Shown: positions 1 to 57,328 of the stretch, piece after piece
Layout of the letters: every line of letters begins with the position of its first letter
Position numbering within the stretch: position 1 is the first letter of the stretch
Assembly (NCBI GenBank): GCA_038045265.1
Contig: JBBSYL010000036.1
Coordinates: 1 to 57,328, forward strand
Origin: Nanobdellota archaeon
GTDB taxonomy: Archaea > Nanobdellota > Nanobdellia > Pacearchaeales > GW2011-AR1
Reading direction: 5' to 3'
Length of the DNA stretch: 57,328 bases
The notes under the pieces: generated by a model
What the model was told of the DNA's origin: nothing
The model's input: the letters and a program-made list of their open reading frames with translations, nothing else
Database searches by the model: none
Position numbers and translations under genes: made by a program

Positions 1-69
1 AAATTAGATAATAAATATTATTGATGAGCATTTACTCGGAAAAGCTCATCTACTGCACATAAAGCTAAT

Positions 70-80
70 CTTTATAAACC
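70..80 (+). promoter_or_regulatory. TATA-box-like promoter element (cTTTATAAAcc) upstream of L41e gene
   Basis: cTTTAWAWA-type box starting ~30 nt upstream of the ATG at 101. The same box and spacing recur upstream of many CDS in this window. Confidence 0.45.
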
Positions 81-100
81 ATTTTATACAACCCCTTAAT

Positions 101-217
101 ATGAAAAGATCAAGCAGGCGCTGGAAAAAGAAAGGACAGATGAGATGGAAGTGGCAGAGAAAGAGAATTAAGAAGGAAAAACGTAGAAGAAGAATGCATA
201 GAGCAAGATCCGCCTAA
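101..217 (+). CDS. rpl41e: ribosomal protein L41e (38 aa, below the ORF-track cutoff)
   Basis: ATG at 101, TAA at 215-217. Translation MKRSSRRWKKKGQMRWKWQRKRIKKEKRRRRMHRARSA is extremely Arg/Lys-rich and has the RWKKKG-MRWKW core typical of archaeal L41e. A TATA-like box lies 30 nt upstream. Confidence 0.7.
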   Translation: MKRSSRRWKKKGQMRWKWQRKRIKKEKRRRRMHRARSA

Positions 218-300
218 ATTTTACTATCTCGTCTTAAATATTTCTATGATTCATGCATCAAATAAAAGCACATTAAAGATTTGTTGCGTAGCACACAAAT

Positions 301-311
301 CTTTATAAAAA
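301..311 (+). promoter_or_regulatory. TATA-box-like promoter element upstream of RFC small subunit
   Basis: ctttataaaaa lies 30 nt upstream of the ATG at 331. Confidence 0.45.
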
Positions 312-330
312 CATATCTCAAAACATACTT

Positions 331-1299
331 ATGAGCCAGAGCGAAATCTGGACAGAGAAATATCGTCCTACAAAATTTGAAGAGGTGGTTGGCCAGTCTG
401 AGATAGTTAAACGTGTAAGTTCTCTTGTACAAGCCCTAAACATTCCACATCTTCTTTTTGCTGGTCCTGCTGGAACTGGAAAGTCAACCCTTGCTCTAGC
501 AATAGTAAAATCTCTGTTTGGTGAAAAATGGAGAGAGAATTACCTAGAACTAAACGCCTCAGATGAAAGAGGAATAGATGTAGTAAGACAAAAAGTAAAG
601 GACTTTGCAAGAACAAAAGCCCTTGAAAACATCCCATTCAAAGTTATTTTCCTAGATGAAGCAGATGCATTAACGAGAGAGGCCCAGCAGGCACTAAGAA
701 GGACAATGGAGAATTTCACAAATACTTGCAGATTCATAATGTCCTGCAATTACTCTTCAAACATCATAGACCCTATACAATCAAGATGTGTTACCTTTAG
801 ATTCAAACTTCTTGAAAAGAAAGATATAGCCGAAATAATAAAGAAAATAGCAGATAATGAAAAATTAAGAGTTTCGACAGATGCATTCGAAACAATTTAT
901 GAAGCAAGCGAAGGAGATTGCAGACGCGCCATTAACCTATTGCAAGCAACCGCCTCTGTTTCTCCAGACATTACTACTGAAATGGTAAATATGATTGCTT
1001 CTTCAGCAAAACCAAAGGGTGTAAGAATAGCTCTTGATTACGCCTTAGCAGGAGATTTCGTAAATGCAAGGGATAAATTGCTTGAAACAATGCTCAAAGA
1101 CAGCATAGCTGGCACAGATGTAATAAAAATAATTCAAAAAGAGATTTGGAATCTTGAAATAGAACCAGAAATTAAAGTCAAACTTACAGAAAAGACAGGC
1201 GAAATAGAATTCAGAATGACAGAAGGTGCAGATGAATTTGTTCAACTTCAATCAATGCTTGCTTCCTTTGTCTTAGCAGGCCAAGGAAAAGCAACTTAA
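331..1299 (+). CDS. rfcS: replication factor C small subunit
   Basis: N-terminal WTEKYRPTKFEEVVGQ, Walker A GPAGTGKST, Walker B FLDEADAL and the SRC motif (IQSRCVTFRF). Confidence 0.95.
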   Translation: MSQSEIWTEKYRPTKFEEVVGQSEIVKRVSSLVQALNIPHLLFAGPAGTGKSTLALAIVKSLFGEKWRENYLELNASDERGIDVVRQKVKDFARTKALENIPFKVIFLDEADALTREAQQALRRTMENFTNTCRFIMSCNYSSNIIDPIQSRCVTFRFKLLEKKDIAEIIKKIADNEKLRVSTDAFETIYEASEGDCRRAINLLQATASVSPDITTEMVNMIASSAKPKGVRIALDYALAGDFVNARDKLLETMLKDSIAGTDVIKIIQKEIWNLEIEPEIKVKLTEKTGEIEFRMTEGADEFVQLQSMLASFVLAGQGKAT

Positions 1300-1301
1300 A
1301 A

Positions 1302-2471
1302 ATGAACATAAACTTCGTTGAAAAATATAGGGCAAAATCATACATCGACTTTGTAGGGCAGGAAAAAGCAATCCAAGAAATAAAACAATTTCTCTCTGAA
1401 TTTCCAAAAAAGAAAGGCCTTATCATCCATGGTCCTGCTGGAACTGGAAAAACTTCATTGGTAATTGCGGCGGCTAAAGAAAATCATCTTGATATTCTAG
1501 AGTTAAATTCTTCAGATTTAAGAAACAAGCAAAAATTAGAATTAACATTAAAACCCGCAGCACAACAAGCAAGTCTTTTCAAAAAAGGAAAGATAATTTT
1601 AATGGATGAAGTTGACGGCGTGACTGGTACAGATATCGGCGGTATTGCTGAATTAGTAAGAGTTCTAGATTTAACAGCGCACCCCATAATAATGACCTGT
1701 AATGATGTCTGGCAGACAAAATTGGCGCCAATACGCTCCATGTGCAAAAGAATAGAAATGAAACCATTAACAATTTTAACAATAAAAGACGTTCTACAGA
1801 AAATAGCTGAAAAAGAAGGGATAAAAAGAGATTCTCTATTCTACCACCAGCTTGCAATAAAATCGCAGGGAGACTTGCGTGCCGCCCTAAACGATTTGCA
1901 TTCATACGCACATTTAGAATCCCTCCCAGTAGACACTACTGAAAAAAGAGATGTTGAAGATAACATTTTCAATATATTAAAGCAATTATTCAAAGAAAGA
2001 AAAGATTTTCTTAATTTATTTGATTCTACCCGTCTTTCATTAGATGAAGTCCTTCTTTGGATTGAAGAAAATATTCCAAAAGAATATAAGAACGAATCAC
2101 TTGCAAAAGCATATCATGCATTGGGTAATGCAGATGTCTTCAGAGGTAGAATATACAAGAAACAATCTTGGCGCTTCTTATTATATCAAAATATTTTCCA
2201 ATCAGCAGGAATAAGTTATTCTAAATCCTCTCCATTGCAGGGGTTCACAAAATATGAGCCTCCAAAAAGAATTTTGAAAATATGGCAGTATAATCAAAAA
2301 ATGGAAAAAAAGAAAACAATTTCAAAAAAAGTGGCCCATGTTACACATACTTCCTCAAAAAGAATAATGAAAGATTTTCCTCTAATAAAATTAATAATAC
2401 AAAATTCACTAATTCAAAAACAGCTTCAGTTTAGCGACCAAGAGATGGATTATCTGAAAAATGGTGCTTGA
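1302..2471 (+). CDS. rfcL: replication factor C large subunit (short form)
   Basis: FVEKYRAKSYIDFVGQ and Walker A GPAGTGKTS. It is AAA+ clamp-loader-like and starts 2 nt after the rfcS stop. Confidence 0.85.
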   Translation: MNINFVEKYRAKSYIDFVGQEKAIQEIKQFLSEFPKKKGLIIHGPAGTGKTSLVIAAAKENHLDILELNSSDLRNKQKLELTLKPAAQQASLFKKGKIILMDEVDGVTGTDIGGIAELVRVLDLTAHPIIMTCNDVWQTKLAPIRSMCKRIEMKPLTILTIKDVLQKIAEKEGIKRDSLFYHQLAIKSQGDLRAALNDLHSYAHLESLPVDTTEKRDVEDNIFNILKQLFKERKDFLNLFDSTRLSLDEVLLWIEENIPKEYKNESLAKAYHALGNADVFRGRIYKKQSWRFLLYQNIFQSAGISYSKSSPLQGFTKYEPPKRILKIWQYNQKMEKKKTISKKVAHVTHTSSKRIMKDFPLIKLIIQNSLIQKQLQFSDQEMDYLKNGA

Positions 2472-2530
2472 AACTCAATAGTATACGCAAACCACTTTGT
2501 TTAAATACTTCTTACAATTATTTATCCCAG

Positions 2531-2740
2531 ATGAAGCTGAAGAATATAAAAACAAGAGATGTGATTAAAATTCTTGAACAAAACGGCTTTAGAATTAACA
2601 GGCAGACTGGAACTCATTTGATAATGAGAAAAGATAACATAACCACAGTCGTTCCAACTCATAAGGATAGAATACCAATAGGGACATTAAAAAGCATAGA
2701 AAAGCAATCTGGTGTAAACTTTAGAGAAGCATTCTTGTAA
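2531..2740 (+). CDS. hicA: HicA-family mRNA interferase toxin
   Basis: MKLKNIKTRDVIKILEQNGFRINRQTGTHLIMRK..TVVPTHKDRIPIGTLKSIEKQSG matches the YcfA/HicA pattern (G[ST]H..., vP.H..l..GTl.sI.kq.G). The internal ATG at 2531 is preferred over the ORF-track start at 2468. Confidence 0.8.
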   Translation: MKLKNIKTRDVIKILEQNGFRINRQTGTHLIMRKDNITTVVPTHKDRIPIGTLKSIEKQSGVNFREAFL

Positions 2741-2951
2741 CCATTACAGGTTTCTCTTTTGACAGCAAAATCTTTTTTTCAGGAGCTTCTTCTAAAAGAA
2801 GCATTATTCCTTTCCTCAAATTACCAAGCGCTTCATCAATATTATCTCCAAAATCTGAAACGCCTAGCTCTATGCAGTCAGCTACAAAAACTCTCTTCCC
2901 ATCCAATTCTTCTTCGTGCAACTCAACTCCAATTGATAATCTCTCTTCCAT
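2721..2951 (-). CDS. hicB: HicB-like (UPF0150) antitoxin-domain protein
   Basis: DGKRVFVADCIELGVSDFGDNIDEALGNLRKGIMLLLEE resembles the HicB N-terminal fold motif (...pelpG....G.t.eEAl.n..eai...le). It is convergent with hicA and overlaps its 3' end by 20 bp. Confidence 0.6.
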   Translation of the reverse strand: MEERLSIGVELHEEELDGKRVFVADCIELGVSDFGDNIDEALGNLRKGIMLLLEEAPEKKILLSKEKPVMVTRMLL

Positions 2952-2985
2952 AGCCAAGTTAAAAACAACTTCTATTTAAAATTAA

Positions 2986-3606
2986 CTATTCAATCTCTCT
3001 AACTGCCTTCTCATAAAATTTATTAACTTTATACCAGTTTATAATATTAAAAAAAGCTTTAACATAATCTACTCTCCTATTCTGATAGTTTAAATAATAA
3101 GCATGTTCCCAGACATCTAACCCAAGAATTGGAATATCTCCACTCATATAAGGTGAATCTTGATTTGCCGTCGAATATATCTCTAGTTCTCCATTTGAAG
3201 TCATAACCAACCACGCCCACCCACTACCAAATCTTGTCAAAGCAGCATTAGCGAACTGTGTCATAAATTCATTATAACTTCCAAATTTTTTTATTATGGC
3301 TTTTAATATGCCTCCTTCACACTCCTTCTTTTCAGGCCCCAATATTTCCCAGAACAAAGAATGATTCGCGTGTCCTCCTCCATGATTCCTTACTGTAGCC
3401 CTTATCTCTTCTGGAATAGAATTAATATTAATTAATAATTCTTCAATTTTCTTGCCTTGTAAATCCTTATACTTGCTTAATGCTTCATTTAATTTATCAA
3501 CATATGCCTGATGATGCTTAGTATGGTGTATTTCCATCGTCCTTGAGTCTATTATCGGCTCAAAAGCGTCATAGACATAAGGCAGTGCAGGCAGAGTAAA
3601 CGTCAT
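2986..3606 (-). CDS. sod: Fe/Mn superoxide dismutase
   Basis: [36 protein letters not shown], plus the C-terminal [17 protein letters not shown] metal-ligand motif. The real start is the ATG at 3606; the ORF-track N-terminal extension to 3870 is low-complexity read-through. Confidence 0.9.
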
Positions 3607-3656
3607 CAGTTCTGCAGAATCTAAAATTATATAAACATTTCGTAAGGAAAAGACTA

Positions 3657-4070
3657 ATGATAAATGGATTAATATTTGACTGGGAAACTGGATTAAGAGC
3701 ACATTATGAGACCGATAGGGAACAAGTGGAAGAAACACTTTTAACTTTAGGAATAAAAAGATATAAATTAGGTTTAATTGCCGAAGGAGTAGATGTATCA
3801 TGCTTCTCAAAAATGTTAAGAACAAGCAGATTGGGCGGATATTTTGATACAGTGGTACTTTCAAGATCAAAAATGCTAGAAAATTATCGTAATTGCATAG
3901 AAAGTATGAAAACTACACCCCAATCTACTTTATTCATAGGTAACACAGAACAATGTACGAGGGCAAAATCTTTTGGAATACAAACTTTTGTATCAAACGG
4001 AAAATTAATAGTACCAGACTTAGAAAATCTCACATCACTTTCGCTAGAAGAAATTATGTTAGTAAGCTAA
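3657..4070 (+). CDS. HAD-superfamily-like small protein (degenerate motif I)
   Basis: GLIFDWETG resembles HAD motif I (DxDxT) with the second Asp replaced. GGYFD and LFIGNT resemble HAD motifs II and IV. This is a weak call. Confidence 0.3.
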
Positions 4071-4421
4071 TCAGAAGGCAACTTCTTCTTCAACAACTTT
4101 CGCCTTTTTGCTATTAGCATGTGAATCTGCCTTTCCATCAACAACTTCCATCTTGCCAAATTTTCCAGGAGTCAGTTGCTTCACTCCATTAAATTCAGAA
4201 ACATACCCATTAATTATCCTTATCTTATCTCCTACATTAATTTTATCTATATCGTCATTCCACAAGGTGAGTGTTATCTCTCCACTTGAATCAAAAACTA
4301 CTGCATTACACACTCTCAAATCTTTTCCATACTTATTAAAAGTTCTAATATTATCCTTACTCTTAACCCCAAGTTCAATATCAACTTTGCCCTGACCTGA
4401 TTGTAAATCCTTAACTTCCAT
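4071..4421 (-). CDS. single OB-fold nucleic-acid-binding protein (SSB/RPA-like)
   Basis: The pattern ..VCNAVVFDSSGEITLTLWNDDIDKINVGDKIRIINGYVSEFNGVKQL is typical of archaeal short OB-fold ssDNA-binding proteins. Confidence 0.55.
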   Translation of the reverse strand: MEVKDLQSGQGKVDIELGVKSKDNIRTFNKYGKDLRVCNAVVFDSSGEITLTLWNDDIDKINVGDKIRIINGYVSEFNGVKQLTPGKFGKMEVVDGKADSHANSKKAKVVEEEVAF

Positions 4422-4425
4422 TATT

Positions 4426-5379
4426 TTAACCGTTTAATTCCTGCTCGATGATTTGCTGGAAAACTGAAAATGGTTGAGCTCCAGAAACACTTACTCCGTT
4501 AATGAAGAATCCTGGTGTCCCCTGTACTCCAACAGCACTTCCGTCTTGCATATCACTATTAACCTCATCCAAATACTTGTTAGAATCAAGACATGAATCT
4601 ATATTATATCCAAGTTCCTTCGCCCATTTCTTCATATTATCTATTGAAAGTGAGGCTTGATTTTCAAACAACTTATCGTGGTATTTGTAATATCCAGAAT
4701 CTCCTCCAAGTTCATGTACACACTCACTTGCAATAGCCGCAGGAGTTGCCATTGGGTGAAAATCAAGAGGATAATCTCTATAAATTAACTTAACTTTTCC
4801 AGTGTCAATATACTGCTCTTTTATCAAAGGCAATGTTTGACTCCAGAATCTCTCACAATAAGGACACTGATAATCTGAAAATTCAATGATTGTGACAGGC
4901 GCATCAGGGCTTCCAAGAACAGCATCATCATCTTCACTTACCTCATATCTCTGATTTTCTGCACCTCCAAACCCAGAATCAACAGGAGCAGAACCTGCAC
5001 TAGCCAAAGGAATAGGATCCGTAATCAGATACTCCCCATCTAATGTAACCAAAACAGGTATATCTTCGCCATTATAACTAACAACTGCATTGTATAAACT
5101 TCCTTGTCTTTCAATACTCTTCAGCACTGCTTCTCCCTGACCTTGTGAATTAACAAAATCTACAAGTTTCTGTCCTGCTTCCTGAGAACTCACAGACTCG
5201 CCACTTCCTCCAACATTACCGAATATTAAAATCAATAGAATAAATACTGTTAACGTAACAGCATAGGTAGAATAAATATTATTTCTCAAAGAATGTATAA
5301 ATTTTCCTATAGGAATTTCAATAACGTCGCTTTTATTGGGAGAATCCTTAGACTCCTTTGCCTCTCCTTTTTTAATCAT
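4426..5379 (-). CDS. membrane-anchored DsbA-like thiol:disulfide oxidoreductase
   Basis: An N-terminal TM helix and the thioredoxin-fold CxxC motif FSDYQCPYCERFW, plus GTPGFFING. Confidence 0.8.
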   Translation of the reverse strand: MIKKGEAKESKDSPNKSDVIEIPIGKFIHSLRNNIYSTYAVTLTVFILLILIFGNVGGSGESVSSQEAGQKLVDFVNSQGQGEAVLKSIERQGSLYNAVVSYNGEDIPVLVTLDGEYLITDPIPLASAGSAPVDSGFGGAENQRYEVSEDDDAVLGSPDAPVTIIEFSDYQCPYCERFWSQTLPLIKEQYIDTGKVKLIYRDYPLDFHPMATPAAIASECVHELGGDSGYYKYHDKLFENQASLSIDNMKKWAKELGYNIDSCLDSNKYLDEVNSDMQDGSAVGVQGTPGFFINGVSVSGAQPFSVFQQIIEQELNG

Positions 5380-5440
5380 AAAGTTCTATATCCAACCCAT
5401 TTAAAAATGTTTTGAAAAACATTTTTACTTCTTATAACAA

Positions 5441-5451
5441 CCTTTAATAAA
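5441..5451 (+). promoter_or_regulatory. TATA-box-like promoter element upstream of HerA-like ATPase
   Basis: cctttaataaa lies ~30 nt upstream of the ATG at 5472. Confidence 0.4.
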
Positions 5452-5471
5452 TCTCCTGTCCATTATTAGCA

Positions 5472-8084
5472 ATGCCATACGACATCATAATAGGCCGAGA
5501 CACAACAGACAAAGCAAAATTTGGTGATAGGGGCTTAATTAACCTTGGAAGAGGATATGTAAAAATGGGTCTCAACTCCTCCCTATCTAATAACATAAAG
5601 ATGGATATTGCAAGAAGTCATGTAATTTTAGTTGCGGGCAAGCGTGGAAGCGGAAAGTGTCTTCATGAAGATACCTTAATAACTCTTGCAGATGGCTCAC
5701 AAATCCCAATAAAATACTTAGAAAATAATAAAGAAAAAATCATTTCTTTAAATGAACAACTAAAAATTGAACAATCAGAAAAGTCAGACTTCTTCTCAAG
5801 AATCACAAATAGATTATTTAAAATAAAATTAAGAAGCGGAAAAGAAATAAAACTCACTCCAGAACATCCCCTACTAACTATAAAGGGTTGGAAAGAAGCG
5901 CAATCTCTGACTATTGGAAGCAGGATAGCTACCCCTAGAAAGATTTGTTCTTTCGGAAATAAAGAAATGCCAGAACATGAAATAAAACTATTAGCTTATC
6001 TTATTGCAGAAGGGCATACTAAAAAAGTAGTTTTATTTTCAAATTCAGATGAAAAAATAGTTGAAGAGTTTAGAGAGTCTCTAAACAAATTTGATTCAAC
6101 ACTAAAATTAATAAAAGAAAAAGAAAATCATTACAGGATTTCTTCTCCAGAATGGGAAAATAAAGTTTTAGATAAATCAAAAATCCTATTTAATAAAGAA
6201 AATAGACGCTTTGATAATGGAAGTAAAATTATATTAGAAAAAAGAAGCATAAGAAAATTAATAGAAAGAGAAGAATTATTTAATTTACTGGCACCTCAAA
6301 AATATTTATCTCAGAATATTATGCAATTAAATAAAAAACATCTATCAATATTTTTAAATAGATTATTCAGCTGTGATGGAAGCATATACAAATCAAGTAA
6401 TTATTGGCAAATATCTTATTCTTCCTCTTCAAATAAAATGATAAGACAAGTTCAAAATCTACTATTGAGATTTGGCATATTATCTAAATTAAGAGATAAA
6501 AATATAAACTTAAATGGAAAACAATTCAAAGCGTATGAATTAGTAATTAATTCTCCTAATGCTCTTAAATTTATATACGAAATTGGATTTTTCGGAGTGA
6601 AAGAAGAAAAACAGAAAGTAGCAGAAAAAGAAATCTTATCGAAAAATCAAAATCCTAATATTGATACCATACCTCAAGACATTTGGGAATTGTACAAACC
6701 AAAGAATTGGACAGAAATAGGCAGACAATTAGGATACTCTCATCCGAAAGCAATGAGGGAAAGAATACATTATTCCCCGTCAAGACAAACCCTTATGCAA
6801 ATAGCTCAAGTCGAACAAAGCAATCCTTTAATGCTATTAGCACAATCAGATATTTTTTGGGATGAAATTATATCTATAGAACTACTTGAAGGAGAATTCA
6901 CAGTATATGACATTTGTGTCCCAACTAATCATAATTTTGTTGCTAATGACATAATAGTACATAACAGCTACACACTTGGCGTAATTGCAGAAGAATTATC
7001 AAATCTTCCTTCAGAAACTGCAAAAAACATCTCTTCTTTAATATTTGACACAATGGGAATTTTTTGGACAATGAAATATAAAAACCAGAAAGATGCTGAA
7101 TTGCTCGATGAATGGAATCTTGAATCAAAAGAACTACCAGTAAGAATATTCATCCCATACGGAAAAGCCGAAGATTATCTAAATAAAAGCATCCCATTTG
7201 ACGAAACCTTTGCCTTGAAAGCATCTGAACTAACTTCTGAAGATTGGATTTCCCTATTTAATCTAAAAATAACAAGCCTTGAAGGAGTATTAATAGAAAA
7301 TGTTATCAGTAATTTAGCTGGAACAAATTACACCATAAAACAGGTAATTGAACAAATAAGAACAAATCATTCTGCACATGAAGACACCAAAAAAATAGTT
7401 TCTGCATTATTTGAGGCAACGCAAACTTGGGGAATATTTTCCCTTGACGAAAATGGAACTGAAATAAACAATCTCGTGTCTGCGGGAGTCACAACAGTCA
7501 TAGATGTCTCTGTATACAGTTCTGTCTCATCTTTTAATATTAGAGCATTAGTTTTATCATTAATAACAAAAAAATTATTCAAAACACGTATGGATGCAAG
7601 AAAAAAAGAGGAATTAATTTCATTGCAGCATGGTCAGGATTATCTGTCTTATTCAACAGAAAGAGAAAACCCCTTGGTTTGGATATTTATAGATGAGGCG
7701 CATGAATTTCTTCCAAAAGAAGGAAGCACTCCAGCCACAGAAGCGTTAGTACAATTATTAAGAGAAGGGCGCCAACCGGGAATTTCCTTAGTTCTAGCCA
7801 CCCAACAACCTGGACAAATTCATCATGACGCAATTTCTCAATCAGATATAGTAATAAGCCATAGAGTTACAAGCAAATCAGACCTGGAAGCATTAAATGC
7901 AATAATGCAATCATATGTTTTAGATAGCATTAAACATCAAATGGACGATCTTCCAAGTTTGAAAGGTTCTGCAATAATTCTTGATGACAACTCAGAAAGA
8001 ATCTACCCAGCAAGAATACGCCCTAGATTCACCTGGCACGGCGGAGAAGCACCAACCGCAGTTAAAGGAGATATTAGTTTGTAA
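5472..8084 (+). CDS. HerA/DUF87-type P-loop ATPase interrupted by an intein in the Walker A motif
   Basis: The extein junction reconstitutes GKRGSGK|SYTLG (Walker A). Walker B is VWIFIDEAHEFL, and LREGRQPGISLVLATQQPGQI is a HerA/FtsK-like motif. Confidence 0.85.
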   Translation: MPYDIIIGRDTTDKAKFGDRGLINLGRGYVKMGLNSSLSNNIKMDIARSHVILVAGKRGSGKCLHEDTLITLADGSQIPIKYLENNKEKIISLNEQLKIEQSEKSDFFSRITNRLFKIKLRSGKEIKLTPEHPLLTIKGWKEAQSLTIGSRIATPRKICSFGNKEMPEHEIKLLAYLIAEGHTKKVVLFSNSDEKIVEEFRESLNKFDSTLKLIKEKENHYRISSPEWENKVLDKSKILFNKENRRFDNGSKIILEKRSIRKLIEREELFNLLAPQKYLSQNIMQLNKKHLSIFLNRLFSCDGSIYKSSNYWQISYSSSSNKMIRQVQNLLLRFGILSKLRDKNINLNGKQFKAYELVINSPNALKFIYEIGFFGVKEEKQKVAEKEILSKNQNPNIDTIPQDIWELYKPKNWTEIGRQLGYSHPKAMRERIHYSPSRQTLMQIAQVEQSNPLMLLAQSDIFWDEIISIELLEGEFTVYDICVPTNHNFVANDIIVHNSYTLGVIAEELSNLPSETAKNISSLIFDTMGIFWTMKYKNQKDAELLDEWNLESKELPVRIFIPYGKAEDYLNKSIPFDETFALKASELTSEDWISLFNLKITSLEGVLIENVISNLAGTNYTIKQVIEQIRTNHSAHEDTKKIVSALFEATQTWGIFSLDENGTEINNLVSAGVTTVIDVSVYSSVSSFNIRALVLSLITKKLFKTRMDARKKEELISLQHGQDYLSYSTERENPLVWIFIDEAHEFLPKEGSTPATEALVQLLREGRQPGISLVLATQQPGQIHHDAISQSDIVISHRVTSKSDLEALNAIMQSYVLDSIKHQMDDLPSLKGSAIILDDNSERIYPARIRPRFTWHGGEAPTAVKGDISL
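5658..6965 (+). mobile_element. intein (436 aa) with LAGLIDADG homing-endonuclease domain
   Basis: It starts with Cys (CLHEDTLITLADG, block A) and has block B LTPEHPLL. LAGLIDADG motifs are LLAYLIAEGH and FLNRLFSCDGSI. It ends ...NDIIVHN followed by the +1 Ser. Confidence 0.85.
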
Positions 8085-8157
8085 CAAATCTTATTGTTTC
8101 ATATATCCAATCCATTTCTTCCCTATGCTCATTAGTCAACTCATCAAAAATTTTATA

Positions 8158-8388
8158 TTAATTAATAGTAGTTTGAGCACTAATAAAATCTCTTGCCCTG
8201 AACTGGGAGCGAACAACAGCCATAACGAGATAGCTAAAATTTCCTTCCCTATCTGGAGTCAAATTTCTTAAATAACTTTCAGATAGCTCAGCAACTCCAG
8301 AATATCTTTCAAGATTATCTGTAAGAAGAGATGCCTGCTCAGCCCTAAAAACTTCATCAACTATTCTCCGCAGCATATGTTTATCCAT
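8158..8388 (-). CDS. hypothetical small protein
   Basis: A 76-aa ORF with ordinary composition and no recognisable motif. Confidence 0.3.
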   Translation of the reverse strand: MDKHMLRRIVDEVFRAEQASLLTDNLERYSGVAELSESYLRNLTPDREGNFSYLVMAVVRSQFRARDFISAQTTIN

Positions 8389-8436
8389 AAAAATTTCTAA
8401 TAAATCTGCTTTTATACCTTTCTAAAAAATGTTTAT

Positions 8437-9180
8437 TTAATTTTCAGGAAGGGAGTTAACTAACAACTCTCCAGAAACAACAGGCAATCTATTCTGATAA
8501 CAAGCCACAGAAAACTTATACAATGGACCTCTTTGTTTTAACAATTTAACTCCATAATCAAACTCTCCCGCTTCAGGAGTTTTATGAAATGAAAAATCTG
8601 CTCTAAGATAAACTCCGGATTTCAATCCAACTTCATTTCCCATTTTCAAAAGGCGAGAAGAAAACAAAGAAGCAGGAAGCATGAAAGGCATACCCTCCCT
8701 ATTTACTTCAATTCCAACATCTTCAATCATATTCAATAAAATCTCTTCTTGAGATTTATCAATACAAGCTTTTTCTAATTTTCCAACATCTGGTAAATTT
8801 GGATTCAAAAGTTTTTTCTGAGAAAAAGTAGCTAAAGATTTAACCGCTAACTCTGTTCCAGAATATATGTCTGCACGTATAGTTTTATCTCCTCCCTCTA
8901 CTTCTTGCCCTCCAAATTCAGTTTTAATTTCTCCATGCATATCTGGGTAAACTGGTTGTATAAACCTAAAACTATGATTTGAATAAAGTCCATCTCTTAA
9001 AATAGAAGAATTATGTGCGCATTGCTCAGCCATCATTTGCAACATAACCGCAAAGACAGGAGTATCTGCAAATCCTGCTTTTACAGCAATATCTTCTCTT
9101 CTATGTATGGGATTTTTATCTCCTATCAAATCTCCAAATGCAGGAAGCATTTCACTTTTTACATTAAATCCATAATTCAT
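8437..9180 (-). CDS. MaoC-like hotdog-fold (dehydratase-like) protein
   Basis: GDKNPIHRREDIAVKAGFADTPVFAVML matches the MaoC hydratase motif (D.NPiH.d...A...GF...iahG). Confidence 0.7.
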   Translation of the reverse strand: MNYGFNVKSEMLPAFGDLIGDKNPIHRREDIAVKAGFADTPVFAVMLQMMAEQCAHNSSILRDGLYSNHSFRFIQPVYPDMHGEIKTEFGGQEVEGGDKTIRADIYSGTELAVKSLATFSQKKLLNPNLPDVGKLEKACIDKSQEEILLNMIEDVGIEVNREGMPFMLPASLFSSRLLKMGNEVGLKSGVYLRADFSFHKTPEAGEFDYGVKLLKQRGPLYKFSVACYQNRLPVVSGELLVNSLPEN

Positions 9181-9214
9181 ATAAATTCCCCAAAAGAAGC
9201 AGTTATAAACTTTG

Positions 9215-10057
9215 CTAATTCAACACTTTCACATCCATTCTATACCTAAACTTCCTCACTCCAATATCTCCCGCTTTCTTAATTCTAACAATTTTAATTC
9301 TCTTCCGAGCTTCTTTCGCTCTCTTTTCAATTAATTCTTCCAATGCATGAGCAATAACTTCAACTTCATCATAAAATCCGTAATATTGTATAATTCCATT
9401 TTTCTTTATTGCAGAAAAAGCAACATCAAGAAAATCATCTTTTAAATTAGGACGCGCCATCACAATTCTGTCGTACTTTTCATTTATTTCCTTTCCTTTC
9501 CCAATAACTCTTCTCACATCTCCTTGAACAATTTCCACTTTCCCAACAAGTTTATTTCTTTTTACATTATCTATTGCGTACTTACTAGCAATCCTATTTA
9601 GCTCAACACTTATTACTCTTCCAACTTTAGAATTCTTTCCAATTACAATAGCATAAACTCCAACTCCCCCGAACATTACAAGTATATTTTCTCCTTTTTT
9701 GCACATTTTAGAAATCTCTTTCCTTTCCTCACTTAATCTTGAAGAAAAATAGCAAGTATCGACATTAAATCTAAACTCGCACCCATTTTCTCTATACAGT
9801 ACTTCCTTAGTATTCTCTCCAAGTATGTATTTGGTCTTATTAGTTCTCAGCCTCCCAGAAAATTTTCCAACTTTTTCAAGAACTGTCTTAACACTCTTAT
9901 TGGTCTTTAGAATTCCCTCTGCAAATTTTCTCTTTTCTCCTCTTTTAACATCTTTTCCGTACTTTACTATTGCAACATTTCCCATTATGTCATAACCAGC
10001 AGAAACTTTCACGGCTTCTGTGGCGCCGGAAATCTCTAATTTGCATGTGTTTGCCAT
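9215..10057 (-). CDS. trm5: Trm5/Taw2-type (Met-10+ like) tRNA methyltransferase
   Basis: SAM-binding stretch VMFGGVGVYAIVIG and the DRIVMARP motif (compare DR.iMNLP), in a Met-10+ like architecture. Confidence 0.75.
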   Translation of the reverse strand: MANTCKLEISGATEAVKVSAGYDIMGNVAIVKYGKDVKRGEKRKFAEGILKTNKSVKTVLEKVGKFSGRLRTNKTKYILGENTKEVLYRENGCEFRFNVDTCYFSSRLSEERKEISKMCKKGENILVMFGGVGVYAIVIGKNSKVGRVISVELNRIASKYAIDNVKRNKLVGKVEIVQGDVRRVIGKGKEINEKYDRIVMARPNLKDDFLDVAFSAIKKNGIIQYYGFYDEVEVIAHALEELIEKRAKEARKRIKIVRIKKAGDIGVRKFRYRMDVKVLN

Positions 10058-10059
10058 GT

Positions 10060-10332
10060 TTATTCCATCTCCAAAAACTTATTTATATAATATGTTATTT
10101 TTTCTTTCATAGTTACATTAATAGAAACCTCTTCACCATAACTTGTCGGCTTCCTCATTAAAATTCCTTCTTTTTTTAATTCTTTCGCCATATCCTTAAC
10201 TCTTCCTCTAATATCTACAGGAAACCCTTTTGGTAAATTATCAATAGATGTATGGCTATGTTCAAACTTGCCCATACGAGTAAGCTTATGCAAAATCTTC
10301 CCTTTTATTTGTTCATCACTCCATTTTGTCAT
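10060..10332 (-). CDS. hypothetical small protein (possible winged-helix)
   Basis: A 90-aa ORF starting 2 nt downstream of the end of trm5 on the same strand. No diagnostic motif. Confidence 0.4.
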   Translation of the reverse strand: MTKWSDEQIKGKILHKLTRMGKFEHSHTSIDNLPKGFPVDIRGRVKDMAKELKKEGILMRKPTSYGEEVSINVTMKEKITYYINKFLEME

Positions 10333-10400
10333 TTTAGTAAAGTCTATATAAACATACTTTGAACAGTAAGGTTTAAATACTTTTCTAAATAAAACTTTTT

Positions 10401-10727
10401 ATGGAAAAATCGTTATTAATAAAGTTCATAGGAGACAATCCCGTATTCAGAATAGTAGACTTTCTAATAGACAACAAAGGAATAGATTTAACAAAAAAAG
10501 AAATAATTGAAGGAGCGGAAATCTCAAGAGCCTCCTTGTTTAAAGTATGGAAACAGCTTGAAGAACAAGACATCGTCAGTATAACAAGAAAATTTGGGAA
10601 AACAAAATTATATACTTTAAATTCAAAAAACAAATTAGTTAAAAAGCTTCTTGAATTAGAAAGCATAATGATAGAAAAATCTTTGGATAACCATAGTAAA
10701 AATAAATTGGTTGAGATAACTAATTAG
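10401..10727 (+). CDS. winged-helix transcriptional regulator
   Basis: RIVDFLIDNKGIDLTKKEIIEGAEISRASLFKVWKQLEEQDIVSITRKFGKTKLYTLN shows an HTH-plus-wing pattern. Confidence 0.6.
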   Translation: MEKSLLIKFIGDNPVFRIVDFLIDNKGIDLTKKEIIEGAEISRASLFKVWKQLEEQDIVSITRKFGKTKLYTLNSKNKLVKKLLELESIMIEKSLDNHSKNKLVEITN

Positions 10728-10775
10728 TTATTTTCCAAACACTAAGTTTATAATATTCTATTATCTAACTATTAA

Positions 10776-11366
10776 ATGAAAAAGAGCTTTTCCATTATAA
10801 GTATATTTTTCCTATTTTCAATATTTCTAATCAACATCACTTCAGCCCAATTATTTCCAGGATTTTATTATACTCCTTCTGACTTACTTTATTCAGACTG
10901 GTTCATAATGCTTATAATCTTCCTTCTTTTTTATTTCCTTATAATAGGAGTATTAAAGAGAACAAATATTCCAAAATCCTCTTTAATGATTATTTCCGCA
11001 GTCGTCGCTCTGATGATAGCAATCTCTCTTCAAAGAAGAGTTATCAACTTTTATGGATTAGAACAAGAAATAGGAAATCTTCTCGTCCTCCTTGCAGCCC
11101 TGATAGTAATAGGATTTTTCATAAACAAGTTCTGGAAAGGTGCAGGATTCATAGGGGTGTCAATAATGCTTCTCCTTCTCTGGCTTGTAAATTATTTCTA
11201 TGATTTTTATTATATCCTACCTTATGGATTTTCCAGCTCGGCAATGCTTGAATTTTATGATTTCTTTTCCTCTTTGAATATGCTTGGGGCGATCTTGGTT
11301 CTTTTAGTCATTTCAATTATACTAAAACTAAGTAATGACAAGAAAATAAATCTTGCAAGTTACTAA
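10776..11366 (+). CDS. polytopic membrane protein, unknown function
   Basis: An N-terminal signal/TM followed by several hydrophobic helices. Confidence 0.55.
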   Translation: MKKSFSIISIFFLFSIFLINITSAQLFPGFYYTPSDLLYSDWFIMLIIFLLFYFLIIGVLKRTNIPKSSLMIISAVVALMIAISLQRRVINFYGLEQEIGNLLVLLAALIVIGFFINKFWKGAGFIGVSIMLLLLWLVNYFYDFYYILPYGFSSSAMLEFYDFFSSLNMLGAILVLLVISIILKLSNDKKINLASY

Positions 11367-11413
11367 GAATAAAATTAAGAAAAGTTTATAAATAAGAAAA
11401 GGGAGATATACGC

Positions 11414-11863
11414 ATGAATAACAAGAGAGGGCAGTTTAATGCAATGAGCATTTTCTCTATAATTCTAGGCTTATTACTTGTTCTCGCAGGGATAGCTTCA
11501 ATAAGCATTGATTTTTCAAGTTATGTAGAGAATGAAATAGGTTTTGAAATTACAGAGAGAATAACAAGTTGGGCCGTAGTTTTGGTAGGAGTTTTAATAC
11601 TTTTTACTCCTATAACAAGACCAGCCGTTGAAGGGGTAGCCTCTCAGAGAGTTGGATTTGCATTGATAAGAAGATGGCTCTTTGGACTGGTAACTTTGTT
11701 AATAGGACTTACAGGTATGTTTGCTCCAATGCTTGATTGGCCTATATTAAAAAACATCGCTTTAGGAACTTGGTCTGGAGGAATAGTTTTGATATTATTT
11801 GGCGTAGTATACTTTTTCGCGGCGTTCGGTTCAACGAGAAACATGAGAGTAAGTACATATTAA
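11414..11863 (+). CDS. polytopic membrane protein, unknown function
   Basis: Four or more hydrophobic segments. A TATA-like aagtttataaata lies upstream. Confidence 0.55.
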   Translation: MNNKRGQFNAMSIFSIILGLLLVLAGIASISIDFSSYVENEIGFEITERITSWAVVLVGVLILFTPITRPAVEGVASQRVGFALIRRWLFGLVTLLIGLTGMFAPMLDWPILKNIALGTWSGGIVLILFGVVYFFAAFGSTRNMRVSTY

Positions 11864-11899
11864 CCTTATATTTTTAAACTTCCCAATTCTAATTATTAA

Positions 11900-12784
11900 A
11901 TGAAAAAGGGCACATTTATTTTATCAGTTTTATTCTTAATAGCTTCTTTGATCTTATCAGTATCGGCACAAGACCTATCTGGCATCGAAGACAAACTAGA
12001 CACAATTCCAAAAGATTCAGACACATTAAAACAATCTTCATCCGATTTTCTAAAACAAAGATGGAAAGAATCTCTTCAAGATACCTCGACATTTGGTCCA
12101 GTAATAAAGGGCTATGAAAAAATTTCTCCCTATACAGACCCAGTATTTAGATATGTTTTAGGTATGGCTCCAGAACTTACTTGGAAATTCATACTTAATC
12201 TATTTATTTGGATAACTGCATTTATTTACATTTTTAGATTCACAAATATATTCTCTATTTATTACCAGCCACTAAAATACATAATCTCAATAGGAATAAT
12301 AGTTGTTCTTTCCATATTTCAATTTACATCCAGCATAGCAAATGGAATAATTTCATTTCTAAGCGCATTTGACACTTGGTACAAACAATTAGTAGGAATC
12401 CTTCTCGCATTTGTTCTTCTTTCTATTCTAATGAAAATTTCAAAATACATAGAGATAATGGCTAAAAAGCTAAAGGAAAAGAAAGAAATTAGTGAAATGA
12501 AAAGTGAAGTAAAGGACCTTGAAGGTGAAGCTAAAAAAATCGATGAAATGGAAGATAAAGTAACTAGAATAGTCAGGGATGAGCTTAGAAAGAAAGATGA
12601 AAGAGAAAAAACAGAAGCCAGAGAGAAAAGACAATTAGAAGAAATGGATGAAAAAGTAGCCAGAATGGAAGAAGAGATTAGAAGAAGCGAGGAAGCAAAG
12701 GGAACTAAAAAATCTAGACAGCCAGAAAAAGAAAAACTAATTTCTGGAGCAGGCCTACCAGACCCTAAAACTCTTCGTCCATAA
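11900..12784 (+). CDS. membrane protein with signal peptide and charged C-terminal coiled coil
   Basis: Signal peptide MKKGTFILSVLFLIASLILSVSA, TM helices, and a C-terminal E/K/R-rich heptad-like region. Confidence 0.55.
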   Translation: MKKGTFILSVLFLIASLILSVSAQDLSGIEDKLDTIPKDSDTLKQSSSDFLKQRWKESLQDTSTFGPVIKGYEKISPYTDPVFRYVLGMAPELTWKFILNLFIWITAFIYIFRFTNIFSIYYQPLKYIISIGIIVVLSIFQFTSSIANGIISFLSAFDTWYKQLVGILLAFVLLSILMKISKYIEIMAKKLKEKKEISEMKSEVKDLEGEAKKIDEMEDKVTRIVRDELRKKDEREKTEAREKRQLEEMDEKVARMEEEIRRSEEAKGTKKSRQPEKEKLISGAGLPDPKTLRP

Positions 12785-12864
12785 GCAAGTAAAAGCTCAC
12801 GAAAACACCGAGAAAGATTTATATACATAATTTCTTTATAAGCGTGAGAGGAAAAGAGGATAAA

Positions 12865-13107
12865 ATGAAATCTATAGGATATGCAGTCTCAATAGTGGGC
12901 ATTCTTGTCCTAATTCTTGGATTTGATCCAGTAAGGAAGGCTCTCAAAATTACATTGCCTTCAGGATTTAATGTGCTATACATAACAATTGTAGGAATAA
13001 TAATTGTAGTTATAGGTGCATTCCTTGTTATAAAATCAGACCCATCAAGGGGCGGAGAAGTTCCTATTTATCACGGGAACAAGATTGTAGGCTATAGAAG
13101 AGTTTGA
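12865..13107 (+). CDS. small membrane protein
   Basis: Two hydrophobic helices. The ATG at 12865 is preferred over the GTG at 12844. Confidence 0.5.
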   Translation: MKSIGYAVSIVGILVLILGFDPVRKALKITLPSGFNVLYITIVGIIIVVIGAFLVIKSDPSRGGEVPIYHGNKIVGYRRV

Positions 13108-13123
13108 CTTTTAGTTTTCCTTA

Positions 13124-13330
13124 CTATTTCCTTTTGATAATTTTTTGAAACCTATCAGCAATCTGATGTTGTGCATCAATAAAATCCGCTTGGTTTTTAG
13201 TCCAAACTTTATCAGCATTCTTTTTTATGTAATCAACCCAAAAATCAATAAATTTCAACCTGTCTTCAAAATTCCTTCTCTTAAACTCTTTCATATCTCT
13301 TAAATCAACCTTTACATCTTTAGCTTCCAT
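13124..13330 (-). CDS. hypothetical small protein, overlapping partner of the nucleotidyltransferase-fold protein
   Basis: A 68-aa ORF overlapping the upstream ORF by 11 nt, so the two are probably translationally coupled. Confidence 0.4.
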   Translation of the reverse strand: MEAKDVKVDLRDMKEFKRRNFEDRLKFIDFWVDYIKKNADKVWTKNQADFIDAQHQIADRFQKIIKRK

Positions 13331-13955
13331 TATTCAACCACCTCATTTTATCTTTAACTCCCAGCTTGTTCATGAATAAAAGAAGTTCATCCTTATTAAG
13401 TCTATCCTTAAATAATCTGTAAAGATGTCTTGCATCCTCTATATCTTTGTCTGAACTCAACTCCTCATCCGTACCATCAGCCGCCAAAAATAATTTATAG
13501 GCAATTTGTAACTCTAAAGGAGATATAAATAGTTCATTATCTCCAAAAATAACCTTTACTTTATGCTCAAACGAATACATATCAAGTTCCCTTTTTATCA
13601 TTTTCAGCTCTATGTTTGGGGTTGGATAACCTCTTTCAAAAAATCTAATCCCAAAATAATCCATAGATTCATATGCTTCTTTAATTATCATGGAATTTGC
13701 ACATTCATATCCCTTGCTTATCAATTCATTAAATAATTTACTAAAATCCTCAAATTCCATCTTTGGAACGAGAAAATCTATATCTTCGCTTGATCTGCTT
13801 CTGCCCAATAATATTGAAGGATATCCTGAAACTATTACATATCCTCTATATTTTTTAAGTACCTCTGTAAAATTAATAGTGAATCTATCAAGTTCATTAA
13901 TAACTTTCTCATTAAATATTATTTCCTTTTTCTCAACAACATATTCCATCACCAT
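13320..13955 (-). CDS. nucleotidyltransferase-fold protein (AbiEii-like / minimal NTase)
   Basis: VSGYPSILLGRSRSSEDIDFLV resembles the NTase G[GS]x9-13[DE]h[DE]h motif. Confidence 0.45.
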   Translation of the reverse strand: MVMEYVVEKKEIIFNEKVINELDRFTINFTEVLKKYRGYVIVSGYPSILLGRSRSSEDIDFLVPKMEFEDFSKLFNELISKGYECANSMIIKEAYESMDYFGIRFFERGYPTPNIELKMIKRELDMYSFEHKVKVIFGDNELFISPLELQIAYKLFLAADGTDEELSSDKDIEDARHLYRLFKDRLNKDELLLFMNKLGVKDKMRWLNNGS

Positions 13956-14001
13956 TCATAATAATCAAACTATAAAAACTCGAGTTACAATTTATCAATG
14001 A

Positions 14002-15015
14002 TTAAAACAAAGTCTTCTGCGCACTCTGCTTCTTAACTTCTTTCAATGAAGCAAGCTGTTTTTCAACTCTTTCCATATTAAATTCATGCCTTTCAACAAG
14101 TATTTCCTTGATTTTCTTCTCATCGATTTTAGGGAATTCTATTTTAACTTTTTTTACATTGGGCTTCTTAAATATTTCAAAAACCTCTTTCCAATTGAAA
14201 TCCAATTTTCCCTGTTCTTCAAGTTCTGAAAATATCTTCACAGGATACTTCTTCTCCTTAACCAATGTCAATGCCTTTTTAGGGCCTATACCTCTTACAC
14301 CTTTAGGATTGAAATCAGTACCAACAAGAATTGCGAGAGAGATAAACTGATCCGAATCTACATCTAAAACATTAAGCAATTTCTCATATTCTATAATCTC
14401 AGGAGAAATATATATCTCCCCTGCTCTTGTCTTTCTCTTTCTTGCTAAAGTCAAATTCTGTATCAATCTATCTCCTCCAACTGCAAGCGCATCATAATCC
14501 TGAGAAGCAACCGCCCATGCCTCCCCGCTCTTTACAAGATCCGCACACTGCATTTCTCCCTCTCCAGGAGCCTGCACAACAGCAATTCCCATCGCCCCGA
14601 GTAACTCTTTACTTTCTTTTATCATTTCTTCATTTAATCTAATAAATCCTCTAGAATACTTATACATCGCATCCATATCTTCTTCTTCAACAGCCCTATC
14701 ATACTTCTCTTTCATTTCCTGTCTTGCATTATTTCTAATTTCATGCGTCTTTCCTTTCAACTCATGATATTCACCATCAAAAACATAAATTAATTTCGTC
14801 CCCTCTCTAAGCAGGGCAACATTTCTATAAAACAATCCAGACAAATGGCTAGTAATTCTCTTTTTAGAATCCATTAATGGTGTACCATCTGCTTGTCTTA
14901 TTGAAGATAAAAATTGGTAAATCGCATTAAACGCATCAACTGCAATCACCCTTCCTTTCAACTCTTCAATATTTAACTCTCTCCTAGGAACTATATCCCC
15001 TATTTGTAATCCCAT
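14002..15015 (-). CDS. fen: flap endonuclease 1
   Basis: MGLQIGDIVPRRELNIEELKGRVIAVDAFNAIYQFL..ITSHLSGLFYR, plus the GVRGIGPKKA H3TH motif. Confidence 0.95.
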   Translation of the reverse strand: MGLQIGDIVPRRELNIEELKGRVIAVDAFNAIYQFLSSIRQADGTPLMDSKKRITSHLSGLFYRNVALLREGTKLIYVFDGEYHELKGKTHEIRNNARQEMKEKYDRAVEEEDMDAMYKYSRGFIRLNEEMIKESKELLGAMGIAVVQAPGEGEMQCADLVKSGEAWAVASQDYDALAVGGDRLIQNLTLARKRKTRAGEIYISPEIIEYEKLLNVLDVDSDQFISLAILVGTDFNPKGVRGIGPKKALTLVKEKKYPVKIFSELEEQGKLDFNWKEVFEIFKKPNVKKVKIEFPKIDEKKIKEILVERHEFNMERVEKQLASLKEVKKQSAQKTLF

Positions 15016-15045
15016 CCATAAAAATAAAAAACCAAAGTTAAATAG

Positions 15046-15576
15046 TTATCTAACGCTTATAGCTTCTCTCATTTTAGCGAACATGCTTTTCGCCTCTCCC
15101 TGACTTAGTGGCTTTTCATTTCTCGCAGGTCTGCTATCAGAAATAACTGGCAAATTGGGTCCCTGATAAGGAGAATCAAGAATAATTTTGGCGTTATCCT
15201 TCCCATCCCCATATTCTGCAATATATCCAGATTCTCCTTTTCCAACACTTTCTCCTAAAAGGTCTTTAACGGCTCCCAATCTCCTAAATAATCCTCCTCT
15301 GAAATCAAATTCATCCCTATAGTCTAAACTTACAATGTCCTGCCATTCAGCCAGAACAAGATTTTCATCTAAAGTACCCTTATTTCCAACACATAGCCTA
15401 AAATTATATACTACTCTCTGTTCCGCCGCTCCCCTCGCCACATCAAAACAACCATTAACAAACAACGTATCTACCCTAGGTCTATAATGCCTATCATGCC
15501 ATTCTCTTCTTAATTCAGCAACAATAATTCTAGCAAAATCAGTAAGAGTTGTTCTTTCATAAGAATATTTTTTCAT
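15046..15576 (-). CDS. hypothetical protein
   Basis: A 176-aa ORF from the ATG at 15576. It is R/D/G-rich, unlike its neighbours, with no recognisable motif. Confidence 0.45.
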   Translation of the reverse strand: MKKYSYERTTLTDFARIIVAELRREWHDRHYRPRVDTLFVNGCFDVARGAAEQRVVYNFRLCVGNKGTLDENLVLAEWQDIVSLDYRDEFDFRGGLFRRLGAVKDLLGESVGKGESGYIAEYGDGKDNAKIILDSPYQGPNLPVISDSRPARNEKPLSQGEAKSMFAKMREAISVR

Positions 15577-15662
15577 ATTAATTATTACAAAAAACACTTT
15601 AAAAACCTTTCTATTTGTTACCACATTAAAGTAACATATTTACCACATAATTAAGACAGATA

Positions 15663-15673
15663 CCTTATAAAAC
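15663..15673 (+). promoter_or_regulatory. TATA-box-like promoter element upstream of polB
   Basis: ccttataaaac lies ~30 nt upstream of the ATG at 15694. Confidence 0.4.
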
Positions 15674-15693
15674 TTTCAATCCCTCAAAATTCC

Positions 15694-18018
15694 ATGAAAT
15701 CAATTAATGGCTTCATCACAGATATAGATTACTCTGCAGAAGAAGACGGAACAAAAGTTTATATCTATGGAAAGCTAGAAAATGGAGAAAGCTTTGTCTC
15801 AATCCATTCCTTAACGCCTTATTTTTTCATTAAAGAATCAGATTACAACAAAAACAAAAAATTATTTCAGAAATTCAATATAGAAAAAACAAAATTAACA
15901 AACTTCAAAGGAGAAAAAATCACGAAAGTTTCTCATAAGATCCATACTGAATTAAACAAATTGCATCATGTAATTCATAAAAAAATGGAGACTTATGAAG
16001 CAGATGTAAAACCTTCAAATAGATTCATAATAGATAATAATCTTTCAGGGAGTATAAGCATTTCAGGAGATTATCAATCATCAGAAAGAGTAAATAGAAT
16101 ATATGTTAATCAAACTATAAAACCTTCAAGCCAAAGAATAGATCTTAAAGTGGTTTCAATAGATACAGAATCAGACAAACAAGGAAATTTATACTGTATA
16201 GGCCTTTATTCCAGCAACTACAAAAAATGTTTTATTGTTTCAGATAAAAAACTTAACAATGCGACACCTTGCAAAACAGAAGAAGAATGCTTGGAAAAAT
16301 TTAGAGAAGAGTTAATAAAATTAGACCCAGATGTCTTAACGGGTTGGAATTTCATTGACTTTGATCTTGTCTTTCTTCAAGATCTATTCAAAAAACATAA
16401 AATAAAATTTGATATTGGCAGAAATAACGATAATTTAAGATTAAGAATTGAGGGCAATTTTTTCCGCTCATCATCTGCCTCAATTACAGGAAGACAAGTT
16501 TTAGATGGTTTAAATCTTATTAAAGATCCTTTCATTCAAGAGGCACCATTAATAAGAAATGCCAATTTCGAATCATATACATTAGAAGATGTTTCAAGAG
16601 CTATACTAAACAAAGGCAAACTGCTTGCAGGAAAAGAAAGGCATAAAGAGATAATTGAATTGTATAATAATAATCAACAAAAACTTGTCGATTACAATTT
16701 AATGGACTGTCAATTAGTTTATGAAATACTTGATAAAACCAAAATGATAGACCTCTTAACAGAACGCTCAGAACTTACTGGTCTAACATTTGATAGACTT
16801 GCAGGAAGTATCGCAGCATTCGATTCTCTCTACCTCAGAGAAGCAAGGTCTAGAAATTTAGTCTCTCCAACAACGGTATTCACGAAAACAGAAGAAAGAA
16901 TAATTGGAGGTTATGTTTATTCCTCAAATCCGGGAATATACAATAATGTTCTTGTATTTGACTTTAAGTCGCTATATCCAAGCATAATCAAAACTTTCAA
17001 TATAGATCCGGCGTCGCTTCTAGAAAAGCCTGAGAAAGACAGCATAGAATCGCCGAATAAAGCATATTTTAGAAACTCTCGAGGCATTCTTCCGGAAATA
17101 ATAGATAAATTGCACCAAGCAAGAGAAAAAGCAAAAAGGGAATCAAGAGATTTAGCAAATTATGCAATAAAAATAACAATGAACTCCTTCTTCGGAGTAT
17201 TAGCTAGCCCAAACTGCAGATATTATAATTTTAATATGGCAAATTCAATAACTCACTTCGCACAATTTATAATAAAGCTTACAGCAAAGGAGATAGAAAA
17301 GCTTGGCTACAAAATAATCTATCAAGACACAGATTCTTGCTTTGTTGAAACAAATCTTGAAAAAAACAAAAATCCCAAAATCTCTGTTGAAATACAAAAC
17401 CACATAAACGATTTTTACAAAAATTATATAAAAAAAGAATACGGAAGAGAATCTTTTCTAGAGCTTGAATTTAAGAAGCTATATTTAGCACTAATGATTC
17501 CAAAGGTAAGAGGAAAAGAAGAAGCTGCTAAAAAACGCTATGCAGGGTTAATTGAAAAAGAAGGAAAAGAAGAACTAGACATAGTAGGTCTAGAAGCAAT
17601 AAGGGGTGACTGGACGGAGGCGGCACAAGATTTCCAAAAAGAGCTTCTTCTAAAAACATTTCATCACGAATCTGTTGATAAATTCATAAAAGATTTCATA
17701 AAAAAAATAAAATCTGGCGAATTGGATAGAAAGTTAGTTTATAGAAAGTCAATAAGAAAAAATCTTGAAGAATATACTAAAACTACTCCTCCGCATGTAA
17801 AAGCCGCAAGAAAAATGATTAAACTTGAAGGGAATATTATTGAATATCTAATAACAGATGATGGTCCAGAACCTATTCAAAATCTTAAACATAAAATAGA
17901 TTACGAGCATTACATAAAAAAGCAAATCGAACCAATAGCAAATCAAATACTCATTCTTCTTGGGAAAGATCTTGGAGATAGCATGAAAAGCCAGAAGCAA
18001 GCAAGGCTATTTTTCTAA
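15694..18018 (+). CDS. polB: family B DNA polymerase
   Basis: Exo I VSIDTES, Pol A DFKSLYPSII, KITMNSFFG, and Pol C YQDTDS. Confidence 0.95.
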   Translation: MKSINGFITDIDYSAEEDGTKVYIYGKLENGESFVSIHSLTPYFFIKESDYNKNKKLFQKFNIEKTKLTNFKGEKITKVSHKIHTELNKLHHVIHKKMETYEADVKPSNRFIIDNNLSGSISISGDYQSSERVNRIYVNQTIKPSSQRIDLKVVSIDTESDKQGNLYCIGLYSSNYKKCFIVSDKKLNNATPCKTEEECLEKFREELIKLDPDVLTGWNFIDFDLVFLQDLFKKHKIKFDIGRNNDNLRLRIEGNFFRSSSASITGRQVLDGLNLIKDPFIQEAPLIRNANFESYTLEDVSRAILNKGKLLAGKERHKEIIELYNNNQQKLVDYNLMDCQLVYEILDKTKMIDLLTERSELTGLTFDRLAGSIAAFDSLYLREARSRNLVSPTTVFTKTEERIIGGYVYSSNPGIYNNVLVFDFKSLYPSIIKTFNIDPASLLEKPEKDSIESPNKAYFRNSRGILPEIIDKLHQAREKAKRESRDLANYAIKITMNSFFGVLASPNCRYYNFNMANSITHFAQFIIKLTAKEIEKLGYKIIYQDTDSCFVETNLEKNKNPKISVEIQNHINDFYKNYIKKEYGRESFLELEFKKLYLALMIPKVRGKEEAAKKRYAGLIEKEGKEELDIVGLEAIRGDWTEAAQDFQKELLLKTFHHESVDKFIKDFIKKIKSGELDRKLVYRKSIRKNLEEYTKTTPPHVKAARKMIKLEGNIIEYLITDDGPEPIQNLKHKIDYEHYIKKQIEPIANQILILLGKDLGDSMKSQKQARLFF

Positions 18019-18530
18019 TATGCTCTTCTAAAACTGGGATTATAATTTGGATTAAACTGATTCACAAGTCTTGGCGGCTGACTCCTTTGAATATTAGTCG
18101 GAGCATTTACGAGGTTATTTGCAGGTAGACTAACAGGTTTTTGCATCGGCATCTCTTCTACAAATTCTGCAGGCCTTTTTTCTACTTGACCTTCAAGGCG
18201 ATTCTGCATTTGAACATATTCTTCAAGATCAAAGTTTATCTCCCCTCCAAGACTAGCTACAATATTATATATCAAAACGGCAAGAAAAGCACCAATCAAA
18301 CCAATTACCGTAACAGAAATAAATATTATTACTGCAAGGATAAAAGCAAGTGCAAATCCAGACATATTAACCATATCTCCAAGCCAGGTTTCTAATCTAT
18401 TTGAGATAAATACTGCTAAGAAAGCTATAAATCCAATTATCAAACCAGTAAAAGCTCCATAATAGAGTCCAAATAAACTGGCTTTTCCAACATAAATTCT
18501 CTTTAAAATTATTCTTTCAACCTCTCCCAT
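18015..18530 (-). CDS. membrane protein, unknown function
   Basis: Several TM helices. The ATG at 18530 has a TATA-like box ~25 nt upstream, so the ORF-track extension to 18698 is unlikely. Confidence 0.5.
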   Translation of the reverse strand: MGEVERIILKRIYVGKASLFGLYYGAFTGLIIGFIAFLAVFISNRLETWLGDMVNMSGFALAFILAVIIFISVTVIGLIGAFLAVLIYNIVASLGGEINFDLEEYVQMQNRLEGQVEKRPAEFVEEMPMQKPVSLPANNLVNAPTNIQRSQPPRLVNQFNPNYNPSFRRAY

Positions 18531-18728
18531 TAAACAAATTATCAAACAATATTTATAATACTTTCCTATTCGTATAATTACCATTAAACGTCCTTTTGAA
18601 CAGAAATTATGTTTAATGTACGGCGCAAAGGGCGCTTCGCGCCCTAATATTATTGTGGCTATTTTCTTTTTGAAAAAACCCGCAAAATAAAACAACAAGC
18701 TTAAAACTCCTCCTTTTCATATAAAAAG

Positions 18729-19691
18729 ATGAGATACGAAATGAAACCCTTATTTGAACAAAGAATTAGACAATTATTAAAAGAGGAATCAGACTTTCAA
18801 GCATTTTCAGAAATAGTCCATAAATCTCCTTTAAACTTTATACGCTGTAACACTCTAAAAATCTCCCCAAACGATTTAAAAGAAAGACTTGAGAAAAAAT
18901 GGATAATAAAACAACCATTCGTTGAACATCCAGAAATATTCCTCATAGATCAAAACCTTCTCCCTGGAGAACTGGGAAATTCTATAGAACATGTACTTGG
19001 CTATTATTACGTCCAAGAAATAAGCAGTATGATGTCTGTTCTTGCCTTAACTCCAGAACCAGGAGAATTCATTTTAGATTTATGCGCCGCCCCTGGAAGC
19101 AAATCAAGTCAAATATCTGCAAAGATGGGAAACTCTGGAACGCTAATAGCCAACGATTTAAAATTAGATAGAATAAGAATTCTTGCCGCGACACTTGAAA
19201 GAGCAGGAGTCACAAACTGCGTAATAACAAGAAAAGATGCAGTTGCTCTCTGCTCACATCTAAAAAAAAGCAATTACAAATTTGATCGTATTTTATTAGA
19301 TGCACCTTGTTCAGGAGAAGGAACTCTCCGCTCTTCACCAAAAACATTCATAACTTGGAACGAAAAAGTAGTAGAAAAAATGTCTAGAATTCAGAAAAAA
19401 ATTATAGCGAACGCATTAAAATGTCTAAAAAAGGAAGGAGTATTAGTTTACAGCACCTGCACTCATGCTCCAGAAGAAAATGAATCTGTAGTCCAATTTG
19501 CATTAAACAATTTCCCTGTAAAAATAGAAACCCTCTCTCTGCCCTTAAAATGCAGGCCAGGAATAGATGAATGGAAAGGTGAGCAATTTAATCCTGAAAT
19601 AAAAAAAGCCTGTCGCATCTATCCTCAAGACAATGATTCTGAAGGCTTTTTCGTCTGCAAGATGACTTTACTGGAGGAAATAAAAGAATGA
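18729..19691 (+). CDS. NOL1/NOP2/Sun-family RNA cytosine-C5 methyltransferase
   Basis: DLCAAPGSKS (SAM binding), DAPCSGEGT (motif IV, catalytic Cys) and YSTCT (motif VI). Confidence 0.9.
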   Translation: MRYEMKPLFEQRIRQLLKEESDFQAFSEIVHKSPLNFIRCNTLKISPNDLKERLEKKWIIKQPFVEHPEIFLIDQNLLPGELGNSIEHVLGYYYVQEISSMMSVLALTPEPGEFILDLCAAPGSKSSQISAKMGNSGTLIANDLKLDRIRILAATLERAGVTNCVITRKDAVALCSHLKKSNYKFDRILLDAPCSGEGTLRSSPKTFITWNEKVVEKMSRIQKKIIANALKCLKKEGVLVYSTCTHAPEENESVVQFALNNFPVKIETLSLPLKCRPGIDEWKGEQFNPEIKKACRIYPQDNDSEGFFVCKMTLLEEIKE

Positions 19692-20068
19692 AACCAGAAA
19701 AAACAATATACGCTGACCAAAAAGAAATTCATGATTTAATTATTGATAAATTAAAACCTTATTTAAAAAATGTAAAAGAGGCATATTTAATAGGAAGTCT
19801 ATCAGAAGGAAAATTTGGACAATATATAGAAAAATATGAAGGTTTTTACGGAAGCGATATTGATGTTGTAATTATTCCTATTAAAATTTTAAGTGAATGG
19901 AAATATGAGGGAGAATTTTACAATTGGCATAAAAGATATAATGCAGGCATAATTAAAATTAAAGACATAGAACATCCCATTAATTTTATGATCCCATTTA
20001 ATAATAATCTTGATTTATTTTGGCAAAAAGCAAAAGAATTAAAATGGAAGGTAGAAAAACTAAAATGA
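19688..20068 (+). CDS. minimal nucleotidyltransferase (MNT-like) domain protein
   Basis: LIGSLSEGKFGQ...YGSDIDVVII matches the GSx(n)DxD NTase motif. The start overlaps the stop of the upstream methyltransferase (ATGA). Confidence 0.6.
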   Translation: MKPEKTIYADQKEIHDLIIDKLKPYLKNVKEAYLIGSLSEGKFGQYIEKYEGFYGSDIDVVIIPIKILSEWKYEGEFYNWHKRYNAGIIKIKDIEHPINFMIPFNNNLDLFWQKAKELKWKVEKLK

Positions 20069-20526
20069 ACATCCATTTCATAAAATCTGGAGAGAAGAGA
20101 GAAATAATTGCTCAATTAAACAAACAATTCGGCATTGAAGACCTACCTTATCTTCTTATAGAGTCTGGAAAAGAAAAAATTAGGGCATTTTCAGGCACAA
20201 TGTCAAAGGAAGAAATTCTTGAATTGAACAAAATGGCAAACATTGAAGCTGTGGGCATTTATCTAATAAAAAAAGAACATGATTTACGTTTAAGTTTTGA
20301 CGCAACTCAAATCCTCAAAGACCAAATTAAAAAAAAGGTTGTAGAAATAAGTAAAGAACAGTACGAACTCTGGATTCGGGGATATGATCTCCCAATAGCA
20401 ACAGAAAACGGGGCAGTAGTTATCAAATTCCAAGATTCATTTATAGGTTGTGGGCGATCAAACGGTGAGAGAATAATAAATCATGTTCCAAAGGAAAGAA
20501 GACTGAAAATACCTATAAGAGATTAA
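20065..20526 (+). CDS. Nip7-like / PUA-like RNA-binding protein (tentative)
   Basis: The C-terminal ..AVVIKFQDSFIGCGRSNGERIINHVPKERR resembles the Nip7/PUA tail. The ATG at 20065 overlaps the upstream stop (ATGA). Confidence 0.4.
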   Translation: MNIHFIKSGEKREIIAQLNKQFGIEDLPYLLIESGKEKIRAFSGTMSKEEILELNKMANIEAVGIYLIKKEHDLRLSFDATQILKDQIKKKVVEISKEQYELWIRGYDLPIATENGAVVIKFQDSFIGCGRSNGERIINHVPKERRLKIPIRD

Positions 20527-20780
20527 TTTCTCAAATTCTCTCCAAAAAACTTAGACAATTCCACATTTTTAATTATTTTCATCAATAAACCCGATTCCCT
20601 TTCAGAAAGCTGTCCCCTTCTTAGGGCCTTGAACGCCATGCTACATTCATAATTATCTCTGTCTTGTAATCCTTTCACTTTCATAACTAAATAACGCCCC
20701 TCGCGAAGCTTCCTTTTCATTACAAGAATAGTCCCATCTTCCCATTTGGACAGATACATCATATTAAAAGACATAACCAA
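20523..20780 (-). CDS. hypothetical small protein
   Basis: An 85-aa ORF with no motif recognised. Confidence 0.35.
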   Translation of the reverse strand: MVMSFNMMYLSKWEDGTILVMKRKLREGRYLVMKVKGLQDRDNYECSMAFKALRRGQLSERESGLLMKIIKNVELSKFFGENLRN

Positions 20781-20928
20781 TACAAATACTTTTCTATAGT
20801 CAAAGACATTAAAAATTGAACAAGAAGGTCTTTGACTATTAGCGGAAGACAGAACAAAATAGATTCAAATAATTTTGTCTTCTGCTATATTTCACAGCTT
20901 ATTTAAACTCTTAATTGCCATATTTTCC

Positions 20929-21816
20929 ATGAATTCAGAAGAAATAAGCAAACTTGAGAAGGCGGGTAAAATAGCTGTAGAAACAATTGCATACGCAAAA
21001 TCTTTTATAAAACCTGGGATGCTCTTAATAGAAATAGCAGAAAAAATAGAGAAAAAGATAGAAGAGCTTGGAGGGAAACCTGCATTTCCTGTTAATCTGT
21101 CCATAAATGAAGTAGCAGCCCATTCAACTCCTCTGCCAGATTCTAAAGAAACTGCTCACGGCCTGTTAAAAGTCGATCTTGGAGTTCATATAGACGGATA
21201 TGTAGCAGATACAGCATTTTCCCTTGATCTGGACAATTCATCTGAAAACAAGAAGTTAATTTCAGCAACAGAAAATGCATTAAAATCTGCCTGCTCCTTA
21301 GTCAATCAAAAATCAAAAATAAGAGAAATAGGAAGCACAATAGAAAAAGAAATAAAATCTCTCGGCTTCCAACCAATAATGAATCTCTCAGGCCACTCCA
21401 TAGAACCTTATAATTTGCACGCTGGCTTTACAGTCCCAAATTATGACAATTCACAGGAAAAAACTCTTCCTTCTGGAGTTTATGCAATAGAACCATTCGC
21501 AACTAACGGCTCTGGAAAGATAAGGGACGGCAAACCTTCTTCAATATACGCAATAACAAAATCTGGAAACGTCAGAGACTCTTTCTCTAGATCTGTTCTT
21601 CTTTACATCAGAGAAAATTATTCTACTCTGCCTTTCTGCACTCGCTGGATTTACAAGAAATTCGGTTCAAGATGCATAGTTGCATTACAGCAAATAGAAC
21701 AAGTAGGATTAATACATCAATATCCCCAATTAATTGAAATAAATAATGGAAAAGTTGCTCAAGCAGAAAACACTGTCATCCTTTTAAAAGATAGAAAAAT
21801 AATTACAACTGAATAA
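20929..21816 (+). CDS. map: methionine aminopeptidase, type 2 (archaeal)
   Basis: AHSTP, DLGVHIDGYVADTAFS, SGHSIEPYNLHAG and VYAIEPFAT metal-ligand motifs. The ATG at 20929 is preferred. Confidence 0.9.
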   Translation: MNSEEISKLEKAGKIAVETIAYAKSFIKPGMLLIEIAEKIEKKIEELGGKPAFPVNLSINEVAAHSTPLPDSKETAHGLLKVDLGVHIDGYVADTAFSLDLDNSSENKKLISATENALKSACSLVNQKSKIREIGSTIEKEIKSLGFQPIMNLSGHSIEPYNLHAGFTVPNYDNSQEKTLPSGVYAIEPFATNGSGKIRDGKPSSIYAITKSGNVRDSFSRSVLLYIRENYSTLPFCTRWIYKKFGSRCIVALQQIEQVGLIHQYPQLIEINNGKVAQAENTVILLKDRKIITTE

Positions 21817-22249
21817 CTTGCTTTGTATGCTCTGCAGAAGTTAAATGCACTGCAAGCATATCCTCTAAATTTCCGCGTATTTTCTTCCCAACTCTCACTT
21901 TTCCGCTTCGCCAAACAACTAAAACATCGTCATAAACTGCATTAATTGGTTCTGTAAATTTTCTAAAAATTCCTCTTCTTTCCTGAACTCTGACAAATTC
22001 TTCTTCATAGAACGATTCTCCATGATTCTTCAACCATTGCTCTACAAGCCCATTATTACCCACAAAATACAAACCATTATCTCCTTTCTTTTTAGAAACA
22101 AGATAAAAAAGATAAGGTAATTTTCTCAATCCAGTCGCATTCTTACCATCGCAAATATGGGTTATGACTATCGGACGACCATCATTAGAAGATAAATGCT
22201 CTACAGAAACATTTTTACTCGAATTTGTCCTCCAAGCACTATATACCAT
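21803..22249 (-). CDS. hypothetical protein
   Basis: A 148-aa ORF convergent with map (14-nt overlap). No motif recognised. Confidence 0.4.
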   Translation of the reverse strand: MVYSAWRTNSSKNVSVEHLSSNDGRPIVITHICDGKNATGLRKLPYLFYLVSKKKGDNGLYFVGNNGLVEQWLKNHGESFYEEEFVRVQERRGIFRKFTEPINAVYDDVLVVWRSGKVRVGKKIRGNLEDMLAVHLTSAEHTKQVIQL

Positions 22250-22278
22250 AAAAATCTCAAAAATAGATATATTTAAAC

Positions 22279-24564
22279 TTATCCTGAATAAAGCGGTCCA
22301 GTAATCATTCCAGTCTTTGCCTGTTTCAAATACAATTCCTCTATCTTCTTATATCTCTTAGCAGTATCAACTGAAACACTCGGCTTAACTCTCATTAGCG
22401 CTTCTTCAAAATCTTTCTTTAGCACTTCCTTAGAATTCATATCTCTTCTCAATGCATTCATACTTGCCTCCCTTACTAATGCTTCTATATCTGCTCCTAC
22501 AAACCCCTCGCTAAGTTTAGTCAATTCTTCTAAATCAACATCTCCCGCTAAAGGCGTATTTTTAGTATGCACTGCAAGAATCTGTCTCCTACTCGCCTCA
22601 TCAGGAACATCAACCAATATTATTCTATCAAATCTTCCAGGACGCAAAAGTGCAGGGTCAATCATATCTGGTCTATTAGTTGCTCCAATTACAGTTACAT
22701 CTTTTAAACCTTCAAGCCCATCAATTTCAGCAAGCAACTGATTCAACACTCTTTCACTCACTCTCGCTCCAGTTTCTAATCCTCTTCTTGAAGCAAGTGC
22801 ATCAATTTCATCAAAAAATATAACACAAGGACTTACCTGTCTTGCTCTTTCAAAAACTTTTCTTACTCCTTCTTCAGATTTTCCAACCCACATGCTCAAC
22901 AAACTAGGTCCTTTAATATGAATAAAGTTTGCCTCTGATTCCTGCGCAACTGCTTTTGCCAATAATGTTTTTCCCGTCCCAGGAGGACCATAAAGCAATA
23001 TTCCTTTAGGTGCCCTTATTCCTAATCTTCTAAACGCTTCAGGATTTTTTATTGGCCATTCAACCGCTTCAATCAATTCGCTCTTTGTCCTCTCCAATCC
23101 TCCTATCTCCTCCCAGCTTACATTAGGCGCTTCAACATAAACTTCTCTCATAGCGCTAGGCCTTACAACTCTCAGCGATTCTTCAAAGTCTTCTTTAGAA
23201 ATTATAATTTTCTCAAGAATCTCCGCAGGATACGCTTGATCATCTTCTAATTTCAATTCAGGCAATACTTTTCTAAGGACATTCATCGCAGCCTCTTTAG
23301 TCAATGCATTTAAATCTGCCCCTACAAAACCATGAGTTTTAGAAGCTATATCCCACAACCTCACATCCTTGTTCAACGGCATATTTCTTGTGTGAATTTT
23401 CAGAATATTATATCTTGCCTTCTTGTCTGGGACAGTTATTTCCAGTTCCCTATCAAATCTTCCAGGTCTTCTCAAAGCAGGATCTATCGAATTAACCCTA
23501 TTAGTCGCACCAATTACTATAATTCTTCCCCTAGTTTTAAGCCCATCCATCATTGTCAATAACTGACTTACTACTCTTCTCTCAACTTCTCCTTGCACCT
23601 CTTCTCTTTTTGGAGCAATCGCGTCAACCTCATCAATAAAAATAATACTTGGAGCATTTTTCTCTGCATCTTCAAATATGTCTCTTATTTTCTTTTCACT
23701 TTCTCCATAAAATTTACTCATTATTTCAGGCCCATTGAGAAGAATAAAATGTGCTTCAGATTCGTTTGCCACTGCTTTTGCCAATAATGTTTTTCCGGCT
23801 CCAGGAGGGCCATGCAAAAGCACTCCTTTAGGAGGCTCAACTCCAAGTCTGTCAAAAACTTCTGGATGCTTCAAAGGCAACTCAACCATCTCCCTTATTT
23901 TCTTAACTTCATCTGTTAATCCTCCAATATCTTCATAATTAACATCAGGTACATTATCCTCGCTTACATCCATCGCCTTTGAATTAACAACTAATTCTGT
24001 GTCTTCTGTAATTATACATGCTTGACTTGGCGTGGTTGAAACAACTATAAATTTAATTTGCTGAAACCCAGCAAAACCCATGCTCTGCCCAATAAGATCA
24101 TTCAAATCTCCCAAGAACATTTCAGGGAATCCATCATTTCCCATTTCTCTCCTTCTTGCATTTCCTCCCGGTGCAATTATGTCTCCTTTACTTACCGGCC
24201 TTCCAAGTAAACTATTCTTGAAAACTTCAGGATCTCCCTGTATCATAACTCCTGGTTGTGCGGGAGCAATAGAAACTTTTTTAGCAGGTCTAGCAGGACA
24301 TTTTGCAATATCGACTAAATCACTTACGCTCGTCCTTGCATTCTTTCTTATTATTCCATCAATTCTTATTATTCTCTCCCCTACATCTGCAGGATATGCT
24401 CTATCAACTAAAGCAATAGTCTCCCTTCCTCCTTTTATCATAATTATATCCCCCCTATTCAACCCTAGAGCTTTCATTATCTGCGGATCTATTCTTGCTA
24501 TTCCTTTTTGAACGTCATCCTGTAACGCTTCAACAACTCTAAGTTTAATTGTCTCCCCTTTCAT
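22279..24564 (-). CDS. cdc48: CDC48/VCP-type AAA+ ATPase (two AAA domains)
   Basis: N-domain RLRVVEA...GIARID, plus two Walker A motifs ([13 protein letters not shown] and [13 protein letters not shown]) and two Walker B motifs (IIFIDEVD and VIFFDEID). Confidence 0.95.
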
Positions 24565-24932
24565 CTTAAATCCTCCCCACTATCTCTTCCAAATCTTACC
24601 TTTAAAGTATCAAAATCATCGAAAAACAATCTAACCATGTCATCCATCTCTTTCTCCACATGTTTTTTTTGGCTGTTCATGAATTCAACTATCTCCTTTG
24701 GTATGCTTATTGCATGGCTGTTTCCAACCACTCTAAGTTTAACACAAAATGTCTTGCCTCTAAGGTTTTTAAAATGTTCCAGTTCACTCAAATCAGTCGG
24801 ATGAATTATACTTTCTCCGCACTCTCCGCATTTCACTGCCCTAAGTTCAAAACCATTTTTCTTCACAAAACCCTTTTTCATTTCAACACCACATTTCCTG
24901 CAAACTATTTTATTGTCAAATATATCCATCAT
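24561..24932 (-). CDS. zinc-ribbon plus AbrB/SpoVT-like domain protein, co-transcribed with cdc48
   Basis: CRKCG...CGECG zinc ribbon, then VVGNSHAISIPKEIVEFM (an AbrB-type swapped-hairpin motif). Its stop overlaps the cdc48 start by 4 nt. Confidence 0.5.
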   Translation of the reverse strand: MMDIFDNKIVCRKCGVEMKKGFVKKNGFELRAVKCGECGESIIHPTDLSELEHFKNLRGKTFCVKLRVVGNSHAISIPKEIVEFMNSQKKHVEKEMDDMVRLFFDDFDTLKVRFGRDSGEDLR

Positions 24933-25040
24933 TTTCTGTATATACAACTGCGTATACACAAGTATTTAAACCTTTCTTCAATTTGAAGCAATATCCTACA
25001 TATACATAAACTTTAAAAGTTTCTTATTACTGATTAATTA

Positions 25041-25667
25041 ATGTTCTTTAAAAGAAAATCTGATAAGGGTAAAATAGAATGCATGGAATGCAGTTCAAAA
25101 GTAGACAAAAGTTACAGCTTCTGTCCTCATTGTGGATTTTCTCTCAAAGATGAAGAACAGGAATTAAAAGATCTCGGCCTTCTAGGAAATTCAGATGCGT
25201 TCAAAGAAGAGAACGTTTTCTCCTCTATGGGAATATCTGAGAAATTTATAAGTTCAATAATGCAAAGCCTCATGAAAAATCTAGACACTCAAGTCAAATC
25301 AGACAACACAGAGATTCAAAATTTTCCAAACGGTATTAAAATAAAAATAGGTCTGCCTCAAAAAAAGAAGGAGAACAAAGCACATAAGAGAGAGATTACA
25401 GAAGAACAGCTGAACAGAATGTCCAAACTTCCAAGGAAAGAAGCAAAGACAAATCTTAGAAGATTAAGTGATAAAGTGGTCTATGAATTATCAGCTCCAG
25501 GCATCCAATCAGTGGAAGATGTATTTGTATCCAAACTTGAATCAGGATATGAAATAAAGGCCTTGGGAAAGACAAAAGTTTACGTAACAAGTCTTCCCGT
25601 CTCCCTGCCTTTAAAGAAATATTCTATAACTGATAAAAAGATAATCATGGAATTCGGTCTTCAATAA
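25041..25667 (+). CDS. zinc-ribbon protein with Hsp20/alpha-crystallin-like C-terminal domain
   Basis: N-terminal CMECS..CPHCG. The C-terminal VVYELSAPGIQSVEDVFVSKLESGYEIKA resembles an ACD beta-sandwich motif. Confidence 0.45.
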   Translation: MFFKRKSDKGKIECMECSSKVDKSYSFCPHCGFSLKDEEQELKDLGLLGNSDAFKEENVFSSMGISEKFISSIMQSLMKNLDTQVKSDNTEIQNFPNGIKIKIGLPQKKKENKAHKREITEEQLNRMSKLPRKEAKTNLRRLSDKVVYELSAPGIQSVEDVFVSKLESGYEIKALGKTKVYVTSLPVSLPLKKYSITDKKIIMEFGLQ

Positions 25668-25670
25668 AAA

Positions 25671-25797
25671 TGATCCCGCCAAGAGTTGAACTTGGGACCT
25701 CTGCCTGTCTGAAATCATCTGATTTCTGAGCACACTCAAAAACCAGAGGTTTTTGATGTTATCAGAGCAGCGCTCTAACCAACTGAGCTACGGGATC
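25671..25797 (-). tRNA. tRNA-Ile(GAU) with a ~53-nt intron at the canonical 37/38 position
   Basis: Minus-strand fold: acceptor GATCCCG/CGGGATC, D arm GCTC/GAGC, anticodon stem CTGCT/GGCAG, loop CTGATAA, T arm CCAAG-TTCAACT-CTTGG, discriminator A, no encoded CCA. The mature length is 74 nt. Confidence 0.8.
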
Positions 25798-25851
25798 TCA
25801 TTAATTCCTACCAAAGAGCTTTTAAAAACATTATCCTGCTTATTTTCTAGC

Positions 25852-25922
25852 GCGCCGATGATCTAACGGTATGATTCGACCTTCCCAAGGTCGTTGCCCG
25901 GGTTCAACTCCCGGTCGGCGCA
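25852..25922 (+). tRNA. tRNA-Gly(CCC)
   Basis: Acceptor GCGCCGA/TCGGCGC, anticodon stem CGACC/GGTCG with loop TTCCCAA, and T arm CCGGG-TTCAACT-CCCGG. Confidence 0.9.
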
Positions 25923-26051
25923 TTTACTTTAGCAATTTGAATAATATAAGAAAGTGAATGGAACGAAGGCGCATTTACTTTAGCAATTTGAATAATATAA
26001 GAAAGTGAATGGAACGAAGGCGCATTTACTTTAGCAATTTGAATAATATAA
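25917..26051. repeat. 51-bp tandem direct repeat, 2.65 copies, first copy starting inside the tRNA-Gly 3' end
   Basis: The unit ggcgcatttactttagcaatttgaataatataagaaagtgaatggaacgaa is identical at 25917-25967 and 25968-26018. A third partial copy spans 26019-26051. Confidence 0.9.
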
Positions 26052-26112
26052 TATGTATAAAGCTGACACAATCCTGCATATACTTTATAAAATACATTTC
26101 CTACAAATAATC

Positions 26113-26709
26113 ATGAATAAAATAAAGAGATTCTGGGGATTTCTAAAAAAAGATACCTGGCAATCTTGGTTAGTCTCCTTAATTCTCATCATAGCAATAA
26201 TAAAATTAGTAATTTTTCCTGGGCTTTCATTTATAACTGGCTCCTCTCTCCCTCTTGTAGTTATAGAGTCCTGTTCAATGTATCACTCTTCTGGATTTGA
26301 CAGCTGGTGGAATTCAAATGGAATTTGGTACGAAGAAAAAAATATATCAAAAGAAAATTTTAAAGAATTTTCTTTTAAAAATGGACTAAACAAAGGAGAC
26401 ATAATTTTAGTAAGGGGCGATAAAAGTCCAGAACCTGGTGAAGTAATTATTTTCTCTGCTAATCCTAATTCAGATGCAAAATATCCAATAATCCATAGAG
26501 CAATTTCTCTTTCTCCTCTTCAAACTAAGGGAGACCATAATAACAATCAGTTAACAGGAGATAACAACAGGCAAAATGTTGATGAAACTTTAATAGAATC
26601 TGAACAAGTCATAGGAAAAGCAGTTGCTAGACTTCCTCTTATAGGATGGATTAAACTAGTGTTCTTTGAATCTGGAAAAGATCCAGAGCAAAGAGGATTC
26701 TGTAAATAG
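26113..26709 (+). CDS. signal peptidase I (archaeal/Sec11-type S26B)
   Basis: An N-terminal TM, catalytic Ser box VVIESCSMYHS, GDIILV, and His box IIHRAI. A TATA-like ctttataaaat lies 30 nt upstream of the ATG at 26113. Confidence 0.75.
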   Translation: MNKIKRFWGFLKKDTWQSWLVSLILIIAIIKLVIFPGLSFITGSSLPLVVIESCSMYHSSGFDSWWNSNGIWYEEKNISKENFKEFSFKNGLNKGDIILVRGDKSPEPGEVIIFSANPNSDAKYPIIHRAISLSPLQTKGDHNNNQLTGDNNRQNVDETLIESEQVIGKAVARLPLIGWIKLVFFESGKDPEQRGFCK

Positions 26710-26753
26710 AAAAACCGCAACCTTAAAATACCCTATATACTATAACAAATCTT

Positions 26754-27029
26754 ATGGAATTTGATAAAAATGGGAAGATAATTTTGCCTGATTCTCCAAA
26801 AGCAAAAGGCAAAAAAATAGCTTACTCTGAAAAAATAAATAACCGCGAAAGCATTTCCATCATAAATGAAGAGGCAGATAACACTTCCCCAGTTGTCCAA
26901 ATAGAATGCCCAAAATGCGAACATAAAAAGGCGTATTTCTGGACCACACAAACTCGTTCAAGCGACGAGTCAGAAACCAAATTCTACAAGTGTATAAAAT
27001 GTAAACACACCTGGCGTGTTTATAGATAA
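26754..27029 (+). CDS. tfs: TFS/TFIIS-type C-terminal zinc-ribbon protein (TFS-like, lacks N-terminal Zn ribbon)
   Basis: CPKCEHKKAYFWTTQTRSSDESETKFYKCIKCKHTWR is a TFIIS C-ribbon with the acidic DE hairpin. There are no Cys pairs in the N-terminal 45 aa. Confidence 0.7.
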   Translation: MEFDKNGKIILPDSPKAKGKKIAYSEKINNRESISIINEEADNTSPVVQIECPKCEHKKAYFWTTQTRSSDESETKFYKCIKCKHTWRVYR

Positions 27030-27097
27030 ATATTTCTGTAACTTATTAGTAATAACAAGATAGAAAGGTTTATAAGGATGGATCTTAAGGATAAAAT

Positions 27098-27469
27098 ATG
27101 GGAAAAAATTTATTAATTGCATCACACGATAAAGCAGTAGGAAACATGCTTGAAGATGTAGCTCGGAGGAATGGCTATGGAGTGGTTTGTCCGCAAAGCG
27201 AAGGTTTTTTAGTCGATGAATTCCGAACGCTGTTAGATCAAAGACCTATAAAAGTTCTTATGGATGTTAATTATGGAAAATGGGGCTCTAATGATATCAG
27301 TCCAATTATAACTGTTGCAGAATTAATGAAAGAAAGAGAATATGATTTACAAACTTCTCTTCTCGGAATAACTGGAAACCCGCTCCTTGCAGAGGAAACG
27401 CAGAAAAAAAATAGAATAAATGTGGCGACCAAGACAGATATTCGAAGAGTTTTTGGATTTCTATCTTAA
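27098..27469 (+). CDS. hypothetical protein (possibly receiver-like fold)
   Basis: A 123-aa ORF. The N-terminal LLIASHD stretch is weakly CheY-like. No firm motif. Confidence 0.35.
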   Translation: MGKNLLIASHDKAVGNMLEDVARRNGYGVVCPQSEGFLVDEFRTLLDQRPIKVLMDVNYGKWGSNDISPIITVAELMKEREYDLQTSLLGITGNPLLAEETQKKNRINVATKTDIRRVFGFLS

Positions 27470-27515
27470 TCAATAATCAATACTTTTTTAAATCTCGTTT
27501 TAATCAGTGCTATAT

Positions 27516-27603
27516 GGCCTCGTAGCTCAGCCTGGCTAGAGCACTGGACTCTTAAAATCTTGTAGAAATCCAGGTGTCGCGGGTTCAAATCCCGTCGGGG
27601 CCA
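27516..27603 (+). tRNA. tRNA-Lys(CUU) with a 13-nt intron; integration target (attL) of the DGR island
   Basis: Acceptor GGCCTCG/CGGGGCC, D arm GCTC/GAGC, anticodon stem CTGGA/TCCAG, loop CTCTTAA, T arm GCGGG-TTCAAAT-CCCGT, discriminator A. Confidence 0.85.
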
Positions 27604-27605
27604 TT
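27589..27605 (+). repeat. attL core (tRNA-Lys 3' end)
   Basis: 17/17 identity with 34598-34614. Confidence 0.8.
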
Positions 27606-27619
27606 GTTCAAAACCGCAC

Positions 27620-27630
27620 GCTTTAAATAG
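27620..27630 (+). promoter_or_regulatory. TATA-box-like promoter element upstream of integrase
   Basis: gctttaaatag lies ~30 nt upstream of the ATG at 27652. Confidence 0.4.
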
Positions 27631-27651
27631 TTCCAATTCGGGCAGGAAACT

Positions 27652-28818
27652 ATGAATGAAAAGATAGACATTCACTTTGAAGATGTGGGAAGAAGGAAAG
27701 AATCCATTAAAAAATGGAAAATGCCTTCAGAAGTAAAGAGAGATATGCTTCTTTTCCTTAATGATTTAGAATTAGGAAAGGTAAACAAGGGAAAGAAAAT
27801 AAATCCTAGAACTCAATTAAAATATATCAACACGTTAAAAGCTCCTCTTGAATACATAAACAAACCTCTTACTAAAATAACCCTTAAAGACTTAGAAGAG
27901 TTTGAAAAGGATTTATCTTCTGGTATATTGAAAAGCAAAAAGAAAAAGCCATATTCTCATGCCGTAAAGGCAGACATTAGAATTGCATTAAGAATACTAT
28001 TAAGATGGAAATTGGGGCTAGAAAAGGCAAATAAGCTTACTGATTGGTTTGATTGCAGAGATATTGACACAACACCAGACTATTTGAGTGAGAAAGAGAT
28101 AGAGAAGTTGTATAAGAGTTGTAAAAGCCTTAAAGAGAGATTTCTTATTGCTGTTCTATTTGACGCAGGTGTAAGAATTGAGGAATTTCTCAATATAAGA
28201 TACGAAGATGTTTCCTTACCTGTAAAAGAAGCTAATTTCGTTAAAATTACAATAAAGAATGAATATAGTAAGACATTAGGAAGAAATATATCTCTTTATT
28301 GGAAGCACTCATCAGAGGCAGTAAGAGACTTTATAGAACAAAGAGTTAGAGAAGGGATAAGAACAGACAATGCAGTCTATGAAGACACTTATTCTGCAAT
28401 TCGTTCATTCTTGAGAAGGTTTGGAATTAGAGTATTAAACAAGCCAGTGCATCCTCATTTATTTAGACATAGCTCTGCAACATATTATGCAAATAAACTC
28501 AATAGGCAAGAGCTATGCATGAGATATGGATGGAAGTTTAGCTCTGATATGCCTGACATCTATATTAGTAGAGCAGGAATGGAAAATAAAGAACTTGATG
28601 AGAAATTTACTCAAACTGAATTAGGAGATTTGAAATATAAACTTGAAAAGCAAGAACAACAAAATAATCTTATGAAAGAAAGACAAGAAAGACTTGAGGA
28701 AGAGTTGAATAGAAGAAGAAAATTTGACCCATTCTTAGACAAGCTAATGCAACAACAACCAGTAATACATCAAATAAAGAAGCTATTAGACAATGGAAAG
28801 AAATTAGTGATAGAATAA
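27652..28818 (+). CDS. int: tyrosine recombinase / integrase
   Basis: DAGVRIEEFLNIRYEDV (Arg I box), HPHLFRHSSATYYA (H-x-x-R) and DIYISRAG (candidate catalytic Tyr). It is intact and lies next to the att site. Confidence 0.9.
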   Translation: MNEKIDIHFEDVGRRKESIKKWKMPSEVKRDMLLFLNDLELGKVNKGKKINPRTQLKYINTLKAPLEYINKPLTKITLKDLEEFEKDLSSGILKSKKKKPYSHAVKADIRIALRILLRWKLGLEKANKLTDWFDCRDIDTTPDYLSEKEIEKLYKSCKSLKERFLIAVLFDAGVRIEEFLNIRYEDVSLPVKEANFVKITIKNEYSKTLGRNISLYWKHSSEAVRDFIEQRVREGIRTDNAVYEDTYSAIRSFLRRFGIRVLNKPVHPHLFRHSSATYYANKLNRQELCMRYGWKFSSDMPDIYISRAGMENKELDEKFTQTELGDLKYKLEKQEQQNNLMKERQERLEEELNRRRKFDPFLDKLMQQQPVIHQIKKLLDNGKKLVIE

Positions 28819-28844
28819 ACATAAAGTGGTGATTGGAGAACAAA

Positions 28845-29567
28845 ATGCCAATCAAACAAAAACAAAAGAAATCGAGCAACCGAAGCTCAATCCAGAGGAT
28901 GAGCTTTCGGGAAAGAATTGATTATGAAGAAGATAAAAAGAATAGATACTATAAAAGAACAGGAAAACAACAAAGAGTAAGAATAAATCTTGATTATGCC
29001 ATGGGATTTTTCAAAGCTAATGAATTAAATGTGCATGAAAAGGCATATTTGCTCAACAAAAAATATCAAATTATATATCGAACTGATTTAACAGGCAAGA
29101 AAAATTACTTCTTAGTGAAGCCGAGAGGAAATGAATCGGCAGAACATTTCCTTCTCGTAAAATTAATAGAAGAATATCTAAAACCTCATTTTAAAGTCTG
29201 GCTCTATCACTCTGTGAAGCCAGACGCGGAGATAAAATTCAAGAATAGAATGATTGCTATGGAAATTGAAACTGGAAAGCTTTTGAGGAACAATAAAAAA
29301 GAATTTCTTGAAAAAGTGGAGAGACTTAATGATAATTATGGGAAAGATTGGTTTTTCATTGTCACAAATAGAAATCTATTAAAGAAATATAGAAAATATG
29401 GTAAAACATACACAAGAAAGTCTGTATTGAAGAGATTAAATTATTACATAAATAATAAACCTAAAGAAAGTATAAGCATGAATTATGAAAACAAACCTAT
29501 AAAACGTGAAAATAAGCTTCCAGAAAGGAAAACTGGTGCTTATTGCTTTAATATTTGGGGAAAATAA
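28845..29567 (+). CDS. hypothetical basic protein of the island
   Basis: An ORF from the ATG at 28845, with a Lys/Arg-rich N-terminus. ..SAEHFLLV..KPDAEIKF..IAMEIETGK is loosely reminiscent of a PD-(D/E)xK nuclease core, but this is not secure. Confidence 0.45.
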   Translation: MPIKQKQKKSSNRSSIQRMSFRERIDYEEDKKNRYYKRTGKQQRVRINLDYAMGFFKANELNVHEKAYLLNKKYQIIYRTDLTGKKNYFLVKPRGNESAEHFLLVKLIEEYLKPHFKVWLYHSVKPDAEIKFKNRMIAMEIETGKLLRNNKKEFLEKVERLNDNYGKDWFFIVTNRNLLKKYRKYGKTYTRKSVLKRLNYYINNKPKESISMNYENKPIKRENKLPERKTGAYCFNIWGK

Positions 29568-29720
29568 GTATGCAAAAAACTAAGTTAGTATGTCAATTTT
29601 CACACAAAAAATCAACATACGAAATGCTCAATTTATTACACATAGATAAAAATCGTCTCCGACGATAGAATTTCCGATACGGTCAGCACAGGAATATAGA
29701 TATCTATTAAAATGTGTATT

Positions 29721-30768
29721 TTACACCTTTTCTAAAAGAGCATCAATTATCTTCATTTTAACTGCTTCCCTTAACTTATACGTCTTAGCCCATTTAGCAT
29801 AAGCCTGCCAACCTTGATAAACCTCCATTATAGATTCAAAACTCTTTTCGCCCTTTTTGTATAATTCTATTTTATTAATCATACTTCTTATATTTCTCTT
29901 TCTCAATAATCTACAATGGTAAAAATTCCTAAATCCAACAAAATCAATGCCTCTTTTTATTGGAATAATTCTTGACTTATTAGGATGTAATTCTATTTTT
30001 AACTTTTCTTTTAGAAAAGTATCTATTTTATCCTTCCATTCTTGAAGCTGTTTAGCAGACTTATGTAAAATTACAAAGTCATCAACATATCTTATGTAAT
30101 ACTTTGCTTTCAGGGTGTGCTTGACAAAATAATCCAGCTCATTCAAATATACATTAGCAAAGAATTGAGAGGTATAGTTGCCTAAAGGCATTCCTTTTGC
30201 TCGTTCGCCCCCCCCCCCCGAACGAGCTTACTGTATTATTCAATATTTGTCTGATAAGCCAAATCACGTCATTATCTTTAATCTTCTTACTTAGAATATT
30301 TATTAAAATTTCATGGTCAACGCTAGGAAAATAGTGTCTTACATCTGCCTTAAGGCAAAAACCACTTTCAGTATAAGGATTTGAAACTTTTCTTATAAAC
30401 CTATCAAATCTCTTAAGTGCAAACAATGTTCCTTTTTTTATTTGATTTGCACATGAATCATATATAAACTGCTTTTCAAAGAACTTCTTTATGACATTAA
30501 TTATAGCATGATGAACTACTCTATCTCTGAAATCAGATTTGCTTATCACTCTTGTTTTTGGGTCTCTCAAAACAAAGGTTTCCAAAGGCAAGGGCTTGTA
30601 TGTTTTATAAGTTAGTTCTCTATGCAGATTTAATAAATTAAGCTCTAAATTTTTCTCAAATTCCATAACGTCTTCATTTGAAGTTTTACCTTCTCTTGCT
30701 TTTCTCCAAGCAAGAGTTAAGTTTCCCATTGAAGATAGCCAATAATAAAGACCATTGTAAGTTTTCAT
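29721..30768 (-). CDS. DGR reverse transcriptase, reading frame interrupted by a G12 tract (one G fewer gives an intact 348-aa protein)
   Basis: The start MKTYNGLYYWLSSMGNLTLAWRKAREGK.., DPKTRVISKSDFRDRVVHHAI, the DGR-type motif 4 GMPLGNYTSQFFANVYL (xGxxxSQ), and YIRYVDDFVIL (YxDD). The two ORF-track pieces (30154-30873 and 29721-30191) join at the homopolymer. The total of 1048 nt equals 3n+1. Confidence 0.9.
30199..30227 (-). repeat. homopolymer G12 (sense strand; C12 on + at 30208-30219) flanked by a perfect 8-9 bp inverted repeat inside the RT gene
   Basis: The sense strand reads GCTCGTTC-G12-CGAACGAGC. This is the frameshift site of the RT. Confidence 0.9.
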
Positions 30769-30797
30769 ATTATAATTCCTAGTATGCACGTACTGGG

Positions 30798-30881
30798 CTA
30801 TTCGACCGTTCTCGTTAGAGTTAGCAAGATTGTCATTATTGGCATTCAAGTTGAGGTTACTATTGAGGTACAACCTCGAAA
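30798..30881 (-). repeat. DGR template repeat (TR), 84 bp
   Basis: It is homologous to 32150-32233 and 31269-31352. It has 28 A on the sense strand, mostly in AAY codons. It lies 29 nt upstream of the RT start and is not coding; the ORF-track TTG-start extension of the RT ORF covers it. Confidence 0.9.
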
Positions 30882-31242
30882 GGTATAGCCTTCTGCTTTA
30901 CGTACTCACATTCACATCTGTAAATTTCATCTCATTATTGCAGATGTAAATGCTCGTCACCACCACTTCATATTTCATTTTTCAATTACTTAATGTCGCA
31001 GTTGAATTTTATAATCTTCTCTTACGAGAAGACCCTAAGCACAAGGCGTGTAGCCCAGCCATGATTTGTGCATGACTAGGACTGTTAAAAGAAAATAATG
31101 CTTTTTATTTAATTAGATTATAGAATATGCAATAATCAAACAATATAGATAAAAAAATAGATTATATTATCAATTTGATTTTAAAGTTCGCATTTTATAA
31201 TTTTTCATTTTTAATTATTATGTACCAAAAAATTTGACGCAA

Positions 31243-31257
31243 AGTGGCTTCGGCACT
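31243..31257 (-). promoter_or_regulatory. GC-rich hairpin 11 nt downstream of VR2 (sense AGTGCCGAAGCCACT, one C-C mismatch)
   Basis: It is near-identical to the hairpin downstream of VR1 and absent downstream of the TR. Confidence 0.55.
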
Positions 31258-32001
31258 TTAGAAGAGAACTACCCGACCGTCCTCGACAGAGTAAGCAAGA
31301 CCGACATTATCGGCATACAAGTCGAGGCTACTACTGAGGCACAACCTCGAAAGTCCAAGATTATCTTCATTAGCTTCTCCCTGCGATGCAGTCCATAATG
31401 TTCTTGTTCCTTGTCCGAGCTTAGAAGGCAAACCAGTTTCTAATGAAACATCTTCATTTCTAAATACTCCTGTTGGTTTAGCAAGAATTGGAGAATGTCT
31501 TACTTGAGTATTTGGATTATAAACTAATCCTAAACCATAACTTCCTTTATCAAAATTCTTTAAACCATATTTGACAAGAACTGCTGGAAGCTTTTTAACA
31601 TCTCTTAATTGAGCAGGTAATTGTCCAAACATATCCATAGCCATTTCATGATGTCTTCCTGAAAAGTCTAATACAACTCCTAAATCAACATAATGATTTC
31701 CTCGTATTCCTATTGTATCTCCATCATTAAGAGTTCTTTGAATATCTTCTGGAAGTCCAACTCTTCTTTCTGGAACTAATGATTGAACTACTGGTAAAAC
31801 TAAAGAATTTGAACCTCTGACTGTAGGAACTTTATTAACTTCTGCTAAGTTTAAAACTTTAAGATTGGGATTATCAGCATAATCTCTTTTAACCAAGGCA
31901 TTAAAATCTTCTACAAATCTTGGAGCATTATCTCCTTGAAGAGTGTAAGGTATTACAAATGGCTGTTTTACTGCTGGCTTAAAATCATATTTATCTGTCA
32001 T
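31258..32001 (-). CDS. DGR target protein 2 (VR at extreme C-terminus)
   Basis: A paralog of the upstream gene. The C-terminus ..LSRLCLSSSLDLYADNVGLAYSVEDGRVVLF is encoded by VR2. It starts 2 nt after the stop of target 1. Confidence 0.85.
   Translation of the reverse strand: MTDKYDFKPAVKQPFVIPYTLQGDNAPRFVEDFNALVKRDYADNPNLKVLNLAEVNKVPTVRGSNSLVLPVVQSLVPERRVGLPEDIQRTLNDGDTIGIRGNHYVDLGVVLDFSGRHHEMAMDMFGQLPAQLRDVKKLPAVLVKYGLKNFDKGSYGLGLVYNPNTQVRHSPILAKPTGVFRNEDVSLETGLPSKLGQGTRTLWTASQGEANEDNLGLSRLCLSSSLDLYADNVGLAYSVEDGRVVLF
31269..31352 (-). repeat. DGR variable repeat VR2
   Basis: There are 15 differences from the TR over 84 bp, all at TR adenines on the sense strand. Confidence 0.9.
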
Positions 32002-32003
32002 AA

Positions 32004-32888
32004 TTATTTCCCTCTCCCTGTAGGCATATTAACCATAGATTGTGTAAACCATTTATCGAGTTCGCTTTTTCTTGCTTCTACTTGTTCTCTTAATTGAGCT
32101 TGATATTGTCTAATAAAATCGGCGCCAGTGGCTTCGCCACTAACCAAAACTACCCGACCGTCCTCGTTAGAGTTAGCAAGATTGTCATCATTGGCACTCA
32201 AGTTGAGGTCACTAACGAGGTACAACCCCGAAATTCCATTATCTCTTGCAAAAAATTGTCTTTTTCCATTTTTATCAAATTTAGGTAATCCTAATTCATC
32301 AACATCTGTAAACTGTTTTTCATTATTCTTTCCAGAAAGTCTTTCATCCTGTGCAACTGCAAAATCAGGTCTTGCTACAACCTTTAATCCATATCCTGCT
32401 CTGTCTTCTTCAGAAGGCACGACATCAAATCCTTGCACCATGAATGGATATTTTATACTTCCAGCCTTACTTTCTGCTAATTCAGTAACTTGTTTTAATA
32501 TTCCTCTATTCTGTTCTCTATTGTCTTTGTTACTTTGAACAACAAATGCAGGAGTATCAGAATAATGATTATCTTTAACCATAGAAAGAACTTGAGGGTT
32601 GCTTAAATCAGCCAATGTAACAACACGCATATTGAAAGGTCTTACCATATTATCCAAACGAGATGCTGAAAATGTATTTGAACCAGTCATATATGCAGGA
32701 TTATCTTTTCCAGCTTGAACCAGTGTGAGAACATTAAGGTATTGATTATCTCCAAATCTTTCTTTAATATCTCTTCTAAATGCTTCATACAATGCAGGAG
32801 CAAATTTATCTCCTTCTGCGAATGCTGTTAAAATAGTTGGCACTCTCCAATTAGGTTGCCCAAGATTTAGTTTACTTTCTTTAGCCAT
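32004..32888 (-). CDS. DGR target protein 1 (internal VR followed by ~47-aa tail)
   Basis: ..GISGLYLVSDLNLSANDDNLANSNEDGRVVLVSG.. is encoded by VR1. There is no signal peptide or TM helix. Confidence 0.85.
   Translation of the reverse strand: MAKESKLNLGQPNWRVPTILTAFAEGDKFAPALYEAFRRDIKERFGDNQYLNVLTLVQAGKDNPAYMTGSNTFSASRLDNMVRPFNMRVVTLADLSNPQVLSMVKDNHYSDTPAFVVQSNKDNREQNRGILKQVTELAESKAGSIKYPFMVQGFDVVPSEEDRAGYGLKVVARPDFAVAQDERLSGKNNEKQFTDVDELGLPKFDKNGKRQFFARDNGISGLYLVSDLNLSANDDNLANSNEDGRVVLVSGEATGADFIRQYQAQLREQVEARKSELDKWFTQSMVNMPTGRGK
32127..32141 (-). promoter_or_regulatory. GC-rich hairpin 8 nt downstream of VR1 (sense AGTGGC-GAA-GCCACT, 6-bp stem)
   Basis: A perfect inverted repeat just 3' of the IMH-like end of VR1. 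It lies within the coding sequence of target 1. Confidence 0.6.
32150..32233 (-). repeat. DGR variable repeat VR1
   Basis: There are 9 differences from the TR over 84 bp, all at TR adenines on the sense strand. Confidence 0.9.
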
Positions 32889-32907
32889 GCCCTTTCTTAT
32901 TTTAGAC

Positions 32908-32919
32908 TATTTATAAACC
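32908..32919 (-). promoter_or_regulatory. TATA-box-like promoter element of the DGR target operon
   Basis: The minus-strand gGTTTATAAATAg starts 30 nt upstream of the ATG at 32888. Confidence 0.45.
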
Positions 32920-33217
32920 TTTCTATTATGTTACTACTTCAAAGTTAATTATGTAATATGGGACGAATATTCTTTATTGATATAAAAGAAAGAAAAGTTT
33001 GTAAATGTAAGTAAGAATATTATGCTATTTTGTACTAAAACTTACAGAATCTGTATAGAATGATACAAAATAGCTAAGTTTACAGATTACTGAAAGACGA
33101 TTATGTCATTCAAACCATAATATTATGGTATAAACACTATAATGAAAAGTGTCACAAATAATGTATCACTTTAGAAAGGTTTAATTCTGTTATAGTGTGC
33201 TTTGCTGATGCACAACA

Positions 33218-33261
33218 TCTTCTATCCTCAATAGAAGATAGTTTCTATTGTCAATAGAAAC
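33218..33261. promoter_or_regulatory. two adjacent 8-bp-arm palindromes (candidate operators) abutting the ATPase promoter
   Basis: TCTTCTAT-cctca-ATAGAAGA (33218-33238) and GTTTCTAT-tgtca-ATAGAAAC (33241-33261), directly followed by cctttaaatat. Confidence 0.5.
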
Positions 33262-33282
33262 CTTTAAATATATGTTTTATAT

Positions 33283-34503
33283 ATGATTAGCATGGTAGAA
33301 GAAGAAATAATAAAAGAAGTTATAACTTCACAGAGAGAATTATTGAATAAATCAGAAACTGGAACTCCGAGAGAGGCAGAAAAAGAGATTAGTATATTAG
33401 ATTCGTTTGCCCTAATAATAACTGGCGTGAGACGATGTGGCAAGAGTACATTTTTAAATCAGCTAATAAAAAAGCAGAAAAAAGCTTATTATCTTAATTT
33501 TGAAGACCCTCGACTAGAAGGATTTGAATTAGCAGATTTTAATAAAACTGAAATAATTTTTAAAAAGCTTTTTGGAGAAGGAGGAGTTTATTTTTTTGAT
33601 GAAATACAAAATATAGCTAAATGGGAAAAATTCATAAGGTACTTGGTTGATAAAAAGGAGAAAGTAGTTATAAGTGGCTCAAATGCCTCTATTTTGAGCA
33701 GAGAACTAGGGACAAAACTTACGGGAAGACATCTTAGAGCAGAAATGTTTCCTTTTTCCTTCAAGGAGTTTTTAGACTTAGAAAATGCCGAACCATCAAT
33801 AAATAGCTTTGATAAATATTGCCAGAAGGGAGGATTCCCAGAATATCTAAAGAAAGACAATCCAACGATATTAAATGAATTATTATCTGATATTGTAATG
33901 AAGGATATTGCAATAAGATTTGGAATAAAAAATACCAAAATATTAAATAAAATAGCAATCTTCCTCATAGGTAGCTCTGGAAAAGAGTTTTCTTATAATT
34001 CAATAAAGAATATGCTAAACATTAAATCTGTACAAAGTGTAATAAACTATATATCATTTTTTGAAGATGCCTATCTTATCTTTACTATTCCTCTCTTTAA
34101 CTATTCATACAAAAAACAGCAAGTAAATCCTAAAAAAGTTTACTCGATAGATACGGGCTTTTCTGTCTACAATACTCCCTCCTTTTCAGAAGATAAGGGG
34201 AGAATTCTAGAGAACGTTGTATTCCTTGCCTTGAGGAGAAAACATAAAGATATATTTTATTTTAAAGAAAAAAATGAATGTGACTTTTTAATAAAGGAAA
34301 GGGAAAAAATTATTCAAGCTATCCAAGTCTGCTATAATTTTAATAATGACAATAAGGAAAGAGAAATTAATGGGTTGATGGAAGCAATGAAGAAGTTTAA
34401 ATTGAAAGAAGGTTTAATTCTAACGTATAATCAAACTGATGAGTTTAATGTAGAAGGATATAAAATTAAAGCTATTCCTGTCTGGAAATGGCTTCTCTTA
34501 TGA
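33283..34503 (+). CDS. AAA-family ATPase (DUF4143-type archaeal ATPase)
   Basis: Walker A GVRRCGKST and Walker B VYFFDEIQ, with a C-terminal region like the DUF4143 family. The alternative start at 33292 fits the 30-nt TATA spacing better. Confidence 0.75.
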   Translation: MISMVEEEIIKEVITSQRELLNKSETGTPREAEKEISILDSFALIITGVRRCGKSTFLNQLIKKQKKAYYLNFEDPRLEGFELADFNKTEIIFKKLFGEGGVYFFDEIQNIAKWEKFIRYLVDKKEKVVISGSNASILSRELGTKLTGRHLRAEMFPFSFKEFLDLENAEPSINSFDKYCQKGGFPEYLKKDNPTILNELLSDIVMKDIAIRFGIKNTKILNKIAIFLIGSSGKEFSYNSIKNMLNIKSVQSVINYISFFEDAYLIFTIPLFNYSYKKQQVNPKKVYSIDTGFSVYNTPSFSEDKGRILENVVFLALRRKHKDIFYFKEKNECDFLIKEREKIIQAIQVCYNFNNDNKEREINGLMEAMKKFKLKEGLILTYNQTDEFNVEGYKIKAIPVWKWLLL

Positions 34504-34597
34504 ACGAAAGATTATTATACTAATGTGTATTAGAAATAATACGAAGAGGATTAGTGCCTTTATTCAAGATAAAGACAAGTGATGCGGTTCTGACTAC

Positions 34598-34614
34598 ATC
34601 CCGTCGGGGCCATT
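34598..34614 (+). repeat. attR core (copy of tRNA-Lys 3' end)
   Basis: 17/17 identity with 27589-27605. Confidence 0.8.
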
Positions 34615-34934
34615 TTAAACTCCGCAGCGAATCTCCGAGCCTGTTGAGGAGAGTTGAGCAAGAGAGTTTAAAATTATTTCTCGAGTTTAAAATTAATCCT
34701 TAAATTAAATCATATTATTGCAAATAACAACTAACTAGTATCTCTAAGTTCTTCAGGTCTAACCATTCTAGTTTCAAGCAAATATTCATCAGAATATGTC
34801 TCTCTCAATCGAGCAACATTATACTCTCTCACAGCTTCTTTAATCAAATTAGTAGGTCTAACTTCCCATTCAAAAGAATCTAGTTGTTCTTGTAATGTAG
34901 ACATAAAAACAACAGAAAAAAGAAGTATAAATAT

Positions 34935-35210
34935 TTAACTCAAATTTTTCTTTATATTCTCTATATTGTCCGCAATTTCCTGTCCTTTCTTTGTTAACTT
35001 AATCAACTTAGTTCTTCCTTTTTTCTCGAATATTACTAATCCAAGTCTCTCAAGACTCTGTAAAATTTTAACGGCATGAGAATATGTGCAGTCCACTTCC
35101 TTAGCCAACAGCGAACCATATCTTGCCCGGCTCATCTTTTTCAAAGCTACAAGCATTAACGCTGGCTTCCTTCTAAAGAATATGTCGAAATTGTCTCTTA
35201 TTGCTATCAT
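34935..35210 (-). CDS. winged-helix transcriptional regulator (ArsR/MarR-like)
   Basis: RYGSLLAKEVDCTYSHAVKILQSLERLGLVIFEKKGRTKLIKLTKKG. Confidence 0.65.
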   Translation of the reverse strand: MIAIRDNFDIFFRRKPALMLVALKKMSRARYGSLLAKEVDCTYSHAVKILQSLERLGLVIFEKKGRTKLIKLTKKGQEIADNIENIKKNLS

Positions 35211-35339
35211 GGTCTTGTGATATATGCTTTACAACCTATATATTCAATCTCTACCCTGCTTTTAAAGTTTTCTCACGATTTGTTATCTAAACCAGTAACA
35301 ATTGCTAACCTTAATTATATAGTAGCACAAACAGAAAAA

Positions 35340-35885
35340 TCAATTAGAATAAATTCCAAATATCCCTCCAATAATTTCTCTGCCAGTAACTTTCTTATAA
35401 AGGTTCAAATAGCCTTTTGAAAACAGCTTACTCTTGCCTGCAACAAGCTCTATGTTTGATTTTCCATCCTCAAAAGACGTAACTGTGTAATCTTCATACT
35501 TCAACATAGAAACTATCTCTTCTTTAGTTGTGAATATTACTATATCCTTTTCTTCTGCTCTTCCTAAAGAGACAAATATTTCGCCTTTGTCTACAATTGC
35601 ATTGTAAAATTCTCCTTCAACTGAGATTTCAATAGTTGGTTTTTCGGAGGATAAAAAGCCTGAGCGAAGTTCTCTTGCTCCAATTTTATCAAGAAGATAA
35701 TAAATGTAATCTTCATTAAATTCTTCTACTGCTTGCTCAACGCTCAAGTCAACCACAGGATTTTCAATTTCTCTTACAACCTTTCCGGTTACTCCAGAGT
35801 AAGAAACCATGAAAACAAACATTCCAGCAAGAATAACCAAAATAAGTACTATTCCAAGAACGGCATACTCTCTACCTTTTCTCAT
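35340..35885 (-). CDS. membrane-anchored hypothetical protein
   Basis: A single N-terminal TM helix (AVLGIVLILVILAGMFVFMV). The ATG at 35885 is preferred. Confidence 0.5.
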   Translation of the reverse strand: MRKGREYAVLGIVLILVILAGMFVFMVSYSGVTGKVVREIENPVVDLSVEQAVEEFNEDYIYYLLDKIGARELRSGFLSSEKPTIEISVEGEFYNAIVDKGEIFVSLGRAEEKDIVIFTTKEEIVSMLKYEDYTVTSFEDGKSNIELVAGKSKLFSKGYLNLYKKVTGREIIGGIFGIYSN

Positions 35886-35958
35886 CAAAGCCAGAGACAA
35901 AAATTCTATTTAAACCTTTCAGCAATAACCTTATAATCCCAAAAATAATTGGTAAGAC

Positions 35959-36573
35959 ATGAAGAAAAAGCTGAAAATCCTAGCAGCCTCAGATACTCAT
36001 GGAGAATCATCCCTCGTAAAAAAACTATCTGACAAAGCAGAAAGAGAAAACGCAGACATTATTATTTTATGCGGAGATATAACCGGTTGGTCAGATTCAA
36101 AAAATATCTTAAAGCCATTTAAAGACAAAAAACAAAAAGTCCTGATAATTCCTGGCAATCACGAAACAATAGCCACGGCAGATTTTTTGGCTAATTTATA
36201 TGGGTTCAAAAATATCCATGGTTATTCAATAAAACACGATGACATAGCAATCTTCGGAGCAGGTGGAACAACAGACTTTACGGCATTCTTAGAGCCACAA
36301 ACAGAAGAGGAGCTATTCAACACATTAAAGAAAGCACATGAATCAGTAAAAGACGCAAAAAGAAAAATAATGGTTACCCATATGCATCCATACGGAAAGC
36401 AATCCAAACTACTTGACATTTCAGCTTCAAAAGCTATCACGAGGGCAATAAGAGAATTCAAACCAGACTTTCTCTTACATGGTCATATCCATGAAACATT
36501 TGGCTTTGAAGAAAAAATAGGAAAAACAAAAGTAATCAATGTAGGAAGAGAAGGAAAAATTATAGAACTTTAA
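35959..36573 (+). CDS. metallophosphoesterase (calcineurin-like)
   Basis: ASDTHG, CGDITG, PGNHE and HGHIHE motifs. Confidence 0.8.
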   Translation: MKKKLKILAASDTHGESSLVKKLSDKAERENADIIILCGDITGWSDSKNILKPFKDKKQKVLIIPGNHETIATADFLANLYGFKNIHGYSIKHDDIAIFGAGGTTDFTAFLEPQTEEELFNTLKKAHESVKDAKRKIMVTHMHPYGKQSKLLDISASKAITRAIREFKPDFLLHGHIHETFGFEEKIGKTKVINVGREGKIIEL

Positions 36574-36574
36574 C

Positions 36575-37210
36575 ATGAAAATAAAAAACCCAAATATAAA
36601 ACTAAACGAAATTCTTACAAGCAACAAAGCTTCTGCAGATTTTATAAGAGAAAATAAAATAAAATCATACGCTGAAATAGGATGTAATTATGGAAACACT
36701 GCTTTTCTCGTAGCACAGGCCCTTCCAATTGGAGGAGAAATGTTCCTTTTTGATTATCCAGAATATATAACAATAGCAAAAGAAAAGCTAAGAAAGATAG
36801 CGAGGGAAAAAAAACTCAAAATAAGATTCTACTCAAACTCCCGTAGAAGAAAAGATTCATACTGCTGGACCCTTTTGGAACTTGTAAAAAGAAAGAAAAA
36901 AATATTTGATTATGTTTACCTTGACGGCTCGCATGATTTCACAATCGATGGTCTTTCTTTCTTCCTCATAGACCGGCTCCTCAAAGTTGGAGGATACATT
37001 GATTTTGACGATTATAATTGGACATTCTCAAAATCAGCAGTAAATGATCCAAAAATAAATCCAAAAATACTTGAAAAATATACATACTATCAACTAACAA
37101 CTTCTCATGTAAAATTAATAATAGATTTTCTAGTCAGGCCAATGAAAAGGTATAAAGAAATAAAGATAAATAGAATATTTCAAAAATTATGTGACGAACC
37201 ACAAAATTAG
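36575..37210 (+). CDS. class I SAM-dependent methyltransferase-like protein
   Basis: YAEIGCNYGNTA (motif I-like) and VYLDGSHDF (typical of the Methyltransf_24/CmcI-like group). Confidence 0.5.
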   Translation: MKIKNPNIKLNEILTSNKASADFIRENKIKSYAEIGCNYGNTAFLVAQALPIGGEMFLFDYPEYITIAKEKLRKIAREKKLKIRFYSNSRRRKDSYCWTLLELVKRKKKIFDYVYLDGSHDFTIDGLSFFLIDRLLKVGGYIDFDDYNWTFSKSAVNDPKINPKILEKYTYYQLTTSHVKLIIDFLVRPMKRYKEIKINRIFQKLCDEPQN

Positions 37211-37218
37211 ACTATCAC

Positions 37219-39021
37219 CTACTCTAAAATTCCTTCTTTTTGTAGTTTCCAAAGTTTCCTATATTCTCCTGAAGAATCAACAAGTTCAAAATGTCTTCCT
37301 TCCTGAATAACCTTTCCACCTTTGAAAACAATTATCTTATCTGCGTTCATAATTGTTGATAATCTATGAGCAATAATTATAGATGTTCTGCCCTGCATTA
37401 ACCTTGTCAAATCTTTCTGTATTTCATACTCCGTCTCCGAGTCAAGTGCAGAAGTAGCTTCATCCAAAACAAGAATTTGCTTGTCAGCAAGAATTGCTCG
37501 AGCAATACTTACTCTCTGCTTCTCTCCTCCTGAAAGCTTAACTCCTCTTTCTCCCACTATAGTCTGCTCTTTGTCTGGAAGGTTTTCTATCATTTTGTCT
37601 AAGTGTGCAAACTTTATCGCATCCATTACTTTCTCTTTGGACGCAGAAGGATTTGAAAACGCAATATTATTGTATAAAGTGTCATCAAAAAGAATGCATT
37701 CTTGAGGAACAATAGACATCTCTCCTCTCAAAGACTCTTGTTTAAAGTCTCTTATATCCTCCTCATCAATAAGGATTTGCCCGGAAGAGATATCATAAAA
37801 CCTATAAAGTAATCTGACAAGAGTTGTTTTTCCAGAGCCCGAAGATCCAACAAGTGCAACCTTCTTATTTTTAGGAAAAACAACATTCAAATTCTCAAAT
37901 ATTTTTCTCCGTCCATAGTTAAAAGAGACATTCTTAAATTCTATTTCTCCAGACCTGACACTGAATTTTTTCGCATTAGGTTTATCCTGAATCTCTTTCT
38001 CTATTTTTTCATATTTGAATAGAGATTGAAAATCAGCTATAGAACCATATACTGTTCTCAACCCATAAACAAACCCATACAAAGGTTCGACCATATTCCC
38101 ATAAACGCTATAAATAAAGACTATAGTTCCGAGAGTTATTTCTCCATTAAGAAATTTAACAAGGGGGAAATACAAAAGAAGAATAGTTCCTATTCCTATC
38201 GTTATACTATGGACAGAATCTATCCACCTATAATATCCCCAATGTTTCATAAGTGCCATCCTCGTTAATGTTATTATATCAGCAAATTTCTTTTTGACAA
38301 AATTTTCTTTTCCGAAATACCTCACAGATTCTATATTGCCGAAAATATCAGAAACGGCGGCATTTTCTCTATCTTCAGCATTATTCGAAATCATATTTGC
38401 CCTTTGAGAGATATTTTGCATTACATAACTATATGAAATAAATACTGCAGCAACAACTAAAATTACCAAAGCAGAAACAATATCAAAATAAAGCAAACTT
38501 GCAAAAACTATTGCAAAGCTAAAGATAACCGAGATTATATTATAAGTCAAAACTTCAGATATTCTCTCTACCGCCGCACTCGCCCTAGATATTCTACTTA
38601 TAAGACTTCCTGTCTTGTGATTAGAATGGAAATTATGATCTAGCCCTATAAGATGATTGAAATACTTCGCTTTCAAATCTACCATAACCTTTGTAACTAA
38701 ATCATTTACAAGATGCTGCTGAAACCATCTCCCTATAAAACCTGTAGCGACTATTATACCAAATACGCCTAAAAGAATCATTAAAATCCTTGTAAACTCC
38801 TCTAAAACAAGAGCGCCTCCTGCAAATAAGGTGCCTTTATCAACAAGAATTTTGAATAAATAACTCTCAATTATATGTCTTGCTTCAAGAAAGAAAACAA
38901 GAAATAATATTACAAATATAACTAGTTTATAATTTTTTAGCAGTATAAAATAAGATTTTAAAGTATCCCAAATCCCTATTCTCTCCTCTTTTTCCCTATT
39001 TTTATCATCCTCTTCATCCAT
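37219..39021 (-). CDS. ABC exporter, fused permease/ATPase (MsbA-like)
   Basis: Six-TM N-terminal half, Walker A GSSGSGKTT, signature LSGGEKQR, and Walker B ILVLDEATSALD. Confidence 0.9.
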   Translation of the reverse strand: MDEEDDKNREKEERIGIWDTLKSYFILLKNYKLVIFVILFLVFFLEARHIIESYLFKILVDKGTLFAGGALVLEEFTRILMILLGVFGIIVATGFIGRWFQQHLVNDLVTKVMVDLKAKYFNHLIGLDHNFHSNHKTGSLISRISRASAAVERISEVLTYNIISVIFSFAIVFASLLYFDIVSALVILVVAAVFISYSYVMQNISQRANMISNNAEDRENAAVSDIFGNIESVRYFGKENFVKKKFADIITLTRMALMKHWGYYRWIDSVHSITIGIGTILLLYFPLVKFLNGEITLGTIVFIYSVYGNMVEPLYGFVYGLRTVYGSIADFQSLFKYEKIEKEIQDKPNAKKFSVRSGEIEFKNVSFNYGRRKIFENLNVVFPKNKKVALVGSSGSGKTTLVRLLYRFYDISSGQILIDEEDIRDFKQESLRGEMSIVPQECILFDDTLYNNIAFSNPSASKEKVMDAIKFAHLDKMIENLPDKEQTIVGERGVKLSGGEKQRVSIARAILADKQILVLDEATSALDSETEYEIQKDLTRLMQGRTSIIIAHRLSTIMNADKIIVFKGGKVIQEGRHFELVDSSGEYRKLWKLQKEGILE

Positions 39022-39136
39022 ATAAAATCATATTTGTCAAAACTCTCACTATCCTAAACGACCTTAATCACCTCTAACAAGAATAAGAAATCCAACATAT
39101 ATAAACCTTTTTCACAATCTTCCTAAATAAAATAAA

Positions 39137-39691
39137 CTAATTGCTCAAGAATACGATTTCTGCGTTGCTCATTCTTTCATTAAAGTCTAAATCTGGCTTT
39201 TTCTCCGAAAGAGTGTAATAAATCTGATCGAGCCCCGTCCATGCAGTAAACCATCCTGCTGGCTCCAAGAGAATAAGAAAGAAATCTATTATAAAAGACT
39301 TTGAGGCATACGGAGAGAAGTAAGTTGCAATAGTAATAAACAAAACTCCAAGAATCGCCATAAATATTCCTTTTCTCTTTACATCCTTTATCTCATTAAG
39401 CAAAATAATATAATGCCTCTTAAAATGCTCTCTCATTCTTCTCTTTATAACTATTTCATCCTCTCCATTTCTATGCTCCTTCGGAAGATCAATATATAAC
39501 GCAACCTGTCCAGAAGCCTTATCTTTACATGCTTTTTTAGCTTCACTTAAAAAATCATCAGAAAATGCCTTCTCAGAATAATTTCTGGAGTCAAAACTGG
39601 AAAAAATATCACTATAATTATTTATTTTTATACTTATAGAAGCAATATTGCTCTTACCATCCCAAGAATTACCTTTTTTACTTCCCACCAT
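39137..39691 (-). CDS. hypothetical membrane protein
   Basis: A 184-aa ORF with two C-terminal hydrophobic helices. Confidence 0.45.
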   Translation of the reverse strand: MVGSKKGNSWDGKSNIASISIKINNYSDIFSSFDSRNYSEKAFSDDFLSEAKKACKDKASGQVALYIDLPKEHRNGEDEIVIKRRMREHFKRHYIILLNEIKDVKRKGIFMAILGVLFITIATYFSPYASKSFIIDFFLILLEPAGWFTAWTGLDQIYYTLSEKKPDLDFNERMSNAEIVFLSN

Positions 39692-39767
39692 TATATATAC
39701 AGAACAAGTATATTTTTAAGTTTACTGGAAGGGGTATGGTAAAGTCTATATATCAAATACCTATCAG

Positions 39768-42062
39768 ATGAAAATGGCAGTAAACGAGTTTCTGACAATA
39801 AAAGATGTCAAACAGAGTGTTGAAAAGCCAGTAAAAGAAAAGCTAAAACTCAAAGATCTCGTAACAGTCGAATCTCCTGGAAAACCAAGCCCTGCACTGC
39901 AGTTAGAGGAGGCAGATAAAGAAGTAAAACAAAAAAAGCCAAGAAAAAAGAAGGCCAAGGCTTCAGAAGAATCTGTTTCAATATCAAAAGAAAATTCAAT
40001 CCTTATAATAACAGAAAAACCTCAGGCTGCAGAAAAAATAGCTAAGGCTCTAGGAAAGGCAAATGCATACAAAGAAGATTCTGTCACTTACTACGAAATA
40101 GAAGGATACGAGAAAAAGATCTATGTCTGCTCTGCAGTAGGTCATTTATTCAATTTAACTTATAAACCGGGCGTTAAAGGTTGGCCAATTTTCGATGTAA
40201 TTTGGCAACCAAGCTTCATAAAAAAAAATGCAGCATTCACAAAAAGATATTATAATCTTCTAAGTAAAATTGCAAAAAGATGCAATGAATTCATCATAGC
40301 AACAGACTATGACATAGAAGGAGAAGTTATAGGCTGGAATGTTCTGCGTTTCCTCTGCAAACAATCAAATGCGCAAAGAATGAAATTTTCTACGCTAACT
40401 GCAGATGAACTAAAAAATTCTTTCAATAATCTTGAAAAGAATATCAACTGGGGCAATGCATATGCAGGAGAAGCTAGACATATAATAGACTGGCTTTATG
40501 GAATAAACCTATCAAGAGCATTAATGTCTGCAATAAAAACTTCAAACGTATTCAAAATACTCTCAATAGGGCGTGTCCAGGGCCCAGCATTAAAAATCAT
40601 TGTAGACAGAGAAAAAGAAATCTTCAATTTCAAACCAGAACCTTACTGGCAGGCATTAGCGTTTACAAAAGAACTAGTATTGAAACACCCTAAAGACCTA
40701 TTTGACAAAAAAGAGCTGGAAAAATTTACAGGCATAACAGAGGGAACAGCAGAAACAAAAAACAAAGAAGAATTAACTCCTCCTCCAACTCCATTCGATT
40801 TAACAACATTACAAAAAGAATCTTATCGGCTATTCAAATTCTCTCCTTCCTTTACACTTCAAATAGCACAGAAGCTTTATCTTGCAGGATTAATTTCCTA
40901 CCCTAGAACATCAAGTCAAAAAATTCCAGAAGCAATAAAACCCAAGGAAATATTAAAAAAGTTAAGCAAAGATTTTCCAGAAACCTCTCTAGCTATCAAA
41001 AAAAAACCTTCAGAAGGTAAAAAAACAGATCCTGCGCACCCTTCAATATATCCTACAGGAGAATTTGGAAAGATTAATGATGATGAAGAAAAATTATACA
41101 ATCTAATAGTCAAAAGATTCATATCTTGCTTCTGTTCAGATTTGAAGACTGCAAATAGGAGAGTAATTTTAACGGCAATTTCTCCGAAAACCCAGGAAAA
41201 ATTAGATTTCACAGCATCTGGGCAAAAAATACTAGATAGGGGCTGGTTAACAGTCTACCCTTCAAGTATAGAAGAAAAAGAGGTACCTGAATTAAAAGGT
41301 AATATTAAAGTAAATGAAATAAAAATAGAAGAAAAAGAAACAACTCCTCCAAACCGCTACACTCCAACTTCTCTTGTTTCTCTTCTAGAAAAGAAGAACC
41401 TTGGAACTAAAACAACTAGAAGTATGATTATTGACACTTTATTTAATCGGGGCTATCTAGATGGTAAATCAATTCAAGCTACCCCTCTAGGAATGAAATT
41501 AATCGACACTCTTGAAAAGCATTCTTCAATTATAATAGATGAAAATTTAACAAGAAGTTTAGAAGAAGAAATGGAGAAAATTAAGGATGCGACTTCAGAA
41601 TTCGATAAAAAAGAAAAAGAAGTAATAGAGAAAGCAAAAAAAATAATTTCAGACATTTCAAAAGAGTTTAAATCAAAAGAAAAAGAAATTGGGCAAGACC
41701 TTGCTTCTGGACTTCAAGAGTTTAGAAAAGAACAAAATGAAGCTAATACATTAATGCTCTGCCCTAGCTGTAAAAAAGGAAATTTAAGAATAATGTTTAA
41801 TCGTTCATCAAGAAGATATTTTGTCGCCTGTTCTGCCTATCCAGAATGCAAACAAACCTACTCTCTTCCCCCAAATGCCCTAATAAAAAAAGCAGATAAC
41901 GACAAACTCTGTGAAGCAGATAACTTCCCTAAGCTTTTAGCAATAAGAAAAGCCAAACGTCCTTGGGAATTTTGCTTTAATCCCGAATGCCCAATTGAAA
42001 AAGAAAAGAGAGAAAGTTATGAGAAGAGAAAGAATGAGAATGAAAACAATGAAGATGATTAA
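39768..42062 (+). CDS. topA: type IA DNA topoisomerase with Lys-rich N-terminal extension and C-terminal zinc ribbons
   Basis: TOPRIM ILIITEKPQAA and ATDYDIEGE, active-site ISYPRTSSQ, and the C-terminal CPSCKKG..CSAYPECK. Confidence 0.9.
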   Translation: MKMAVNEFLTIKDVKQSVEKPVKEKLKLKDLVTVESPGKPSPALQLEEADKEVKQKKPRKKKAKASEESVSISKENSILIITEKPQAAEKIAKALGKANAYKEDSVTYYEIEGYEKKIYVCSAVGHLFNLTYKPGVKGWPIFDVIWQPSFIKKNAAFTKRYYNLLSKIAKRCNEFIIATDYDIEGEVIGWNVLRFLCKQSNAQRMKFSTLTADELKNSFNNLEKNINWGNAYAGEARHIIDWLYGINLSRALMSAIKTSNVFKILSIGRVQGPALKIIVDREKEIFNFKPEPYWQALAFTKELVLKHPKDLFDKKELEKFTGITEGTAETKNKEELTPPPTPFDLTTLQKESYRLFKFSPSFTLQIAQKLYLAGLISYPRTSSQKIPEAIKPKEILKKLSKDFPETSLAIKKKPSEGKKTDPAHPSIYPTGEFGKINDDEEKLYNLIVKRFISCFCSDLKTANRRVILTAISPKTQEKLDFTASGQKILDRGWLTVYPSSIEEKEVPELKGNIKVNEIKIEEKETTPPNRYTPTSLVSLLEKKNLGTKTTRSMIIDTLFNRGYLDGKSIQATPLGMKLIDTLEKHSSIIIDENLTRSLEEEMEKIKDATSEFDKKEKEVIEKAKKIISDISKEFKSKEKEIGQDLASGLQEFRKEQNEANTLMLCPSCKKGNLRIMFNRSSRRYFVACSAYPECKQTYSLPPNALIKKADNDKLCEADNFPKLLAIRKAKRPWEFCFNPECPIEKEKRESYEKRKNENENNEDD

Positions 42063-42185
42063 AACTAATTCTCTTCGTTCACAGCTTCAACAAATAAAAA
42101 AAGCAAGATAGAACATAAGATAACATTATCTCCTAATGGCTAAACTTATTGTATTATTCATTCTTTATACTTTATATACTAATAA

Positions 42186-42294
42186 TTACTGCCCAAATGG
42201 TAAAAATCTAACCTATTTTTACTGCCCAAATGGTAAAATATAATAACCCCCTCCTCGATAAATAGGACATATCTTTACTGCCCAAATGGTAAAA
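42186..42294 (+). repeat. three 20-bp direct repeats ttactgcccaaatggtaaaa upstream of the Fic gene
   Basis: Perfect copies at 42186-42205, 42219-42238 and 42275-42294. The last abuts the TATA-like atatataaa, 30 nt upstream of the ATG at 42324. Confidence 0.85.
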
Positions 42295-42323
42295 TATATA
42301 AAGGGTAAAATACAACATATTAC

Positions 42324-43280
42324 ATGAGTTACATAGAAAAGAAATCAGTAAATAATAAGAAATATATTTACTTTGTTAAAAAGGTCTCTTTTATGAATAA
42401 GTTTCTTGTAATAAAAGAAAGTATGGGTATTGAATCTCCGACAATGAATAAAGAAAAATACCTATTAGATAACTTAGATAAAATATCAAACAAAGAGCTC
42501 CTTTTTAGAAAAACTTTCTTAAATCAAATAAAAGACAAAATCAGCCATAATGAGAACCTTCCTGAAAAGATAGAAATTAAAGCAATAAACATAAATAATC
42601 TTATAGAAGGTAAAAAGGCTTCCGACATTATCGAAAATGAGTTTGCAAAAGAGTTTATTTTTAATTCAAATAATATTGAAGGCTCTAAAATACCTCCAGA
42701 AAGAGTAAGAGAGATAATAGACACTGGAGATAGCAAATATAAAGACAGAAATGAAGTTAAAGAAGTTAAAAACTCAATTATAGCTTATAAGTATTTGAAA
42801 AAATCATTTAAATTTAATCTTCAGTCTATAAAAAGATTATATTATATATTAACAAAAGACTTAGTAAGAGAAGGAAATCAACCCTATCCAAAGGGATTTA
42901 AAAAAGAACAAAATATAGTAAATAATTCTTCAACAACTGCACCAGAAAAAGTGGAAGAAGAACTAAAAGATTTAATGAAATGGTATAATAAAAATAAGAA
43001 TAATTTACATCCATTAATTCTTTCTTTTGAATTTCATAGAAGATATGAACTTATTCACCCATTTTTAGATGGAAATGGAAGAACTGGAAGATTAATTATG
43101 AATAAGATACTTTTGAATTCTGGTTATTTTCCAATTATTATATATAAATCAAGCAAACAAGCATATTTTAATGCAATAGAAAAATCAAAAGAAGGAAAGC
43201 TCAAGAATTATTATCAATTTATACTTGAACAAGCAGATAAAAGCTATGATTATATCTTGGAAGTTTTAAAGAAGTATTAG
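42324..43280 (+). CDS. fic: Fic/DOC-family protein (AMPylase-type motif)
   Basis: HPFLDGNGRTGR matches the canonical HxFx(D/E)GNGRxxR. Confidence 0.9.
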   Translation: MSYIEKKSVNNKKYIYFVKKVSFMNKFLVIKESMGIESPTMNKEKYLLDNLDKISNKELLFRKTFLNQIKDKISHNENLPEKIEIKAININNLIEGKKASDIIENEFAKEFIFNSNNIEGSKIPPERVREIIDTGDSKYKDRNEVKEVKNSIIAYKYLKKSFKFNLQSIKRLYYILTKDLVREGNQPYPKGFKKEQNIVNNSSTTAPEKVEEELKDLMKWYNKNKNNLHPLILSFEFHRRYELIHPFLDGNGRTGRLIMNKILLNSGYFPIIIYKSSKQAYFNAIEKSKEGKLKNYYQFILEQADKSYDYILEVLKKY

Positions 43281-43474
43281 AGGAAGAATGGAAACGGAGA
43301 AAATTATGTAATTATTGGAAACACGGACTAAAAAAGCTTAATAATTAGCTAAGAGTCTGCCCAATAATAAACTGATATATTTTCATTGTCTATTTTTATT
43401 TCAAGCGTCGTTGTTTATTTTGATTTGTCTACAATATAAGGCATTTTAATTTAATGTAAGTCTTAAACAATCGT

Positions 43475-43531
43475 GAATTTCACCACCCGATTTATAGGAG
43501 CGTAGTCAGGCGAAAGCCAAAGGTGAAATTC
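43475..43531. other. GC-enriched 10-bp-stem hairpin with internal GGC-GAAA-GCC stem-loop (candidate small structured RNA or bidirectional terminator)
   Basis: GAATTTCACC (43475-43484) pairs with GGTGAAATTC (43522-43531), in an otherwise AT-rich intergenic region between convergent genes. Confidence 0.35.
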
Positions 43532-43599
43532 AAGCAATAAATAAAAATCTCTGCTCTGAATTAGGCTCTCCGTGTCATTTTGATTTACAGAACTTCTTT

Positions 43600-45963
43600 T
43601 TAAGATTTTATAAATTTCAAAACTTCAGAATATACTCTTTCATCATCAGGTAAATTACCATGAATGGTTTCCTTGTCACTCCAATCACACTGGGAAGAAC
43701 CAACACAGCTACCAATTAATTCTACATTAGTAGCACCATTAATTTTTGCACTATAACTTCTTACAACCTCATCATGTGTAAAGTTAAGTGTTTTATCAAC
43801 AACTCCTCCAAATATATTGTCAGAACTAGCACCAATAATAGATAAAGTAGGTACTAGGACTTCTTGACCGCTATTTAGCTGTTTTAAAAAGTTACTTTCT
43901 GCTTTCATATCCTCACATTCTGGAGGATATTTGAAATTCAAATATTTTTGAGTAGTTCCACACCAGTTAGCCACGCCACCATATATACCATGATTTGGAG
44001 TTCCTATAGTTATTAACTTGTAAACTTTCTCTTTCCCCCCATAATTCTTTATATATTCTCTCGAAACCAAACCACCCATTGAATGAGATACAATTATTAC
44101 TTTGTCTTTACCAGTATTATGTCTAACAATATCGACTACTGTACTTAATCTTTGTGCATATTCAGTAATAGTTTTGTCTTGCTCTTTCTTACCAGTAGGA
44201 TTGCCATTTTCATCGTAAACTCCAAGATAGTAAGAAACTCTAGTGGTTGAAGGTCTTCTTATTCTACCCCAATCACCTTCCTTAACAGAAGTTATATCTG
44301 AATCAGGTAAGGTTATTTTACGCTTAACATAACCTTGTTCAAAACTCAATTTATCCTCCAATTTCTTAAATGTATTGATTGAATAAGCATAATTATTCCA
44401 AGAAACAGAAGAATGACCATGAACAAAGATTACTGGATAATAAGAAGAGTCTTTTCTGCAAGCCTCATCATCACAGCAAACAGTAGTTATATCTCCTACA
44501 GAACACATCGTTTGTCCTTCTTTAGTCTCTTTAATACCTTCTCCCTTGATATCTTTTTCTATCAAATTAACATTTGCAATTAAACTATTATTTTGTGCAA
44601 TTATCTTAAATTTGCAGTTATTATTGACGAATTCCCTGTATTGCTCAGACAATTCTATAAATTTATTCTCTTTGGAAGTAAAAATAGACTGACTTTTACT
44701 GTTTGAGGAAGATGCTCCGAATATTTTTTTAAAAAAATTCTTTAAAGCAATAAAAAATCCTCCTTGTTCTTTAGATTGAGATTCATTGACAGGTTTGGCA
44801 CTTTTCTCTTTAGGAGACACATCATCGGTTCTTATTTTGTTCTCACCAGTAACATCTTCTTGAATTTTTTCCAGATTTTTACAAATTTGTTGAATATTAT
44901 CTCCAGTTTCATAAGTTTTACAAAACTTATATTTATCACATAAGGCACTTTCCTCATTTTTCAAAGAAGATTTACCAGAGTTAACTTTTTCATTAATCTT
45001 TATATTCGTATCTTCACTTAAACTGTTTATCCTGCCTCCAATATCCACAACTTTAGCTTCTATTCCTTCATAAGTGTTAAAGTTTCCTTTTTTAAAATCT
45101 TCTACTAAGACCGTTATCTCATTATTAAGTATATTCTCTTCATTAATGAGAGATAATTTTGTAGTTAATTCATTATTTTTAATACTTATTTTATTTATAT
45201 CTTCATTTATTTGATTATGCCTTTTGACTATTAAGTCTAAATTACCCTCCAATTTAAGAGCAAACTCTCCATTTTCAGATATTTCACCAACTATAGAATT
45301 GCGGTAGTTTTCTTTAGCTTTAATGTAATTAAACTCGATTTTTGCTATTTTATCAATCTTCTCTATCTCTAATTTTTGAGAGACATGTTTATTTCTTATA
45401 ACACTAATATCTTGTTTGATAGAATCAACTTTAACATTTGAAGGTAAACCACTTATCTTAGATTCTACTTTCTTTATTTTTGTATCTGCATTTATTATAT
45501 TTTCATTAACTACTGCAAACGCCCCTTCAATAAAAGATTTAGCTTCTCTTTGTACAGGATTTAATTTATAAGTAGTATCGATTGTTTGAGTTTTAGTGTC
45601 ACTATAGGCATTACAAAGACCAATTTTATCTCTACTACAAGTTATTTCATACTTTAAACTATAACTCTGACCTTCTTTTCCATATTGGGGAGCTGAATGC
45701 ACATATGAATGACTTAAACCATTGGACGAGAGAATTCCAAGATAGAAATTATTTCCATCAACTTTGTACGAACAAGATATATCGCATGAAAAAGTAGAGC
45801 TTGCATCTGTAATCCTAACTGGTAAGTTGACACTACTACCATATTCTAATTGAATACTGCCTATTCCATTATTTACTATTGGTGTAAAATCATAACTAGC
45901 GGATACAAAGGGCATAATTGTTAAGATGATTATTCCTATTATAATGGCAAGTATTCTTCTCAT
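43600..45963 (-). CDS. large secreted protein with C-terminal alpha/beta-hydrolase (lipase/esterase-like) domain
   Basis: An N-terminal signal/TM (ILAIIIGIIILTIMPFVSA), a long coiled-coil-like middle, and a C-terminal VIFVHGH...IIVSHSMGG (GxSxG nucleophile elbow). Confidence 0.7.
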   Translation of the reverse strand: MRRILAIIIGIIILTIMPFVSASYDFTPIVNNGIGSIQLEYGSSVNLPVRITDASSTFSCDISCSYKVDGNNFYLGILSSNGLSHSYVHSAPQYGKEGQSYSLKYEITCSRDKIGLCNAYSDTKTQTIDTTYKLNPVQREAKSFIEGAFAVVNENIINADTKIKKVESKISGLPSNVKVDSIKQDISVIRNKHVSQKLEIEKIDKIAKIEFNYIKAKENYRNSIVGEISENGEFALKLEGNLDLIVKRHNQINEDINKISIKNNELTTKLSLINEENILNNEITVLVEDFKKGNFNTYEGIEAKVVDIGGRINSLSEDTNIKINEKVNSGKSSLKNEESALCDKYKFCKTYETGDNIQQICKNLEKIQEDVTGENKIRTDDVSPKEKSAKPVNESQSKEQGGFFIALKNFFKKIFGASSSNSKSQSIFTSKENKFIELSEQYREFVNNNCKFKIIAQNNSLIANVNLIEKDIKGEGIKETKEGQTMCSVGDITTVCCDDEACRKDSSYYPVIFVHGHSSVSWNNYAYSINTFKKLEDKLSFEQGYVKRKITLPDSDITSVKEGDWGRIRRPSTTRVSYYLGVYDENGNPTGKKEQDKTITEYAQRLSTVVDIVRHNTGKDKVIIVSHSMGGLVSREYIKNYGGKEKVYKLITIGTPNHGIYGGVANWCGTTQKYLNFKYPPECEDMKAESNFLKQLNSGQEVLVPTLSIIGASSDNIFGGVVDKTLNFTHDEVVRSYSAKINGATNVELIGSCVGSSQCDWSDKETIHGNLPDDERVYSEVLKFIKS

Positions 45964-45970
45964 CTTAACT

Positions 45971-46324
45971 TCAGGAAGACTCCTTCTTATTTTTATTTTT
46001 TAATATCAAAGCTAATATAACAAAACCAATTATTATAGCTAAGGCAATTATTATCTGAGAAGTATAATCTTTTTTTACATAGTCCTCTGCACAGATATTA
46101 GAAGAACCATGAAATTCACACCCCTTAACACAATTCTTAACTAAAATCTTATCATCTCCTTCGGAGTTACATCTTTCAATACTTTTTCCATCTAAACTAC
46201 AGTATAATCCATCAGGGGTACAAGTAATACCTGAATTGTATTTAACACTTATGATATTAGCAGAAACATATGAAGTAGTCAATAATAGAGCTAAAAATAA
46301 GATATAGATAAATATTTTCTTCAT
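45971..46324 (-). CDS. small Cys-rich secreted protein with C-terminal TM anchor
   Basis: A signal peptide, 7 Cys in the ectodomain and a C-terminal hydrophobic helix. It lies immediately upstream of the hydrolase gene. Confidence 0.5.
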   Translation of the reverse strand: MKKIFIYILFLALLLTTSYVSANIISVKYNSGITCTPDGLYCSLDGKSIERCNSEGDDKILVKNCVKGCEFHGSSNICAEDYVKKDYTSQIIIALAIIIGFVILALILKNKNKKESS

Positions 46325-46383
46325 TTGAAATATGGTAACTATCTGGTAAATATACTATTTAAGCATTTTGGTAACTTATAGGT

Positions 46384-46650
46384 ATGGATAAGGCAACCAA
46401 ATGGAGAGATATTAGTTTCGTTGTTTCTAGTGCTTATAGAAATAAAGTCTTAAGAGCATTAGAAAATCCGAAAATGCCTTTAAAGTTAAGCAAGGAATTG
46501 GGAATAAACAAAACACATATTAGTAGAGCCTTATATGAACTTGAAAGTAAAAAGCTTATTAAATGTCTTACTCCTGAGGCAAGGAAAGGTAAGATTTATG
46601 AGATTACAGATTATGGAAAAGAAGTCATAGAACAAGTTTTTAAATTATAA
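46384..46650 (+). CDS. winged-helix transcriptional regulator
   Basis: RNKVLRALENPKMPLKLSKELGINKTHISRALYELESKKLIKCL. Confidence 0.6.
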   Translation: MDKATKWRDISFVVSSAYRNKVLRALENPKMPLKLSKELGINKTHISRALYELESKKLIKCLTPEARKGKIYEITDYGKEVIEQVFKL

Positions 46651-46678
46651 TTATTCTTTTTAACAATCTACAATTAAC

Positions 46679-47251
46679 TTACTTCCCTCTTCTTCCCCAA
46701 GCTCTTCCGCTTGGTCTTACCTTCATATTATGGCTCTTTGTTCTCAATCCTCTGCTCTTCTTTGCCGCACTAGTTAATCCTCTTAGTGCCCTCTTACTAT
46801 TTGCAGGGTCGCATATCCAAGCCAATTGTCTATCCTTTTTTATCTCATTTCTTTGAGGATCTATCATTATAATTTCATAGAAATAATACTTTCCATCTTT
46901 ACCTATCTGATATGAATTTAAAACTTCTAAATTCTTAAAATAATTCTGCGCTCTTATCTCTGCAACCCATCTGTAATTCATCTTCAAAATCTTCATTACA
47001 TGTTGCTTTCTTGATTTTCTTCCGTGCTTATGCCTACTTCTCTGCCTTCCTCCTCTTTTTACCCTTACTCTAACAACAACAACTCCCGTCTTGGCCTTAT
47101 AGCCCAATGCTCTTGCTTTGCTTATTCTCAAGGGCTTCTCAACCTTTACTATACTATTCCCTGCCCTCCACTGAATCATTCTCGAATGAAGCATCTCTCT
47201 ACTTGGTGCCTTCCATGCCTCATCTAAATAATGCGCTACTCCTTTAACCAT
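46679..47251 (-). CDS. rpl15e: ribosomal protein L15e
   Basis: HYLDEAWKAP...RISKARALGYKAKTGVVVVRVRVKRGG..RKSRKQ is L15e-like. The start is ambiguous among the ATGs at 47251 and 47257 and the TTG at 47260. Confidence 0.9.
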   Translation of the reverse strand: MVKGVAHYLDEAWKAPSREMLHSRMIQWRAGNSIVKVEKPLRISKARALGYKAKTGVVVVRVRVKRGGRQRSRHKHGRKSRKQHVMKILKMNYRWVAEIRAQNYFKNLEVLNSYQIGKDGKYYFYEIIMIDPQRNEIKKDRQLAWICDPANSKRALRGLTSAAKKSRGLRTKSHNMKVRPSGRAWGRRGK

Positions 47252-47357
47252 TGTCATCAATGTAAAAATCGGTTTTTAAACCTTTAGCTTGTAAAAGCTA
47301 AATCTAGCTTTCACTAACATTTTTTAAAGGTTATTTTAAAGCTTCCGTATATTTCAA

Positions 47358-47798
47358 TTAAATTCTTTTTCTATGCTTATTGTCTGCTTCATAAATAACG
47401 AGCCTTCTATCAAAAGCAAAACTATCTCCAGGAGCCTTCGCAACCTCCTTAGAAAAGTAAGTTGCAAAAAATCTGCAAATTAGATCATCTACTAAACTGT
47501 CTTTTAAGCTTACAAAATCTCGCCCATTCAATTCTGAAGGTTTAGTATTAGAAGTAACCAAATCGTTAGGATATTGCGTATTTCCAATAAACAAAACTCC
47601 TCTGTCTATCGGATTTCCAACATCAACAATTTCTCCTAAAACAAATCCATTCTTGAGGAGAGTCAACTGCCCATCTAAATTAAATCGGGCAGTTAAAATC
47701 TGTCCGTATCTTTCATAAGGAAAAACTTGTAGGGGAGTATATTTCCTAAATCTTTGTAAGTCTTTATTATATATCCATAATCTATGTGTAAATTTCAT
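47358..47798 (-). CDS. hypothetical protein
   Basis: A 146-aa ORF with no motif recognised. Confidence 0.45.
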   Translation of the reverse strand: MKFTHRLWIYNKDLQRFRKYTPLQVFPYERYGQILTARFNLDGQLTLLKNGFVLGEIVDVGNPIDRGVLFIGNTQYPNDLVTSNTKPSELNGRDFVSLKDSLVDDLICRFFATYFSKEVAKAPGDSFAFDRRLVIYEADNKHRKRI

Positions 47799-47860
47799 GG
47801 ACTTCTTTAAAAATTTCTCCCTTTAAAAGCCTTTTTATACCTAAAAATCTCAGAAATAGC

Positions 47861-49294
47861 ATGGCAAAAGAAAAATTTTACATCACAACAGCAATAGATT
47901 ATCCAAATGCAGAACCACACATTGGGCACGCATATCAGAAGATAATCGCAGACGTTTTATCTAGGTGGAACTCTTTGCTTGGAAAAGATGTTTGGTTTCT
48001 AACAGGGACAGATGAACATGGGAAAAAAATTCAAGAATCCGCAGAAAAAGCTGGAAAAAATCCAAAACAATTTGTTGACGAAGTAGCTGAAAAATTCAAA
48101 GAATCCTGGAAACTGTTAAACATAAATTATAATCGTTTCATAAGAACCACAGATAAAGACCATGAATCTTTAGTCCAGGAAGTAATAGAAAAATGCAATA
48201 AAAACGGAGATATCTACAAAGGAGTTTACGAGGGATTGTACTGTATTGGTTGCGAAGCCTATTACACAGAAAAAGATGCTGTAGAAGGCAAATGCCCTTT
48301 ACATAACAGACCATTAGAAAAATTAAAAGAAGAATCCTATTTCTTCAAACTCTCAAAGTACCAAAAATATCTTCTTGATTTATATAAAAAAAATCCAGAA
48401 TTTGTTCTTCCAAATGAAAGAAGAAATGAAATGATAAACAGGGTTAAAGAAGGTCTAAAAGATTTAAGCATTTCAAGAACAAGTTTTAATTGGGGCATTC
48501 CGTTCCCCCTAGACAAAAAGCACATAGTTTATGTTTGGTTCGATGCCTTATTCAATTACGTTTCTGGTGCTGGTAAGAATGGAAAGTACTGGCCAGCAGA
48601 TCTCCATCTTCTAGGAAAAGATAACGGTTGGTTCCATGCCGTCTACTGGCCAGCATTTTTAAAATCTGCAGGATACAAATTACCAAAAACAGTTTTCATT
48701 CACGGCTTTCTTACATTTAATGGGCAGAAGATATCAAAATCTTTAGGAAACGCCATTTCTCCTAAATATCTTGTAGATAAATACGGTTCAGATTCTGTAA
48801 GATATTTCATATGCAGAAATTTTGTTCTTGGAGAAGATGGAGATTTTGATGAGAAAAAATTAGTAGAAAGATACAATAATGAACTTGCTAATAAACTCGG
48901 TAACTTAGTTTCTAGAGTTTCCGCACTAGTAGAAAAATATGATTTAGAAAAATCTAAAATAAAAAATCTAAAATCAGAAGATGCGCTCAAAGCAGTAGAA
49001 AAATATCTTGAGAATTATGAAATTGATAAAGCATTGAATGAAATATTTTCATTTATAGATACCTGTAACATTTTTATCCAAGACAAAAAGCCTTGGGAAA
49101 CAAAAGATAAGAAAGTACTTTATGAGTTATGTAACGCCATAAAAGATGCTTCCATCCTCTTATCCCCATTTATTCCTGAAACATCAGAAAAGATATCAAA
49201 AATATTTAACTTTGAAATATCTCTTAAAGCTCTCAAAGAAGACTTGCAAATTAGTAAAATTAAAAAAGCCCCAATCCTATTTAATAAGATATAA
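47861..49294 (+). CDS. metG: methionyl-tRNA synthetase, catalytic core plus anticodon-binding domain
   Basis: HIGH motif (PHIGHAY), KMSKS-type KISKSLGN and the CIGC..CPLH knuckle. Confidence 0.9.
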   Translation: MAKEKFYITTAIDYPNAEPHIGHAYQKIIADVLSRWNSLLGKDVWFLTGTDEHGKKIQESAEKAGKNPKQFVDEVAEKFKESWKLLNINYNRFIRTTDKDHESLVQEVIEKCNKNGDIYKGVYEGLYCIGCEAYYTEKDAVEGKCPLHNRPLEKLKEESYFFKLSKYQKYLLDLYKKNPEFVLPNERRNEMINRVKEGLKDLSISRTSFNWGIPFPLDKKHIVYVWFDALFNYVSGAGKNGKYWPADLHLLGKDNGWFHAVYWPAFLKSAGYKLPKTVFIHGFLTFNGQKISKSLGNAISPKYLVDKYGSDSVRYFICRNFVLGEDGDFDEKKLVERYNNELANKLGNLVSRVSALVEKYDLEKSKIKNLKSEDALKAVEKYLENYEIDKALNEIFSFIDTCNIFIQDKKPWETKDKKVLYELCNAIKDASILLSPFIPETSEKISKIFNFEISLKALKEDLQISKIKKAPILFNKI

Positions 49295-49298
49295 TAAC

Positions 49299-49634
49299 AT
49301 GACAGACAAAATATCATACGAAGATTTTGCAAAACTCGATATAAAAGTTGCAAAAATACTGGACGTAGAAGAAATACCAAACAAAGACAAGTTATACAAG
49401 CTCTCCATCTCTTTAGGATCAGAAAAAAGAACAATTGTTGCAGGAATAAAGCAATATTACAAAAAAGAAGAACTAAAGAATAAGAAGATAATAATAATAG
49501 CAAACCTTGAGCCAGCAAAAATAGGTGGAATAGAAAGCAATGGTATGCTTCTCGCGGCTGGAAGCAAAGAAGAAAACATTTGCGTCCTTTTAGCACCAGA
49601 TAAAGATATTAAAGAAGGAATGAAGATAAGCTAA
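49299..49634 (+). CDS. stand-alone tRNA-binding domain (Trbp111/MetRS C-terminal OB-fold)
   Basis: FAKLDIKVAKILDVEEIPNKDKLYKLSISLGSEKRTIVAGIK...IIIIANLEPAKIGGIESNGMLLAA. The ATG lies 4 nt after the metG stop. Confidence 0.8.
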   Translation: MTDKISYEDFAKLDIKVAKILDVEEIPNKDKLYKLSISLGSEKRTIVAGIKQYYKKEELKNKKIIIIANLEPAKIGGIESNGMLLAAGSKEENICVLLAPDKDIKEGMKIS

Positions 49635-49635
49635 A

Positions 49636-49887
49636 ATGCGTAATTTAAGAAGTTATACTCGTGTAGCTTTCCAAGAGCATTGGTGTGATAGATGTTGTAA
49701 TTATATTCAACCAGGAGATATGTATAAAGCTCATGTTGAGTTAAGAGAAGAAAAGAAAAAACATAGAATTATTGTTTGGAAATATCATATTAATCCGGGA
49801 TGTGATTTTCCTGAAGATCCAGAAGATGAAGAAGAAAGTGAAATCGAAACTCTAACACAACCAGAAGAATTGCTTCTCGCAGCCTAA
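49636..49887 (+). CDS. small Cys/His-containing protein with acidic tail
   Basis: An 83-aa ORF with HWCDRCC and PGCD. It starts 1 nt after the stop of the preceding ORF. Confidence 0.4.
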   Translation: MRNLRSYTRVAFQEHWCDRCCNYIQPGDMYKAHVELREEKKKHRIIVWKYHINPGCDFPEDPEDEEESEIETLTQPEELLLAA

Positions 49888-49961
49888 TAAAACTTCTAAA
49901 CAATTAAACTAATTTTATTTCTTTTTCATCCCATAAGCAATTATATATTTAATCTTCTCGC

Positions 49962-50714
49962 TTATCCGAAAATTCTATCCCAAACACTCAACTTTTCTTT
50001 ATAATTGTGATTTCCAATTATTCTTGCAGCCAATATTCTATACGCCCTAGCAGCCTTGCTCTTTGGATGTGTATGTACCAATGCGTCTTTCATTAATAAT
50101 GCAGCTTGCATATTCTTATCTTCTGGCACAATACCAATTATAGGCAACTCAAGCATCTCTCTTAAATTCTGTATAGTCATCTCAGTTTTCAATCCTTTAA
50201 CTCTTGTAACTATTACTCCCTTCACCTGTTTTCCCATCTGTTCGATTACTTTGCTGGTTTTCAGAGCATCAGTTACAGCAGGGATCTCTGGATTTGTAAC
50301 TATAATTAATTCATCTCCAGCCTCTAAAGAACATAATGCCTCCTCTCCAAGTCCTGCAGCAGAATCAAATATTATATAATCTGCCATCTTCCTTAATTTT
50401 TTTCCAACCTCTTTCAATTTACCATGATTTATTTTTCTTAATTCTCTTATAGATAATGAACTAGGGATTACTTTAGTTCCAGATTCATGTTCATAAATAG
50501 CATCAATTATCTTTGCCTTCCCAGAAAGGACATGGTTCAATGTTACCGGAACTATTGGCGCACCTAGATGCAGACCGACATTAGGAGTGGTAAGATTAGC
50601 ATCAACTACAATTACATCCTTTCCAAAAGCGTTCAAAGCCGCTCCAAGATTGATTGCAGTAGTTGTCTTGCCTACACCTCCTTTTCCAGATGTTATGGTA
50701 ATAATTTTAGCCAT
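49962..50714 (-). CDS. minD: MinD/ParA-family P-loop ATPase
   Basis: Deviant Walker A SGKGGVGKTT and Walker B-like IIFDSAAG. Confidence 0.85.
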   Translation of the reverse strand: MAKIITITSGKGGVGKTTTAINLGAALNAFGKDVIVVDANLTTPNVGLHLGAPIVPVTLNHVLSGKAKIIDAIYEHESGTKVIPSSLSIRELRKINHGKLKEVGKKLRKMADYIIFDSAAGLGEEALCSLEAGDELIIVTNPEIPAVTDALKTSKVIEQMGKQVKGVIVTRVKGLKTEMTIQNLREMLELPIIGIVPEDKNMQAALLMKDALVHTHPKSKAARAYRILAARIIGNHNYKEKLSVWDRIFG

Positions 50715-50757
50715 TATCCACTAAGATCGTGAAAAAAATTCACGTTAGCAAAAGAAG

Positions 50758-51183
50758 TTATTTAAGGACGCTTATAAACTTTTCTAATAGCGACGAATAT
50801 TCTTTCAACTTGTCCAAATCAATTCTTATCCACTCTCCCCGATATTGCACCTTCAAATTAACCCCTTTTCTAAACTCTCCCTCTCTTATCTTTTCCAATT
50901 GATCTAAATCTCTAAATAATTCATAAAGCTCCAAAGTTTGTCTAATAACTTCATCATCAGAATAAATCTTTTTTAACTGTATCAACTTGGCTCTTGGCGC
51001 ATCAGGAACTGGCTTCCACTTCTTAGCTTTCTTAGCCTTTTCAACAAGTAAGTCCATCCCAAGCTCTATCATTATTTTCCATCTCAAAAGCAGATTTATA
51101 ATAACATCACACGTCTTCGTATACTTTAAACTCACATAAAGCAAGTGATCAGCACTTATTTTTTCTTTTATTATTTTCTCCAT
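50758..51183 (-). CDS. hypothetical helical protein
   Basis: A 141-aa ORF with no motif recognised. Confidence 0.45.
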   Translation of the reverse strand: MEKIIKEKISADHLLYVSLKYTKTCDVIINLLLRWKIMIELGMDLLVEKAKKAKKWKPVPDAPRAKLIQLKKIYSDDEVIRQTLELYELFRDLDQLEKIREGEFRKGVNLKVQYRGEWIRIDLDKLKEYSSLLEKFISVLK

Positions 51184-51371
51184 CTATCAAAAAACCCTTA
51201 ATTCCGAGCATTTATGTCAAATATCTTTTTCTTTATATACCTTTCGTCATTAATACTAACAAAAAGACCCACATTACAAATCATCCACCCCTATAAATTA
51301 CTCTTTCCTGTCCATTCATCAGATAAGCAGTTACCTTTCATCTCGTAAGAATATAAAGTATAATGAAGTAA

Positions 51372-51704
51372 TCAATCACTTAGCTTAACGATCGCTTCCG
51401 CAATATCTCCATTAACCTCTTCCAGAACCTTTCTGACTTCTTTCTCAGACTTTCCAGTCTTTTCCATTACCAATTCAATATCCTCTCCCCTTATACTCTC
51501 TCCTTCCTCTTCCCTTATTTCTCCAGTAATCTGAAAGCTATCTTGCCCCTGCACAGTCATCTTCTGAACATGTGCCGGTTCAATTATAATCTTATCACCA
51601 TCACTTTTTTCAATAATAACTCTCAAAGCGTCTATTTCTTCCTGTTTTATTCCCATCTGCTTCATCATTGCCTTCATTTGCCCAGGATTTATTCCTCCAA
51701 ACAT
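51372..51704 (-). CDS. nac: nascent polypeptide-associated complex protein (NAC domain plus UBA)
   Basis: PGQMKAMMKQMGIKQEEI.., a NAC beta-barrel stretch, and the C-terminal UBA-like VRKVLEEVNGDIAEAIVKL. Confidence 0.85.
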   Translation of the reverse strand: MFGGINPGQMKAMMKQMGIKQEEIDALRVIIEKSDGDKIIIEPAHVQKMTVQGQDSFQITGEIREEEGESIRGEDIELVMEKTGKSEKEVRKVLEEVNGDIAEAIVKLSD

Positions 51705-51738
51705 GCTTATGCATTAGAATAACCATATAAATAACTTT

Positions 51739-51960
51739 CTAACCTAGTAAAGATAATATCAATCCACTTACCCCAGTTCCAGAATTTGTATCAACTACCG
51801 GAAAAAAAACTTTCAAAACAACGATAAAAATTAATATTAAGATTATAAAACCAATAACCTGCATAGGGCTAAGCATGAACTTACTTTTATACTCTGAATC
51901 ATACCTCATTATACCTCCAAAAGGTCCGGGCATCTCAATATGTTGCTTTTCCTGCGCCAT
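51739..51960 (-). CDS. secG: preprotein translocase Sec61-beta/SecG (archaeal)
   Basis: GPFGGIMRYDSEYKSKFMLSPMQVIGFIILILIFIVVL matches aGLiRY.de....l.P..V followed by a TM helix. Confidence 0.6.
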   Translation of the reverse strand: MAQEKQHIEMPGPFGGIMRYDSEYKSKFMLSPMQVIGFIILILIFIVVLKVFFPVVDTNSGTGVSGLILSLLG

Positions 51961-52037
51961 ATTAATCAATTAAAATCTGCATATAAAAAACTATCTGTCC
52001 ACCGACTTGTGTAACAAGGAGACATATATCATAGGCG

Positions 52038-52649
52038 CTACACCTTCTTTCTTATTTCACTAAGAATCTTATTCTTCTTATTTCTACTTCTATATGTCTG
52101 CCCAAATCTAACTAATACCCAATTCAATTTTCCCCATAACTTTTCAGGAAATATTTTCTTCAAATCTTCTTCAACTTTCTCTTGTTTTTCACTTTTAGTC
52201 CATCCCATATAATTTGATATATAGGAAACGTGCGTGTCTATTCCGATAGCCCCATGTCCTTGTTCAGCAAGAAACACATTTGCAGTCTTCCTTCCTACCC
52301 CTGGCAATTCCACCAATTTATCAAAGTCATGAGGAACTTTGCTATTATATTCTTTCACAAGTATCTTAGCTAATTCACTTATATTTCTAGATTTAGTTTT
52401 ATAAAAATTAACTGGTTTAATTATATTAGCAATATCATCATAACTTGCTTTACTTAATTTCTCAACACTATTAAACTTGGTAAATAATAGAGTAGCGACA
52501 AGAATTGTTTTCTTATCAGTCGTTCTAGCACTCATAAGTGTAGCAATAAGAGTCTGCCAATCTTCATCCCACCCATCAGCGGCTAATCTTAAATCAGAAG
52601 CTAATTTTTCAATTTCCTTTAATTGTCTTAATGCTTTTTCTTTATTCAT
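52038..52649 (-). CDS. nth: endonuclease III-like HhH-GPD DNA glycosylase (no C-terminal Fe-S Cys cluster)
   Basis: LVELPGVGRKTANVFL (HhH-GPD with catalytic Lys) and GIDTHV (Asp). There is no Cx6Cx2Cx5C at the C-terminus. Confidence 0.8.
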   Translation of the reverse strand: MNKEKALRQLKEIEKLASDLRLAADGWDEDWQTLIATLMSARTTDKKTILVATLLFTKFNSVEKLSKASYDDIANIIKPVNFYKTKSRNISELAKILVKEYNSKVPHDFDKLVELPGVGRKTANVFLAEQGHGAIGIDTHVSYISNYMGWTKSEKQEKVEEDLKKIFPEKLWGKLNWVLVRFGQTYRSRNKKNKILSEIRKKV

Positions 52650-52664
52650 CTACTCTTAAAGTTA

Positions 52665-52928
52665 TTAGGATTTTATATATCTTCCACTCAACCTATCAAG
52701 ACATCTTCGAGCCACATAACCAAAAGAAGTATCTCTTGCCTCTCTTCTCAGATTTCTTATGATACATTTATCTCTCGCATTAATTATATCGCCCCATCCA
52801 AGATTATAAGCCCAATCGGCAATCTCAACAACCCTTCCATATGCTTCTCTAATTTCTTCACTTGAAGATGAAAAATACCTCTTTTTCAATTCAATAGCAA
52901 AGTCTGGAAAAGGAAAAAGGCATCTCAT
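52665..52928 (-). CDS. hypothetical small protein
   Basis: An ORF from the ATG at 52928 with no motif. Confidence 0.35.
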   Translation of the reverse strand: MRCLFPFPDFAIELKKRYFSSSSEEIREAYGRVVEIADWAYNLGWGDIINARDKCIIRNLRREARDTSFGYVARRCLDRLSGRYIKS

Positions 52929-53052
52929 TAAGAGAACCAATTAAAGGAATTAAAATACCAAAATCACTCTCTGAATTCAAAGATGATTTAATGGCTTGTC
53001 ATAATTTGGAATAGAAACAAAAGCTTATATATTGAAGATTTAAGACAATTTT

Positions 53053-54570
53053 ATGTCCTTATTACAATATAGAAAAGTAACATTAACTACGCCCTCTAGA
53101 AGAGAAGAAGGAAGGTTTAGATTGACTTCAATGTATAATTTTAGCGGATGTGAGGGAGCAGTTTATCCAGGAATTCTTAATATTAACGGAGAAAAGAAAA
53201 GAATTCAAGTAAAAAGATTTTATAGAGAAAGTTTTGACGACAGAGGAGAACAATTTTCACAAAATCCTGAAGAAAAAGTAAAAGAAAGTTATGAAGCATT
53301 AAGACAAATGCAAAAATTAGGCTTTAAAGTGCTACCTTTCTTTGGTAAATTGAGAGCTCATGGACTAGGAACTGTTTTAGCAATGTATGACTTAACAGAA
53401 GGTAATACTTTAGAAGTATATGACGGAAAGAGCATTGCTAGAAATAAAGAACAGCAAGTAGTAATAAATGGAAAAACTAAAATGAAAAACGCGAGAAATG
53501 CAATAACTGGACTATCAAATTACCAAGAAATACAAATAGGACTTGAAAAACAGAGATTACTTCAAACCATGCATATGATATCACATGGGTTCTGCGGAGC
53601 GGGAGAGGGAACTCAATGTATATTTACAAGAAATCCAACAACAAACCAAGGAGATTTTTTCATAGTGGATGTTGGACAATATGAAAGAAGAGAAACAAAA
53701 TACTCTAAAGCACTGGACTTAGAAAGAAGATTAATTATACCAGAAGAAGAAATAATTCAAACATTAGACAAAATGCTATTTAGGGCAGGGCATAAAGTTA
53801 AAGCGGGCAAACTATATTCTGAATTTTCAGAAAGATTTTCAAAAAAAAGAGAATTTTTAAATTTGTTATATCAGGCAATGATTGGTCTATCAATGTATGA
53901 ACATCTTGGAGGGTGGATTGGAAAAGATGAATTCGCTAAAGAACTATTTCCAAGAAATAAATTTTCAAATGATTTACTAAAAATAAAATTTTCATTTTTA
54001 CAGTCTAGAATGAGAATATCAGAATTAATCGGAGAAGGAATTTACGATTTTTCTAAAGAAAATGTTTCAAGATTCTTATCTCCACAAACACCTAAAGATA
54101 CAATGCTTGGAATAGAATTTTCTCAATTAGCACATCTGGACAACCAATTAAGACTAATCACACAATCCAAAAAAGCCCTCGATAATAATACAGCAATCCC
54201 AGAAAAAAAGCCAAAAATTTTACATGCACCTAATGGAATTCCAAGAACTGTTCTATTTGAAAATCCTAATGAACCTATCAGAGAAAGAATGGAGATAACT
54301 ATTAGAGATAAGCCCATTGGAAGAGATGATGCTGAGATGGATGTTGAAGTAGATTGGCAAACAGCATATAATCATAGAATAAGCGCAGGAACAGATTATA
54401 TGACTATTTCAAAAGAATCAATAAGAAGAGCTAGAATAAATGGAATACCTATTCCTAATTTTGATCCAGAAAAAGTTGAAGTAACCACTTCTGCTGGCTC
54501 AATATGGTATTTCTATGAAGAACAATGTCTAGCTAGACTAATAAATCCTGCAATATTAAAAGAAGATTAA
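53053..54570 (+). CDS. hypothetical 505-aa protein, N-terminal region possibly protein-kinase-like
   Basis: GCEGAVYPG...RIQVKRFY resembles a Gly-loop plus VxK Lys, and FFIVDVGQYE resembles a DFG-like segment. This is weak. Confidence 0.45.
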   Translation: MSLLQYRKVTLTTPSRREEGRFRLTSMYNFSGCEGAVYPGILNINGEKKRIQVKRFYRESFDDRGEQFSQNPEEKVKESYEALRQMQKLGFKVLPFFGKLRAHGLGTVLAMYDLTEGNTLEVYDGKSIARNKEQQVVINGKTKMKNARNAITGLSNYQEIQIGLEKQRLLQTMHMISHGFCGAGEGTQCIFTRNPTTNQGDFFIVDVGQYERRETKYSKALDLERRLIIPEEEIIQTLDKMLFRAGHKVKAGKLYSEFSERFSKKREFLNLLYQAMIGLSMYEHLGGWIGKDEFAKELFPRNKFSNDLLKIKFSFLQSRMRISELIGEGIYDFSKENVSRFLSPQTPKDTMLGIEFSQLAHLDNQLRLITQSKKALDNNTAIPEKKPKILHAPNGIPRTVLFENPNEPIRERMEITIRDKPIGRDDAEMDVEVDWQTAYNHRISAGTDYMTISKESIRRARINGIPIPNFDPEKVEVTTSAGSIWYFYEEQCLARLINPAILKED

Positions 54571-54650
54571 TTTCTGGAAACAAGCCAAACGATAAACCAA
54601 AACCTTTATATATAACATGATATATAATAAAATATAACATTGAGTATAAT

Positions 54651-54863
54651 ATGGAAGAAAATATAATCTTAGCAAAACCAAGAAAAATAGGGGGTTCATT
54701 AGTTATCACCATACCTTCAAATATTGTAAAATCAGAACAAATTGATGAAACTCAATTTTTGGAAGTAAAAGTCAGAAAAAAAAGAGTAGATGGATTTGGA
54801 ATTCTAAAGGGAATTGGCTCATTTACCAGAGAGGACAGAGCAAAGGGGCAACTTGAAAAATGA
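54651..54863 (+). CDS. vapB: AbrB/SpoVT-type antitoxin (VapB-like)
   Basis: KPRKIGGSLVITIPSNIVKSEQI is an AbrB swapped-hairpin motif. Its stop overlaps the vapC start (ATGA). Confidence 0.7.
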   Translation: MEENIILAKPRKIGGSLVITIPSNIVKSEQIDETQFLEVKVRKKRVDGFGILKGIGSFTREDRAKGQLEK

Positions 54864-55240
54864 AATTAATAATTGATGCGCACTCTTGGATAGAATATTT
54901 CAAAGGCAGTAATGCGGGAGAAAAACTTAATCAAATGCTGGGAGGAGATAATGAAATTTTAGTATTACCTATAACAATATCTGAAGTTGTAGCAAAAGTA
55001 AAGAAAATCAATGGAAATGTCGAAAGTGCTTATTCTTCAATTATAAAAAATTCAAAGATCTTTGAACCAACACCAAAAATAGCCAAAGAAGCAGGATTAT
55101 TATATGTTGAAGCAAGAGAAAAAAACGAAAGCTTTGGTATTGTTGATGCCCTATTAATTGCCTCTGCAAAATTAACCGGAGCAAAATTAATTTCGGGAGA
55201 TAATCATTTCAAACCTTTCAAAGAAGCAATTATTATTTAG
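54860..55240 (+). CDS. vapC: PIN-domain toxin VapC
   Basis: MKLIIDAHSWIEY.. (first acidic residue), ..GIVDALLIASAKLTGAKLISGDNHF (conserved D...D). Confidence 0.8.
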   Translation: MKLIIDAHSWIEYFKGSNAGEKLNQMLGGDNEILVLPITISEVVAKVKKINGNVESAYSSIIKNSKIFEPTPKIAKEAGLLYVEAREKNESFGIVDALLIASAKLTGAKLISGDNHFKPFKEAIII

Positions 55241-55388
55241 CTATTTCTTTGTTATATTTTCCATTAAATCCCTCAGAATTAAATTCAAGCTCATCTAACC
55301 TCTTATTAACTTTCTCCATCTCCTTCTCACTAGGACATTTTCCCAAAATATAATTATAATGTTTGATAAAATCTTTTTTAATGTCCAT
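55233..55388 (-). CDS. possible small ORF (51 aa), below the ORF-track cutoff
   Basis: ATG at 55388, TAA at 55233-55235. The translation is MDIKKDFIKHYNYILGKCPSEKEMEKVNKRLDELEFNSEGFNGKYNKEIAK. There is no supporting motif. Confidence 0.2.
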   Translation of the reverse strand: MDIKKDFIKHYNYILGKCPSEKEMEKVNKRLDELEFNSEGFNGKYNKEIAK

Positions 55389-55462
55389 TTTTACTTAATC
55401 TCCCTATCATATCCTTTTGCACGTTTACCATTCTTCACAGAAACCCTCAATCTTTATTAAAC

Positions 55463-56050
55463 TTACTTAGCAATCTTTACAAGCACACTTAAAATTTTAC
55501 TCACAAAATCTCTATCTGCTTTATTTCCAATTTTTACTATTTCTATTCTTCCAGTATGTGTATCAAATTCTATTAAAGCGAGATGCTCATTCCCCTCAAT
55601 CTCAACATCTATATCTCTAGGATTCTGCCACATCCTGGCCTGATCCATTCTTATCTTATAATCTTTAGGATTTTCAGCCATCAAACTTCCAGACCGAGCA
55701 ATCATTCTCTTTCTGGCTTCTTTTTCGTCACTGCATATGCAATGAACAACAATTGCTCCAATTCCAAGATGAGAAGCAAGATCATAAAAGCACTGTCTAA
55801 AATCAGAGGATCTCAAATTCCCATCAACAATAGTTCCAACTCCTTTTTTCCTATTTTCTTCAGCCATCTCTATTGTCTTATGTAACAAAAATGGTGTGTC
55901 TTTCCTGGAAAAATTCTTTATCTTAAGTCTCTCTCTCAGAACACCTGCTCCAAGATGTTCATAATTACCAAGCTCTTCCTCAACTTTCTTTGCAGTATGT
56001 GTTTTTCCAGAACCAGAAAGCCCGCAGACAATAACAATATCACCCCTCAT
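55463..56050 (-). CDS. P-loop kinase-like ATPase (AAA_33/zeta-like)
   Basis: Walker A CGLSGSGKTHTAKK at the N-terminus, in a ~195-aa small-kinase architecture. Confidence 0.55.
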   Translation of the reverse strand: MRGDIVIVCGLSGSGKTHTAKKVEEELGNYEHLGAGVLRERLKIKNFSRKDTPFLLHKTIEMAEENRKKGVGTIVDGNLRSSDFRQCFYDLASHLGIGAIVVHCICSDEKEARKRMIARSGSLMAENPKDYKIRMDQARMWQNPRDIDVEIEGNEHLALIEFDTHTGRIEIVKIGNKADRDFVSKILSVLVKIAK

Positions 56051-56162
56051 AAAAATAACCCTACTATCTTGATTAAAAACATTATTGTTCTGCGAACATT
56101 ATTATCTAAACCCTTATGTTCTCATCACAAATCTTTATTAACCTTCCTTGAATCTTGTTTTT

Positions 56163-57263
56163 ATGGAGATAAGTGAAAATAAAAAGAAGGAGCTTGAAGA
56201 TCTTCTTGAACTGCTTGGAAGTGTGCGCGGAAGACACACAGAATTAGTGACTGTCATGATTCCTGCAGGATTCAATAAAGATTCTGTAGTTAGACAACTG
56301 GAAGCAGAAGCAGGCACAGCAGAGAATATAAAGTCAAAAGCCACAAGATCGGCAGTTACAACTGCACTAGATAGAATAGTAAGAGAACTAAAAAACAGAA
56401 AATCCACTCCAGCAAACGGTCTTGCTTTATTTTGTGGAAATATTTCTGAAAAAGAAGGTGTTCAAGATATACAATTATGGGCTTATGAGCCCCCAAAGCC
56501 ATTAAATGTCAGATTATATAGATGCGATCAAACCTTTGTAATTGAACCATTGCAGGAAATGCTTAATGTCACCGAAGTCTATGGATTGTTGGTCATGGAT
56601 AGAAGAGAAGCAACTATAGGAATTTTAGAAGGTAAAAAAATAAGTGTTATAAGAAAATTATCTTCTAATGTTCCTGGAAAAATTCGTGCAGGCGGGCAGT
56701 CAAGTGCCAGATTTGAAAGAATTACTGAAGGTTTAGCAAAAGAATTCTTTAAAAAAACAGCAGAAGCAATGAAAGAGGTTTTCTTTGATATGCCCAAGCT
56801 TAAAGGCATCCTTGTAGGTGGCCCCATTCCCACAAAAGAAGAATTTCTTGAACTAGGAGAACTAGTAACCAAATTAAAAGAAAAAGTTATTGCAGTCAAG
56901 GACATAGGTTATACAGATGAACACGGTCTCGAATTACTAGTAAACGCATCAGAAGAAGACATTGAAAATCAAGAGAAAATAAAAGAACAAAAGCTAATAA
57001 CAAAATTCTTTGAAACTCTCGGAAAGAAACCGCATCTCGCAGTCTATGGAGAAGAACGAGTCAGATTAGCACTAGAAAGAGGCGCAATAGATGTCCTATT
57101 GCTCTCAAAAAGCCTTTCAAAAGAAATAATAAGTGAATTCGAACAAAAAGCACAATCTATAGGAGCATCAATGCACATAATCACTGCAGAAAATGCAGAT
57201 GGAAAACAATTTGAAAATCTAACGAAGGGCTTCGGAGCTACGTTAAGGTTTGCTTTGGAATAA
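56163..57263 (+). CDS. prf1: peptide chain release factor aRF1
   Basis: NIKS motif (AENIKSKATRS) and GGQ motif (RAGGQSSARFERI). The ATG at 56163 sits 30 nt after the TATA-like atctttattaacc. Confidence 0.9.
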   Translation: MEISENKKKELEDLLELLGSVRGRHTELVTVMIPAGFNKDSVVRQLEAEAGTAENIKSKATRSAVTTALDRIVRELKNRKSTPANGLALFCGNISEKEGVQDIQLWAYEPPKPLNVRLYRCDQTFVIEPLQEMLNVTEVYGLLVMDRREATIGILEGKKISVIRKLSSNVPGKIRAGGQSSARFERITEGLAKEFFKKTAEAMKEVFFDMPKLKGILVGGPIPTKEEFLELGELVTKLKEKVIAVKDIGYTDEHGLELLVNASEEDIENQEKIKEQKLITKFFETLGKKPHLAVYGEERVRLALERGAIDVLLLSKSLSKEIISEFEQKAQSIGASMHIITAENADGKQFENLTKGFGATLRFALE

Positions 57264-57328
57264 ATTTATCTCACGATACTGTCAAATTAAAGTGATATGT
57301 TTTCTCTGACAAATCTAATCAAGTTTAA

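Follow-up and report, generated by a model that had tools for sequence, protein, structure and literature searches.

A DGR on a probable 7-kb tRNA-Lys-integrated element with an intact tyrosine integrase in a Woesearchaeota-like archaeon

The window, by which we mean the whole 57,328-nt stretch of DNA that was analysed, contains a tRNA-Lys(CUU) gene at 27516-27603 (+ strand; Rfam RF00005, 56.4 bits) whose anticodon loop is followed by a 13-nt intron. ARAGORN run with introns allowed reports tRNA-Lys (ctt), i(41,13); the 'tRNA-Stop (tta)' that it returns in default mode is a miscall. The last 15 nt of this gene plus 2 flanking nt make up the 17-mer ATCCCGTCGGGGCCATT, which the first-pass annotation had reported to recur perfectly, and exact copies are indeed found at 27589-27605 and 34598-34614 (both on the + strand). 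No third copy is present in the window when up to 2 mismatches are allowed, and 100 shuffles yielded 0 matches, with 0 expected; the 17-mer, whose scatter over many unrelated sites had been named as a warning sign, is thus confined to these two positions within the window. A block of DNA therefore lies between direct repeats, the left one being part of the presumed target tRNA gene, and we refer to the left and right copies as the attL and attR cores.

Between the repeats the gene order is as described previously: a tyrosine integrase, a hypothetical protein, a DGR and a DUF4143-type ATPase. The integrase gene (27652-28818, + strand; 388 aa; PF00589, 1.3e-12; phrog_1 integrase, 1.9e-19) starts 47 nt downstream of the left repeat and the tRNA. 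It is followed on the same strand by a 244-aa ORF at 28833-29567 (222 aa from 28899 in the public annotation) that has no match in Pfam, NCBIfam or PADLOC. Its conserved residues are E82-H83, P108-D109, E122-x-E124 and K127, and its AlphaFold model (mean pLDDT 62.5) gives EndoMS/NucS, Bax1, Can2 and Hjc as best Foldseek matches (E from 4e-3, probability 0.91-0.95), on which basis we consider it a probable two-domain PD-(D/E)xK nuclease-like protein. This protein, whose role we infer, accompanies the integrase in some relatives, its homologues adjoining the integrase in L008-11, L016, L018, L019, L021, L022 and L040. The right end of the element is occupied by an AAA_14 and DUF4143 ATPase (33283-34503, + strand; PF13173, 2.8e-37; PF13635, 2.7e-21), which over residues 29-405 of 406 matches the PADLOC candidate defence family PDC-S01 (PDLC04787; 3.6e-110) and by similarity would be a member of it, with a defence role as a candidate function. 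Homologues of the ATPase are carried by the tRNA-Thr elements L024 (45%) and L040 (71%).

The DGR lies on the minus strand, and the components claimed for it, an RT, a TR and two targets, are all present, with one qualification concerning the RT. The template repeat (30798-30881; repeat family D1) is 84 nt long and contains 28 A. Immediately 5' of it on the coding strand, at 30880-31080, is an RT-16 RNA motif (Rfam RF03019, 84.7 bits, gathering score 50), which also adjoins the RTs of L008 and, in two copies, L018, and recurs in L024. Comparison with the TR identifies two target genes, target 2 (31258-32001, 247 aa, with VR2 at 31269-31352) and target 1 (32004-32888, 294 aa, with VR1 at 32150-32233), and every TR-VR difference falls at a TR adenine (9/9 in VR1 and 15/15 in VR2, 24/24 in total). 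Between target and RT we saw the RT-16 motif and no small ORF with a profile match to an Avd-like accessory protein. The qualification is that the reverse transcriptase (29721-30768) is split in the window by a +1 frameshift into two ORFs, 30154-30873 and 29721-30191, both of which match PF00078. The frameshift coincides with a 12-nt G run at 30208-30219 (C on the + strand), and in L001 and L096, two assemblies of the same population, the run is G11 and the RT is intact (348/335 aa). The intact version matches phrog_1423 at 2e-119 and belongs to the DGR clade of RTs.

The proposal that the integrase is intact next to the tRNA end is borne out by a full-length ORF, by the PF00589 match and by retention of the catalytic R-K-H-x-x-R-[H/W]-Y set of tyrosine recombinases: R175, K202/K207, H269, R272, W294 and Y304 occupy columns that are invariant in a 32-member family alignment. 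The nearest PDB relatives are XerA proteins (E 4e-9), and the profile could be aligned to XerA 5hxy through the HxxR motif. Assignment as the XerA equivalog, which functions in chromosome dimer resolution, is rejected by a score of 74.3 bits against NCBIfam NF040815 (XerA_Arch), for which the cut-off is 220. Some public records label relatives of this integrase 'XerA' or 'XerD'. Integrases of the SSV 'suicidal' type, in which attP lies inside the integrase gene and splits it on integration, have the motif R...KxxR...Y, and those of the pNOB8 type have R...YxxR...Y (PMC8371274). Both types are rejected here: the gene is whole and outside the repeat, and the corresponding motif is HLFR, an HxxR, with H269-L-F-R272 invariant throughout the family.

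The homologues of this integrase number more than 900 DPANN proteins, which as a rule are encoded a short way downstream of a tRNA gene. Among 80 metagenomic relatives, about 40 follow a tRNA gene on their own strand (of Lys, Thr, Tyr, Asp, Ser, Asn or Glu type) at a distance of 45-220 nt, and at 9 loci, representing 8 distinct elements, a 12-16-nt repeat of the tRNA 3' end is present 5.8-11 kb downstream; the same search against upstream DNA, performed as a control, gave 0 matches. The integrase is the only gene common to all of the repeat-bounded relatives. Their cargo varies and includes DGRs, Eco57I/MmeI-type restriction-modification, GmrSD and FokI-like genes.

When the ends of the block, which lie 7 kb apart on the chromosome, are joined, an 11-nt inverted repeat is formed from the left arm TCAAAACCGCA (27608-27618, + strand) and the right arm TGCGGTTCTGA (34583-34593, + strand); the arms are complementary at 10 of 11 positions, lie 2 nt and 4 nt from the core in the reconstructed attP, respectively, and are almost symmetric about it. 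An inverted repeat of this quality was matched in 0 of 200 shuffles, and inverted repeats of 9-14 nt flank the attP core in each of the nine repeat-bounded members of the family. A CAAxACCG block is kept in the left ends of L008, L012, L018 and L019, and we regard TCAAAACCGCA as a putative core-type binding site of the integrase. Slightly further in, 22 nt upstream of the integrase ATG, sequence inspection reveals a TATA-box-like element, TTTAAATA (27622-27629, + strand), whose TTTA-A-A columns are conserved across five related left ends and which may be the promoter of a leaderless integrase mRNA.

A related tRNA-Lys locus without the insert, proposed earlier as a check, is provided by L007, a contig from a Woesearchaeota MAG that is a distant relative and a different species from the host of the window. 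Genes flanking the element in the window are collinear in L007 on both sides of tRNA-Lys(CUU), with Cdc48, a 132-aa gene, a 208-aa gene, signal peptidase, TFS and a 123-aa gene on the left, and a wHTH gene (87% identity), a 186-aa gene, a metallophosphoesterase and TopA on the right. The 10 flanking proteins are 39-87% identical to those of the window, the 123-aa neighbour reaching only 39%, and the tRNA-Lys of L007, which lacks the intron, matches the 3' exon of the window's tRNA-Lys exactly. Only ~700 nt follow the tRNA there, and the locus contains no integrase, DGR, ATPase or repeat.

Because three independent lines, the empty site, the structure of attP and the behaviour of the integrase family, point the same way, we interpret 27606-34597 as a discrete insertion, and, with a probability of roughly 0.85, as a small cryptic integrated element inserted by its own classical, non-suicidal tyrosine integrase. 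The same evidence upholds the original description of a 7-kb tRNA-Lys-integrated element that carries a DGR. It would be hard to account for if there were no element at all and the 17-mer were a product of chance or duplication, with a housekeeping XerA-type recombinase standing by accident beside a tRNA gene. The XerA-like structural neighbours and the 'XerA' and 'XerD' names given to some relatives lend that account a little substance, but a 17-nt repeat with 0 expected, the XerA_Arch score far below its cut-off, the association of relatives with tRNAs of many kinds, complete with fitting repeats and inverted-repeat arms, and the lack of the whole block at the syntenic L007 locus render it scarcely credible and, as far as present data allow, refute it.

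In our model for integration by this classical integrase, a circular form of the element would carry an attP with the structure GTGA-TGCGGTTCTGA-CTAC-[ATCCCGTCGGGGCCATT]-GT-TCAAAACCGCA. Strand exchange would take place somewhere inside the 17 bp of identity with attB, the 3' end of the tRNA gene, and would linearise the element into the chromosome, such that an intact tRNA would be rebuilt at attL and the displaced tRNA tail would become attR. The integrase gene would be left whole, 47 nt from the tRNA, and would probably be expressed from the TATA box within the left arm of the element. Cargo delivered in this way would comprise the PD-(D/E)xK-like protein, the DGR with its RT, RT-16 RNA, TR and two targets, and the PDC-S01-type ATPase.

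A contrast in composition between island and flanks, suggested as a further check, did not materialize: GC content is 31.7% versus 33.1% for the host, tetranucleotide usage lies within the host range, and 22% of the host windows deviate from the host mean by as much as the island or more. The assembled contigs (Logan) contained no attB or attP junction. Since the assembled contigs L005 and L001 run unbroken across attR and across the left arm, respectively, such a junction is absent at the assembly level in those samples. Both L001 and L002 begin at 27576, pointing to a k-mer branch at 27605/27606 that would fit attB and would equally fit the tRNA-Lys of another genome. The tRNA-Lys site is also occupied in other genomes. 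Following TFS, L008 has a 77% identical integrase, a DGR in the opposite orientation and a homologue (65%) of the 244-aa protein, and L012 has an integrase with 70% identity together with DUF3800 and HAD genes; L018 is a 7.0-kb tRNA-Lys element with a 66% integrase, a 14-nt repeat boundary and a DGR inside. As identity is 70-77% for the integrases that relatives have at this site and 50-87% for host proteins, their divergence is comparable, and long vertical residence with turnover of cargo may hold.

An account that we consider less likely is that the island is a fossil: an ancient site-specific integration, now fixed and vertically inherited, in which the integrase has been retained or domesticated and cargo is exchanged by other means. 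Host-like composition, the missing junction variants, the parallel divergence at the tRNA-Lys locus and the lack of transfer and replication genes would all be expected on that account, and L024, without RT and without a repeat, resembles a decayed version. On the other hand, attR is perfect at 17/17 and the attP arms match at 10/11, neither of which the host needs; the integrase has all of its catalytic residues, the site is empty in L007, and cargo differs wholly between elements at the same site. Present-day mobility of the element, and with it the horizontal mobility of the DGR put forward in the first-pass annotation, is an inference.

The previously noted absence of capsid, portal and terminase genes is confirmed by PHROGs, whose matches on the element are limited to the integrase and the RT, and by IMG/VR, among whose 2.9 million contigs the integrase has no relatives. 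Viral, conjugative or transposon hallmark genes were not found within the coverage of Pfam, PHROGs, NCBIfam and PADLOC, nor did we find a replication, packaging or transfer gene or an excisionase candidate in the element. The libraries searched represent archaeal virus proteins poorly. A satellite, defective provirus or reduced integrative plasmid that depends on a helper for replication, packaging or transfer, with structural and replication genes located elsewhere, could share the 7-kb size and the layout, with an integrase by att and few cargo genes; some members of the integrase family have genes for large proteins whose weak MCM or AAA-lid/HTH matches could mark them as replication proteins, and thin library coverage leaves room for others. 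Lack of any PHROG structural match or Rep candidate, of IMG/VR relatives, and of integrase matches above 28% in phage and plasmid collections makes this explanation improbable.

A close parallel to the cryptic integrated element proposed here comes from archaea of another lineage. The cryptic integrated elements (CIE) of Thaumarchaeota start at 2.6 kb, are bounded by direct repeats and reside mostly in tRNA genes, including intron-containing ones; a tyrosine integrase is their sole conserved gene, and their variable cargo is often of defence type (Krupovic et al. 2019, PMC6563490). Both are repeat-bounded and tRNA-inserted, with an integrase, variable cargo and no viral or conjugative hallmarks, whereas the host here is DPANN and Woesearchaeota-like, the integrase belongs to a different clade, nearest in the PDB to XerA, and reverse transcriptase has 0 occurrences in the CIE survey (PMC6563490). 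SNJ2, a virus with a classical archaeal integrase and a short attB at the tRNA acceptor end (PMC8371274), likewise has an integrase gene that stays intact after integration, an identity block confined to the tRNA 3' end and a tRNA restored at attL. It differs in that virion genes are absent here and the integrase is at most 28% identical to those of the pleolipovirus type. The element is a further member of the known tRNA-integrating CIE/genomic-island class, an ordinary kind of island in an ultrasmall Woesearchaeota-like DPANN archaeon. Its integrase family is large, DPANN and apparently undescribed; a 2021 review of archaeal tyrosine recombinases does not mention DPANN (PMC8371274).

DGRs have been seen as island cargo before. 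In Legionella pneumophila Corby, according to work cited in PMC5758913, a DGR is cargo of an integrated island that encodes its own integrase and occurs in some strains only, and integrase-dependent excision was shown experimentally (Lautner et al. 2013, via PMC5758913). As described there, that island is bacterial, much larger and equipped with conjugation-related functions, in contrast to the 7-kb archaeal element, whose excision is hypothetical and which lacks transfer genes. Groundwater surveys cited in the same source found chromosomal DGRs in DPANN archaea and CPR bacteria, which resemble ours in RT clade, adenine mutagenesis signature and small targets that vary at the C-terminus or close to it. 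What differs is the location of the cassette inside an integrase-bounded element here, in L008 and in L018. RT homologues number in the thousands, the top ones being named Nanoarchaeota or Woesearchaeota, and the closest (72-73%) are found next to an AAA_5 operon in loci that have no integrase, which implies that the DGR cassette has changed context.

A bolder reading, which we consider doubtful, is that the element belongs, as an active representative, to a very large and undescribed family of minimal integrase elements specific to DPANN that shuttle DGRs and defence genes among the tRNA genes of ultrasmall archaea, and that in this DGR lineage slippage of a conserved poly-G tract of 11-13 nt turns RT expression on or off. 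If true, slippage in the RT gene would make this a phase-variable hypermutation system. SNPs between two assemblies are only 5 in number, all synonymous, and located at 33429-33474 in the ATPase gene.

Three independent lines of evidence, namely an empty site in a relative, the structure of the joined ends and the behavior of the integrase family, support the reading of the segment at 27606-34597 as an insertion. The first-pass annotation had described the end of tRNA-Lys(CUU) as perfectly repeated on the far side of the segment, and the 17-mer ATCCCGTCGGGGCCATT does match 17/17 at both sites, 27589-27605 and 34598-34614. It is not scattered over unrelated positions in the window, where these are its only exact copies and no further copies were found at ≤2 mismatches (0 matches in 100 shuffles). 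The left copy forms the 3′ terminus of a tRNA that Rfam places at 27516-27603 (56.4 bits) and that is identified by ARAGORN, with introns allowed, as tRNA-Lys (ctt) carrying a 13-nt intron after the anticodon loop; the "tRNA-Stop (tta)" called in default mode is an artefact of this intron. The tRNA intron and the neighboring genes, which encode Cdc48, TFS, an archaeal-type signal peptidase and TopA, show the host to be a low-GC archaeon (about 33%); the genome closest to it carries the label Candidatus Woesearchaeota.

A scan of a genome collection with the neighboring 123-aa gene returned a single relative, the Woesearchaeota MAG contig L007, and this provides the tRNA-Lys locus lacking the insert whose existence had been proposed as a check; the collection yielded no empty site from within the host's own genus. 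L007 is collinear on both sides. To the left of its tRNA-Lys(CUU) lie Cdc48 (71%), 132-aa and 208-aa genes, signal peptidase, TFS and the 123-aa homologue; to the right, about 700 nt with two small ORFs are followed by wHTH (87%), a 186-aa gene, metallophosphoesterase and TopA. The 3′ half of the tRNA is identical to that of the window, and integrase, DGR, ATPase and a repeat of the tRNA end are all absent from the L007 locus. Removing the island from the window gives the predicted attB junction GTCGCGGGTTCAAATCCCGTCGGGGCCATTTTAAACTCCGCAGCGAATC, and joining its ends gives the predicted attP junction GTGATGCGGTTCTGACTACATCCCGTCGGGGCCATTGTTCAAAACCGCACGC. The joined right and left ends read GTGA-TGCGGTTCTGA-CTAC-[core]-GT-TCAAAACCGCA, in which an 11-nt inverted repeat (27608-27618 and 34583-34593; 10/11) is separated from the core by 4 nt on one side and 2 nt on the other; 0/200 shuffles equalled it. 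Complementary ends 7 kb apart and symmetric about the repeat have the appearance of a tyrosine-recombinase attP.

The intact tyrosine integrase reported beside the tRNA is borne out by a whole gene at 27652-28818 (PF00589) that retains R175, H269-x-x-R272, W294 and Y304, and the protein is a classical tyrosine recombinase. Identity with XerA was rejected (74 bits against a cut-off of 220), and among solved structures XerA proteins come nearest, with an E value of only 4e-9. SSV-type and pNOB8-type integrases can be told apart by published criteria (PMC8371274), under which the unsplit gene and HxxR motif rule out both types. No integrase relatives were found in IMG/VR, and phage and plasmid collections gave matches of ≤28% and no close relative. 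On the element side, five elements share a conserved sequence that links the tRNA to the integrase ATG (CAAxACCG...TTTAxAxA); the left arm lies in it, as does a TATA-like box, a putative integrase promoter, 22 nt upstream of the ATG.

More than 900 integrase homologues at 50-77% identity were found, every one from metagenomes or MAGs, and the few that are named are assigned to Nanoarchaeia, "archaeon" or Woesearchaeota. In about 40 of 80 metagenomic loci a same-strand tRNA ends 45-220 nt upstream of the integrase; these tRNAs (Lys, Thr, Tyr, Asp, Ser, Asn and Glu) often have introns. Among loci with enough sequence after the integrase, nine, representing eight distinct elements, repeat 12-16 nt of the tRNA 3′ end 5.8-11 kb downstream. 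A control search for this repeat in upstream DNA found none, and one with the tRNA 5′ end gave AT-rich chance matches only. Inverted repeats of 9-14 nt surround the reconstructed attP core in 9/9 repeat-bounded elements, that of the window included. The integrase is the only gene these elements have in common; among their cargo are an Eco57I/MmeI-type enzyme, DUF2779, GmrSD/HNH and a FokI-like domain.

The two closest integrases occupy the same position, after TFS and an intron-containing tRNA-Lys, and are accompanied by different cargo. In the metagenomic locus L008 (integrase 77% identical), a 65% homologue of the element's 244-aa protein adjoins, and RT-16 RNA and an RT (50%) lie in the opposite orientation; in L012 (70%), the cargo consists of DUF3800 and HAD-type genes. 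A third locus, L018 (66%), holds a 7.0-kb tRNA-Lys element bounded by 14-nt repeats with a DGR inside. Directly outside its attR, at 14634-17681, is a second complete DGR cassette with no integrase of its own, comprising an intact RT (70% identical to the window RT), RT-16 RNA and two targets. The arrangement suggests that elements inserted in tandem or one after another, and that the older one then lost its integrase. At a tRNA-Thr, L024 (58%) is arranged like the window, with an integrase, an ORF, RT-16, a pair of ORFs and the ATPase (45%), and it looks decayed because both an RT and a detectable repeat are missing.

The differences between the 84-nt TR (30798-30881) and its variable regions fall exclusively at TR adenines, 9/9 for VR1 (32150-32233) and 15/15 for VR2 (31269-31352), and an Rfam RT-16 RNA motif lies just 5′ of TR; the DGR is genuine. 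The gene order described initially (integrase, hypothetical protein, RT with TR and two targets, DUF4143 ATPase) was recovered, but the window RT is frameshifted, being split in a G12 run at 30208-30219. Two further assemblies of this population (L001, at 2633-2643, and L096) have G11 at this point and an intact RT. The tract encodes GGGG just before the GMPLGN motif, a position at which many RT homologues have 2-6 glycines. Homologous tracts are G11 in the first cassette of L018 (10431-10441; RT split), G8-A-G4 in the second (15121-15133; RT intact) and G13 in the metagenomic locus L019 (3271-3283). Set in a genome of 33% GC, this poly-G tract looks like a slippage-prone ON/OFF switch, and it may be the most unusual feature of the locus; the length difference could also be a homopolymer assembly error. 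The RTs most similar to the window's (72-73%) sit beside an AAA_5 operon at loci with no integrase, so the genomic setting of the DGR cassette has changed over time. This operon is conserved in two contigs, L097 (4537-11008) and L098 (4461-11002), in the order AAA_5 ATPase, 299-aa ORF, ~595-aa ORF, ~50-aa ORF, ~300-aa ORF and RT, and represents, among related archaea, a DGR architecture other than the window's.

No family in Pfam, NCBIfam or PADLOC matched the 244-aa protein, for which only three close homologues were found. Its conserved pattern (E-H...PD...ExE..K), an AlphaFold model of modest confidence and weak fold matches to EndoMS/NucS, Bax1, Can2 and Hjc tentatively suggest a PD-(D/E)xK nuclease-like protein. 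The AAA_14/DUF4143 ATPase matches the PADLOC candidate defence family PDC-S01 (3.6e-110). Its exact ORF product is absent from public records because the public versions differ in start call and by five synonymous SNPs. Over 21 kb, the window and the NCBI MAG contig CAYHYW010000004.1 differ only in poly-G length and in five clustered transitions (33429-33474), all at synonymous third-codon positions around the ATPase Walker A motif; at the TR-adenine positions of VR1 and VR2 the two consensus sequences are identical. Logan contigs break inside or beside the same gene (33248, 34233), and strain-level recombination or gene conversion confined to the island ATPase gene is suggested. Searches of Pfam and PHROGs detected no structural, replication or transfer genes, in agreement with the reported lack of capsid, portal and terminase-like genes, and as Krupovic et al. 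2019 (PMC6563490) use the term, this is a cryptic integrated element.

The evidence on whether the element still moves points both ways. In favor of a functional element, attR matches 17/17, the attP arms are preserved, the integrase is intact and the cargo is under purifying selection, the last because the only SNPs between the two assemblies (21 kb) are the five synonymous ones in the ATPase. Other observations are neutral or speak against it. The suggested comparison of island and flanks yielded no contrast, GC and tetranucleotide usage lying inside the host distribution, and is uninformative. Logan contigs span attR (L005) and likewise the left arm (L001) unbroken, and no attB or attP k-mer breaks were seen at either in the assembled Logan contigs carrying flanking or island proteins. 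L001 and L002 start at 27576, implying a k-mer branch exactly after ...GGCCATT; this fits an attB allele or another genome's tRNA-Lys and is not counted as evidence, the contig ends at 27576 and 27596 being explained by k-mer sharing among tRNA-Lys genes. Integrases at the tRNA-Lys site in relatives have diverged about as much as host proteins. The implied horizontal mobility of the DGR would fit the preserved att sites and integrase, but it gains nothing from composition, which is host-like, or from attB/attP junctions, of which none was seen in the assembled contigs.

DPANN archaea and CPR bacteria have DGRs unusually often, and we know of no documented route for their spread among these reduced genomes. 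The locus is a precisely bounded DGR vehicle with predicted attP and attB, and the integrase family to which it belongs, with hundreds of members, brings not only DGRs but also restriction systems and candidate defence genes to a wide range of tRNA genes. DGR transfer in DPANN thereby becomes testable through junction reads and in-vitro recombination, and a site-specific integration tool for organisms without genetics could follow. Islands integrating at tRNAs through tyrosine integrases, archaeal CIEs and DGRs in DPANN are already known, as is a DGR on an island in Legionella (cited in PMC5758913). New here are a DGR-carrying element with precise bounds in a DPANN archaeon, and the finding that DPANN have a large integrase family of consistent att architecture, a family of which we found no description in the searchable literature; the advance is incremental, since the kind of element is well known.

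Some neighboring features deserve mention. The ~84 nt right of attR (34608-34691) are 81% identical to positions 35-117 of L055, an unrelated contig with a tRNA-Tyr-type integrase 2 kb from the matching stretch. They also resemble the right flank of the L018 attR (TCCGCAGYGAA), their start is similar to the element's left arm (TTAAACTCCGCA vs TCAAAACCGCA), and the Logan contig L006 breaks exactly at 34692. This segment has no Rfam match at E≤1 and no IMG/VR match, and an 11-mer match in L074 looks like chance; it may be the B′ half-site of attB or a left-end remnant of an older, decayed element. A third tRNA at 25671-25797 (-), missed by ARAGORN in default mode and detected by Rfam only (56.8 bits), has a long intron, as its length of 127 nt indicates; introns of up to about 150 nt occur in many tRNAs adjoining family integrases. 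Finally, a 51-nt tandem repeat at 25917-26051 (2.6 copies, 100% identity) extends from within the final 6 nt of tRNA-Gly(CCC) (25852-25922) to a point shortly ahead of the signal-peptidase ORF; this duplicated tRNA tail and flank could be the scar of recombination at another tRNA.

Follow-up and report, generated by a model that had tools for sequence, protein, structure and literature searches.

An RT-16 RNA adjoining the template repeat of a DPANN-clade diversity-generating retroelement on a tRNA-integrated island

The retroelement and its island

The window (the whole stretch of DNA analysed, 57,328 nucleotides from a Nanobdellota archaeon) carries, on its minus strand between positions 29721 and 32888, two target genes, a template repeat (TR) and a reverse transcriptase (RT) gene, the components of a diversity-generating retroelement (DGR). 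The DGR rides a ~7-kb island integrated in a tRNA gene and bounded by a 17-nt att repeat. That is, the 3′ end of an intron-containing tRNA (27516-27603, plus strand; Rfam tRNA, 56.4 bits), whose anticodon CTT was assigned by eye to Lys and which ARAGORN wrongly labelled tRNA-Stop because of the intron, forms the attL site (27589-27605; ATCCCGTCGGGGCCATT), and an exact direct repeat of attL is found at 34598-34614 (attR, plus strand). The island also encodes, all on the plus strand, a tyrosine recombinase/integrase (27652-28818; Pfam Phage_integrase, 1.3e-12; phrog_1 integrase, 1.9e-19; NCBIfam XerA-like, 1e-20, under that model's cutoff), a 244-aa ORF (28833-29567) without a match in Pfam, NCBIfam, PHROGs or PADLOC, and an AAA_14/DUF4143 ATPase (33283-34503; Pfam; PADLOC PDLC04787, 3.6e-110) matching the PADLOC candidate defence gene PDC-S01. 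The att repeat at the tRNA, the size and the integrase bear out the tRNA-integrated island that an earlier, sequence-only reading of this DNA had proposed.

An independent repeat search returned a single 84-nt family with the TR (30798-30881) as reference and two further copies, VR2 (31269-31352, at 82%) and VR1 (32150-32233, at 89%), all on the minus strand, as that reading had listed them. Its placement of VR1 inside CDS 32004-32888 and of VR2 at the 3′ end of CDS 31258-32001 likewise agrees with the ORF positions. Base-by-base re-alignment on the minus strand reproduced its counts of 9 mismatches in VR1 and 15 in VR2, all 24 at the 28 A of the non-coding TR and none at the 56 non-A positions. 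Under a hypergeometric model such A restriction would arise by chance with a probability of 1.9e-5 (VR1) or 2.5e-9 (VR2), jointly ~5e-14, and TR/VR similarity ends a few bases beyond either 84-nt boundary. At TR positions 72, 80 and 81 the same A>G change is present in both VRs (GAGAACGGTCGAATAG vs GAGGACGGTCGGGTAG), and the change at 80/81, that is, GAAT in the TR (within its IMH*-like 3′ end, GAATAG) vs GGGT in the VRs, was seen again in the relatives inspected. Because this pair recurs, it looks like a fixed IMH*/IMH difference; all 24 mismatches are thus A-restricted as originally described, but those at 80/81 do not appear to be products of random mutagenesis. Furthermore, between VR1 and its ortholog at one related locus (L100), identity is 39% where the TR has A and 95% where it does not, against 88% for the sequence beyond the VR, a divergence that probably reflects DGR activity over evolutionary time.

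Target gene 1 (VP1, 294 aa; 32004-32888, minus strand) is one of a small family of proteins that have no Pfam assignment; the few with a named source are from Nanoarchaeota and Pacearchaeota. Target gene 2 (VP2, 247 aa; 31258-32001, minus strand) is a paralog of VP1 (25% protein identity, BLASTP E 1e-7). As modelled, VP1 may have a C-type-lectin-like fold with a C-terminal helix. Foldseek gave no significant match for the target fold (best E 0.27 in the PDB and 5e-3 in BFVD), the weak matches being enriched in C-type lectins and phage tail-collar fibres. The structure model of VP2 was poor. A GC hairpin with a GAA triloop lies 3′ of both VRs on the minus strand: AGTGGC-GAA-GCCACT (32127-32141) after VR1 is coding and gives a conserved SGEAT, and AAAGTGCC-GAA-GCCACTTT (31241-31259) after VR2 has one C.C mismatch and covers the VP2 stop codon plus the next 17 nt. 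GAA/GNA loops follow the VRs in relatives too.

The RT gene (29721-30768, minus strand) starts with an ATG at 30768, 29 nt after the TR end, the distance previously given. It is split by an extra G into ORFs 30154-30873 and 29721-30191, separated at a run of 12 G (30208-30219) at which the two frames found by tblastn also meet; with the run set to G11 the gene encodes an intact 348-aa protein (335 aa from M14) identical to public protein P0001. Among solved structures the best match is the Bordetella phage DGR RT (PDB 8ub7; E 2.4e-40, 142 bits); group II and retron-type RTs give E values of about 1e-19 to 1e-20 and no more than 76 bits. The RT also matches phrog_1423 at 3.8e-117. The DGR-type motif xGxxxSQ and the YVDD motif, both pointed out earlier, are present, LGNYTSQ and YVDD being invariant in 32 relatives.

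Named RT matches come from metagenome-assembled genomes of Nanoarchaeota, Woesearchaeota and Pacearchaeota, and the element is a member of a known, very large DPANN DGR clade; the occurrence of DGRs in DPANN-type archaea, which the sequence-only reading had mentioned, was described in 2015 (PMC4372165). The DGR layout, with A-only (A-biased) TR/VR mismatches and the TR just upstream of the RT, was found at 47 relatives' loci. Together with the A-only mismatches in the window, the Bordetella RT match, the hairpins and the VR1 comparison with L100, this upholds the claim of a complete DGR with TR, RT and two VR-bearing targets. A Pfam search found no avd at the window's DGR, and no Avd-like or other recurring small ORF stands beside the DGRs of 39 relatives; an Avd could still have escaped Pfam through sequence divergence, or lie at another genomic locus. 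Many relatives likewise have two targets in tandem, several loci having two VRs. The two targets and missing avd were therefore correctly recognized, but these features, then called unusual, are typical of the clade.

A structured RNA upstream of the template repeat

The gap between VR2 and the TR is occupied by an RT-16 RNA (Rfam RF03019; 30880-31080, minus strand; 84.7 bits, E 7e-12, where the gathering score is 50), a structured 5′ leader adjoining the TR that the sequence-only reading had overlooked. RT-16 was matched in 68 of 83 relatives' loci, and at most 5 nt separate its 3′ end from the TR start in 49 of the 52 loci with a TR call. In nine relatives RT-16 and the TR form a unit antisense to the RT; eight of these keep the abutment, and the ninth (L045) has a 62-nt gap. 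Upstream of the RNA, 66 loci share a promoter-like signal (A-rich, then TTTWWAA) that is position-specific at -36 to -23, and in the window a putative archaeal BRE/TATA box (AATTAAATAAAAAGC; 31100-31114, minus strand) lies about 20-34 nt 5′ of the RT-16 start. The discrete structured RNA so delimited, with a TATA-like signal ahead of RT-16, has the TR as its 3′ part.

The first ~30 nt of this RNA (CCTAGTCATGCACAAATCATGGCTGGGCTA; 31051-31080, minus strand) pair over a long range with ~23 nt (TAGCCCAGTACGTGCATACTAGG; 30778-30800, minus strand) that open with the final 3 nt of the TR and take in most of the 29-nt TR-RT spacer. This closing stem is present in both the MFE and centroid folds (-93.5 kcal/mol, z -6.5), and its 5′ strand terminates at the invariant A (31051) of a CYACAYG motif. 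Across 41 loci, 86.8% of cells were paired vs 69.7% in shuffled controls (0/500 shuffles; kinship ignored), 94 double-sided changes were counted vs 31.8 in shuffles (not tree-corrected), and sliding the registers gave 19-48% pairing. The pair adjoining the invariant A:U is U:A in 25 loci, C:G in 16 and unpaired in none. Moreover, cognate strands form duplexes of -30.3 kcal/mol vs -22.2 for non-cognate ones (p 3e-16), and among the opposite-strand loci folded the stem was predicted in 7 of 8, followed by an oligo-T tract in 5 of the 7. In the Rfam RT-16 consensus the first 30 nt are shown folded locally, as hairpin P1. Since the four strands of the local hairpin and the closing stem are all complementary to one another, the RNA may switch between local (P1) and long-range pairing.

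The closing stem sets the invariant A beside the TR 3′ end, in a retron-like topology. If priming occurred here, the inner closing stem would be the template:primer duplex, the invariant A of CYA/CACG (31051), next to the TR 3′ end, would be the likely priming nucleotide, and reverse transcription would stop at the terminal helix of RT-16, which immediately precedes the TR. The 5′ RNA domain would then do what Avd and the 3′ spacer (Sp) do in BPP-1. This priming model is tentative, with somewhat less than an even chance, and by the same analogy RT-16 may be a replacement for Avd.

The G run inside the RT gene

The G run sits in a hairpin, GCTCGTTC-G12-CGAACGAGC (30199-30227, minus strand), which falls between motifs 3 and 4 of the RT. 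RTs that are 66-70% identical have counterparts (GTTGTTCG-G13-CGAACGAC, GTCGTTCG-G10-CGAACGAC and one with G4AG8), so that across the hairpins a run of 9-13 G forms the loop of a conserved 8-9-bp stem, with poly-C instead in one relative. The run is coded by GGG codons only, in a genome of 33% GC; this codon use, the location in the loop of a conserved stem and the poly-C substitute argue for selection at the nucleic-acid level.

A near-identical public contig (GCA_964361045.1) has G11 and an intact RT, whereas the window has G12 and is out of frame. The two contigs are separate genotypes with 5 synonymous differences; VR1 and VR2 are unchanged among the G11 assembly, the G12 assembly and the sole Logan contig covering them. 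Exactly G12 was also found in contigs assembled from runs ERR3858113 and SRR32696702. The RT is therefore homopolymer-interrupted in the window, as the sequence-only reading had it, but the frameshift is allele-specific. In a frame-blind DNA pattern scan, all 5 RT-context matches (metagenomic relatives) were out of frame at the run, with both RT halves still 52-70% identical to the query; relatives in frame have G13 (L083), G10 (L084) or G9 (L054 and L055). The run suggests phase variation or slippage, in which case a change in its length, or slippage within it, would switch or throttle RT production, and hence mutagenesis. Such a G-tract switch is possible but not the favoured side of the balance.

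Interpretation and alternatives

We consider it very probable that the locus is a DPANN-clade DGR whose TR leader is RT-16. Its assignment as a DGR follows from the A-only mismatches, the Bordetella-like RT, the GAA hairpins, the GGGT/GAAT pair and the ortholog VR divergence at TR-A. As judged from what is established for the DGR of Bordetella phage BPP-1, the TR RNA would be reverse-transcribed with misincorporation opposite A, and the cDNA would replace VR1 and VR2, rewriting ~9 AAY-type codons on the C-terminal face of two paralogous proteins.

The repeats could instead have arisen by duplication or gene conversion among paralogs, with a pseudogene fragment and without retrohoming, and VP1 and VP2 are indeed paralogous. 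Beyond the 84 nt, however, the proteins are just 25% identical, and the same pattern stands beside homologous RTs in about 50 loci; with 24 of 24 mismatches at A of the non-coding copy (joint chance ~5e-14), this explanation is effectively refuted. RT-16 might also be a cis-regulatory 5′ UTR (riboswitch or attenuator) of the RT gene without a template-RNA role, given that it lies upstream of the RT and on its strand in the window and most relatives, and that the 3′ strand of the closing stem stops ~10 nt ahead of the RT start codon and could hide a ribosome-binding site. Yet this is very unlikely, as nine relatives have the unit antisense to the RT, all but L045 (gap 62 nt) with the TR abutment, the opposite-strand units keep the stem in 7 of 8 folded and an oligo-T end in 5 of those, and the stem pairs, with covariation, with the TR 3′ boundary itself.

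The remaining alternatives concern the frameshift. A decaying relic, its RT permanently dead and its VRs frozen, would account for the frameshifted RT, for VRs identical among all available assemblies of the strain and for the C.C mismatch in the VR2 hairpin. Against such decay, no further lesion is seen: the RT halves are fully conserved, a one-G change gives 348 aa, the TR, RT-16, closing stem and VR1 hairpin are intact, and an intact RT allele coexists in public data, which makes a relic unlikely. A homopolymer miscall, with an RT that is always intact and a G run devoid of regulatory meaning, deserves more weight, though it too is on the unlikely side. Short-read assemblies are prone to errors at runs of 9-13 G, which are generally difficult to sequence and assemble with such reads; the near-identical GCA_964361045.1 carries G11 with an intact RT, and L083, L084, L054 and L055 are in frame. 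On the other hand, G12 is repeated exactly in the ERR3858113 and SRR32696702 contigs, G11 and G12 belong to genotypes distinguished by 5 synonymous differences, all five pattern-scan relatives are out of frame with RT halves 52-70% identical to the query, and the GGG-only coding at 33% GC, conserved-stem loop and poly-C of one relative argue for selection on the nucleic acid.

Comparison with known systems

DGRs of Nanoarchaeota/DPANN were reportedly also treated by Paul et al. in 2017 (Nat Microbiol). The window shares with these elements the target(s)-TR-RT order, IMH GGGT vs IMH* GAAT, the RT clade and a GRA-triloop GC hairpin within the target gene; nothing fundamental differs, the window copy being on an integrase-bearing tRNA island. 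The 2015 description of Nanoarchaeota DGRs, with an IMH/IMH* motif and a GRA-loop hairpin, marked small ORFs between target and TR as possible Avd (Paul et al., Nat Commun, PMC4372165). The literature searched held no description of RT-16 as the target-TR region, of the long-range closing stem or of the RT poly-G hairpin. When RT-16 (RF03019) was published, as an orphan 'near RT genes', the one such motif linked to a DGR was RT-10, which flanks the TR on its opposite side (Weinberg et al. 2017, PMC5737381). The RT-16 model, matched over its full length in the window, lacks the 3′ partner of the first helix, and the orphan family is now placed as the TR leader of DPANN DGRs.

In the BPP-1 ribonucleoprotein there is a TR118-129:Sp47-56 duplex with priming A56, and a duplex of TR-flanking sequences (bioRxiv 10.1101/2023.10.23.563531). 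Like BPP-1 (mtd-VR, avd, TR, Sp, brt), the window has A-specific TR-to-VR flow, a homologous RT, IMH/IMH*, a post-VR hairpin, a TR 3′ end duplexed with a candidate primer strand ending in adenosine, and pairing across the TR. Unlike BPP-1, it has no Avd, a GAA loop rather than a GRNA tetraloop, two targets and a cellular archaeal host; the structured RNA of BPP-1 is the 3′ spacer (Rfam RT-10), whereas that of the window is RT-16, 5′ of the TR, and therefore the candidate primer strand precedes the template.

Both the window and retrons have an ncRNA followed by the RT, paired ncRNA ends and a similarly placed purine, a resemblance that is topological only. In retrons (msr-msd) the ncRNA ends are paired by flanking a1/a2 inverted repeats, with a conserved 5′-strand purine beside the template 3′ end; the window differs in having a DGR-type RT and a template with genomic target copies that show A-specific differences. 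Finally, as in the poly-G/C contingency loci of Neisseria, Campylobacter and Helicobacter, a long intra-ORF G run is 1 nt longer in one of two near-identical genotypes, which shifts the frame, but here an archaeon is the host, the affected gene encodes a mutagenic RT and not a surface or restriction-modification function, and the run makes up a conserved hairpin's loop.

The retroelement, its targets and its island

A repeat search of the window grouped three 84-nt minus-strand copies (30798-30881, 31269-31352 and 32150-32233) into one family, with homology of the three copies lost within a few bases beyond either end. The copy at 30798-30881, the template repeat (TR), is non-coding and lies 29 nt upstream of the ATG (30768) of the reverse transcriptase (RT) gene. 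The variable repeat VR1 (32150-32233) lies within CDS 32004-32888, which encodes the target protein VP1 (294 aa), 146 nt ahead of the VP1 stop, and VR2 (31269-31352) is found near the end of CDS 31258-32001, which encodes VP2 (247 aa), 11 nt ahead of the VP2 stop codon. The repeat coordinates and ORF map of the sequence-only reading were thus reproduced. On the minus strand the TR contains 28 A residues, and base-by-base comparison gave 9 mismatches for VR1 and 15 for VR2. All 24 fell at TR adenines, and none of the 56 non-A positions was altered in either VR, so that the A-restricted divergence reported from the sequence alone held on realignment (hypergeometric chance of the restriction 1.9e-5 for VR1 and 2.5e-9 for VR2).

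Removal of one G from a homopolymer run in the RT gene yields a 348-aa RT, whose class was placed by similarity scores and motifs. In a sequence search of the PDB its closest solved relative was the Bordetella phage DGR RT (8ub7; near full-length alignment, E 2.4e-40, 142 bits), compared with at most 76 bits for retron-type and group II intron RTs. That is, the DGR-type RT that had been proposed together with xGxxxSQ and YVDD motifs was recovered: motif 4 (LGNYTSQ, of the form xGxxxSQ) and the catalytic YVDD (YxDD) are present and are invariant in 32 relatives. The best PHROG match was a phage RT family (3.8e-117). A retron class was not indicated, the RT being nearest to a DGR RT and the NCBIfam retron and group II models scoring far below their cutoffs; NCBIfam has no DGR-specific RT model, and its group II match was not used for classification. 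The locus is therefore a DGR, as it had been interpreted.

The TR ends in GGTCGAATAG and both VRs in GGTCGGGTAG, the last two differences being common to VR1 and VR2. The resulting pair, GAAT in the TR versus GGGT in the VRs, is the difference between IMH* and IMH (the motifs at the 3′ ends of TR and VR, respectively); it is seen again in relatives, and is exactly the one published for nanoarchaeal DGRs, which have IMH TGGGGT, IMH* TGGAAT and GRA-triloop hairpins within the target gene (Paul et al. 2015, PMC4372165). Hairpins also follow both VRs of the window: AGTGGC-GAA-GCCACT lies 8 nt past VR1, and the imperfect AAAGTGCC-GAA-GCCACTTT, with one C.C mismatch, 9 nt past VR2. Hairpins with GNA loops are present in most relatives. 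The VR1 hairpin is coding, its encoded peptide SGEAT being conserved in the protein family. The hairpin of VR2, by its position across the stop codon of VP2, is mostly 3′ non-coding, so that it is the nucleic acid that is constrained.

A VP1 ortholog from another sample (L100, 87% nucleotide identity) was compared with VR1: identity was 39% at TR-A positions, 95% at TR non-A positions and 88% outside the VR. The focusing of divergence at TR adenines indicates that the element has diversified its target in recent evolution. Among assemblies of the present strain, VR1 and VR2 are unchanged in the G11 and G12 genotypes (named for the length of the run in the RT gene) alike.

The two target proteins are paralogs of each other (25% identity, E 1e-7) and belong to a small family of 27 database proteins without a Pfam domain, the few with a named source being from Nanoarchaeota and Pacearchaeota. 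No obvious signal peptide was seen in either protein, and sequence searches of the PDB with both gave no match. The AlphaFold model of VP2 was poor (pLDDT 52). The VP1 model was confident (pLDDT 86.7) but had no significant Foldseek match in PDB or BFVD; among its weak PDB matches approximately 30 of the top 50 were C-type lectin domains, including Mtd, and the weak top BFVD matches were phage tail-collar fibres and C-type lectins. For display of the variable residues, a fold resembling that of C-type lectins is plausible.

The DGR resides on a tRNA-integrated genomic island, in agreement with the sequence-only reading. A 17-nt sequence (ATCCCGTCGGGGCCATT) located at 27589-27605, at the 3′ end of an intron-containing tRNA gene, is repeated exactly at 34598-34614, and the 7.0 kb between the repeats carry a tyrosine integrase gene 48 nt past the tRNA, a 244-aa ORF (28833-29567, plus strand, between the integrase and the RT 3′ end), the DGR, and an AAA_14/DUF4143 ATPase gene (33283-34503, plus strand). 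Archaeal housekeeping genes, for CDC48, topoisomerase I and a TFIIS-type zinc ribbon, flank the repeats on the outside. No Pfam, NCBIfam, PHROGs or PADLOC match was obtained for the 244-aa ORF, VP1 or VP2. The ATPase, whose gene has a divergent orientation relative to the DGR targets, matches the PADLOC candidate defence gene PDC-S01 (3.6e-110) and may be functionally tied to the DGR. A provirus was rejected, as capsid and terminase genes are absent and the island measures just 7 kb. Intron-bearing tRNA genes were found at 25671-25797 (minus strand, 127 nt) and 27516-27603 (plus strand, 88 nt); ARAGORN misses the former and labels the latter, whose anticodon by eye is CTT (Lys), 'tRNA-Stop (tta)'.

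Relatives of the RT number in the thousands, with 7,989 of the 8,000 candidates that were scored at E<=1e-10. The top matches are 60-73% identical and, where named, come from Nanoarchaeota or Woesearchaeota. A scan using one genome per species gave at least 582 relatives, of which the best 80 are almost all from DPANN MAGs. In 47 loci including the window, self-comparison placed a TR shortly ahead of the RT, and its mismatches to at least one VR were A-biased; in additional loci the TR is on the strand opposite the RT. Two targets occur in tandem in six relatives' loci (L002, L013, L019, L022, L025 and L056) and farther apart in two (L030 and L067). Tandem targets are therefore a family trait: the pair that had been described is present, but is not the unusual feature it was taken for. 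The element is an addition to a well-populated DPANN DGR family known since 2015, and the DGR itself is ordinary for specialists.

Some of the MAGs bearing this DPANN-type RT/RT-16 cassette are labelled 'bacterium' or 'uncultured Methanosarcinales' (loci L016, L039, L044, L047, L051, L055, L062, L076 and L081). Possible reasons are mis-binning, co-binning of host and symbiont, or horizontal transfer. In the relative encoding P0004 (L082:13-650), a HepT/MNT toxin-antitoxin pair adjoins a two-target DGR, and modules of the MazE, PIN and HicAB types are found repeatedly close to other relatives. Such neighbours are consistent with these DGRs residing in mobile or variable regions.

RT-16 RNA and the stem around the template repeat

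The gap between VR2 and the TR is filled by the Rfam RNA RT-16 (RF03019; 30880-31080, minus strand), which matched over model positions 1-158 of 158 (84.7 bits versus a gathering score of 50, E 7e-12), and whose 3′ end shares two bases with the start of the TR. This RNA comes from a set of 19 orphan motifs described as 'near RT genes' (Weinberg et al. 2017, PMC5737381); a link between RT-16 and DGRs was not found in the literature searched. Among the relatives, RT-16 was detected in 68 of the 83 loci scanned, several misses being contigs that end just upstream of the RT. RT-16 and an A-biased TR share a strand in 52 loci, and in 49 of these the TR starts at most 5 nt from the RT-16 3′ end. In nine of these 52 loci the RT-16-TR unit lies opposite the RT strand, and RT-16 still directly abuts the TR in eight of the nine. 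RT-16 thus accompanies the TR and not the RT gene.

In 66 loci the RT-16 5′ end is preceded by a position-specific A-rich block (-36 to -32) followed by a TTTWWAA block (-30 to -23). These stand where an archaeal BRE/TATA box would be expected, which makes 31080, or a position close to it, the probable start of the RNA; a sigma-70 promoter scan was uninformative, the host being an archaeon. Approximately 55 nt past the RT stop codon, a hairpin ATCGTC-GGA-GACGAT (29652-29666, minus strand) followed by TTTTATCTAT is a plausible end of an RT-16-TR-RT transcript. The RT-11 RNA is weakly similar to RT-16 (26 bits), the common blocks being CUACACGC, AUAAAAU and GAAG..GGUG, which suggests that RT-11 is a related leader in another DGR clade.

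Complementarity exists between the first approximately 30 nt of RT-16 and the approximately 20 nt past the TR (CCCAGTACGTGCATACTAGG). Folding of a 326-nt RNA (31080-30755) gave a bipartite stem in both the MFE and centroid structures (-93.5 kcal/mol, z -6.5), in which the first part pairs CCUAGU.CAUGCAC with GUGCAUACUAGG and the second pairs GCUGGGCUA with UAGCCCAGU, the latter drawing on the CUA of the conserved GGCUACACGCC and on the last three TR bases, UAG. This predicted closing stem (31051-31080 with 30778-30800, minus strand) is absent from the Rfam model and brings an invariant A beside the TR 3′ end. It covaries in 41 loci, which were anchored, ungapped, solely on the motifs CYACAYG and GAATRG. 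Across these loci, the ten inner pairs were formed in 86.8% of cells, versus 69.7% in column shuffles (0 of 500 reached the observed value), and double-sided changes numbered 94 versus 31.8 expected, as counts uncorrected for phylogeny; slid registers were 19-48% paired. Beside the invariant A:U, 25 loci have a U:A pair and the other 16 a C:G pair, and no locus is unpaired at this position. Binding of 5′ to 3′ segments was stronger for cognate (-30.3 kcal/mol) than for non-cognate (-22.2 kcal/mol) combinations (p 3e-16), and the outer helix was present, with differing sequences, in all 15 loci inspected by eye.

It is possible that the true structure of the first RT-16 helix is instead the local 5′ hairpin, P1, as the Rfam model draws it. 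P1, however, leaves unexplained the pairing of the CY of CYACAYG with the 3′ boundary of the TR. Mutual complementarity of all four strands would also allow the RNA to switch between its local and long-range pairings. The long-range closing stem was likewise predicted in seven of the eight opposite-strand units folded, with an oligo-T tract directly after it in five of the seven; on these predictions, the opposite-strand units look like self-contained ncRNAs of approximately 300 nt.

The accessory protein Avd is typical of many DGRs and is not universal. In the 387-nt VR2-TR gap the longest coding-strand ORF is 26 aa, none reaching 42 aa, and this maximum rules out the small gap ORFs as Avd. 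A Pfam search of the island proteins revealed no Avd domain. A set of 140 ATG-ORFs (75-175 aa) was collected from within 2.5 kb of the cassette in 39 relatives; Avd was absent among the recurrent Pfam families of this set, the commonest of which was MazE with five members, and all-against-all BLASTP found no recurring small-protein family, the largest cluster containing two members. The lack of avd was therefore borne out, but not as an oddity of this cassette: judged by these searches, the absence appears clade-wide, at least for anything recognisable or syntenic.

A poly-G hairpin within the RT gene

A run of exactly 12 G (30208-30219) breaks the RT gene (29721-30768, minus strand) into two ORFs; this run is the homopolymer interruption seen earlier and by far the longest G/C run in the 33% GC window. 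The run forms the loop of a hairpin with a perfect stem, GCTCGTTC-G12-CGAACGAGC (30199-30227, minus strand). A public contig of 57,326 nt (GCA_964361045.1, CAYHYW010000004.1) encodes an intact RT (P0001). A comparison spanning 21 kb showed the contig to be identical to the window except for the loss of one G (G11) and five transitions, at 33429, 33432, 33441, 33465 and 33474. All five are synonymous third-codon changes in the ATPase gene within 46 nt, and the cluster looks like a small patch of recombination or strain variation on the island. The frame is thus toggled by a difference in G-run length between near-identical genomes.

Systematic miscalling of long G runs is a possible explanation for the out-of-frame copies. 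G12 was found repeatedly, in Logan contigs of ERR3858113 and SRR32696702 that are 100% identical to the window, and the five synonymous differences show the window and the G11 contig to be distinct natural genotypes. The hairpin is also kept in RTs that are only 66-70% identical, as GTTGTTCG-G13-CGAACGAC, GTCGTTCG-G10-CGAACGAC or with a G4AG8 loop, and some more distant relatives have G9 or G7. An RT-internal hairpin with a G loop of 9-13 nt occurs, among other relatives' loci, in L082-L084, and in-frame copies exist. A frame-blind scan of metagenome contigs yielded five hairpin copies in RT genes (L088, G10; L089, L090 and L099, G11; L094, G9). All five were frameshifted exactly at the run, with both RT halves 52-70% identical to the query. 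At a further locus (L098:66-86), the loop of the RT hairpin reads as poly-C in the RT sense direction, so that conservation applies to a stem bearing a homopolymer loop and not to a Gly-rich peptide. The reversed loop hints at loop inversion through template switching at the inverted repeat.

Taken as a pattern across these gene sequences, the frameshifts fit a contingency locus or programmed slippage that would keep most RT copies off. A DGR RT with a phase-variable homopolymer was not found in the literature searched, nor was the poly-G hairpin found in a scan of viral contigs. Two related contigs from soil (L087:2374-2394 and L093:1242-1261) likewise contain the hairpin GTCGTTCG-G9/10-CGAACGAC, in a GC-richer context and with no RT motif nearby; these occurrences may be due to chance.

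A proposed priming model and comparison with known systems

The interest of the locus over its membership in a published family is moderate, and comes from three features of the clade that were not found described: RT-16 as the leader of the TR, a covarying closing stem that makes the template RNA retron-like and apparently Avd-free, and the conserved frame-toggling poly-G hairpin. Together with about 80 relatives, the locus gives the orphan RNA RT-16 a function and a genomic partner. If true, the G-run hairpin would be the first suggestion, in the literature searched, that DGR activity itself is phase-variable.

In the inner closing helix, the IMH*-proximal end of the TR would be paired with a strand ending in the invariant adenosine 31051. 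The 3′ helix of RT-16, ending 8 nt ahead of the TR 5′ end, is a candidate stop, and RT-16 and the closing stem together could hold the template for priming in cis without a helper protein. Given the BPP-1-like geometry of the stem and the lack of Avd, we infer that such Avd-free cis-priming would be the simplest model. A broader joint reading is a tentative one and, in our judgement, rather unlikely to hold as a whole: the DPANN DGR clade would run on a self-closing retron-like template RNA in which the 5′ RT-16 domain takes the place of Avd as well as of the 3′ spacer and provides the adenosine for priming. Mutagenic cDNA synthesis would then need nothing but RT and RNA, and the RT would be gated by a hypermutable poly-G hairpin in its gene (through phase variation or programmed slippage) such that only a minority of cells diversify their targets. 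The locus suggests that a minimal two-component DGR (RT and self-closing RNA, no Avd) exists in nature. Such a DGR would bear on the evolution of DGR priming relative to retrons and be relevant to engineers of compact targeted-mutagenesis tools.

In the RT-Avd complex of the Bordetella phage BPP-1, TR 118-129 forms a duplex with spacer 47-56, spacer A56 primes beside template G117, and a second duplex links the sequences upstream and downstream of the TR (bioRxiv 10.1101/2023.10.23.563531). The BPP-1 duplex has the same geometry as the predicted inner helix of the window, except that in the window the primer-like strand is 5′ of the template. In retrons, too, the primer-like strand is 5′ of the template; the likeness to retrons, however, is one of ncRNA topology alone, the RT of the window being of the DGR type.

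Follow-up and report, generated by a model that had tools for sequence, protein, structure and literature searches.

The analysed stretch of DNA (hereafter the window) comprises 57,328 nt with a GC content of 32.9%, and it contains a DGR locus in which the reverse transcriptase (RT) gene is divided into two ORFs. The features of this locus, all on the minus strand, are the following:

29721..30191, minus strand: RT C-terminal ORF, 156 aa, with the Met of GMPLGN as its first residue
30154..30768, minus strand: RT N-terminal ORF as read under G12, ATG at 30768, stop at 30154-30156, 204 aa
30199..30207, minus strand: 3′ flank of the tract (sense) CGAACGAGC, equal to the right hairpin arm and holding CGAACG at 30202-30207
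30208..30219, minus strand: G12 homopolymer (C12 on the plus strand), coding for the glycines of the ...SSF-GGGG-ER... loop
30219..30227, minus strand: 5′ inverted-repeat arm (sense) GCTCGTTCG, which includes the first G of the run and is lineage-specific
30798..30881, minus strand: DGR template repeat (TR), 84 nt, whose end lies 30 nt before the RT ATG
30880..31080, minus strand: RT-16 RNA (Rfam RF03019), directly 5′ of the TR, 84.7 bits with a gathering score of 50
31269..31352, minus strand: VR1, at the 3′ end of a target gene at 31258..32001 (247 aa)
32150..32233, minus strand: VR2, inside a target gene at 32004..32888 (294 aa)

Comparison of the TR with VR1 gave 15 mismatches and with VR2 nine, and all of them (15/15 and 9/9, respectively) fell at adenines of the TR. 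Both VRs are located in the 3′ part of their target ORFs, as is used to recognize DGRs. The 204-aa ORF carries RT motifs 1-3 followed by an out-of-frame tail, and an identical 204-aa product is called in Logan/NCBI assemblies; the 156-aa ORF carries motifs 4-7, with YVDD, and the thumb. When both were merged, the resulting protein matched Pfam RVT_1 (E = 2e-21), and a profile built from it found the Bordetella DGR RT 8ub7 as the best solved relative (E = 3.8e-58). An AlphaFold model of the RT (mean pLDDT 90.6) had 8ub7_A as its best PDB match in Foldseek (TM 0.84/0.89). The split gene is thus a genuine RT of the DGR clade, which is recognized by a motif 4 of the form ...GN(L/Y)TSQ..., YxDD and a bRT-like fold. 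A Pfam search of the ORFs beside it (28833..29567 and 27098..27469) returned no match, and no Avd homologue was identified by this search. Among the neighbouring genes are one for a TFIIS-type zinc ribbon and others of archaeal type, and the nearest RT proteins (60-75% identity) are labelled as Nanoarchaeota, Woesearchaeota or Pacearchaeota; the host of this RT is a DPANN (Woesearchaeota-like) archaeon.

Between 30227 and 30199 the sense strand reads GCTCGTTC-G12-CGAACGAGC. A first-pass annotation of this DNA had placed the break of the RT gene exactly at the G12 run, and a scan of ORFs and runs agreed with it; apart from C12 at 30208-30219, moreover, no G/C run in the window exceeds 6 nt. The same annotation had counted 1048 nt (3n+1) from the RT ATG to the final stop and had expected G11 to restore the frame. 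Both points were correct, since G11 or G14 yields a single RT of 348/349 aa (348 aa with G11) reading ...NNTVSSFGGGGERAKGMPLGNYTSQFFANVYL..., and G12 is out of frame. Concerning codon use in the window, GGG represents 11.5% of Gly codons and CGA only 1.9% of Arg codons; GCG, with 10.9% of Ala codons, is less extreme than CGA. The inverted repeat reported around the homopolymer was also found, with arms of 9 nt each at 30199-30207 and 30219-30227 that are 100% complementary once the terminal G and C of the run are included. Folding into a hairpin that encloses the G run in its loop is predicted, with -20.6 kcal/mol (z = -3.3) as RNA and -10.4 kcal/mol (z = -8.6) as DNA.

The tract encodes part of a loop located between RT motifs 3 and 4. 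Among 120 homologues, the segment from QILNN to GMPLGN varied in length from 16 to 43 residues, commonly with consecutive Gly residues ahead of E/R (GGGGER, GGGER, GGGGGGER, GGGRT), and it corresponds to an insertion of ~9 residues with respect to the Bordetella bRT. The Gly-rich linker that had been foreseen for this gene under G11 is not peculiar to it, being a semi-conserved, length-variable loop of the clade. Residues 184-186, which belong to the loop, are the sole part of the AlphaFold model with pLDDT below 50. Given this variable length, its absence from bRT and the low pLDDT, the loop should tolerate changes in length, and the model is in agreement with a dispensable surface loop.

Tract length in one strain and across the clade

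Other assemblies of the same strain were compared with the window for the length of the run:

L001 (GCA_964361045.1): G11; over 21 kb it differs from the window by 5 further SNPs, clustered at 33429-33474
L003 (Logan, ERR3858114): G11; apart from the run, no difference from the window in 5672 nt
L002 (Logan, SRR32696702): G12; 0 differences from the window over 1279 nt
L205 (Logan, ERR3858113): G12; linked to the strain by an identical 247-aa target protein
L206 (Logan, SRR32696705): run truncated by the contig end, with at least 12 G; linked to the strain by an identical 247-aa target protein

G11 was called in L001, L003, L203 and L204, and G12 in the window, L002 and L205. An intact RT in the protein database (P0001), encoded on contigs of 57,430 and 57,326 nt, was 100% identical to the G11 reading. 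The ERR runs come from Hainich/AquaDiva groundwater, and another study pooled them as source data of one genome. Thus, a single clonal background from one site yields calls of both lengths. The sister runs ERR3858113 (G12) and ERR3858114 (G11) disagree on the length of the tract; these lengths are consensus calls of assemblies, and PCR stutter near 50:50 could contribute to the disagreement between runs. Presence of G11 and G12 in one strain is what a hypermutable tract would predict. The VRs were identical in G11 and G12 assemblies, so a difference in activity is not visible at this level, and this counts against a switch.

In order to find relatives irrespective of their reading frame, the frame-blind pattern G8+ N{4,34} ATGCCNYTNGGNAAY... 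(upstream of the MPLGN codons) was run on JGI/ENA metagenome contigs. At least 119 metagenome stretches with a run of G8-G16 at the equivalent site were found, and the same pattern gave no matches in IMG/VR. From the matches listed, 94 loci were usable, i.e. non-duplicate and with an open RT frame of 100 codons or more next to the run; among them the run length ranged from G8 to G16 with a mode of G10. In these 94 listed loci the bases that follow the run were C (89/94), G (83/94), A (85/94), A (73/94), C (59/94) and G (50/94), and CGA stood directly 3′ of the run in 79. Among the listed loci, CGAACG occurred in each of the three possible frames with respect to the ATG that follows. As it is kept regardless of the distance to this ATG modulo 3, it is read as GER, GRT or GA(N/T). 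The TTC-Gn-CGAA motif may also occupy a different upstream frame, as in L018 compared with the window. In relatives whose loop contains Gly runs, these are written with GGG GGG GGG codons, giving runs of G6-G9 in genomes of 28-36% GC. In one locus (L014) a (GA)13 repeat replaces the G run and is followed by the same CGAACGAGC. Eight of 120 contigs start at the run or within 8 nt of it.

Two further possibilities were considered and discarded. A general richness in G runs of these genomes does not account for it, since 744 kb of RT-flanking DNA held a single other G/C run of at least 8, and this was itself the tract of a second RT copy. Viral relatives were rejected as well: viral DGR RTs (at most 49% identity) belong to another clade and have loop G runs of at most 4 in the 24 in which the motif was located. 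From sequence comparison, Gn plus CGAACG is best described as a tract that is conserved across this RT clade, although its length is free to depart from multiples of three. It appears to be under selection, judging from the retention of the rare codons GGG and CGA and from the near-absence of other long G runs in the flanks.

The orthologue comparison proposed in the first-pass annotation thus recovered the tract in relatives; it did not recover the palindrome as a general feature. In the 94 listed loci, the best stem of the flanks had a mean of 3.52 bp, and 3.56 bp when left flanks were permuted. Since there is no excess of pairing, and arms of at least 6 bp occur only in a few lineages such as the window, L179 and L184 (6-7 bp in the latter two), conservation of the hairpin was rejected. 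The window's right arm corresponds approximately to the conserved CGAACGAG motif, and the complementary left arm is lineage-specific. Based on the permutation test and on this lineage-specific arm, the hairpin was treated as a local feature, outside the mechanism. The palindrome was also considered as an inserted element or intron: deletion of 28 nt restores the frame, but homologues carry the Gly loop at that position, and a 9-bp stem with an 11-nt loop is no bulge-helix-bulge motif. A search for a long-range partner of CGAACGAGC found no further copy in the window beyond chance, and the RT-16 RNA alignment contained nothing complementary to it.

Reading frame and constraint in the relatives

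The 94 listed loci were classified according to whether the two RT halves are in frame (ON) or not (OFF), as follows:

In frame (ON): 22/94 loci, 7 at G8 and 6 at G9
In need of one additional G: 32/94 loci, 7 at G8 and 7 at G9
In need of one G less: 40/94 loci, 5 at G8 and 11 at G9

Accordingly, 72 of the 94 listed loci (77%) are out of frame, in both directions, and ON loci make up less of the matches listed than the third expected under neutrality (22/94; two-sided binomial p = 0.048). The genome scan keeps, by construction, the 80 best-scoring, hence intact, loci and is therefore no unbiased source of RT loci lacking a G run. Ten clusters of near-identical contigs from separate records could be compared, and all ten showed one tract length each, OFF lengths included, so the tract calls are reproducible. 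Identical sequences agreed in their ON/OFF state, and below ~85% nucleotide identity the agreement dropped to that expected at random. A clade-fixed frame offset was discarded, since ON, +1 and -1 all occur and the state is random below that identity; such randomization points to rapid switching of the tract.

The OFF alleles were further characterized for signs of decay. A full C-terminal half (at least 140 aa) was present in 57 of 62 OFF loci, and the other five had further truncations. Median HMM scores were 259 and 221 in OFF loci versus 261 in ON loci. In the OFF/OFF pairs L089-L169 (G9/G10) and L085-L135 (G11/G8), dN/dS was 0.09-0.17 in both halves, and each pair shares its OFF frame across a dS of 0.4-0.7. 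Within 46 loci with a detectable TR/VR pair, mismatches at positions other than A were 0.5-0.9 in OFF loci versus 1.5 in ON loci. A long intragenic repeat, length polymorphism in the same background, and intact ON and OFF alleles, which are among the features used to recognize SSR contingency loci, were found here.

A candidate switch on hypermutation and its alternatives

Based on these results, we propose, with a probability of roughly 0.55, that the conserved and hypermutable tract is a DNA contingency switch gating the RT and hence hypermutation. Replication slippage would add or remove one G of the run, in a reversible manner. G11 would be the ON state, with an intact RT of 348 aa, and G12, the state of the window, would be OFF, with a split RT. 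Because mutagenic retrohoming is driven by the RT, the tract would act as a switch of hypermutation: toggling of the RT would gate retrohoming and, through it, the hypermutation of the two VR-bearing target genes. The run itself would be maintained by second-order selection, and some leaky expression of OFF alleles by slippage of RNA polymerase or of the ribosome on the run is likely in addition. Such a DNA switch and recoding are compatible with each other and not exclusive. The first-pass annotation had offered both a slippage-prone switch and slippage needed for expression; both fit the data, which do not separate one from the other. The minority of ON alleles and the shared OFF frame with a constrained C-terminal half fit frame-independent expression at least as well, and a purely mutational switch does not account for the conservation of CGAACG in three frames.

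Recoding as the main route of RT expression is possible, although we consider it somewhat unlikely. According to it, stutter of RNA polymerase or slippage of the ribosome would generate full-length RT from any frame, the frame of the DNA being largely irrelevant; tRNA-Gly would slip on GGG, aided by the rare CGA or GCG codon in two OFF frames, and the tract would be kept so that the RT stays very low and noisy. The excess of out-of-frame alleles in both directions (77% of those listed), with constraint on both halves including the downstream one, argues for this, and so do the two pairs (L085/L135 and L089/L169) holding one OFF frame across dS 0.4-0.7 and the lack of extra non-A decay in OFF TR/VR pairs. 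CGA follows the run in 79 of the 94 listed loci, yet it makes up 1.9% of Arg codons, and the conserved slippery Gn plus CGAACG was located at the frame junction in all loci listed. Slippage at homonucleotide runs that bypasses frameshifts is documented in bacteria (PMC3812077, PMC1088944, PMC5009743). However, programmed sites usually have one fixed frame offset, and here three states occur that become random with divergence; moreover, no conserved stimulatory structure was found (flank stems of 3.52 bp versus 3.56 bp permuted, 94 loci listed), and the length polymorphism exists at the DNA level. Efficient transcriptional slippage is known at A/T runs, which also counts against recoding on a G run. 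A stricter version, in which the RTs of the clade are normally out of frame and made only by obligatory slippage on Gn plus CGAACG, with CGA/GCG as stimulator, seems to us somewhat unlikely as well; hypermutation would then be throttled by recoding in place of a DNA switch.

That the G12 of the window is a technical miscall (PCR stutter or choice of consensus), the organism having an intact RT with G11 in every sample, appears improbable. At least three assemblies of this strain do have G11, and the disagreement between the replicate runs ERR3858113 and ERR3858114 and the contig that breaks in the run are what noisy reads would give. However, G12 was recovered independently, with different assemblers and data sets, in the window and in Logan contigs of SRR32696702 and ERR3858113, and out-of-frame lengths across the clade are repeated between independent assemblies and equally common at G8-G9. 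Illumina chemistry is not known to mis-size homopolymers systematically, which counts against a miscall as well. Since calls are reproducible and loci at G8-G9 are out of frame as commonly as those at G11-G12, error cannot explain the pattern of the family. The simple consensus error suggested for this gene in the first-pass annotation thus fails as a sole account, with lengths that differ reproducibly between data sets and 72 of the 94 listed relatives out of frame. Least probable, and very unlikely in our opinion, is a dead or dying pseudogene, or an RT made in two pieces with the C-terminal half translated from the Met of GMPLGN. The five of 62 OFF loci with further truncations of the C-terminal half would agree with decay; the intact and constrained halves, the dN/dS of 0.09-0.17, the clean TR/VR pairs and the ON allele in the same strain exclude plain pseudogenes, and the earlier suggestion of one is contradicted. 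A two-piece RT would be in agreement with the ~90% conservation of the GMPLGN Met and with the stop of the upstream ORF lying at most ~55 nt from the ATG in 70 of 72 OFF loci. However, it leaves the conserved G run with its rare codons unexplained, and ON alleles encode one chain, as bRT does. Internal initiation with the G run acting as a Shine-Dalgarno-like sequence was ruled out, 15-31 nt to the ATG being too long, and in OFF loci the stops of the upstream ORFs had no conserved overlap with the downstream ATG.

Compared with these alternatives, the DNA switch remains our preferred reading, and it would have several consequences. To our knowledge, DGRs are the only known system of targeted protein hypermutation in prokaryotes, and little is known about how cells keep them in check. 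The poly-G tract offers a concrete and testable answer to this question: it suggests a stochastic switch, or a leaky throttle, on hypermutation, i.e. a mutable tract controlling a mutator. Three quarters of the listed natural RT alleles are out of frame and evolutionarily maintained, so gene callers and DGR finders that demand an intact RT miss most members of the clade. If true, uncultured archaea would thereby provide a clear example of repeats of the contingency type, or else of recoding; if recoding were obligatory, it would represent a recoding signal on an archaeal G run and a new layer of DGR control.

Comparison with known systems

DGRs of DPANN archaea and Nanoarchaeota were reportedly described by Paul et al. 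in 2015 and 2017 (cited in PMC5758913). The locus described here belongs with them, and low GC content and C-terminal VRs are common to both. No mention of a homopolymer or of a frameshifted RT was found in the accessible DGR surveys and reviews, a set outside which Paul et al. 2017 lies. Regarding the bRT of Bordetella phage BPP-1 (8ub7 series), the archaeal RT has the same fold and motifs with 30% identity, and both systems follow the same TR/VR logic, with mismatches only at adenines and the VR at the 3′ end of the target. In contrast to bRT, the archaeal RT has the Gly-rich insertion of ~9 residues before G(M/I)P(L/I)GN, encoded by poly-G, and the archaeal locus contains an RT-16 RNA upstream of the TR.

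The closest parallel to the tract itself is the poly-G/C phase variation of Neisseria, Campylobacter and Haemophilus (PMC5084427, PMC6321876, PMC2831843), with the same intragenic poly-G of 8-12. The likeness extends to the occurrence of ON and OFF lengths in identical or intact alleles, the keeping of rare codons and the breaks of assemblies at the run. Unlike those SSR contingency loci, the tract described here is found in an uncultured archaeon, and the gene that would be gated is a mutagenic RT and not a surface or restriction-modification gene; moreover, ON is the minority state here and a conserved CGAACG accompanies the run on its 3′ side. With the programmed slippage or frameshifting of IS elements and dnaX (PMC1088944, PMC5009743), it shares a slippery run that joins two overlapping frames into one enzyme. 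It differs from these cases in having a run of G instead of A/T, an offset that is not fixed and no conserved stimulator hairpin.

Possible recombination and contig breaks around the poly-G tract of the RT

In one related locus (L128), two RT paralogues were found on a single contig: one carries G4AG8 and is in frame, and the other carries G11 and is out of frame. The N-terminal half of the RT of a second locus (L119) was similar to one of these copies and its C-terminal half was identical to the other, and this RT looks like a mosaic of the two. Comparison of two further loci (L085 and L101) revealed identical C-terminal halves and N-terminal halves with a dS of 0.33. The pattern in these four loci suggests that recombination, or joins made during assembly, occurred close to the tract. 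In addition, nine contigs (L091, L103, L115, L120, L127, L152, L188, L202, and the same-strain Logan contig L206) end or start at the poly-G run or within 8 nt of it, and therefore the assemblies are prone to break at this run. Between the window and its sister assembly GCA_964361045.1, the sole substitutions along 21 kb were five SNPs, all of them within 46 nt (33429-33474) of an AAA_14/DUF4143 ATPase gene (33283..34503).

Other repeats and disruptions in the RT loop

At the loop position occupied by poly-G, a related RT (L014; DAIQOR010000001.1, about 3507-3545) contains a (GA)13 dinucleotide repeat that encodes ERERERER, followed by the motif CGAACGAGC, which is identical to that after the G run of the window. 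RERERE loops were also present in several database proteins (P0098, P0105, P0106, and P0115). In a GTDB Nanoarchaeota MAG (L027), the RT contains an in-frame TAA within the equivalent loop (about 1295-1325), close to a run of N (scaffold gap); this is possibly a further disrupted allele or an assembly problem.

The DGR cassette and its surroundings

The following features of the window were annotated:

25671-25797, (-) strand, second tRNA
25852-25922, tRNA-Gly(CCC), decoding GGG
25917-26051, perfect tandem repeat, 51-nt unit, 2.6 copies
27516-27603, (+) strand, 88-nt tRNA (ARAGORN label "tRNA-Stop tta")
27652-28818, (+) strand, tyrosine-recombinase gene (Phage_integrase), adjoining the DGR
30880-31080, (-) strand, RT-16 RNA (Rfam RF03019), abutting the 5' side of the TR

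The RT-16 RNA scored 84.7 bits (gathering score, 50), and the order in the DGR transcript is probably RT-16, TR, and RT. In the segment 32004-32233 of the window, about 146 nt remain between the end of VR2 and the stop codon of its target ORF, so VR2 does not reach the very 3' end of this ORF. Neither of the two DGR target proteins of the window showed a Pfam match.

The 88-nt tRNA, which probably contains an intron, is located directly upstream of the Phage_integrase gene, and the DGR cassette may reside on an integrated element. The 3' end of tRNA-Gly(CCC) overlaps the tandem repeat.

G/C runs of 8-11 nt also occur in four viral DGR loci from IMG/VR (L217:2739, L233:3371, L259:2871, and L283:2601), downstream of the RT match at a distance of a few hundred nt; the RTs of these loci belong to a clade different from that of the window.

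Follow-up and report, generated by a model that had tools for sequence, protein, structure and literature searches.

In the DGR of the bacterial phage BPP-1, the IMH and a hairpin/cruciform downstream of it are needed for efficient homing and suffice to retarget it, and the TR is not followed by such a hairpin (PMC3240598, PMC5758913; available text of both). The structure of the stem matters there and its sequence is free, and the loop, GRNA on the sense strand, is sequence-dependent (PMC3240598, available text). For archaeal DGRs, the available text of Paul et al. (2015; PMC4372165) gives an IMH that includes TGGGGT and an IMH* that includes TGGAAT in DUSEL4 Nanoarchaeota, and every hairpin reported in it has a GRA trinucleotide loop and lies inside the target gene. 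The available portions of Handa et al. (2016; PMC5006420) likewise place the hairpin within a 46-residue C-terminal extension of AvpA. Outside the DGR field, the melting temperature is 76.5 °C for both d(GCGAAGC) and d(GCGAAAGC) but 39 °C for r(GCGAAAGC) (Hirao et al., PMC13037366), and DNA mini-hairpins of the type d(GCGNAGC)/d(GCGNNAGC) mark ssDNA priming or polymerase entry sites, namely G4 ori, ssiA and the N4 promoters (PMC13037366).

Here we describe a DGR in 57,328 nt of DNA from a Nanobdellota archaeon (assembly GCA_038045265.1, contig JBBSYL010000036.1, positions 1 to 57,328), a stretch referred to as the window throughout. Its features are collected in Table 1. TR, VR1 and VR2 align without gaps over 84 nt, and all differences from the TR fall on TR adenines (9 of 9 in VR1, 15 of 15 in VR2), with no other mismatch in the 84 nt. 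Confinement of repeat differences to TR adenines is the hallmark of DGRs, and together with the RT match and the TR/VR pairs these adenine-only differences make the locus a DGR. The TR is separated from the RT gene by a spacer of 29 nt. A conserved YAGGA in this spacer precedes the RT start codon by 8-15 nt, and its simplest reading is a ribosome-binding site. We found no Avd-like gene in the window; no ORF separates the targets from the TR, and the 244-aa ORF next to the RT is without a Pfam match. Avd is not universal among DGRs, and a missing Avd leaves DGR membership possible.

Table 1. Features of the DGR locus and its carrier element; positions count from the first nucleotide of the window.
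Feature	Position	Strand	Remarks
Target gene 1, 294 aa	32004-32888	minus	VR1 internal, then 49-aa helical tail
Target gene 2, 247 aa	31258-32001	minus	distant paralogue of target 1, 25% identity
VR1	32150-32233	minus	inside target gene 1; 84-nt repeat of TR, 9 differences
VR1 IMH-like end GGTCGGGTAG	32150-32159	minus	family-fixed GG at 32153-32154
VR2	31269-31352	minus	C-terminus of target gene 2; 15 differences from TR
VR2 IMH-like end	31269-31278	minus	fixed GG at 31272-31273
TR	30798-30881	minus	sole template repeat; hairpin absent 3' of TR
TR IMH*-like end GGTCGAATAG	30798-30807	minus	AA at 30801-30802
VR1 hairpin AGTGGC-GAA-GCCACT	32127-32141	minus	6-bp stem, GAA triloop, contains d(GCGAAGC)
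VR2 hairpin AGTGCC-GAA-GCCACT	31243-31257	minus	one C-C mismatch
VR1 post-hairpin motif GGCGCCGATTTTATTAG	32110-32126	minus	window variant of the family CGC-A/T-tract motif
VR2 post-hairpin motif TTGCGTCAAATTTTTTGG	31225-31242	minus	non-coding
RT-16 RNA (Rfam RF03019)	30880-31080	minus	3' end abuts first TR base
DGR reverse transcriptase	29721-30768	minus	split by frameshift in this window
Integrated element, ~7 kb	27589-34614	unassigned	DGR carrier; 17-nt perfect direct repeat at both ends

Both halves of the RT match Pfam RVT_1. A one-base frameshift in a run of twelve G (G12, 30208-30219) interrupts its reading frame; removing one G (G11) gives an intact 348-aa RT, and a different assembly of this element carries G11. 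Programmed ribosomal frameshifting at this homopolymer was considered as a conserved mechanism and rejected, as a shift of +1 would be required in the window and one of -1 in the relative L081. When the repaired RT was scanned against one genome per species, 80 loci were obtained, nearly all from Nanoarchaeota, Pacearchaeota and Woesearchaeota, and the 348-aa protein is 52-72% identical to the RTs of these 80 DPANN loci, which also carry TR/VR pairs. It is 65% identical to the RT of SCGC AAA011-G17 (L004), reportedly one of the genomes behind the first description of archaeal DGRs.

The RT-16 RNA is matched at full length (84.7 bits against a gathering score of 50), and its position relative to the TR is held in 11 of 11 related loci; no mention of it was found in the available text of Paul et al. 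(PMC4372165) or Handa et al. (PMC5006420). As a separate observation, hairpins internal to the TR are skipped in some VRs. The direct repeats of the element lie at 27589-27605, in the 3' end of a tRNA, and at 34598-34614, with an integrase at 27652-28818. Intron-bearing tRNAs, together with the relatives of the RT, assign the window to a DPANN archaeon. Searches with both target proteins gave no PDB sequence match, and the target family has no Pfam match. An AF2 model of target 1 (pLDDT 87) gave no Foldseek hit in the PDB with E < 0.4; the top weak hits were mostly C-type lectin domains, with a TM of ~0.4 on the target.

A 16-mer, GAGGACGGTCGGGTAG, ends VR1 at 32165..32150, and the identical 16-mer ends VR2 at 31284..31269. 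Its TR counterpart is GAGAACGGTCGAATAG at 30813..30798; that is, the VRs end in ...CGGGTAG and the TR in ...CGAATAG. A preliminary description of this DNA had given these strings and their coordinates, and on the minus strand both are exact. GAGRACGGTCGRRTAG occurs three times in the window at up to 2 mismatches, against 0.03 expected. The same description had read three A-to-G differences, shared by both VRs, as a fixed mark that sets IMH apart from IMH*, and had looked to homologous cassettes for this VR end and for a downstream hairpin. To assemble such cassettes, we defined a candidate TR region for each RT as the 260 nt lying upstream of it, and searched locus by locus for the repeats of that region. 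This yielded 90 TR/VR hits and a comparison set of 84 distinct VRs and 62 TRs from RT-related DPANN cassettes in ~60 species-level genomes.

In 85 of the 90 hits, AAT[A/G] in the TR becomes GGT[A/G] in the VR after an otherwise matching hexamer, and three of the remaining five retain AA -> GG. Aligned on this anchor, every pair (85/85) has AA at offsets 0 and +1 of the TR opposite GG in the VR, the adenine at +3 is never altered (47/47), and TR/VR homology stops 4 nt past the first G of GG, the two sequences being unrelated from +4. Adenines 6-8 bases upstream of the switch are altered in about half of the pairs, and the other TR adenines in the VR bodies appear as A (47%), G (32%), T (18%) or C (3%). 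This position-by-position count makes GG versus AA a fixed recipient/donor mark just beyond the 3' limit of mutagenesis. The VR-specific 3' end thus differs from the TR end beyond the mutagenesis boundary, a feature by which DGRs are recognised. CGG, the codon used in the IMH, is the rarest Arg codon in the genome (1.5%).

The three proposed changes therefore do not share one fate. The CG-AA to CG-GG pair holds throughout the family (85/85), and the reading of it as an IMH/IMH*-like donor-recipient mark is supported by that fixation and is already published for Nanoarchaeota (PMC4372165, available text). The third change, GAGAAC to GAGGAC, falls within an AAC codon; relatives have A, G, T or C at this site, and the corresponding residue is freely variable in the target protein family. 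That VR1 and VR2 agree here is due to chance or selection, and the change does not belong to the recipient mark. What is left as the IMH analogue in the window is tiny, with no BPP-1-like (GC)14 plus 21-bp element.

The hairpins could be traced in the same manner. AGTGGCGAAGCCACT (32141..32127) and AGTGCCGAAGCCACT (31257..31243) are the sole matches in the window to AGTGSCGAAGCCACT at up to 2 mismatches, with 0.07 expected, and they follow VR1 and VR2 after 8 and 11 nt, respectively, exactly as first described. The VR1 hairpin lies in frame in ORF 32004-32888, 148 nt before the stop, with AGT GGC GAA GCC ACT encoding S-G-E-A-T. The VR2 hairpin begins on the base directly after the TAA stop, and its stem can be extended to AAAGTG.../...CACTTT (31241-31259), in which three extra A-T pairs offset the C-C mismatch. 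Folding had been put forward as a means of telling the VR flanks from that of the TR. The TR is followed by no more than a weak 4-bp stem of A/T pairs (-0.8 kcal/mol as DNA, z +0.33), which agrees with the claim that no such hairpin follows the TR. The VR1 region is modestly stable (z -2.0 as DNA, -3.0 as RNA), and VR2, with its C-C mismatch, is not distinctive (z -0.8 as DNA, -0.6 as RNA). Folding energy by itself was set aside as proof, being too weak with VR2 undistinguished both as DNA and as RNA; the hairpin signal derives from conservation, and the thermodynamics are modest.

Two further observations in the window bear on the hairpins. The four Gly/Ala codons in the VR1 stretch are the rare GGC (13%) and GCC (11%), with a joint P of ~2e-4 under the codon usage of the window. 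In addition, the DNA flanking the VRs is alike for ~40 nt past VR1 and VR2 although the target proteins are 25% identical, and with proteins so little alike this common stretch exceeds simple shared ancestry. The claim that the VR1 hairpin is coding and nevertheless maintained agrees with its in-frame position, with the rare codons and with the residue swaps described below.

For the related cassettes we selected sites on the pentamer CGAAG alone, with no stem requirement. CGAAG occurs within 55 nt after 57 of the 84 distinct VRs, after 2 of the 62 TRs and in 2.6% of random 55-mers, and a perfect GAA hairpin follows none of the 62 TRs. Stem levels 2-5 are Watson-Crick paired in 82-88% of the VR sites, whereas 642 CGAAG sites elsewhere in these loci reach 24-30%. 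In the ungapped alignment (A2), 84.7% of the stem cells are paired versus 56.6% after column shuffling (0 of 500 shuffles as high) and 26-44% when the partner is slid; both sides have changed in 123 cells, where 44.9 would be expected, and GC, CG, AU and UA are all present at each stem level. The covariation for which homologues had been proposed as a source is thus clearly seen. The loop is strand-specific (CGAAG 57 times, CTTCG 7 times), the spacing from GG to loop peaks at 15 and 18 nt, and the best triloop hairpins have a GNA loop in 50 of 66 cases, 44 of them GAA. Of the related hairpins, 43 are inside an ORF and 8 are at or past a stop. Relatives in the target family read ...SGEAT... or ...SAEGT..., i.e. 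GGC-GAA-GCC or GCC-GAA-GGC, so the palindrome is kept and the protein changed. About a third of the related VRs have no clear GNA hairpin, and the hairpin is therefore not obligatory in the clade.

Perfect hairpins of at least 5 bp with a CGAAG core occur 42 times beside catalogued VR ends. Another 15 lie in the remainder of 720 kb, and about half of these follow further VR-like ends. A covariance model (R1), built from other genomes only (alignment A5) and run unfiltered on both strands of the window, found the VR1 site as its best match (32102-32143, 23.8 bits, E 2e-4) and the VR2 site as its second (31214-31259, 22.9 bits, E 3e-4). One additional, weaker match at 18603-18646 has a similar hairpin and no VR; in local alignments, the sequence upstream of this orphan scored no better than shuffles for a degenerate VR or TR. 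With the two VR sites at the top of the window and a single weaker orphan, the hairpin is not a scattered repeat in the window; a generic repeat strewn through the genome would have undone its proposed role.

Past the hairpin, most VRs share a further consensus, (T)CGCAAAAAWTT. CGCAAA follows 29 of the 84 VRs, a 26-fold enrichment, and a relaxed CGC-A/T-tract pattern is found after 59 of 84 VRs and 10 of 62 TRs, against a background of 9%. The motif is present in coding regions (28/35) as well as near stops (26/42), and it persists in the hairpin-less cassettes L053, L059, L060, L073, L075 and L077. The window carries the variants GGCGCCGATTTTATT (VR1) and TTGCGTCAAATTTTTT (VR2), both of which R1 aligns to the motif, and the VR1 motif is invariant in L084 and L081, whose target proteins are 82% and 60% identical. 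We found no mention of this motif in the available text of DGR papers including PMC4372165, PMC5006420, PMC3240598 and PMC5758913. Together with RT-16 abutting the TR, the G11/G12 RT switch and the tRNA-integrated carriage, it is a side point that is possibly new.

Several other accounts of these elements have to be weighed. If conservation acted at the protein level only, with GRVV-LVSGEAT as a strand and linker, the palindrome would arise incidentally from the codons of this segment; the target family does conserve the residues GRVVLVSGEAT past the VR, and hairpin spacings of 15, 18 or 21 nt are codon steps. Such an account does not extend to the VR2 hairpin or the eight related hairpins at or past stop codons, nor to unrelated target families that carry the same element, and it is at odds with G-E-A <-> A-E-G swaps that alter the protein and retain the stem, with the rare GC-rich codons of the four G/A residues, and with the CGA -> CGG change in the IMH, which is synonymous. 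We regard it as extremely unlikely. Slightly less so, though still very unlikely, is that the hairpin, with or without the A/T tract, serves the target genes as a transcription terminator or mRNA-stability element. The position of the VR2 hairpin directly after the stop and ahead of a T6 run would suit this, GAA on the sense strand is compatible with an RNA element too, and so is the z of the VR1 region as RNA. The VR1 hairpin, however, is 148 nt upstream of the stop of its gene, 43 of 51 related hairpins are inside ORFs, and the stability conferred by the C-GNA-G triloop is specific to DNA (PMC13037366). The available text of Wu et al. (PMC5758913) has terminators following the IMH in only a minority of DGRs, and the terminator reading was rejected when a terminator scan flagged neither hairpin.

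A recent duplication or gene conversion of the targets could likewise have produced the identical VR ends and the downstream sequence, in which case the three A-to-G changes would be inherited products of mutagenesis with no role in directionality. The ~40 nt of similarity past VR1 and VR2 would then be expected; A-to-G is the commonest DGR substitution in these loci, and the site of the third shared G (GAG-G-AC) is one that varies in the ordinary way. It is difficult to reconcile this with target proteins just 25% identical elsewhere, or with GG versus AA fixed in all 85 pairs from ~60 species-level genomes and in unrelated targets. The stems, moreover, covary rather than being identical by descent, and such compensatory changes argue against duplication, to which we give as little credence as to protein-level conservation.

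We consider it likely that the GG switch and the hairpin are the recipient-site marks of a DPANN-archaeal DGR; that homing requires them, and that they act at the level of DNA, is what we infer. The function of these archaeal marks is deduced from experiments on BPP-1, a distant bacterial phage in which IMH and loop differ. By this reading, the TR would be co-transcribed with the RT-16 RNA that lies 5' of it, the RT would copy the transcript into an antisense cDNA with errors opposite adenines, and the cDNA would replace the VR in the two paralogous target genes. Flow from TR to VR would be one-way because the VRs carry a minimal IMH (...CG-GG-T-A/G, with ...CG-AA-T-A/G in the TR) and the hairpin, and the TR is without both. 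The minimal IMH would sit just past the 3' limit of adenine mutagenesis, followed ~15-21 nt beyond by the sense-strand C-GAA-G triloop hairpin and then by the CGC-A/T-tract motif.

The hairpin most likely acts as DNA, either extruded or on a transiently single-stranded sense strand, because its loop and closing pair match d(GCGNAGC), whose stability as DNA greatly exceeds that as RNA. The sense strand is the strand to which the cDNA would have to anneal, and the hairpin would raise the efficiency of cDNA integration, as in BPP-1. The match to this DNA mini-hairpin links the GRNA tetraloops of bacteria and the GRA triloops of archaea. The BPP-1 target is functional in either orientation relative to replication, which by analogy speaks against a simple lagging-strand model. 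The RT frameshift in this assembly, and VRs that are identical in three other assemblies of the element, give no sign of current activity, a point against the recipient-mark explanation.

A more far-reaching proposal, which we think rather unlikely, would combine the GG switch, the d(C-GNA-G) mini-hairpin at a fixed spacing of ~15-21 nt and the CGC-A/T-tract into a three-part ssDNA signal on the sense strand. The signal would be Avd-free, RT-16 would replace the bacterial spacer structure, the mechanism would be unlike that of BPP-1 (for example, hairpin-directed priming or cDNA docking), and the slippage-prone G tract in the RT would be an on/off switch for the entire system. If this were true, homing would resemble ssDNA initiation sites in its hairpin-directed priming or cDNA docking.

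With respect to BPP-1, the window has in common a VR-specific 3' end and a GC-rich inverted repeat a few nt past the VR only, a free stem sequence with a conserved G...A of the loop on the sense strand, and hairpin distances of 8 and 11 nt, inside the range of 4-34 bp. The preliminary description had compared the locus to BPP-1 for its GC-rich IMH and downstream hairpin. The analogy of IMH plus hairpin holds, but it does not reach to the details: the BPP-1 IMH consists of (GC)14 plus 21 bp with 5 differences, whereas the window has a 2-nt switch and no 14-bp run of G/C only, and the BPP-1 stem of 7-10 bp with its 4-nt GRNA loop contrasts with a stem of 5-7 bp (6 bp for VR1) and a 3-nt GAA loop here. 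The window also differs from BPP-1 in having no Avd, and an RT-16 RNA upstream of the TR. As for the mini-hairpins, VR1 contains GCGAAGC exactly, as in d(GCGNAGC), and VR2 has CCGAAGC, with the C-C mismatch next to the closing pair. The d(GCGNAGC) systems recruit primase or RNA polymerase, and no such role is known for DGRs.

The closest resemblance is to the Nanoarchaeota DGRs, with which the window shares a GGGT end of the VR versus a GAAT end of the TR, a GRA triloop (GAA in both VRs), a hairpin within the target gene (VR1) and a C-terminal tail of ~46-49 aa. It departs from the motif of Paul et al. in the preceding base, TCGGGT/TCGAAT rather than TGGGGT/TGGAAT, and from the Nanoarchaeota cassettes in a second VR (VR2) whose hairpin lies past the stop codon; its target family has no sequence match to AvpA. 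Both the features and the role presumed for them have appeared in print before, so by themselves they open no new question. Together, the GG/AA switch and the C-GNA-G hairpin can serve as a signature by which VRs are located in DPANN genomes, and provide design rules for archaeal DGR engineering, should one be attempted. In summary, the features have been published for this clade and the window is a further member of it, now with comparative support (~60 genomes, 84 VRs and stem covariation) that is much broader than the original description of eight cassettes.

The DGR lies between two perfect copies of a 17-nt direct repeat, ATCCCGTCGGGGCCATT; one copy is within a tRNA 3' end and the other is 7.0 kb away. 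Since this repeat pair encloses an integrase, a 244-aa ORF and an AAA_14/DUF4143 ATPase as well as the entire DGR, it appears that a mobile element integrated at the tRNA carries the DGR as cargo.

Features of the window discussed in this part
Feature	Position	Strand	Remark
Direct repeat, first copy	27589-27605		in tRNA 3' end
Integrase	27652-28818		between 17-nt direct repeats
Direct repeat, second copy	34598-34614		
RT G run	30208-30219	minus	G12
RT-16 RNA (Rfam RF03019)	30880-31080	minus	
CGC-A/T-tract motif, VR2	31225-31242		
CGC-A/T-tract motif, VR1	32110-32126		
C-terminal tail, target gene 1	32004-32100		
Orphan GC-rich hairpin	18603-18646	minus	AGGGCG-CGAAG-style, AGGGCGCGAAGCGCCCT

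The RT of the window is frameshifted at its G run. In L085, a second assembly of this element, the run is G11 and the RT is intact at 348 aa; the two sequences are 100% identical across 5.5 kb apart from the length of this run. A third assembly (L086) carries G12, and in a fourth (L087) the contig end falls within the run. The RT is also split in a relative represented by three assemblies (L081-L083), which have T9G7 at this site and where a shift opposite to that of the window RT restores the frame. Among 80 related RTs, 12 carry a G6-G10 run here, and a G10-G11 run is present near nt 410 in four. The G run may act as an on/off switch through phase variation, or its length could reflect a homopolymer sequencing error.

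Downstream of the VRs, a CGC-A-tract-T-tract motif, (T)CGCAAAAAWTT, lies 3' of the C-GAA-G triloop hairpin in most related VRs (VR flanks of DPANN loci L001-L080), and it occurs in hairpin-less cassettes too. No description of this motif turned up in the searched passages of DGR papers. The third-best window match of the VR-downstream covariance model (16.4 bits, E 0.035) is an orphan hairpin between the PolB and RsmB genes, followed by TTGCGCCG; a search upstream of it found no VR- or TR-like sequence.

Target gene 1 has in its C-terminal tail a stretch of ~33 nt, GAAGCAAGAAAAAGCGAACTCGATAAATGGTT, that is almost invariant in nucleotides when compared with the relatives L084 and L081, despite the proteins being only 60-82% identical.

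Six related TRs (L006, L020, L042, L060, L070, L073) carry, close before their 3' end, an extra A/U-rich hairpin of 18-35 nt (CUCG...CGAG) that is absent from the VR; in L073, it is mostly kept in one VR and absent from the other. This pattern suggests that the hairpin is sometimes skipped by the RT, or that the RNA is processed.

At the other end of the TR, the 3' end of the RT-16 RNA coincides exactly with the first TR base, and its position relative to the TR is the same in 11 of 11 related DPANN DGR loci tested. RT-16 is known as an RNA motif occurring near RT genes (Rfam RF03019); in this clade, which lacks Avd, it seems to form the 5' flank of the transcript that contains the TR.
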